Of a stretch of DNA of 64,000 nucleotides, positions 1 through 64,000 are shown one piece after another. Source of the stretch: Arenicellales bacterium (GTDB lineage: Bacteria; Pseudomonadota; Gammaproteobacteria; Arenicellales; Poriferihabitantaceae); NCBI GenBank assembly GCA_965231905.1, contig CBDDOO010000002.1, forward strand, positions 714,192 through 778,191. Direction: 5' to 3'. The position numbers and the translations under genes are program-made. The notes below the pieces were generated by a model. It saw only the letters and a list, made by a program, of their open reading frames with translations. It made no database searches and was not told the DNA's origin. The number at the start of each line of letters is the position of its first letter. The stretch's first letter is position 1.

Positions 1-15434: not shown

Positions 15435-16478
15435 ATGAACGACCGGTTTTTAAGGGCGTTGCGACGTCAGCCGGTTGACTGTACGCCGATCTGGATCATG
15501 CGTCAGGCCGGGCGCTACCTGCCGGAATACCGGCAAAGCCGCGCCCGCGCCGGGGATTTTCTGACACTGTGCAAGATGCCCGGTCTGGCCTGTGAAGTGA
15601 CGCTGCAACCGATTCACAGATTCAACCTGGACGCCGCCATTATTTTCTCCGACATTCTGACCATCCCGGATGCCATGGGCCTGGGACTGACGCTGAATGA
15701 AGGAATCGGCCCCCGATTCGAACGCCCGTTGCGGTCGGCGAACGAGGTCGAAAAATTGCCGGAAGTGGAAGTGGAGACCCAACTGGGCTATGTCATGGAA
15801 GCCATCCGGATAACCCGAAGGGAGCTCGAAGGCAAGGTTCCGTTGATCGGATTTGGAGGCAGCCCATGGACCCTGGCCACCTACATGGTCGAAGGAGGGT
15901 CGAGCCGGGATTTCGCGCAGGTCAAGAGCATGATGCATGATCAGCCGGCGACCATGCACCGGTTGTTGCAGAAGATCACCCAAGCGGCGATTGACTATCT
16001 GAAAGCGCAGGTTATGGCGGGGGCACAGGCCATCATGGTGTTCGACACATGGGGCGGAGTGTTGAGTACGCCGGACTACCAGGAATTCTCGCTGGATTAC
16101 ATGGCGCAAATCGTGTCCGCGCTGAAAACGGATCCAGCCTGTTCTGCAACCCCGGTGACCCTGTTTACCAAGGGCGGATCGGGATGGCTGGAGCGAATCG
16201 CGCAAACCGGATGTGACGCGATCGGACTGGACTGGACGGCCTCACTGGGTGAGGCCAGAAAAAGGACAGCAGGAGCGGTTGCCCTGCAAGGCAATATGGA
16301 CCCCACCGTACTCTATGCCTCCAATGACAAGGTGGAGAGGGAAGCGAAGCGCGTACTGGAAGATTTCGGTTCAGGCGAAGGACATATCTTCAACCTCGGC
16401 CACGGCATTCACCCCGGCATAAACCCGGAGCGCGTGCAAACGCTGGTGGAGGCGGTGCACCGGGAGAGTCGGCGGTGA
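15435..16478 (+). CDS. hemE: Uroporphyrinogen decarboxylase
   Basis: [16 protein letters not shown] signature; 347 aa. Confidence 0.93.
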
Positions 16479-16519
16479 CGGCAGGGGTTGGATAATCGAA
16501 CTTGTCATTCATTTTGTGC

Positions 16520-16810
16520 TCAGGCAAACAAAGACTGGACCTGTAATTGTTCACGACGCTGTTCTGCCTGCCACAAGTCATATTGGCCTTGTTGATTGAT
16601 CCAGCTTTCTGCTGAGGTATTGAAAGCGATGGATAGCCGAACTGCCATTTCCGGGCTGACGCCCGCCCGCCCGTTTACGATTTGACTCAGTGTTTTTCTG
16701 CTCACCCCTAACGCCTCGGCCGCTGATGTGACGGTAAGGTCAAGAGGGTCAAGACAAAGCTCTTTGATAATTTCGCCGGGGTGTGGGGGGTTGTGCATTA
16801 ACATTTTCAC
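16520..16810 (-). CDS. higA: HigA-family (XRE HTH) antitoxin, with no intact toxin partner
   Basis: [54 protein letters not shown] is the typical HigA HTH. Only ~150 nt separate it from the upstream methylase gene. Confidence 0.8.
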
Positions 16811-16962
16811 TCATGTTCATCAACGGAGGGTTCTGGTATGTCTTTCAGTTAACTTGGTCATCTTCTTTCCTCCTGTTATGGGAAGTATAGTGGATGACCA
16901 TTTACACAGTTTTATTTACACCCTCCCTGATTTTCTATCTGGCATCAACACAAATAAAATAT

Positions 16963-17862
16963 TTATCCATCAAACAAAACCAACTGCTCCTGCTGTTTGA
17001 CGTTGGTAGTTGGATACTCACAGTTTGATACTTTATAGTTTGTGACAAGAGCTTCAACCATGGGATTGCGGTTCTGTTCGCTTCCTCCCACATGGTAAAA
17101 ATGCTCACGGGTATAAATGTTGAACTCGTCCCATAGTGATGCTATGTACTCGTTTTTTCTGAAATCGTTGTGATGCCAGGTGGACAAAATGAATCTTGCT
17201 TTTGATAAGCGAAGACTATCAAATAATATCTGCTCATGCTCACCGTCCCAACCGTTGTAATAATCCACATGTCTGTCAATATAAGGCGGATCACAGTAAA
17301 CAACATCGGAGATGGTTGCTTGTTTGATCGTGTCTTCGAATGACTGACACTTGAAGGTAAAGTCTTTCACCTTCAGTAATCGGGATATATGATCCACCTG
17401 ATTCACAATTTTTGTCACATAGGCTTGAGCAAATCTGTTGGGTTTCTTACAGAAAGGAATATTAAGGCCACCCTTTCGATTAAAGCGAATCATCCCGTTA
17501 AACCCCGAACGGTTCAAAAACAAGAAATCAAGCGGGTGGCGCTTTTCGTTAAATCTTTCGCGTAAGGCGTAATAATGTTTGTCGCCTTTCTCCAGCAGCA
17601 ATGAACCTTCTTCATTCAAGTACTTTCGTACAATCTCCGGGGTTATTTCGCCGGTTTTGATTGAGTTGTAGAAGTCAATCAGATGAGGATTGGTATCACA
17701 CATAACAGCACACTTGGGGGCGATATTAAAGCCCACAACACCGGTTCCCATGAAGGGTTCTATCCATTGCCCTTCGAGTACTTCAGGAACAATACTTTTA
17801 ATCCATGGGATCAGTTTGGTCTTTATTCCTTGCGATTTTATGGGGGGTACATTTACTTTCAA
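16963..17862 (-). CDS. N6-adenine DNA methyltransferase, Dam/D12 class, M.EcoRV-like
   Basis: [30 protein letters not shown] (AdoMet site), [22 protein letters not shown] and [19 protein letters not shown] (DPPY) closely track my recollection of M.EcoRV. Confidence 0.85.
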
Positions 17863-17874
17863 TTTTTTACATCC

Positions 17875-18705
17875 TTACGGCGGATGGTTGTTTCGGGGAA
17901 CTACCAGTGATGGGTCGCCATTGCGATATTCAACGAATTCTTTCAGATTTCTAATCTTCCTGGTTCCACCTTTTTTATCTGGAATCGTGATTTTCTCAAA
18001 GTTCATCCAATAATCGTCGAACCATTCTTCTCCCAAACGTGAAAATGTTCCGTGCTCCCCCAGAATATCTTCGATCCGGTTAATACTACCAATGTTGGCT
18101 GTGTTTCCGCTACCACTCTTGTCACTGGCAATTTTCCATTTTTCAGCAACAAAAAACTGAAAGTCCTTAACAACTGATGTTATCGACTTTAATTCATCCA
18201 GTTTGTGGGGCCTGGTTTCGTCTATGGTTGGACTTTCAACGCGGTCATATATGATTCCCAAGCTGAAATGGCCAGTATATGAACCATACGGAAAACGAAT
18301 GTTTTTTGTACTGGCTCTATCCTGAAAATACTTGCCGTGCGAGCCGAGTGTGAATCCGTTACACAGATGCGGCTTATCAGGATTACGGTAGGTTGTCTTG
18401 AAATCCACGGCAAATCTGATTGAATCATTATCAGCTTTCACAAAGGAAATATCCGGGTAGTGATTCTGATGCTCAGCTAAAACAGGTTTATAGCCACACT
18501 TCCGTGAAAACTCCAATATTTTGGGAAATAAATGAATCTCCAAGACTTTTGAGACAATCTTGGTATCCGATGAGATTGTGTAGATGTTTTCAAATACGTC
18601 AATAAATCCCTTCACTGTCCATTGCCCGTCATCGGTACTGATGTACTCCTGAAGGGTTTCAACAAAGTCCTTTAGCTGATCTTCGAATTCCTCCTTGTAT
18701 GTCAT
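17875..18705 (-). CDS. Type II restriction endonuclease, EcoRV family (predicted GATATC)
   Basis: SSDTKIVSKVLE, EHQNHYPDISF, FAVDFKTTY (the D..D-x-K catalytic core), FTLGS, KWKIASDKSGSGNTANIGSI and DDYWMNF align block by block with R.EcoRV as I recall it. It lies 12 nt upstream of the methylase gene. Confidence 0.8.
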   Translation of the reverse strand: MTYKEEFEDQLKDFVETLQEYISTDDGQWTVKGFIDVFENIYTISSDTKIVSKVLEIHLFPKILEFSRKCGYKPVLAEHQNHYPDISFVKADNDSIRFAVDFKTTYRNPDKPHLCNGFTLGSHGKYFQDRASTKNIRFPYGSYTGHFSLGIIYDRVESPTIDETRPHKLDELKSITSVVKDFQFFVAEKWKIASDKSGSGNTANIGSINRIEDILGEHGTFSRLGEEWFDDYWMNFEKITIPDKKGGTRKIRNLKEFVEYRNGDPSLVVPRNNHPP

Positions 18706-18899
18706 CTGGGTCAGCCCAGAGAAATTACGGTTTTTATCGTCATATTTTTATGATGTGTCGATATCGTGTGTGACACTGACCACGAACTCCCCAAAATGTT
18801 CTTGAGATGCTGCCATGACCAACGAATTAGTCCTCCGGGATTCGGGACGGGAGTCGGACGAGTATTGTTAATACTTTTTTGTGCAACGATGACTTCTCT

Positions 18900-19328
18900 T
18901 TAGTAGAAAGATTTGATAATTCCTGTCACCGAATTGGCTATTATTCTGGGCCGATTATTATCTGGCTTCCATGCTTGTTGCTGAAAACATCCACCGGTTG
19001 CAGAATCCCATAATATCATTCGTAAGTTCTTGGTTTTCCGATATGATTCTCTTATGCGTTTTCGTTTCTTCGACAGGAGGCTATATTCTGTCAGAATTAT
19101 TTGTTGATTTGTTATAATCCGTGCTTCTAAAGCATGACGCTCTGTTGTGCTGCCTTTTCCGCCACTTATCCAATACACCGATGACATTTCCATGAAATCG
19201 TATAACCTTCGCTTCAGGTCATCAACACTACGATGATGCAAATGAATTGAGCTTTGGACATAATAATTACCTATCCATCCTATACCGCCGCCCACAACTG
19301 CAGCAATGATCATATAGGGCAGATACAA
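18900..19328 (-). CDS. Hypothetical small membrane protein (one N-terminal TM helix plus a basic helical cytoplasmic domain)
   Basis: MYLPYMIIAAVVGGGIGWIGNYYV is the TM segment. The start is 3 nt after the stop of the upstream STAS-like gene. Confidence 0.6.
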   Translation of the reverse strand: MYLPYMIIAAVVGGGIGWIGNYYVQSSIHLHHRSVDDLKRRLYDFMEMSSVYWISGGKGSTTERHALEARIITNQQIILTEYSLLSKKRKRIRESYRKTKNLRMILWDSATGGCFQQQAWKPDNNRPRIIANSVTGIIKSFY

Positions 19329-19331
19329 GGC

Positions 19332-19676
19332 TTACTTTCCGATGCTTCCAGCACCCTCGATATATTGCCTAGTCAAAGCGATGAAATCCTCTAGCTCTGG
19401 TTCGTTCGTTAATAACTGGAGATGCTCATCAAGGAACACTTTGCTCATACCTTCTACTCGTACCAGACCACCGAAAGCTTCTTCCAGAAACGATGAACCG
19501 AATCCTGCAACCCCATCAAATATAACTTTCAGGACCTTACTATCCTTTAGGGGCGGAACCAAGTGTTCTTCGCGAAACTTTGTCCCATTAAAATCCCCGT
19601 CTTCCAGAAAACGGCCAGCCGGGTACATGGAAAAATCTGTCGCGATGGAAATCGTGATAATTGATTCAGCGCTCAT
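19332..19676 (-). CDS. STAS-like protein (DUF4325-type)
   Basis: YPAGRFLEDGDFNGTKFREEHLVP...VIFDGVAGFGSSFLEEAFGGLV matches the STAS-like DUF4325 pattern as I recall it. The ATG overlaps the upstream GHKL gene by 11 nt. Confidence 0.65.
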   Translation of the reverse strand: MSAESIITISIATDFSMYPAGRFLEDGDFNGTKFREEHLVPPLKDSKVLKVIFDGVAGFGSSFLEEAFGGLVRVEGMSKVFLDEHLQLLTNEPELEDFIALTRQYIEGAGSIGK

Positions 19677-20718
19677 TTTGCAAATTCAGTTTCCACTCAA
19701 TCAGTGTTCCATTCAGGGGACGGTGATGAGATATTTTCTTGTGAATCTTACTACCGTCTGACTTTTTCTTGTAGAGATACTCACCTCTTAAACTTACCAC
19801 ACGATAATGCCCACTACAATTCAATCTATCTAGATATCCGCGTACATCCCTTTGAAGACCATGTCCTCGGTGTGTTTCTTCGCTGCTACTTCTCGATAAA
19901 TCGTGCGCAACTTGAATCAAACCAGCATGATCTCCAGGGAGGAATAATTTAAATTTTTCATAAAAATTGCGCCGCAATGTTTTCGGTATGCCAATTCCCT
20001 GATCATAAATCATGATTGTCACTTCGCGCTTTGTAGAATCATAAGATGCCGACAGCCACCAGTTCTGTAGGTCTCGAAACACCTGATTTTCCTTATAGGC
20101 ATGGTGTGCGACATTTGTCATAGCTTCTGTGATAGCGCCGTAGAGATAGTGTTTGCTTGGTATCTCACCAACAACAGGTTCTAAATCTTTTTTTCGTAGT
20201 AGATAAACGACCCTACCATCAGTTTTCTTTCCAGTTTTAAATTTTATGTATCTGACATTTCTTTCCGTATTCGTTGATTGCATTCCAGACACTTGCAAAA
20301 GCTCGAAAAATCCCATGTCTTTCAGCAAATCTCGCACGTGAGGGTCCCACTCCCCTACATCAACCGATTTGAGATTGGGTTCCCCGGGTTGTTTATTCCA
20401 ACGATCAAGCTCTGCGGCGAGTACTAAAGCAGCTGCTGGAGATAAATTATTAATATTCTTGATATCAATGTATATTCGATAATTTCTTCTCTTTTGACTT
20501 TGCGTGCGAATTTCACTTAGTACCCTGGAGACACCATTGAAGTTTGACCCTAATGAAAAATCTTGTGGGCATGTGATTGTATATGTTGCGGTATCCGTTT
20601 GCGTTTGCGTTTCTGTGCTTTGCCTGTTTCTCTTGTTACTCGGGCCTTTCTCGCGCTTAAATAAATTATAGGTATGTCTTTCATTCCATAATTTCGATTT
20701 TTGCGTCGACTTTTTCAT
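19666..20718 (-). CDS. GHKL (histidine-kinase-like) ATPase of the SpoIIAB/RsbW anti-sigma/serine-kinase type, with an extra N-terminal domain
   Basis: N box AITEAMTNVAHHAY, G1 box MIYDQGIGIP, G2 box THRGHGLQ. The N-terminal segment IDIKNINNLSPAAALVLAAELDRW is reminiscent of a STAS-type element. Confidence 0.7.
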   Translation of the reverse strand: MKKSTQKSKLWNERHTYNLFKREKGPSNKRNRQSTETQTQTDTATYTITCPQDFSLGSNFNGVSRVLSEIRTQSQKRRNYRIYIDIKNINNLSPAAALVLAAELDRWNKQPGEPNLKSVDVGEWDPHVRDLLKDMGFFELLQVSGMQSTNTERNVRYIKFKTGKKTDGRVVYLLRKKDLEPVVGEIPSKHYLYGAITEAMTNVAHHAYKENQVFRDLQNWWLSASYDSTKREVTIMIYDQGIGIPKTLRRNFYEKFKLFLPGDHAGLIQVAHDLSRSSSEETHRGHGLQRDVRGYLDRLNCSGHYRVVSLRGEYLYKKKSDGSKIHKKISHHRPLNGTLIEWKLNLQNER

Positions 20719-20938
20719 CGGATAACTTTGGTGTTTATAACCCGCTTGGCCCGATGCGGATAGAGTTTTTTATCATTCTGATTGTATAGACCTGTTTTTA
20801 TGTAGTGATTGTTCTATATTGATCTGCTCTCACCTTCAGCACAATCCGCTTTTTCCCTAGCTGCGCCAAGAGTTCCAAAAAATCAGTTCATTGCCACTAC
20901 AGTCTATACTCAATGCGTGTCGACCAACTGTTTACACC

Positions 20939-22294
20939 TCACTTCTGCTGTCGCCACTTTCTATATGCGGTCTTCGCAGATGTGGGTACGCTACTTTTAT
21001 CCAATATCTTGACCAATGCACGAAATTGTTCCGCACAATTTTTATGTGTATTGAGCCGGTTTGCGAGTATGCCCTTCTCTTTTGGCAACCCCAACATGAT
21101 CTTTACTTCTCGCGGCGAAAATGATTTCACCATCATACGGTAACTTGGCATTGCCGCATTAGATACCCCATAGGGGTTTCCAACTCCGCATGTGACAACA
21201 GCATCGACAAATACCGGTTGTGCACTTTTGGGTACGCCCGTATCACCAGTTAATTGCACAAGACGTTCCGCAAATGGTGGCTCATTATGGAAATTGTTCC
21301 AACCATTGTGAACGCTCAGTAAGTTTCGACTAGCGGCTGTAATCAAACTATGTAGTTCTACTTCACTTAGGAGCGACATAAGTCCTACAGTTTCGAAAAA
21401 TTGTTGAGATGCTTGATATCGTTTCTCATCACCCTTTGCTCGATAATCTTGATGTCGGTCCAGCAGAAGCGATTGTGTCTTGGGCGAGAACTCGTCTTTG
21501 AAGGATCGACAAATAGATTTCGCGTTTACCCGGGCTTCCTCCCTGGCATCAGGGTCGCAGCATATACCATGCAGCATGCCAAAAATTAATTGCCGTTGTG
21601 TATCAAATGTTCCACGAATTCTATTTTCCCATTCTTCTCGTTGACCCTTTGTGAAGTTTGCCTTATTTAACGCCGTTAGGAGCTTTTTTGTATTTACGCC
21701 CTTTGGGTTTTGTTTACTAGAAAGTGCGTGTTTCTGACACCGGCTTAAAAAATTTATTACCTCATCCTCGTCCACGGTTTCGTCTGAAGGATGTGCCACG
21801 GAATAATTGTTGCGCGTTGCTCGACATTGGTCTAGAAAAAAATAATCTTGGTCAGAAATCAGATTCAAGTTCCGGCATAAATCCAATAACTCAGAGTCCT
21901 TGAGATCTAGCAAGCTTGCTTCGTCGAAAGACTTGTCATCCAAGATCTGTGGAATAACTTCCAGCCCAAACTGCCGCACCTTCTCACGTAGCTCAATAAC
22001 GGCTGCATTCCATATATAATTAATGGCTGAGTCAAAAAGGCCGCTCGCTATCGCAATGCAAGTTTTGACAATTTTGTCGTCACGCAAATGCGGCGGGATT
22101 CGGAAGAGTAAACGCGGCAATTGCGACCATGCATACTCAATTTGGTTACCTGACGCGACAACGTTTCGATTGACTTCCAGGGCCTTGGTCAACTCGTCAA
22201 GCATGTTGCCTGTAATGCTTGAGACCCCCGGCAGATTGACCATCAATTCTGTCGGGGGTACATTACTGGCAACGATATTATTTTTCCGATTCAA
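20939..22294 (-). CDS. Hypothetical 451-aa protein with a putative N-terminal HEPN-like domain
   Basis: CRATRNNYSVAHP fits the HEPN R-x(4-6)-H motif, preceded by the helical segment ASGLFDSAINYIWNAAVIELREKV. The C-terminal ~250 aa is unassigned. Confidence 0.45.
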   Translation of the reverse strand: MNRKNNIVASNVPPTELMVNLPGVSSITGNMLDELTKALEVNRNVVASGNQIEYAWSQLPRLLFRIPPHLRDDKIVKTCIAIASGLFDSAINYIWNAAVIELREKVRQFGLEVIPQILDDKSFDEASLLDLKDSELLDLCRNLNLISDQDYFFLDQCRATRNNYSVAHPSDETVDEDEVINFLSRCQKHALSSKQNPKGVNTKKLLTALNKANFTKGQREEWENRIRGTFDTQRQLIFGMLHGICCDPDAREEARVNAKSICRSFKDEFSPKTQSLLLDRHQDYRAKGDEKRYQASQQFFETVGLMSLLSEVELHSLITAASRNLLSVHNGWNNFHNEPPFAERLVQLTGDTGVPKSAQPVFVDAVVTCGVGNPYGVSNAAMPSYRMMVKSFSPREVKIMLGLPKEKGILANRLNTHKNCAEQFRALVKILDKSSVPTSAKTAYRKWRQQK

Positions 22295-22441
22295 AGAAAA
22301 TAATTCAACCTGATTAGATAGTGATAACCACGGTTCGGTTTTTAAGGATCGCCGAATTATTTCCCTACAAGCCTGTATACATACTCTCCAAGGGAGTTCT
22401 CACCGAATTTTACAGAACGGCATCACCAAGCCAGCCTTCAA

Positions 22442-23299
22442 TCAACCCACAGGAATCGCGTTTTTCATGGTTTTCATGGCCTGTTTTTCGATCTGGCGGA
22501 TTCTTTCCGCTGATACTCCGTACTCATCCGCGAGATCATGCAGGGTGGGTTTGTCATCGCTTAACCATCGCCGGGTGACGATGTCCTTGCTGCGGTCATC
22601 GAGTTTGGCCAGAGCCACGCCAAGTTGTTGCTGCCGTTGCTGTCGGTATTCGTTGTTTCCGATGACAACCTCGGGGTCATAACGGCTGTCTCCGAGGCGC
22701 TGGGAGGGCGCCAGGCGAGCGCTGTCTTCATCCTGGTCCGCAGAGGCGTCGAATGCAACATCGGTACTACTTAATCTCGATTCCATTTCCCGGACGGTAC
22801 GGGTGTCTACGTCCAGGTCATCAGCAAGGCTGGTCACGTCTGCGTCATCCATCCATCCCCATTTGGAGCGGGATTTTCTCAGGTTGAAGAACAGCTTGCG
22901 CTGTGCCTTGGTGGTGGCAACCTTGACGATGCGCCAGTTGCGAAGCACATAATCGTATATTTCAGCCCGTATCCAGTGCACTGCAAATGAAACAAGTCGA
23001 ACGTCACGGGTCGGGTCGAAGCGTTTGACGGCTTTCATCAGTCCGACACTTCCTTCCTGAATCAGGTCGGGTAGCGGCAGGCCGTAACCCATGAACCCTC
23101 GCGCCACCTTGACCACGTATCGAAGATGGGACAATACCAGTTCGCGCGCGGCTTCGAGGTCACCGTCATCACGATAACGTATTGCCAGGTCGTACTCTTG
23201 CTCAGCGGTCAAAATCGGAGCCGCGTTAACCGCTCGCATATAGGCCACCAGACCGCCGTTGTCGGCCAGTTGCATCGGAATGGGTAAGCTTTGCGTCAT
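22442..23299 (-). CDS. rpoH: RNA polymerase sigma-32 (heat-shock sigma factor)
   Basis: RpoH box TKAQRKLFFNLRKSR; regions 2 and 4 of sigma-70 family proteins; 285 aa. Confidence 0.93.
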   Translation of the reverse strand: MTQSLPIPMQLADNGGLVAYMRAVNAAPILTAEQEYDLAIRYRDDGDLEAARELVLSHLRYVVKVARGFMGYGLPLPDLIQEGSVGLMKAVKRFDPTRDVRLVSFAVHWIRAEIYDYVLRNWRIVKVATTKAQRKLFFNLRKSRSKWGWMDDADVTSLADDLDVDTRTVREMESRLSSTDVAFDASADQDEDSARLAPSQRLGDSRYDPEVVIGNNEYRQQRQQQLGVALAKLDDRSKDIVTRRWLSDDKPTLHDLADEYGVSAERIRQIEKQAMKTMKNAIPVG

Positions 23300-23405
23300 C
23301 GAACTGCCAGTATCAGGTTTTGATTATCCTATATTTTAGCGCTCAACGGATTAGAGTGCTAATAATTCTTAAAGTTCCGCAGAATCACTCAATTATTTTT
23401 CTCAT

Positions 23406-24131
23406 TTAAGATCCTTTCTCGACCCATGTCCTGATTTTCAATTCCGCTTCTTTGGCGATCCAGTCCCGGGAATCGCTGGGCGCCAGTAATTCAAAAATCC
23501 GGACGTGAACTCTTATCCTTCCCAGACAGACAATCTGCCACAGGCTTTGCAGGAATGTCATGTTTCTCGCATAACTGACCCTGGGCAGTAAATTACCGTC
23601 CTTGTCCGAATAGCGCAGGGCAACCGGTTGCACGCAGGTCTTGCTGTCAATCGCGGATTGCACCAGCCGTGGATAAAATCGCTTGACGGAGTGTCCGTCT
23701 GTGGTTGTGCCTTCGGGAAAAATCAGGACCGACCGGTTTTTTGATAATGACTCTGAAAGTCTGGCGTTCGCATCCTTTGCTCCCTTGCCTCTGTCGATGA
23801 ACAGCGTTCCCGCTGTTTTTATAATGAATCCCAATACCGGCCAGCGCGCTATTTCACCTTTTGCCAGGAATATAACCGGCAGTTCTGACCCGATCACCGA
23901 AATATCCAGCCAGGAAACGTGGTTGGATACCACCAGCGCTCCGGGAACCGGAGCCGCCCCGCTGAATTTACCTTGAACCCCCACTGCCCGGACGACTCCT
24001 TTATGCCAGATGCGGGCGATTTTCTGATAAAACCCGTATGTCAGAAAAACCGACAGGATGCTACAGACTAATCCTGCGCAAACCAGCAGGCAAAGCAAAA
24101 AAACTTTTGTGCCGCCGACAATCCTGTTCAC
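23406..24131 (-). CDS. Lysophospholipid (1-acyl-glycerol-3-phosphate) acyltransferase family protein
   Basis: NHVSWLD (H-x4-D) and FPEGTT motifs plus an N-terminal TM segment. ORF 23406-24206 overlaps the hslU 3' end, so the start is placed at GTG 24131, just after the hslU stop. Confidence 0.75.
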   Translation of the reverse strand: MNRIVGGTKVFLLCLLVCAGLVCSILSVFLTYGFYQKIARIWHKGVVRAVGVQGKFSGAAPVPGALVVSNHVSWLDISVIGSELPVIFLAKGEIARWPVLGFIIKTAGTLFIDRGKGAKDANARLSESLSKNRSVLIFPEGTTTDGHSVKRFYPRLVQSAIDSKTCVQPVALRYSDKDGNLLPRVSYARNMTFLQSLWQIVCLGRIRVHVRIFELLAPSDSRDWIAKEAELKIRTWVEKGS

Positions 24132-24132
24132 A

Positions 24133-25455
24133 TCAAAGTATGTACCGCGACAGATCCTGATCGTCTGCGAGGTCTTGCAGGTGGCGGTCAACATAATCGA
24201 CATCAATACAGACGGCCTGACCGGACCTGTCGGCAGCTTCGAATGAGACGGTTTCCAGCAAGCGTTCCATCACGGTATGCAGTCTGCGCGCGCCGATATT
24301 TTCGGTCTGCTCGTTTACCTGCCAGGCGACCTCGGCAATGCGCCCGATACCCCGTTCAGTGAACTCGAGTTGCAGGCCCTCGGTCGCCATTAGCGCCTGG
24401 TATTGTTCTGTCAATGAGGCATCCGGTTCAGTCAGTATTCGAACAAAGTCATCACTGTTCAGCACCTTCAATTCGACACGAATCGGAAGTCGACCCTGTA
24501 ATTCAGGAATGAGGTCCGATGGTTTGGACAGTTGAAACGCGCCGGATGCAATAAACAGGATGTGGTCTGTTTTTACCATTCCGTATTTTGTCGACACAGT
24601 CGAGCCTTCGACCAAAGGCAGCAGATCCCGTTGCACTCCTTCCCTGGAAGCGTCCACACCACCGTGGGTTGCGCTGGAACGGTTGACAATTTTGTCGATC
24701 TCATCCAGGAAAACGATTCCATTTTGCTCGACCTTGTCCAGCGCCTGTACCCGGACCTCTTCTTCGTTGATCAGTTTTGCCACTTCTTCTTCGGTCAGCA
24801 GTCTCAACGCTTCCGCTACGGGAACTTTCCGGGTGGTTTTTTTCTGTCCCCCCATATTCTGGAACAGCCCCTGAAGTTGATGGGTCATTTCCTCCATTCC
24901 GGGGGGCGCCATGATTTCCACGCCAATGGAGGTGTTGCTGACCTCGATTTCTATTTCCTTGTGGTTCAGCTTTCCTTCGCGAAGCAGCTTTCTGAATTTC
25001 TGGCGAGCGGCGCCGTCGTCATTAACGGGTTCTCCGCGGGCTGGCGGTAACAGCGTATCCAGAACAATTTCCTCGGCCATATCCTCGGACTTGCTCTTGA
25101 CTTTTTCCATGGCTTGTTCGCGGGTCATTTTCAGGGACATATCCATCAGGTCACGGATAATCGAATCAACCTCTCTGCCGACATACCCCACTTCGGTGAA
25201 TTTGGTTGCTTCGACTTTTATGAATGGCGCGTTGGCCAGTTTGGCCAATCGTCGGGCGATTTCGGTTTTTCCTACTCCGGTGGGTCCGATCATCAGGATA
25301 TTTTTCGGCGTGATTTCTCCGCGCAGGGCTGGATTGACCTGCATTCTTCTCCAGCGATTCCTCAGCGCAATCGCAACCGAACGCTTTGCCGCATTTTGGG
25401 CAATGATATGCTTGTCCAGTTCTTCGACAATTTCTCTGGGGGTCATTTCAGTCAT
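24133..25455 (-). CDS. hslU: ATP-dependent protease ATPase subunit HslU
   Basis: [34 protein letters not shown], Walker [16 protein letters not shown]; 440 aa; downstream of hslV. Confidence 0.95.
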
Positions 25456-25482
25456 GGCAGCTTCCGAAGGTGGAGCGTGTAA

Positions 25483-26022
25483 TTAATAATCAAGGGTTTC
25501 AATCGTTAAGTGGTCATTGGTATAGATACAGATCCGTCCTGCAATCCCGAGGCTTTTCCCAACGATCTCCCGGGCAGACAAATCCGAGTTTTCGATCAGG
25601 GCGAGCGCCGCCGACTTGGCGAAATCACCGCCGGATCCGATCGCCATTACACCCTGCTCAGGTTCGATGACATCTCCGTTTCCGGAAATGACGAGCGATG
25701 CTTCACTGTCCGCTACTGCCAGCAAGGCTTCCAGTCTTCGCAACATACGGTCTGTACGCCAGTCTTTGGCCAGCTCTACCGCAGAACGAACCAGTTGACC
25801 CTGGTGCTTTTCCAGCTTTTCTTCGAATCGTTCGAACAGGGTAAATGCATCCGCGGTTCCACCCGCGAATCCCGCCAGCACCTGCTTGTTGTACAGGCGA
25901 CGTACCTTGCGAGCATTGCTTTTCATCATTGTGTTGCCGATCGAAACCTGACCGTCGCCGCCGATCACGACCTGGTTGCCGGTTCGCACAGACAGAATGG
26001 TTGTACCTCTGAACTGCTTCAT
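25483..26022 (-). CDS. hslV: ATP-dependent protease subunit HslV
   Basis: TTILSVR N-terminal Thr nucleophile context; 179 aa. Confidence 0.95.
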
Positions 26023-26070
26023 TTGATCACTCCGGGATGAACGGGCCTCTCCTGACGAGATGCGGATATT

Positions 26071-26553
26071 TTACTTGACCAGTCGCAAATGGGGAGACGG
26101 ATCCGGCGCCCGGCCGGGTTTGCTTCCTGATTCACCACCGTCCGACGGGGGCTTTTTCAAGCTGCGCTTGTCTCTTTGGGGCGGCGTGTCATTCTCCTCG
26201 AACACGATTCCGACTCCATTTTCTCTGGCATAGATCGCCATCACTGCGAATATGGGCACACAAATCTCGAACGGCTTCCCGGAAAAGCGGGCCGAACACA
26301 TCAGAAACTTGTTGCCAAGCTCAAGCGTTTTCACCGATTGCGGATGAATATTCAATACGATTTGGTCTTCCCGGACATACTCCATCGGCACAATAACATC
26401 TTTGAACCCGGTATTTACCCGAACCTGTGGCGTCAACCCGTTGTCAATCGTCCACTCGTAGATCGCGCGAATCAGATAGGGCCTGGTGGAACCGGGCAGA
26501 ACGGACCGGCGATTATCCGAGCCACCGCTTTTACCTTTGTCTGAAGTTCCCAT
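26071..26553 (-). CDS. sspB: Stringent starvation protein B (ClpXP adaptor)
   Basis: RPYLIRAIYEWTIDNGLTPQVRVN signature and a C-terminal LRLVK ClpX-binding tail. Start chosen at the internal ATG 26553, after the sspA stop. Confidence 0.88.
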   Translation of the reverse strand: MGTSDKGKSGGSDNRRSVLPGSTRPYLIRAIYEWTIDNGLTPQVRVNTGFKDVIVPMEYVREDQIVLNIHPQSVKTLELGNKFLMCSARFSGKPFEICVPIFAVMAIYARENGVGIVFEENDTPPQRDKRSLKKPPSDGGESGSKPGRAPDPSPHLRLVK

Positions 26554-26564
26554 CAGGGGTTGAT

Positions 26565-27209
26565 TCAGGCAGCCTGACGCAAGTTTAATTCGTAGTCGCT
26601 GAGGCTTTCCCTGAATGCAGGTCGTTCGAAAAGCGATTCTCCATACTTGATCAGGGGCGTGGCCTGCTTTGGCAGGGTTATGCCCAGAGCGGGAATGCGC
26701 CACAGCAAGGGCGCAAAATAAGCGTCAATCAAAGTGTAGCCTGCACCCAGAAAAAAGGGTTTGTCAGCAAAAATCGGAGACAGGGAAATCAAGCCATCGC
26801 GCAGATCCTTTTTCAGGGCGGGAGAGGGTTCAAGGTCGGATATTTCACCCAGGGCATAAATCGGTTTCAACCAGTCACGCGTCAGGCGCCAGACCATAAG
26901 GCGGGTTTTAGCCCGCATAATGGGGTCAACCGGCATCAGGGGAGGATGGGGAAACCGTTCGTCCAGGTACTCGATGATGACTCCGACGCCGTAGAGCGCG
27001 ACATCGCGATCAACCAGGGTAGGCGTTTCACCATAAGGATTGTGCCTCCCTATTCTGTCGGGGTCATCGTCCGGCGAAATGTACTCGACCGCACAGTCAA
27101 TGTCTTTCTCGATCAGAACGATGCGACAGCAATGGCTGAAAACGTCGAATTGGCTCGACAGCAACGTCATCGCAGGGTGCCGGTCCACATGCAAGCCCGT
27201 AGTGATCAT
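26565..27209 (-). CDS. sspA: Stringent starvation protein A (GST-like)
   Basis: SHCCRIVLIEKDI...TPTLVDRDVALYGVGVIIEYLDERFPHPPLMP matches SspA. Start could be ATG 27170. Confidence 0.9.
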   Translation of the reverse strand: MITTGLHVDRHPAMTLLSSQFDVFSHCCRIVLIEKDIDCAVEYISPDDDPDRIGRHNPYGETPTLVDRDVALYGVGVIIEYLDERFPHPPLMPVDPIMRAKTRLMVWRLTRDWLKPIYALGEISDLEPSPALKKDLRDGLISLSPIFADKPFFLGAGYTLIDAYFAPLLWRIPALGITLPKQATPLIKYGESLFERPAFRESLSDYELNLRQAA

Positions 27210-27234
27210 GAAATCAGCTTAAGCGCGGTACGGT

Positions 27235-27981
27235 CTAGTGGACATCCCGCCAGTATTCCTTTTTCAGCAAAAATGCAACGGTACCCAGCGCCGCCAGAAA
27301 CAGCATAACCCATATACCATAATCAATCCGGACCATGCGGGCCGGTTCCGCCATGTAATACAGGAAATTGGTCAGGTCGCGCATCGCGTGATCGTACTCT
27401 TCAACGCTCATTTTCCCCGGACGAACCAGTTCCAGGTCAATTACTTCGTGTTCAATGCCATGACTGTCAGTCTCGATTGTCCTGCTGGCATACTGTATTC
27501 CCTGCAACTCGTACAGGGCATGGGGCATGGCTGCTTGCGGGAACACCAGATTGTTCCAGCCGCTGGCCGTGGATTCATCCATGTAAAAAGTACGAAGGTA
27601 GGTGTAAAGCCAGTCCGGGTCTCTCAGCTTGCCGATCAGGGACAAATCCGGAGGCGCGACCCCGAACCATTCCTCGCCTTGTTTCGTGGTCATGGTCGTG
27701 GTCATGCTGTCGGTAATTTTGCCGCCTGTGAAAATCATTTGAGACTCAACCAGGTCTTCGGGAATCTCCAGGTCCGCAGCCATCCGGTTATAACGCATAT
27801 ACTTCGCGCTGTGACAGGACATGCAGTAGTTTACAAACAGTTTGGCCCCGTTTTGCAACGAGACCTTATCCCGTAATGATACCTCGACCCTGTCCAGGGC
27901 AGCGCCTTCGATTGCCTGCGTAAATCCGGCAGGCGAACTGATCGCCAAAGTCAGAATCAGAGTCAGAAATCGTTTTTTCAT
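27235..27981 (-). CDS. petC: Cytochrome c1 of the bc1 complex
   Basis: Signal peptide, CMSCHS heme-binding site, C-terminal TM anchor, and petABC order. Confidence 0.9.
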   Translation of the reverse strand: MKKRFLTLILTLAISSPAGFTQAIEGAALDRVEVSLRDKVSLQNGAKLFVNYCMSCHSAKYMRYNRMAADLEIPEDLVESQMIFTGGKITDSMTTTMTTKQGEEWFGVAPPDLSLIGKLRDPDWLYTYLRTFYMDESTASGWNNLVFPQAAMPHALYELQGIQYASRTIETDSHGIEHEVIDLELVRPGKMSVEEYDHAMRDLTNFLYYMAEPARMVRIDYGIWVMLFLAALGTVAFLLKKEYWRDVH

Positions 27982-29399
27982 CAGCTAACCCTCTCCGGAA
28001 CAGGTTTGACTTTTTCCGGGCTTATGAAAGCGGGCCGGATGCCCAGTATGAAAAGTATCGCAATGGACAGAATCGTATAAACCAGTTTCAGACCCGTACC
28101 CGGGCCTGCGCTCCAGCCAAACCACCAGTAGAAAAACGTCCCGATAAACAGGACTATCGTTATCCAGAGCAGAATTTTCCCGGCTGTCGTCAACTCCTGG
28201 CCGGCAGCGCTGAAACTCGGGTACAGCAGGAAATACGAGAAGTATATCAACGTGAGAAACTGCGCCATTATGGTCAGGTCCGTGGTCGGCGCCTTGGTTC
28301 CCAACCATCCCAGAACCAGGAAGGTCGCCACAAAAAGCGCCAGTGAAAACCGGGTTGTCAGGCCTTTGTATCGTATGGATTTGACCGGGCTTTTGTCCAG
28401 CCATGGCAGGAAGAAAAATACGGCGACGGAAGCGAACATCACCAGTACCCCCCAGACCTGGGTGCCGGCAAAACTGGGCACTGCCCGCAGGATCGCGTAG
28501 TAAGGCGTGAAATACCACACGGGTGCGATATGTTCAGGGGTTTTCAGTGGGTTGGCCGGCTCATAATTGGGTTGCTCCAGGAAATACCCTCCCATTTCCG
28601 GCATGAAAAACACAACGGCGAAGAAAAATGCCATAAACACAACCGTTCCAAAAATATCCTTGACTGTGTAATACGGGTGAAAGGGGATGCTGTCGGTGGG
28701 CGCGTCTTTACTCCATTTGTTGCCTTTCGGGCCTTTCTTGATCTCGATACCGTCGGGGTTGTTTGATCCGACTTTATGCAGGGCAACGATATGCAGGAAC
28801 ACCAACCCGACCAGAATGAACGGAACCAGATAATGAAGCGCATAAAAACGATTCAGGGTGATATCTGAAATCACATAATCGCCCCGAATCCATTCCGATA
28901 ACGTGGGTCCGATTACAGGCAGGGTCTCGAACAGATTCACGATAACCTGGGCGCCCCAGAAAGACATCTGGCCCCAGGGCAGCAGATAACCAAAAAAGGC
29001 GGTAGCCATCATGGCAAGGTAAATGGCCATGCCAAAAATCCAGATCAACTCCCGGGGATTTCGATAAGAGCCGTACAGTAGTCCGCGAAACATGTGCAGG
29101 TAGATTACGATGAAGAACATCGATGAACCCGTGGAGTGCATGTAGCGCACGAACCAGCCACCCCAAACGTCGCGCATGATGTATTCGACGGAATCAAAGG
29201 CGAGTCCGGCATCCGGCTTGTAGTTCATCGCCAGCAACACTCCGGTCACGATTTGCAGGACCAGCGCCATCAACGCCAGACTGCCGAAGAAATACCAGAA
29301 ATTGAAGTTCTTTGGCGCGAAGTATTCGGTCAGGTGCTCTTTCGCCATCTTGCTGGCCGGGAATCGATCATCCAGCCAGTTCATCAGGAATCGCATCAT
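27981..29399 (-). CDS. petB: Cytochrome b of the bc1 complex
   Basis: NFNFWYFFGSLAL, MHSTGSSMFF and PEWYF-like (APVWYFTPYY) motifs. At 472 aa it has extra C-terminal hydrophobic segments. Confidence 0.92.
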   Translation of the reverse strand: MMRFLMNWLDDRFPASKMAKEHLTEYFAPKNFNFWYFFGSLALMALVLQIVTGVLLAMNYKPDAGLAFDSVEYIMRDVWGGWFVRYMHSTGSSMFFIVIYLHMFRGLLYGSYRNPRELIWIFGMAIYLAMMATAFFGYLLPWGQMSFWGAQVIVNLFETLPVIGPTLSEWIRGDYVISDITLNRFYALHYLVPFILVGLVFLHIVALHKVGSNNPDGIEIKKGPKGNKWSKDAPTDSIPFHPYYTVKDIFGTVVFMAFFFAVVFFMPEMGGYFLEQPNYEPANPLKTPEHIAPVWYFTPYYAILRAVPSFAGTQVWGVLVMFASVAVFFFLPWLDKSPVKSIRYKGLTTRFSLALFVATFLVLGWLGTKAPTTDLTIMAQFLTLIYFSYFLLYPSFSAAGQELTTAGKILLWITIVLFIGTFFYWWFGWSAGPGTGLKLVYTILSIAILFILGIRPAFISPEKVKPVPERVS

Positions 29400-29989
29400 G
29401 CCACCTCCCCGTCTTCACCGATCAACAGTACGTCATCGGAGAGATACTGGTAAGGAGGGACCACCAGATTGGTCGGCGCCGGCACGCCGCTGTAAACCCG
29501 GCCCGCGAGGTCGAATTTGGAACCATGGCAGGCGCATAAGAATCCGCCTTTCCAGTCATCATCGAATGAGACCGCGCCGATTTCGGGCTGGTATTTCGGT
29601 GAACATCCCAGATGAGTGCAGATGCCGATCAGAACCAGAATATCGTCCTTGATTGATCGATACGGGTTGCGGGCATATTCGGGTTGTTGATCCTTCCCTG
29701 AATCCGGGTCTGCGAGACGATCATTCATGCTCGGCAACAGGCTCAGAACTTCAGGCGAACGCTTGATTATCCAGACCGGTTTCCCACGCCATTCAACCGT
29801 GATCTGCTGGCCGGATTCAATTTTGCTGATGTCCACCTCTACCGGAGCCCCCGCCGCTTTTGCCTTTTCGCTCGGCAACATACTGCCGGCAAACGGCGCC
29901 GCCAATCCTGCAGCGCCCGCCAGGCCCATACCTGTGGTTGCAATCGTCAACAAGCGTCGCCGCCTGTTATCCACATGGTCGCCAGTCAT
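29396..29989 (-). CDS. petA: Ubiquinol-cytochrome c reductase Rieske iron-sulfur subunit
   Basis: Tat-like RRRRLL N-terminus, CTHLGC box I and CACHGSKFD box II. Start chosen at the internal ATG 29989. Confidence 0.9.
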   Translation of the reverse strand: MTGDHVDNRRRRLLTIATTGMGLAGAAGLAAPFAGSMLPSEKAKAAGAPVEVDISKIESGQQITVEWRGKPVWIIKRSPEVLSLLPSMNDRLADPDSGKDQQPEYARNPYRSIKDDILVLIGICTHLGCSPKYQPEIGAVSFDDDWKGGFLCACHGSKFDLAGRVYSGVPAPTNLVVPPYQYLSDDVLLIGEDGEVA

Positions 29990-30181
29990 GTTTAAACCTC
30001 TGAATCGGAAAAAAATTGTTTGGTCGGCCCTGAACACCCTGTTCAATATCGTGGATTTCTGGTGTGAATCCCGGAATTGATTGGTACCCGGACCTTGAAA
30101 AAGGCCAGATTATACCAGAACCCGCCAATGATTCTAAAGTAGGGGAACTATAATAGATTAGTTTGTAGTTGACAGGAGATG

Positions 30182-30445
30182 TTAGAGAAATGCTTTAACG
30201 CCTGTCAATGTAATTCCTACAGCAACTCCAATACCTCCAAGCACTCCTCCCAATATCCAAACCTTAAGGTTGGCAATGTCATTTTTTGTTGCTGTGGTGG
30301 TTTTGATCCATGAGATGTCTGTTTCCATACGTGCCATTTTTTCCTCAATTTCACTCAGGCGACGGTTAAGGCCGTCTCCTCCACCGTTACCACCACGGCC
30401 TTTAAGTTTTCTATGGTGATCAGCAAGATGAGTAACTTTATCCAC
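30182..30445 (-). CDS. Hypothetical small tail-anchored membrane protein (coiled-coil plus C-terminal TM; XhlA/holin-like appearance)
   Basis: LSEIEEKMARMETDISWIKTTTATKNDIANLKVWILGGVLGGIGVAVGITLTGV. GTG 30445 overlaps the stop of the upstream small ORF by 8 nt. Confidence 0.45.
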   Translation of the reverse strand: MDKVTHLADHHRKLKGRGGNGGGDGLNRRLSEIEEKMARMETDISWIKTTTATKNDIANLKVWILGGVLGGIGVAVGITLTGVKAFL

Positions 30446-30698
30446 TTTGCTTATCCAACCACTCAACAAGTTGCAGAGACGAAAAACCAGAATAATATTC
30501 AATCTGCACAACAATTCCCGGAGAGCCTTCTTTTTTTATTCCGGCCTTGTCAGAAATCTCTCCCGTTAGCAATTTATCATCCTTGATAAAAGCGACTCGA
30601 TCATCATGGATATGGTGTGATGGAGAAGGCCAATATTCTTTGACGTTATCCCATATTGTTGAATTCTCTGTATCAAGAATCAAAACGTAGAGAGACAT
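30438..30698 (-). CDS. Hypothetical 86-aa cytoplasmic protein
   Basis: ORF in the AT-rich island, co-oriented and overlapping the next small gene. No motif recognised. Confidence 0.4.
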   Translation of the reverse strand: MSLYVLILDTENSTIWDNVKEYWPSPSHHIHDDRVAFIKDDKLLTGEISDKAGIKKEGSPGIVVQIEYYSGFSSLQLVEWLDKQSG

Positions 30699-30857
30699 GT
30701 TTATTTGATGAGTAAGGTGTTATCAGGAGAACATTGGTTGATAGGCTATGGTTCTGGTACTACTTTCAGGGATTATACACATACCATTGCACAAAGAAAG
30801 GCCAGGATTGATTTTGGTCTTGTCTACACACCCTCCCATAAGGACGATGCCTCAAAA

Positions 30858-31619
30858 TTACTTCGATGCAAAAATGGTGACAGCGCGATCAGCCTCATCG
30901 TGTAACAGTTGTTTAAGAACGTCGTCTGGTAGTGCATCCAACAGTATAACTCCACCACGTCGGTTCAGAGCGATCATCCAGCTTCGAAAGGCCTCTCGTT
31001 CAAATAATACTTTCTCATTTTCCCAATGTTTTTTCATTACAGTGTAGATACCACGCAGAAGCCGTTTGTTCATTGATACTGATGGTCTCTCGATCAATGC
31101 CGAACGCACATCTTGTCTATATAACAATATGTCCAAAAATTCTTGCGGATTGTCCGGTTCTATTTTATGTGCAATATTGCCAAGCCACCACAATCGTGAC
31201 AGCCCGTTGTCCCGAATGAGCGCCCTGTTTCCTTGAGCAAAGAAATGGTTATCAACTTGACGTACCGCATCCTTTTCGCTATCCGGGCGACGACTCAGCC
31301 ATCGTTTGGAAACGTACTGTGGGTAGTCAAAGTGGCATAAATAAACCCACATCCGTTCAATGGATGCCTGATGCGGTGTCAAGCTTTGCAACGCCCTGTG
31401 GACAACTAGCGCATTAGAAGCATCTGATTCTGATGGTGATTTTTCATTTATAGTCAATTTGTCCGCGAGCTCTGGCGATTTGATCTTTGATTCTCTGAAC
31501 CCATTAATCAAGGTTACCGGGTGTGATTTCCTCGGTGCGTAATACCAGTCAAGATGATCTCGGATAGTGTGCCGAAGCTCCTCAACTGCGCTACTTGTAC
31601 AGTAACGAAGCTTCATCAC
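30858..31619 (-). CDS. Hypothetical 253-aa protein, fourth gene of the Dcm-GHKL operon
   Basis: The start (GTGATG) overlaps the stop of the upstream gene. Conserved-looking blocks RMWVYLCHFDYPQYVSKRWL and NGLSRLWWLGNIAH. No catalytic motif recognised. Confidence 0.6.
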   Translation of the reverse strand: MMKLRYCTSSAVEELRHTIRDHLDWYYAPRKSHPVTLINGFRESKIKSPELADKLTINEKSPSESDASNALVVHRALQSLTPHQASIERMWVYLCHFDYPQYVSKRWLSRRPDSEKDAVRQVDNHFFAQGNRALIRDNGLSRLWWLGNIAHKIEPDNPQEFLDILLYRQDVRSALIERPSVSMNKRLLRGIYTVMKKHWENEKVLFEREAFRSWMIALNRRGGVILLDALPDDVLKQLLHDEADRAVTIFASK

Positions 31620-32305
31620 AACTTATGCCCCCCCGCATCCACAATCAGGGGCATCTTCAGAAAGGGTAGGTTGAGTATCTTTTGGGCATCAACAAGGCGG
31701 TTGGCGCCTTTGGCGCCAAGATGTTGGCATCCTAAAGATTCAAGACGTTGGTCCAAAGAAGAAAACCATCGATAATTGTTGTACTCGCCGGAGTTTTGAT
31801 CAATTTCATTTAATACTGCGATCAGAGCGGGCAGATATAAGCCGTTCATCAGATATTGACCTTCCGGCTGGTCCGCTATCTGCTCGCGCACTTTCTCGTA
31901 CTGTTGGCCATCGTCATCAGACATAATGATCCAAATATAGTTCTCGGCGAGCTCGTATTCCCAGTGGCCGTTTGGAAGTTCCGGGAGTGTTTTATGTCCA
32001 AAGATTGAGCCCAGTGGTGTTTCATCTGCTGTATCAATCCAGTAGTCTTTTGGGACATCCTCGGCAAGCACCGAACCTGAGTCTATATCAAATGTCATTC
32101 CCGCAAAGTCGGAATGCCATCCGTCTGAATAGAACCCGGATAGTGCTTTCATGCAAATGAGAAACGGTGCAAACTCAACCCGTCCAGCCAGTATACCTGC
32201 GTGAAACGAGTGCTCGATATTTGATTGATCAGACTGAAGCAATTTCCGGTAGTGCGTCTTTGGAGATCTAACCAGCAACACAAACTGTGCCTTGTTCTCT
32301 TTTAA

Positions 32306-33501
32306 GGAATCTCTGATTAATCAGTTTCTATTGTATAATTTTTGTACTTCATACTGACTGGAGATATTTCCGATGCGCCAGAGTACTTTTTCCGAAGCTG
32401 GATTTGACAAATACAAGAAACAGACGCGCAAGGAGCGTTTTCTGGATGAGATGGAGCAAATCATTCCGTGGGTGGAGTTGAATGCAGTCATCGAACCTTT
32501 TTATCCCAAACCGCAAGGGGCAGGCCGCAGGCCGATTGGAATAGACCGGATGTTGCGGATTCACTTTCTGCAACACTGGTTCAGTCTTTCGGACCCGGCT
32601 GCCGAGGAAGCGTTGTACGATTCGTTGTCGATGCGCCGGTTTGTGGGCATAGACCTGGGTCGGGAGCCGGCTCCCGACGAGACCACGATCTGCAAGTTTC
32701 GTCATCTGATGGAGAAGCATAACCTGGGGGAACGATTGTTCGGACTGGTCAATGAATATTTGGGTGAGAACGGACTGAAGGTGAATCGGGGTACGATCGT
32801 GGATGCCAGCATCATCTGCGCACCGAGTTCGACCAAGAACCGGGAGAAGAAACGAGACCCCCAGATGCACTCGACGCGCAAGGGGCAGCAATGGTACTTT
32901 GGTATGAAGGCGCATATCGGTGTGGACAGTCGCAGCAAGCTGATTCATTCGGTGGTGGCTACGCCGGCGAATGTTCATGATTCACAGGTTCTGCCGGAAC
33001 TTCTGCACGGGAAAGAGACCCGTGTATGGGGAGACTCGGCCTATACGGGTCAGAAGGCGGTGATTTCACAGGTAGCGCCGGAGGCGAAGGATTTCACTCA
33101 TTCGAAGGGGACGCGCTACCGCAAATTGACGGAGAAGGAGCGCTTGAAGAATCGAACCAAGTCCCGGATACGGTCGAAGGTGGAACATCAGTTCGGTATT
33201 CTCAAGCGGCAGTTCGGTTTTACCCGGGTTCGTTACCGGGGGCTGGAGAAGAACACGCATCGACTGGTTGTGGCCTGTGCCTTAAGCAATCTGGTGATGG
33301 CGAAGAAAGTACTGTTGAGACAAAGGCGGTTGAAACTGCAGGCTACGTACGCCTGAAAAATGAAAAGAGGGGGAGAATGCTTGTATTTCCCCGCTCCCGC
33401 TCACTGATTCCGGGCCATTCTGTCTTTCAGACCCACTCATATCCCGGATTTACAAAAATGACTACCCAAAATCCCCAAAACTCGTATTGTTCAGACTTTC
33501 C
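32306..33501 (+). mobile_element. IS5-family insertion sequence, 1196 bp, flanked by a 4-bp TTAA target duplication
   Basis: IRL is GGAATCTCTGA... at 32306. The reverse complement of the right end is GGAAAGTCTGA... TTAA occurs at 32302-32305 and 33502-33505. The element is visibly GC-richer than the surrounding island. Confidence 0.85.
32373..33356 (+). CDS. IS5-family DDE transposase (InsH-like)
   Basis: QTRKERFLDEMEQIIPW, IEPFYPK, GRRP, MLRIHFLQHWFSLSD, VDASIICAPSSTKN, RDPQMHSTRKGQQWYFGMKAHIGVD and VEHQFGILKRQFGF track E. coli IS5 InsH. Confidence 0.93.
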   Translation: MRQSTFSEAGFDKYKKQTRKERFLDEMEQIIPWVELNAVIEPFYPKPQGAGRRPIGIDRMLRIHFLQHWFSLSDPAAEEALYDSLSMRRFVGIDLGREPAPDETTICKFRHLMEKHNLGERLFGLVNEYLGENGLKVNRGTIVDASIICAPSSTKNREKKRDPQMHSTRKGQQWYFGMKAHIGVDSRSKLIHSVVATPANVHDSQVLPELLHGKETRVWGDSAYTGQKAVISQVAPEAKDFTHSKGTRYRKLTEKERLKNRTKSRIRSKVEHQFGILKRQFGFTRVRYRGLEKNTHRLVVACALSNLVMAKKVLLRQRRLKLQATYA

Positions 33502-33671
33502 TTAAGAGTTGATTTAGTCCTGGCTCACTCAGTTCAAAACAAGCAATCAATTTAACAGCGGTGCTTCGCTTAATGCGCTTGATCTCAATCTCGACTTCAA
33601 ACTCTGCATTTGGATAGTCATCACCATAGCTTGATGGTCGTAAAACCGGATGTGGCCAAGCCTTGCCAGAA

Positions 33672-54034: not shown

Positions 54035-54056
54035 GGGCGACCCTCTGTGGTCGCCC
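54035..54056 (+). terminator. GC-rich stem-loop downstream of the ParE-like gene (terminator or REP-like element)
   Basis: GGGCGACC-CTCTGT-GGTCGCCC, an 8-bp perfect stem, followed by GTTTCATTT. Confidence 0.4.
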
Positions 54057-54101
54057 GTTTCATTTCCGTCAGACACGCCCGAAAATCAGAGGTAAGAATA
54101 T

Positions 54102-54506
54102 ATGAAAGCTAAAAATTTCGACAAAAAATTTGATGCTGGAGAGGACGAAATCGTTGCCGACCTGGACTTGTCTACAACAGTAAAACCAAATCAGAATCAA
54201 AAGCGGGTAAACGTTGATTTCCCAATCTGGATGATCGAATCACTGGATAGGGAAGCCAGCCGAATTGGAGTGACACGGCAATCAATCATCAAGCTATGGT
54301 TATCCGAAAAATCGGGAGTGACGGCAATCACACTCTTCGTGCCAGAGAAACGGAAAACCCATAACCGCTTCGGGATTGCCCTTGAAATCGTCGGCAAGAT
54401 CGTCGATCCAGAATTCTTGTCAGCCATCTTATCGCCCGGTGAAATGACCGGTTTCCCAATGCGTCCGTCTTCTGACTGTTATGCCTCCGTCAGTTCAGGA
54501 ACGTGA
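54102..54506 (+). CDS. BrnA/CopG-type antitoxin homologue with an abnormal C-terminal extension and no BrnT partner
   Basis: KNFDKKFDAGEDEIVADLDLS...KRVNVDFPIWMIESLDREASRIGVTRQSIIKLWL is the BrnA pattern (normally ~80-90 aa). This ORF runs to 134 aa. Confidence 0.6.
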   Translation: MKAKNFDKKFDAGEDEIVADLDLSTTVKPNQNQKRVNVDFPIWMIESLDREASRIGVTRQSIIKLWLSEKSGVTAITLFVPEKRKTHNRFGIALEIVGKIVDPEFLSAILSPGEMTGFPMRPSSDCYASVSSGT

Positions 54507-54709
54507 TCATCTTCATATTTTTCTATCAGTACGCCAATGACCTCCATGAGTGAGGCCAGGGGATGGCTTTCATCCTCGCCCACCACATCAATCAAATCAT
54601 CCAGTACAGACACCAACCGTTGGTATTCGTTATCCGCATGGGGAACGAAAACAACGGGGTTCAGCATGGGCCATACATCCTGGGTGGTTTGTATTTCTGT
54701 TCTCATCAT
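54479..54709 (-). pseudogene. Truncated HigA (E. coli YgjM-type) antitoxin lacking the C-terminal HTH domain
   Basis: 76 aa. NEYQRLVSVLDDLIDVVGEDESHPLASLMEVIGVLIEKYE resembles the N-terminal dimerisation half only. Confidence 0.5.
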
Positions 54710-54892
54710 TTACTCCTTCCATCTCCCTTCATCATAATCGACATGCGATAGTATCGCACGAATATAGATTCTTTGCCGGTTGTCACGAAATTCCCCTCGT
54801 TTCATGAGTCGATACCAGTGTTCGAGTGATGTTCTGGTATCAGGATGTTTCCGGGAAAATTCGTTCAGGCGTTTTCGTGCGATTATATGCAC
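54710..54892 (-). pseudogene. Degenerate HigB-type mRNA interferase toxin (internal deletion)
   Basis: VHIIARKRLNEFSRKHPDTRTSLEHWYRLMKRGEF (HigB N-terminus) runs directly into RIYIRAILSHVDYDE (HigB C-terminus). The middle ~40 residues are missing. Confidence 0.5.
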
Positions 54893-54918
54893 AGGATACT
54901 TATATTCGAGCCCACTTT

Positions 54919-57900
54919 CTACCGACCTTTCAACGATATAATCCAACTATCATCGTCCAGAGACCGTTCGACCGTAAACCCTCCCTCCAGAGAGTCCGTC
55001 AGTTCCACCGCCAGGGTCTCGGTCAGGATGGTTTCGCGGTGCTGATGCAGCGCGGCGCATACTCTCGGCGTTCCGGTGATGCACAGCGAAATCCTGTCGG
55101 AAATCGCAAGCCCGGCTGATTTGCGGGCATCCTGTACGGTTCGCACCAGCTCGCGGGCAACGCCTTCGATCAGTAGTTCGTCATCAAGTGAGGTATTGAG
55201 CGCAACCAGGTAGCCTTGCTCCGAGCAGGCGGCGAAGCCTTGTGCCGATGAGGTCAGTATCTGAATGTCTTCGCGCTCGAACACGATCTCCCGGCCTTCA
55301 ATTTCCATCTCCAGAGCCTTGCCAGCCTGAATCTGCCGCGCAACCCGGTTTCCATCCGCCTCCGCCAGCGCCGCCTTGATGGCTGGCATCAATTTACCGT
55401 AACGTTTCCCCAGCCGCGGGAAGTTCGGTTGGATGGCATAGCGGATCAGTTCCTGGTCGGAGTCGATGAAGTCGATGGTCTTGATATTCAATTCTTCCAG
55501 GATTTGGCGTTCGTGTTTTTTGAGCGCGGAGCGCACGGGGACAGAAGTCGAACTGACCAGCATCTGTGAAAGCGGCTGACGCACACGAATCCGGCTTTGC
55601 TCGCGGGCGGAGCGACCGAGTCCGACAATGGTCTGCACTACATCCATTTCAGCTACCAGATCGTTATCGAGACTTTCAACATTCCATTTCGGCCATGCGG
55701 CCAGATGTACGCTTTGCTGGTGGCCGGAATCGTATTTTCCGAGATTATGGTAGAACGCCTCGCTCAGAAACGGCATGAACGGCGCAATCATCCGCGCAAT
55801 CAGGTCCAGGCATTCATACAGGGTCAGGTAGGCGGCCTGTTTGTCATCGCCGTCGTCGCTTTTCCAGAATCGGCGCCGATTGCGCCGTATATACCAGTTG
55901 CTGATCTGGCTCACCAGCTTCTCGATTGCCTGCCCCGCTGCGAATGCGTCATATCGGTCCAGTGATTCGGTCACGGTTTGCAGGGTCTGGTGAGCGAGCG
56001 CAAGCGCCCATCTGTCGATCTGTGGCCGGTCGGTCCGGGCGACCCGCCGGCTGGCGTCAAACCGGTCGAGTCTCGCGTAAAGAATGAAAAATGACCAGGT
56101 GTTCCATAATGTATTGATGAAGGTCGCCGCGACTTCCCGGACAATTCCCACCGAAATCCGTTTTTGCGCGTCGGGAGCGGTGCGCGCCAGAAACAGCCAG
56201 CGCAGGGCGTCGACTCCGACCACATCGAAAACGTCATACGGATTGACGATGTTGCCCTGGGATTTGGACATTTTCTTGCCGTGCTTATCGACGATATGAC
56301 TCAGGCAAACGCAGTTTTTATAGGCTACGCTGTCATCGACCAGGGCGGCGATGGCATGCAGGGTATAAAACCATCCCCGGGTCTGGTCGATAGCCTCACA
56401 AATATAATCGGCGGGAAAGTGTCTGGCGAAAACATCCTGATTCTCGAAAGGGTAGTGCCACTGTGCATAGGTCATGGCGCCGGAATCAAACCAGCAATCA
56501 ATGACTTCGGGAACCCGGCGGTAGGTCCGCCCTTCCCGGACGAATGTGATCTCGTCAATCTGCGGGCGGTGCAGATCCGTGTCGCGCATGGATTGCCCGG
56601 TCAGGGTTTCGAGTTCGTCCAGTGAGCCAATGCAGATGAAATCTCCCTGGCCGTCCGTCCAGACCGGCAACGGGGTTCCCCAGAAACGTTCGCGGGACAG
56701 CGCCCAATCGACATTGTTTTCCAGCCAGTGGCCGAACCTCCCGTCCCGAATGGTCGCAGGCACCCAGTTGATGGTTTTGTTCAGTGCCACCATCCGTTCC
56801 CGGATTGCGGTTGTTTTTATATACCAGGCTTCCTTCGCATAGTAGATCAACGGGTCTCCGGTACGCCAGCCAAAAGGATAGTTGTGCAGTGTTGTCTGAT
56901 TGGCGAACAGACTGCCCTGACTGTCCAGCAGCTTGACAATGACCGGGTCGGCTTCCTTGAAAAACAATCCGGCAACCGGCGTCGCCTGTGGCTTGAAACA
57001 GCCGTCGAGTCCGACTCCATGCACGACCGGCAATCCTTCCCGTTGTCCGAGCGCGAGATCATCGACTCCGTAGGCGGGCGCCGTATGCACGATTCCGGTG
57101 CCGTCTTCGGTATTGACGAAATCCGCGCTGACTACGCGGAAACAATCGCCGGATTCGATATCCAGCCAATCGAACAGCCGGTCATAGCGCAGTCCGACCA
57201 ACTCGCTGCCCTTTACCGTTTTGATGACTTCACAGGGCAGGTCCTGTTCTGTGAAGTAGCGCCCGACCCGGGCACAGGCCAGGATCAGGACTTCATCGTT
57301 GTGACGCACCCAGGCATAGTCAATATCCTCGCCGACCGCGAGCAGCAGATTCGAGGGCAGTGTCCAGGGGGTCGTGGTCCAGACCAGAAATGAGGCGCTC
57401 TCTTCACCTTTGAGTCTCAAGCGAACAGTGACAGAGGGGTCTTCAACCTCCCTGTAACCCTGGGCTACTTCGTGGGATGACAGGGTGGCGCCGATACGCG
57501 GGTCGTAGGGCACGACCTTGTAGCCTTTGTAGATCAGTCCCTTGTCCCAGATTCGCTGGAGCAGATTCCAGGTGGATTCAATGTACTGGTTATCCAGCGT
57601 GTAGTAGGCTTCATCCAGATTGACCCAGTATCCCATGCGACGGGTCATCTCTTCCCATTCGCCGATATAGGTCATCACCGATTCGCGGCAGCGGCGGGTG
57701 AACTCGGTGACGCCGACCTGGCTCTCGATTTCCTTCTTGTCAAAAATGCCGAGTTGTTTCTCTATTTCATGTTCGACCGGCAGGCCATGTGTATCCCAGC
57801 CACCCTTGCGTGGCGCGTGGAATCCGCGCATGGTTTTGAACCGGGGGTAGATATCCTTGAATGTACGGGCCAGGACATGATGAATGCCCGGTTTGCCGTT

Positions 57901-58068
57901 GGCCGTGGGTGGGCCTTCATTGAAGCTGAAACGCGGCTTGCCTTCGCTTTGTTGCAGGGTCTTTTCGAAGATGGAGTTCCTTTCCCAGAATTCGAGGACG
58001 GATTTTTCCAGTTCCGGGCCATTATAGCGGCCCTGAACATCATCAAATTCTTGCTCGTTTTGTGTCAT
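54919..58068 (-). CDS. ileS: Isoleucine--tRNA ligase, type 2 (eukaryote/actinobacterial-like)
   Basis: 1049 aa. NEGPPTANGKPGIHHVLARTFKDIYPRFKTMRGFHAPRKGGWDTHGLPVE, a KMSKS loop (KKMSKSQGN), and no C-terminal Cys-rich Zn domain. Confidence 0.9.
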   Translation of the reverse strand: MTQNEQEFDDVQGRYNGPELEKSVLEFWERNSIFEKTLQQSEGKPRFSFNEGPPTANGKPGIHHVLARTFKDIYPRFKTMRGFHAPRKGGWDTHGLPVEHEIEKQLGIFDKKEIESQVGVTEFTRRCRESVMTYIGEWEEMTRRMGYWVNLDEAYYTLDNQYIESTWNLLQRIWDKGLIYKGYKVVPYDPRIGATLSSHEVAQGYREVEDPSVTVRLRLKGEESASFLVWTTTPWTLPSNLLLAVGEDIDYAWVRHNDEVLILACARVGRYFTEQDLPCEVIKTVKGSELVGLRYDRLFDWLDIESGDCFRVVSADFVNTEDGTGIVHTAPAYGVDDLALGQREGLPVVHGVGLDGCFKPQATPVAGLFFKEADPVIVKLLDSQGSLFANQTTLHNYPFGWRTGDPLIYYAKEAWYIKTTAIRERMVALNKTINWVPATIRDGRFGHWLENNVDWALSRERFWGTPLPVWTDGQGDFICIGSLDELETLTGQSMRDTDLHRPQIDEITFVREGRTYRRVPEVIDCWFDSGAMTYAQWHYPFENQDVFARHFPADYICEAIDQTRGWFYTLHAIAALVDDSVAYKNCVCLSHIVDKHGKKMSKSQGNIVNPYDVFDVVGVDALRWLFLARTAPDAQKRISVGIVREVAATFINTLWNTWSFFILYARLDRFDASRRVARTDRPQIDRWALALAHQTLQTVTESLDRYDAFAAGQAIEKLVSQISNWYIRRNRRRFWKSDDGDDKQAAYLTLYECLDLIARMIAPFMPFLSEAFYHNLGKYDSGHQQSVHLAAWPKWNVESLDNDLVAEMDVVQTIVGLGRSAREQSRIRVRQPLSQMLVSSTSVPVRSALKKHERQILEELNIKTIDFIDSDQELIRYAIQPNFPRLGKRYGKLMPAIKAALAEADGNRVARQIQAGKALEMEIEGREIVFEREDIQILTSSAQGFAACSEQGYLVALNTSLDDELLIEGVARELVRTVQDARKSAGLAISDRISLCITGTPRVCAALHQHRETILTETLAVELTDSLEGGFTVERSLDDDSWIISLKGR

Positions 58069-58184
58069 TTCCCAGGGTTTTCGGATCGGAATGGAATTTT
58101 TGTATGGGGTCAGGCTGGCGCATTATGCACACTTGGGAGATCATCCACAACACGGCGGTATCCATTGGGCCGGGCACAGGGTAA

Positions 58185-58814
58185 TCATGATCGGTTTCTG
58201 GCGTACCCGCTCCTGACAATACCGGATACGATCAGGGCCATCACCACTCCGCTTGCCAGGCCGGCGCTGTGGGCTGTGTTGGCGACAGCCAGTCCGAAAA
58301 ACTTTTCAAGCAGTCCGGACCAGCACAGTAGAAACCATCCCAGCATCAGCTTTATGATTGCCGGATTGAGACGAATCCGGAATCGTGGATTGGTCAATGA
58401 TTGGATCCAGATATAACCGAATAATCCATAGATGACTCCCGACATACCGCCGAACAGGGGGCCCGATACCAGGTATTGGGCCAGATTCGAGACTACACCG
58501 GCGCCGGATATCAGTATGGCCAGTAGCCATGCGCCCTGTTGCCGTTCGATAATCCGTCCCAGTTCCCATGTCCATAACATGTTGAACACGATGTGAAAAA
58601 TGCTGAAATGAAGGAACATCGGCGTCACCAGGCGCCACCACTGACCCTGCTGGATTTCCGGGAGAGTGGGTCGGATATATTCCGAGATCAGCAAAGGCCC
58701 CACAAGGATGTGTTCCATGCCGAAGTTCATCAGGGCGTAGACTGCGACTGAAATGCCGACCATCAGGAGGGTAAACGGCGGGGCGCCTTCGAGTATCGGA
58801 GAATTACCGCCCAT
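58185..58814 (-). CDS. Rhomboid-family intramembrane serine protease
   Basis: HFSIFHIVFNMLW (His/Asn), GGMSGVIYGLFGY (catalytic GxSG) and a downstream His in TM6. Internal ATG 58814 chosen. Confidence 0.8.
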   Translation of the reverse strand: MGGNSPILEGAPPFTLLMVGISVAVYALMNFGMEHILVGPLLISEYIRPTLPEIQQGQWWRLVTPMFLHFSIFHIVFNMLWTWELGRIIERQQGAWLLAILISGAGVVSNLAQYLVSGPLFGGMSGVIYGLFGYIWIQSLTNPRFRIRLNPAIIKLMLGWFLLCWSGLLEKFFGLAVANTAHSAGLASGVVMALIVSGIVRSGYARNRS

Positions 58815-59163
58815 CCATTTCGACCCGGTCGCTTTCTCCCAGGGTGACCTGCTTGTTGTCGAGGGTGGTGAAGCGCCGCCCCTTGATGGTTTTTTGCCGC
58901 GCCTGGTAAATCGTACTGACGCCGTCATCGGAAATGACGCGAATGGTGATGATTTTGTTGTCGGCCTGAAATTTGATGATGAAGATTCCGGCCGCGATTA
59001 ACAGCAGGATACCCAGCAGGGCATAGGTGACGCCGCGCACAGACAGGGTTCCCGATTCATCCGGTTTTTCCACGGTTGGAGAACGGGTGGGCGCTGTCTT
59101 CGTTCGGAACACGATGGCAACGATGATAATTACCGCCACGGTAATCAGGATTTTGGTCAGCAT
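58804..59163 (-). CDS. Hypothetical membrane protein (two TM segments)
   Basis: ILITVAVIIIVAIVF and YALLGILLLIAAGIFII. Overlaps the rhomboid gene start. Confidence 0.5.
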   Translation of the reverse strand: MLTKILITVAVIIIVAIVFRTKTAPTRSPTVEKPDESGTLSVRGVTYALLGILLLIAAGIFIIKFQADNKIITIRVISDDGVSTIYQARQKTIKGRRFTTLDNKQVTLGESDRVEMDGR

Positions 59164-59210
59164 GTTGGCGTGACGGAACGATTCCGGGGCCGGTCAATGA
59201 GATACCGGGC

Positions 59211-60647
59211 TTATTTGCCTGAGCCGCCCCAAAGCCAGGACCAACTGATTTTCTTTTCGGTATGCCCCCGTTTTTCGATGGGGATGTAGCGGCGTTTCAG
59301 ATTGCCCTGATAAAGCTGGCGGGGCCGCCCGATTTTTTGCTCGTCGTCCACCAGCATTTCTTTCCAGTGTGAAATCCAGCCCACGGTCCGGCCTATGGCG
59401 AACATGACGGTGAACATCGAAGTCGGGAATCCCATCGCTTTCATGATGATGCCGGAGTAGAAATCCACATTGGGGTAGAGTTTCTTTTCGATAAAGTAAT
59501 CATCCTTCAGCGCTATTTCCTCGAGTTTCATCGCCAGTTCCAGTTGCGGCTCATGGATGCCGAACTCTTTCAGAACCTCATGACAGGTCTGGCGCATGAC
59601 GGTCGCCCTGGGGTCGTAGTTTTTATAGACGCGATGTCCGAACCCCATCAAACGGAAAGGGTCGCTCTTGTCCTGGGCTTTCTTGATATATTTGTCGATT
59701 TGATCGACACTGCCGATCTCATCCAGCATTTTCAACACGGCTTCGTTGGCGCCGCCATGCGCCGGCCCCCATAATGACGCGATACCGGAGGCGATACAGG
59801 CATAGGGATTGGCGCCCGAAGAACCCGCCAGACGGACCGTTGAGGTTGACGCATTCTGTTCGTGGTCGGCGTGCAGAATCAGTATCCTGTCAATCGCCCG
59901 GGCCAGAACCGGATTGATCTTGTAGTCCTCCGCGGGATTGGAAAACATCATTTGCAACAGGTTTTCGGAATAGCTGAGAGAATTGCGCGGCATCGGGAAC
60001 GGCATCCCCAGAGAATACTTGTAGGCATAAGCGCCGATGGTCGGCATTTTCGCGATCAGGCGATGAGCCGCCGTTCTGCGTTGTTCGACATCGGTAATAT
60101 CCGTACTGTCGTGATAAAAGGCGGACAGGGCGCCGACCACTCCGACCATGATCGCCATCGGATGGGCACTGCGCATGAAGCCGGAGTAGAATTTCGCCAG
60201 TTGCTGGTGGATCAGAGTGTGATTCCGGATGTCGGCGTCGAACTCGCTCTTTTGTTCCGGGGTCGGCAATTCGCCATACAGCAGGAGGTAACAGGTCTCC
60301 ATGAAATCGCTCTTTTTCGCCAGATCGTCAATGCTGTAGCCGCGATGCAGCAGGATGCCCTTGTCGCCGTTGATATAGGTGATATCCGATTTGCAGGATG
60401 CGGTGGAGGTGAATCCCGGATCATAAGTAAGGACACCGGTATCACCGTACAACGCCTTGATATCAATCAGCCGGTTGCCGGTTGACCCTGTCCGCGCCGG
60501 CAACCGCCATGATTGTCCTGTGCTGTTGTCAGTCAGGGTAAACGAGTCCATTTCCTGGTCTGTCGGCTGTTCTTCCTGCAGGTCCATCACGGGCTGAAGT
60601 TGTTGGTCAGACATTGATTCCTCATTTGGCTCATCGTTAATTGACAA
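59211..60647 (-). CDS. gltA: Citrate synthase (type II, hexameric type) with an acidic N-terminal extension
   Basis: [14 protein letters not shown] signature, [10 protein letters not shown]; 478 aa. Confidence 0.93.
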
Positions 60648-60780
60648 TCCCGGATTTTACACTATAATAGCAATCCTGTTCCAATATGATGAGCAATCAA
60701 CGCTACCTTGTCTAACCTGTTTGGAGGCTATGCCGTGAAAATACCGACCAATCCCACAACCCGGGGAAAGGCTGTTGTTA

Positions 60781-60804
60781 CCCCCCCCCCCCCCCCCCCC
60801 CCCC
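60781..60804 (+). repeat. Homopolymeric C24 tract
   Basis: 24 consecutive C, ending 6 nt before ATG 60811. Confidence 0.97.
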
Positions 60805-60810
60805 GATCCA

Positions 60811-61563
60811 ATGCGTAACGATCAGCAGGGGCCCTCTCTTTCCAAACGGAAAATCATCACTTCCCTCGGACTGACCTCCGGAGTCCTCGGCGCCGCCGCC
60901 CTCCCTCCAGGCTGGATCAAACCCGTCGTCAACTCCGTCCTGCTGCCCGCCCACGCGCAAACCAGCGACACTGTCAATACCGCTACTTCACCGCAGTCTA
61001 CCGTAGAAGCGGATACACAGACGGTTCAGACACAAAATACCCCGGTACAGCAAAATACCCCGACTACCAATATCCATGAAGAGGGCCATGCCGAATGTAT
61101 GCCGGGAGATGTACTGAGGCCGGGAGATTGGCGCCGCGTTTATACTACCAATCGCAGCGATTTTGTCTATTTTAACGTCAGAGGCATCCCGACCCCGCCT
61201 CCGGTGGAGTATCGGCCGTCGTGTATGAAGGCGATCAGAGAGAGTCAAAATGGGATTGCTCCGAGCCCACAAGCTCCATTTGGGTGGCTAATTGGAAGAC
61301 CCGCAAACTGCGTCCCGGAAAACCAGGAGGACTACAGAGCCAGGGTGGATCGGGAGAGAGCTGTTATTACCCAATATAATGGCTGGGGTGCATTGGGCAA
61401 GACAGGAACAGGCATTATCATAAGTGAGAAGGGGGATGCGGATGACGTTTGGACAGTCACGGTTCTTGGCAGCGGGACTTACGACTTTGAAGCGCGAAAG
61501 ACGACCCATGCACCGGACCGGTCTAATTGGGCCGATGACCGGTGGACAATTATCAAATGCTAG
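60811..61563 (+). CDS. Hypothetical secreted protein
   Basis: N-terminal KRKIITSLGLTSGVLGAAALPPGWIKPVVNSVLLPAHAQTS signal-like region, a Thr/Gln-rich linker, and a Cys-containing C-terminal domain. Start uncertain (see findings). Confidence 0.6.
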   Translation: MRNDQQGPSLSKRKIITSLGLTSGVLGAAALPPGWIKPVVNSVLLPAHAQTSDTVNTATSPQSTVEADTQTVQTQNTPVQQNTPTTNIHEEGHAECMPGDVLRPGDWRRVYTTNRSDFVYFNVRGIPTPPPVEYRPSCMKAIRESQNGIAPSPQAPFGWLIGRPANCVPENQEDYRARVDRERAVITQYNGWGALGKTGTGIIISEKGDADDVWTVTVLGSGTYDFEARKTTHAPDRSNWADDRWTIIKC

Positions 61564-61786
61564 AGCGCTCCGGGGCGTAAATCCGGCAAAGGGGTCTCCG
61601 CAAGACAACGCCTGAGTTTGAAATTCGGGCAATTTAAGCCATGCGATTCCATTAATGGCATCGTTCTCCGACAGACCGGGTTCGGCCTGACCCGGTTTTG
61701 TTTTTCCCTGGACTTGTTGAAAGGTTTCCTTAATGGTATCTTACCTTGTACAAACAACAAGACAATCATTATCCGGGAGGAACGAA

Positions 61787-62278
61787 ATGCTACGATCACT
61801 GAGTATAGACCCTGAAAAATGTACTGGCTGCTTGCAGTGCGAAATGGCTTGTTCTTATGAGAACGAAGGAGTGTTCAATCCGGCTAAATCCCGGATAAAG
61901 GTTTTTACCTTCCATGACGAAGGCCGGTTCGTGCCTTATACCTGCACCCAGTGTGATGAAGCCTGGTGCCTGCATGCCTGCCCGGTTGAGGCGATTACGA
62001 TGGACCGGGAAACCGGGGCGATGATCGTCAGCGATTCGGTCTGCGTAGGCTGCAAGGTCTGCACCATCGCCTGCCCGTTCGGGACGGTGAATTACAATCA
62101 GGACACCGGCAAGGTCATCAAGTGCGACCTTTGCGGGGGCGATCCCAAGTGCGCCAGCGCCTGTCCGACCGCCGCTATCACTTACGTGGACGCAGACGCC
62201 ACCGGGCTCGAGAAAATGAGGGCGTGGGCGGCAAAGACAGACAGCGCGGCTGTGAACCAGGGGGGGGCGGTACAATGA
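61787..62278 (+). CDS. 4Fe-4S dicluster (polyferredoxin-like) protein
   Basis: Four Cys clusters: CTGCLQCEMAC, CTQCDEAWCLHACP, CVGCKVCTIACP, CDLCGGDPKCASACP. SD GGGAGG lies upstream of ATG 61787. The stop overlaps the AOR start. Confidence 0.85.
   Translation: MLRSLSIDPEKCTGCLQCEMACSYENEGVFNPAKSRIKVFTFHDEGRFVPYTCTQCDEAWCLHACPVEAITMDRETGAMIVSDSVCVGCKVCTIACPFGTVNYNQDTGKVIKCDLCGGDPKCASACPTAAITYVDADATGLEKMRAWAAKTDSAAVNQGGAVQ

Positions 62279-64000: not shown

Follow-up and report, generated by a model that had tools for sequence, protein, structure and literature searches.

A mobile three-gene cassette that joins a VapK/VapS-like kinase–STAS pair to a small membrane-anchored protein is a candidate conflict module

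Introduction

The closest described relatives of the locus studied here are CapK/CapS and VapKSC, both reported by Chambers et al. (EMBO J 2026; PMC13373217). In VapKSC, the STAS-GHKL kinase VapK phosphorylates the DUF4325 antitoxin VapS, which releases the PIN toxin VapC; the phospho-acceptor of VapS is Ser48, the phosphomimic S48E frees VapC, and the system protects against phage by about 2 logs (PMC13373217). CapK–CapS consists of a DNA-damage-activated kinase and a STAS-wHTH repressor located ahead of operons such as CBASS and Bub, and it frequently adjoins restriction-modification (R-M) systems (PMC13373217). Single-stranded DNA (ssDNA) is contacted by an aromatic residue, W68 in CapK and F54 in VapK, and the authors of VapKSC regard the boundary between toxin-antitoxin (TA) or stress systems and defence as blurred (PMC13373217). 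In the open-access literature searched, systems of this CapK/VapK–CapS/VapS ('K–S') kind are treated only in that paper and a preprint, beyond incidental mentions of PIN.4 coupled to DUF4325 and of a similar trio in Francisella phage KIRK.

Here, we analyzed three adjacent genes, g1, g2 and g3, in a 64,000-nt stretch of DNA (the window; all coordinates are positions within it). A first-pass annotation had called the trio undescribed. For its kinase–STAS pair this has been overtaken by the 2026 description of CapK/CapS and VapK/VapS, and novelty is confined to the membrane third component; the resulting variant is listed neither in PMC13373217 nor in PADLOC.

Results

Gene layout and genomic setting

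The three genes are co-directional on the minus strand and tightly packed (Table 1). The end of g1 overlaps the beginning of g2, which implies translational coupling, g2 and g3 lie 3 nt apart, and these junctions were reproduced as first annotated. Related loci show the same arrangement in 68 of 68 complete cases, a recurrence beyond chance, again with overlapping or abutting junctions. For g3, which starts at a TTG, an in-frame ATG lies 5 codons downstream.

The trio sits in an AT-rich island. The GC profile puts rpoH, 1.7 kb from the trio, at the flank of this island and beyond its edge, in agreement with the first-pass annotation, which had further placed the trio between a type II R-M system and a HEPN-like gene. 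The R-M system is borne out by an EcoRV-family restriction endonuclease (Pfam Endonuc-EcoRV, E 3e-118; PADLOC REase_II) and a Dam-family N6-adenine methyltransferase (Pfam MethyltransfD12, E 1e-47; PADLOC MTase_II). The HEPN label was not, as the 451-aa gene upstream of g1 matches no Pfam, PADLOC, NCBIfam or PDB entry. Relatives of this gene are present in 90 plasmid records; a homologue is absent from all 69 trio loci, and the gene is therefore not co-conserved. Scanning the island for promoters and terminators gave counts not above those of shuffled controls, and neither flanking direct repeats nor an integrase marking its limits was found.

Table 1 Positions of the trio, its domains and motifs, and neighbouring features in the window.
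Feature	Position	Strand	Basis
g1, CapK/VapK-like kinase, 350 aa, ATG start	19666..20718	-	ORF list
g1 basic N-terminal helix, residues 1-23	20650..20718	-	
g1 STAS-like α/β domain (putative), residues ~45-140	20299..20586	-	
g1 GHKL ATPase/Ser-kinase domain, residues ~155-345	19684..20256	-	
g1 N box AITEAMTNVAHHAY, E198 and N202 invariant	20095..20136	-	22 homologues
g1 G1 box YDQGIGIP, D239, G241 and G243 invariant	19984..20007	-	22 homologues
g1 G2 box HRGHGL, R284, G285, G287 and L288 invariant	19855..19872	-	22 homologues
g1 stop/g2 start overlap ATGAGCGCTGA, 11 nt	19666..19676	-	sequence
g2, VapS-like DUF4325 STAS-type protein, 114 aa, ATG start	19332..19676	-	ORF and Pfam
g2 Ser61-Ser62	19491..19496	-	both invariant in 37 sequences
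g2 C-terminal helix, residues ~88-110	19347..19415	-	
g2/g3 spacing	19329..19331	-	
g3, small membrane-anchored protein, 142 aa, TTG start	18900..19328	-	ORF, AF2
g3 TM helix, N-terminal, residues ~4-24	19257..19319	-	
g3 cytoplasmic four-helix bundle	18912..19256	-	AF2
g3 conserved motif Y52-W53	19170..19175	-	
g3 conserved motif ATGGCF	18984..19001	-	
R-M system downstream of g3	16963..18705	-	context; Pfam, PADLOC
EcoRV-family restriction endonuclease	17875..18705	-	Pfam, PADLOC
Dam-family N6-adenine methyltransferase	16963..17862	-	Pfam, PADLOC
451-aa gene upstream of g1	20939..22294	-	context; phrog_27609 E 5e-42
AT-rich island, GC ~0.42 vs ~0.55 outside, 5.6 kb	~16811..22440	.	flanks higA/hemE and rpoH

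Domain structure of the three proteins

The N, G1 and G2 boxes previously marked in g1 were all found at the positions given, and their key residues are invariant (Table 1). Two Pfam families, HATPase_c_2 (E 5e-5, 23.7 bits, gathering score 27.4) and HATPase_c (23.3 bits, gathering score 26.4), match g1 genuinely though sub-threshold. The AF2 model (pLDDT 79.8, pTM 0.78) confirms a predicted Bergerat fold containing the ExxxN, DxGxG and GxGL boxes. When this model was compared with the PDB by Foldseek, 82 matches were obtained at E<=1e-3; GHKL ATPase domains account for 50 of the 50 matches listed, and SpoIIAB gave the best target-normalised TM (0.57-0.60). SpoIIAB and RsbW were also the best, albeit weak, NCBIfam and PDB sequence matches, and phrog_3364 matched g1 with an E of 6e-44. 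Profile comparison points to the K–S kinases: hhalign against CapK gave a probability of 90.5% (E 1.4e-6), a broad family HMM of g1 covers VapK residues 22-278 (E 0.006), and the g1 profile is colinear with VapK through the STAS and GHKL parts.

An N-terminal region of ~170 aa had been noted as an extra domain of g1. The region is present and comprises a basic helix plus a STAS-like domain, as in CapK/VapK. The basic helix is conserved; it alone precedes the STAS-like domain, and an HTH of the CapK type is absent from g1. No relation between the g1 N-domain and the g2 family emerged from hhalign (E 0.11 across 10 columns), so the STAS-like assignment is putative, drawn from colinearity with VapK and from the β-α-β-α pattern predicted in the AF2 model, and it is consistent with both. 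In the remote alignment, no counterpart of the ssDNA-contact residue (CapK W68, VapK F54) could be placed on g1.

g2 passes the Pfam cut-off for DUF4325 (E 3.3e-11), the family to which VapS likewise belongs (E 2.7e-17). The STAS-like pattern that had first suggested this family, FDGVAGFGSSFLEEAFGGLV, was found where it had been placed. Alignment with VapS by hhalign gave an E of 0.0022, and a broad HMM of g2 reached VapS with an E of 0.011; a sequence search of the PDB found nothing, the single g2 sequence not reaching the VapS/CapS structures. In the hhalign alignment, g2 Ser61 pairs with VapS Ser48, which lies in 'ASPF' of VapS, and Ser61 is the predicted phosphorylation site. DUF4325 is the only domain of g2, with no HTH family match in Pfam and no added domain in the alignment. 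As judged from these profile alignments, VapK and VapS are homologous to g1 and g2 at a remote level, with colinear domains.

Near its N terminus, g3 carries a single hydrophobic helix with basic residues behind it, in line with its first description as a single-pass protein with a basic helical cytoplasmic part. Around the TM helix of the g3 family, K+R is 0.8 before and 3.8 after, with more after the helix in 58 of 67 members. The helical domain is cytoplasmic and shares its compartment with g1 and g2; it was modelled by AF2 as a four-helix bundle (pLDDT 81.3, pTM 0.71). g3 matched nothing in Pfam, PADLOC, NCBIfam or PHROG and has no PIN domain. In the PDB and BFVD, Foldseek returned only generic helical bundles, the best with an E of about 0.1, with no likeness to known pore-formers. 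Relatives of g3, always small stand-alone proteins, form 823 clusters at 50% identity with E<=1e-3, at least 273 of them at E<=1e-10. g3 is the presumed effector.

Co-conservation of the trio

The neighbourhoods of related loci were surveyed in 69 genomes, which yielded 68 complete loci. g2 follows g1 in 68/68, and a TM protein of 140-230 aa comes next in 67/68. An iterative HMM joined the third genes of 66 of the 68 loci into one family, so the co-conservation of the membrane gene, a check proposed with the first-pass annotation, came out positive. The reverse test agreed: three distant g3 homologues, at five contig places, all lie behind a DUF4325 gene and a gene of 320-485 aa. The trio is conserved together as one unit.

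A PIN gene occupies the third position in none of the 68 related loci. There is no conserved fourth gene, each neighbour family occurring in at most about 5 of 69 loci, and sigma factors and PP2C phosphatases are absent from the commonest neighbour Pfams of the 69 genomes. The trio had been noted to lack a cognate sigma factor or phosphatase, and the census extends this to its relatives.

Degenerate copies were seen that had lost g1 or g3, never g2 alone; this observation is anecdotal. An apparent g1–g2 fusion of 471 aa (P0096) was weighed as a sign of a K–S complex but set aside, since the g3 at its locus is truncated and frameshifted and the locus probably contains assembly or frameshift errors. 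PHROG 5816, a 441-aa profile with g2 at positions 337-432, hints at real phage fusions.

Mobility and defence context

The trio adjoins CI/Cro-type repressors in Marinobacter phage AS1, a Pasteurella phage-plasmid, a Ralstonia prophage and Francisella phage KIRK, and its plasmid copies adjoin partition and TA genes. Most copies, however mobile, are cassettes in the chromosome with no recognisable prophage around them. The cassette is horizontally mobile.

At the rpoH-hemE site of a related genome, the trio is accompanied by GmrSD and two TA pairs; this different cargo at the same site indicates a variable hotspot. Among homologues, strong PADLOC neighbours (CBASS, Dsr1, Avs2, Mza and HEC-06) were found at roughly 5-9 of 20 loci, and the Pfam census showed mostly housekeeping genes, so guilt by association is moderate. 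The defence-island setting claimed for the trio applies to this lineage, with its variable defence hotspot and adjacent R-M system; across the homologues the linkage is moderate rather than general. The trio proteins themselves had no match at E<=0.1 in PADLOC-DB v2.0.0 (2023).

Discussion

On balance, the trio is probably a self-contained mobile conflict module of the K–S kind, in which a small membrane-anchored protein replaces the PIN toxin. By analogy with VapKSC, the antitoxin g2 would bind the cytoplasmic four-helix bundle of g3 in the unstressed cell and keep the toxin inactive. An infection or damage signal would switch on the STAS-GHKL kinase g1; from CapK/VapK, we infer that this trigger may be ssDNA. 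g1 would then phosphorylate g2 at Ser61, and phospho-g2 would release g3. Free g3 might oligomerise or otherwise disturb the inner membrane, with arrest or death as the outcome (abortive infection or growth arrest). Lack of a conserved phosphatase, sigma factor or fourth gene fits such a one-way switch. The first-pass annotation had envisaged partner switching that gates a membrane-acting effector. Gating of an effector by a kinase–STAS pair has precedent in the VapKSC experiments, but in the mechanism known there the kinase phosphorylates a STAS antitoxin and thereby frees the toxin, which is not anti-sigma-type switching.

Alternatively, g3 could be a membrane anchor or sensor that positions the kinase or controls it, for instance by detecting envelope perturbation or DNA injection. 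The output would then be phosphorylation of other host or phage proteins by g1, with g2 acting as a competitive pseudo-substrate or inhibitor of the kinase. A single TM helix joined to a generic protein-binding four-helix bundle without pore-former features would suit this role, as would the conserved basic N-terminal helix of g1. Moreover, GHKL anti-sigma kinases bind partners besides their STAS substrate, as SpoIIAB does with another protein. We nevertheless consider this explanation unlikely, because no alternative effector is co-conserved, the STAS domain and C-terminal helix of g2 resemble the antitoxin VapS, and in the sole characterised relatives the effector is encoded by the third gene and inhibited by S (PMC13373217).

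Regulated, non-abortive superinfection exclusion would make g3 a Sie-like protein that blocks DNA entry, with its activity tuned by the K–S pair. Sie proteins are small, membrane-anchored and encoded beside prophage repressors; g3 is small and N-terminally anchored, and the trio lies beside CI/Cro repressors in the phage and plasmid settings named above. However, its copies are mainly chromosomal and outside recognisable prophages, most of g3 is cytoplasmic rather than periplasmic, and Sie proteins are not known to have a kinase switch, which leaves this explanation a slim chance.

A similarly small probability attaches to a pure addiction or stress TA module that stabilises plasmids and islands and has no role in phage defence. 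The plasmid copies near partition and TA genes would fit, as would the view of the VapKSC authors that TA or stress systems shade into defence; against it, VapKSC protects against phage (PMC13373217), and the trio is also found in prophage immunity regions and in a defence hotspot. Such a module would differ from the conflict module favoured above in biological role, the mechanism being the same.

A classical SpoIIAB/RsbW partner-switching module controlling a sigma factor such as rpoH, or a housekeeping stress regulon, is suggested by the weak best matches of g1 and by the closeness of rpoH, but it is very improbable and largely refuted by the neighbourhood census, which found no conserved sigma factor or PP2C in 69 genomes; rpoH also lies beyond the AT-rich island, and the cassette is present on phages and plasmids. 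We give just as little credence to a CapK/CapS-type transcriptional regulator of the adjacent R-M or another immune operon: CapK is the best match of the g1 profile, CapKS is often near R-M (PMC13373217) and an R-M system lies directly downstream here, but g2, at 114 aa, has no wHTH or other DNA-binding domain, g1 lacks the CapK HTH, and the TM gene is conserved while the R-M or downstream operon is not.

Beyond the locus itself, it is quite possible, though we stop short of calling it probable, that the K–S pair serves as a general-purpose phospho-gated antitoxin sensor that can be combined with different effectors, and that the g3 family, previously unannotated, is a second widespread effector class that kills or arrests on release. 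The cassette might then provide Rex-like abortive infection or exclusion for prophages, plasmids and chromosomal hotspots in Proteobacteria, Nitrospirota, Campylobacterota and Spirochaetota. If the proposed mechanism holds, the DNA-damage-sensing kinase/STAS switch would be modular, able to gate diverse effectors and not confined to transcription control, as in CapKS, or to the PIN nuclease of VapKSC. The mechanism would also assign a role to a large group of small membrane proteins now labelled 'hypothetical', and account for the conserved three-gene block that adjoins repressor genes in several temperate phages. At 1.8 kb and self-contained, the cassette is easily tested.

Comparison with known systems

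VapKSC is alike in having three packed, co-directional genes that run from kinase through STAS protein to effector, and no phosphatase. Its kinase likewise combines STAS and GHKL without an HTH; its S protein, a DUF4325 protein of ~115 aa, has a conserved Ser where STAS helix 2 begins and a helix at its C terminus; and its occurrence is similarly patchy and partly close to defence genes. In contrast to the PIN nuclease of VapKSC, the third gene here encodes a single-pass membrane protein with a four-helix bundle. In addition, g1 carries a further basic N-terminal helix, and g1 and g2 are remote from VapK and VapS (E about 0.002-0.01 against single sequences).

CapK–CapS shares with the trio a STAS domain and a GFFxxL linker motif ahead of the GHKL kinase, a STAS substrate gene directly downstream, and R-M systems often nearby. 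Unlike CapS with its C-terminal wHTH and CapK with its N-terminal HTH, g2 and g1 have neither; no regulated operon is conserved beyond g3, and the trio is proposed to act on a protein partner, not on a promoter.

SpoIIAB–SpoIIAA and RsbW–RsbV resemble the g1–g2 pair in that a Ser kinase of Bergerat fold, bearing the N, G1 and G2 boxes, is matched with a STAS-type partner whose Ser sits where the corresponding helix begins. They differ in that the trio has no sigma factor or PP2C phosphatase, g1 has a STAS-like domain of its own, and the cassette is mobile and borne by phages and plasmids.

Lambda RexA–RexB, whose membrane component is presumed to collapse the membrane potential, is alike by functional analogy, as are other abortive infection systems that combine a sensor and a membrane effector: it lies beside a prophage repressor and pairs a cytoplasmic sensor with a small inner-membrane protein. 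The two share no sequence or fold kinship, and RexB is polytopic whereas g3 has one TM helix; gating in the trio, unlike in Rex, would be by phosphorylation of a STAS protein.

A three-gene cassette in an AT-rich island

Re-reading of the ORF layout placed the GHKL kinase-like ATPase gene (g1), the DUF4325 STAS-like gene (g2) and the small membrane-protein gene (g3) where the first-pass annotation had them. The g1 stop and g2 start share an 11-nt overlap (ATGAGCGCTGA), and 3 nt separate the g2 stop from the g3 start, with GGAAAG six nt before the latter. The trio lies in a sharply bordered AT-rich island with higA/hemE on one side and rpoH on the other; a search for an integrase, a tRNA-type boundary or flanking repeats was negative. 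The remaining cargo comprises an EcoRV-family endonuclease, a Dam-family methyltransferase and a 451-aa gene.

Previously labelled HEPN-like, the 451-aa protein had no match in Pfam, PADLOC, NCBIfam or the PDB, and the label is thus unsupported. The protein falls in an unannotated family of wide distribution (phrog_27609, E = 5e-42). In tblastn, 90 plasmid records matched, 25 of them from Escherichia, 13 from Klebsiella and 11 from Shigella; other plasmid hosts were Clostridium, Streptomyces and Listeria, and one relative stands alone between rep and IS6 on a dairy plasmid of Lactococcus. The protein is a candidate single-gene Abi-like defence protein. Its gene lies upstream of the trio and is not co-conserved with it.

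At the island border, with host-like GC, a HigA-family antitoxin gene (TIGR02607, E = 3e-32) lies only about 150 nt from the methyltransferase gene. No HigB-like toxin ORF was found upstream of it, and it looks like an orphan antitoxin, or one that has lost its toxin. Elsewhere in the window, a second AT-rich stretch holds several unrelated-looking genes and may be another R-M or defence islet.

Features of the window and their coordinates
Feature	Position	Strand	Remarks
g1	19666-20718	minus	350-aa ORF
g1 residues 1-23	20650-20718	minus	basic N-terminal helix
g2	19332-19676	minus	114-aa ORF
g3	18900-19328	minus	142-aa ORF, TTG start; in-frame ATG five codons in
AT-rich island	about 16811-22440		GC about 0.42 versus 0.55
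451-aa gene	20939-22294	minus	
HigA-family gene	16520-16810	minus	
Second AT-rich stretch	~30100-38300		GC 0.42-0.50
DUF6339 protein	30858-31619		overlapped by 221-aa ORF
DDE transposase	32373-33356		
C-5 cytosine methyltransferase	35629-36660		overlapped by 659-aa protein without Pfam match
DDE transposase	36862-38253		

Co-conservation of the three genes

Protein searching returned 226 relatives of g1, nearly all of them metagenomic and without annotation. Scanning one genome per species yielded 69 loci in Gamma-, Alpha- and Betaproteobacteria, Nitrospirota, Binatia, Entotheonella, Desulfobacterota, Nitrospinota and Verrucomicrobiota; some appear, from their record titles, to be sponge-associated MAGs. 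A g2 homologue lies directly downstream of g1 in all 68 loci that extend far enough. In 67 of these a third ORF (140-230 aa, N-terminal hydrophobic helix) follows, overlapping g2 or at most a few dozen bases away; the sole exception, locus L002, carries IS insertions. In the reverse direction, three distant g3 homologues (five contig places) each lie behind a DUF4325 gene and a 320-485-aa gene. The proposal that the trio forms a unit is borne out by these counts. No other gene family recurred in more than about five of the 69 neighbourhoods, and no sigma factor, phosphatase or fourth component was conserved across them, in agreement with the first-pass annotation, which had seen no cognate sigma factor or phosphatase. 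A sigma-factor partner switch is largely refuted by these neighbourhood data.

At locus L083 (6001-7660), the g1 relative P0096 is an apparent 471-aa fusion of kinase and DUF4325 domains, with a truncated g3-like ORF next; this probably reflects a frameshift, decay of the copy or an error of long-read assembly, not a genuine fusion. Among other degenerate copies, g1 is IS-truncated in Acinetobacter and g3 IS-disrupted in L002.

Folds and conserved residues

The only Pfam matches of g1 (HATPase_c_2 and HATPase_c) were sub-threshold, and NCBIfam and the PDB gave weak matches to SpoIIAB and RsbW; PHROG 3364 matched at E = 6e-44. All ATP-binding boxes (E198/N202, D239/G241/G243 and R284/G285/G287/L288) are invariant in 22 homologues of 41-84% identity. 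Searching the PDB with the AlphaFold2 model (pLDDT 79.8, pTM 0.78) gave only GHKL ATPases among the matches listed (50 of 82 at E ≤ 1e-3), SpoIIAB giving the top target-normalised TM-scores (0.57-0.60). Two elements precede the GHKL domain in the model: a basic helix (residues 6-23) and, at about residues 45-140, a β-α-β-α domain closed by a conserved MGFFxLL motif. In the close subfamily, the N-terminal helix is conserved and highly basic (MKKPTxKxRxWNxIHxxxLxRR).

The g2 product is a clear DUF4325 protein (Pfam, E = 3.3e-11), with F15, P19, G21, R22, G58, S61, S62, F63, L64, E66, F68 and G70 invariant across 37 family members.

No match to g3 was found in Pfam, NCBIfam, PADLOC or PHROGs. Its model (pLDDT 81.3, pTM 0.71) shows a single long helix passing through the membrane and running on into a four-helix bundle, for which the PDB and BFVD offered nothing beyond generic helical-bundle likeness. 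Lys and Arg average 3.8 in the 15 residues after the transmembrane helix and 0.8 before it, and are more frequent after it in 58 of 67 family members; the bundle is therefore assigned to the cytoplasm. Iterative HMM searching placed the third gene in one family at 66 of 68 loci, with Y52-W53, L106, T111 and F115 conserved. With an exhaustive profile search, relatives fell into 823 clusters at 50% identity, of which 273 matched at E ≤ 1e-10; every one of the 150 matches listed is a small protein of 107-219 aa that stands alone. On a Novosphingobium plasmid (NZ_CP039699.1; locus L075, 7260-7790), an in-frame g3-family gene (family HMM, E = 7e-16) downstream of the STAS-like gene is absent from the gene table; annotation can miss these small third genes.

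Genomic neighbourhood and mobility

Within 4 kb of 20 loci, no Pfam family occurred more than four times among 140 ORFs. The defence-gene context proposed earlier was only partly upheld: most neighbours are housekeeping genes, but strong PADLOC matches (CBASS cyclases (2), TRIP13, Dsr1 (2), Avs2, MzaE, HEC-06 and Orf5) correspond to roughly 5-9 of the 20 loci. The proportion is comparable with the 36% within 10 kb given for VapKSC (PMC13373217).

The closest genome, an Arenicellales MAG (L005; proteins 80-84% identical), shares synteny with the window on either flank and keeps the trio at the same rpoH–hemE site (L005 7900-15330). In place of the 451-aa gene and the EcoRV/Dam pair, this site has PIN/DUF7662 and Gp49/HTH_37 pairs and a type IV restriction enzyme, GmrSD. 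Since the cargo differs and the trio is common to both, the site is a variable defence/TA hotspot in this lineage, with the trio as shared element.

The same architecture, with g1 and g2 HMM-confirmed, occurs on mobile elements. It adjoins Cro/CI genes in Marinobacter phage AS1 and XRE/CII genes in a Pasteurella phage-plasmid, and is present in Ralstonia and Helicobacter prophages, in Vibrio, Novosphingobium, Acinetobacter and Leptospira plasmids and in an integrative element. Additionally, a published table for Francisella phage KIRK lists a 293-aa hypothetical protein, a 112-aa DUF4325 protein and a 125-aa TM protein adjoining CI.

Comparison with CapK–CapS and VapKSC

[quoted passage not shown] For the three-gene VapKSC, phosphorylation of VapS by VapK (STAS-GHKL) is inferred. 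VapS, a STAS protein of 116 aa with a C-terminal helix, serves as antitoxin to the PIN toxin VapC; its S48E phosphomimic frees VapC, and protection by the operon against phage Bas42 amounts to about 2 logs (PMC13373217).

Like g2, VapS matches DUF4325 (E = 2.7e-17). The g2 family profile aligned with VapS (E = 0.0022), Ser61 falling on Ser48, and a broader HMM matched VapS residues 26-92 (E = 0.011). The g1 profile matched CapK with 90.5% probability across linker and GHKL domain and was colinear with VapK from STAS region through kinase (hhalign, E = 0.014), while a broad HMM matched VapK residues 22-278 (E = 0.006). The basic helix of g1 precedes the STAS-like domain, the position of the HTH domain in CapK. 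By these profile alignments, g1 and g2 are remote members of the CapK/VapK–CapS/VapS (K–S) kind.

The evidence best fits a switch of the VapKSC type with a membrane effector. By analogy, g2 would act as an antitoxin, keeping the cytoplasmic bundle of g3 inactive; g1, once activated, putatively by ssDNA, would phosphorylate g2 at Ser61; and g3, set free, might compromise the inner membrane as a putative toxin. If g3 and g2 are toxin and antitoxin, no copy should lose g2 alone; none of the few degenerate copies had done so, an anecdotal match. Three less likely rivals compete with this switch: g3 may be an anchor or sensor with the kinase as real effector, or a regulated, non-abortive superinfection-exclusion protein, or the trio may be a pure addiction module. 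CapKS-like control of the adjacent R-M system is rejected, because g2 lacks a DNA-binding domain and only g3 is conserved downstream.

The word "transmembrane" does not occur in the text of Chambers et al., which describes no such third gene, part 1 of 3 of its Dataset EV3 lists VapK/VapS/VapC triplets only (PMC13373217), and PADLOC v2 has no model for g1, g2 or g3. The trio is real, and the reasoning of the first-pass annotation, which put it forward as an undescribed module, was good. Its kinase–STAS core has since been described (PMC13373217), so it is not categorically new, but the membrane-effector variant is itself undescribed. We regard the trio less as a surprise than as a compact addition to a very recent finding, and one that can be tested directly. 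It is a widespread variant of the VapKSC-like K–S kind in which g3, a membrane protein of an unannotated, putative effector family, stands where VapKSC has the PIN toxin VapC.
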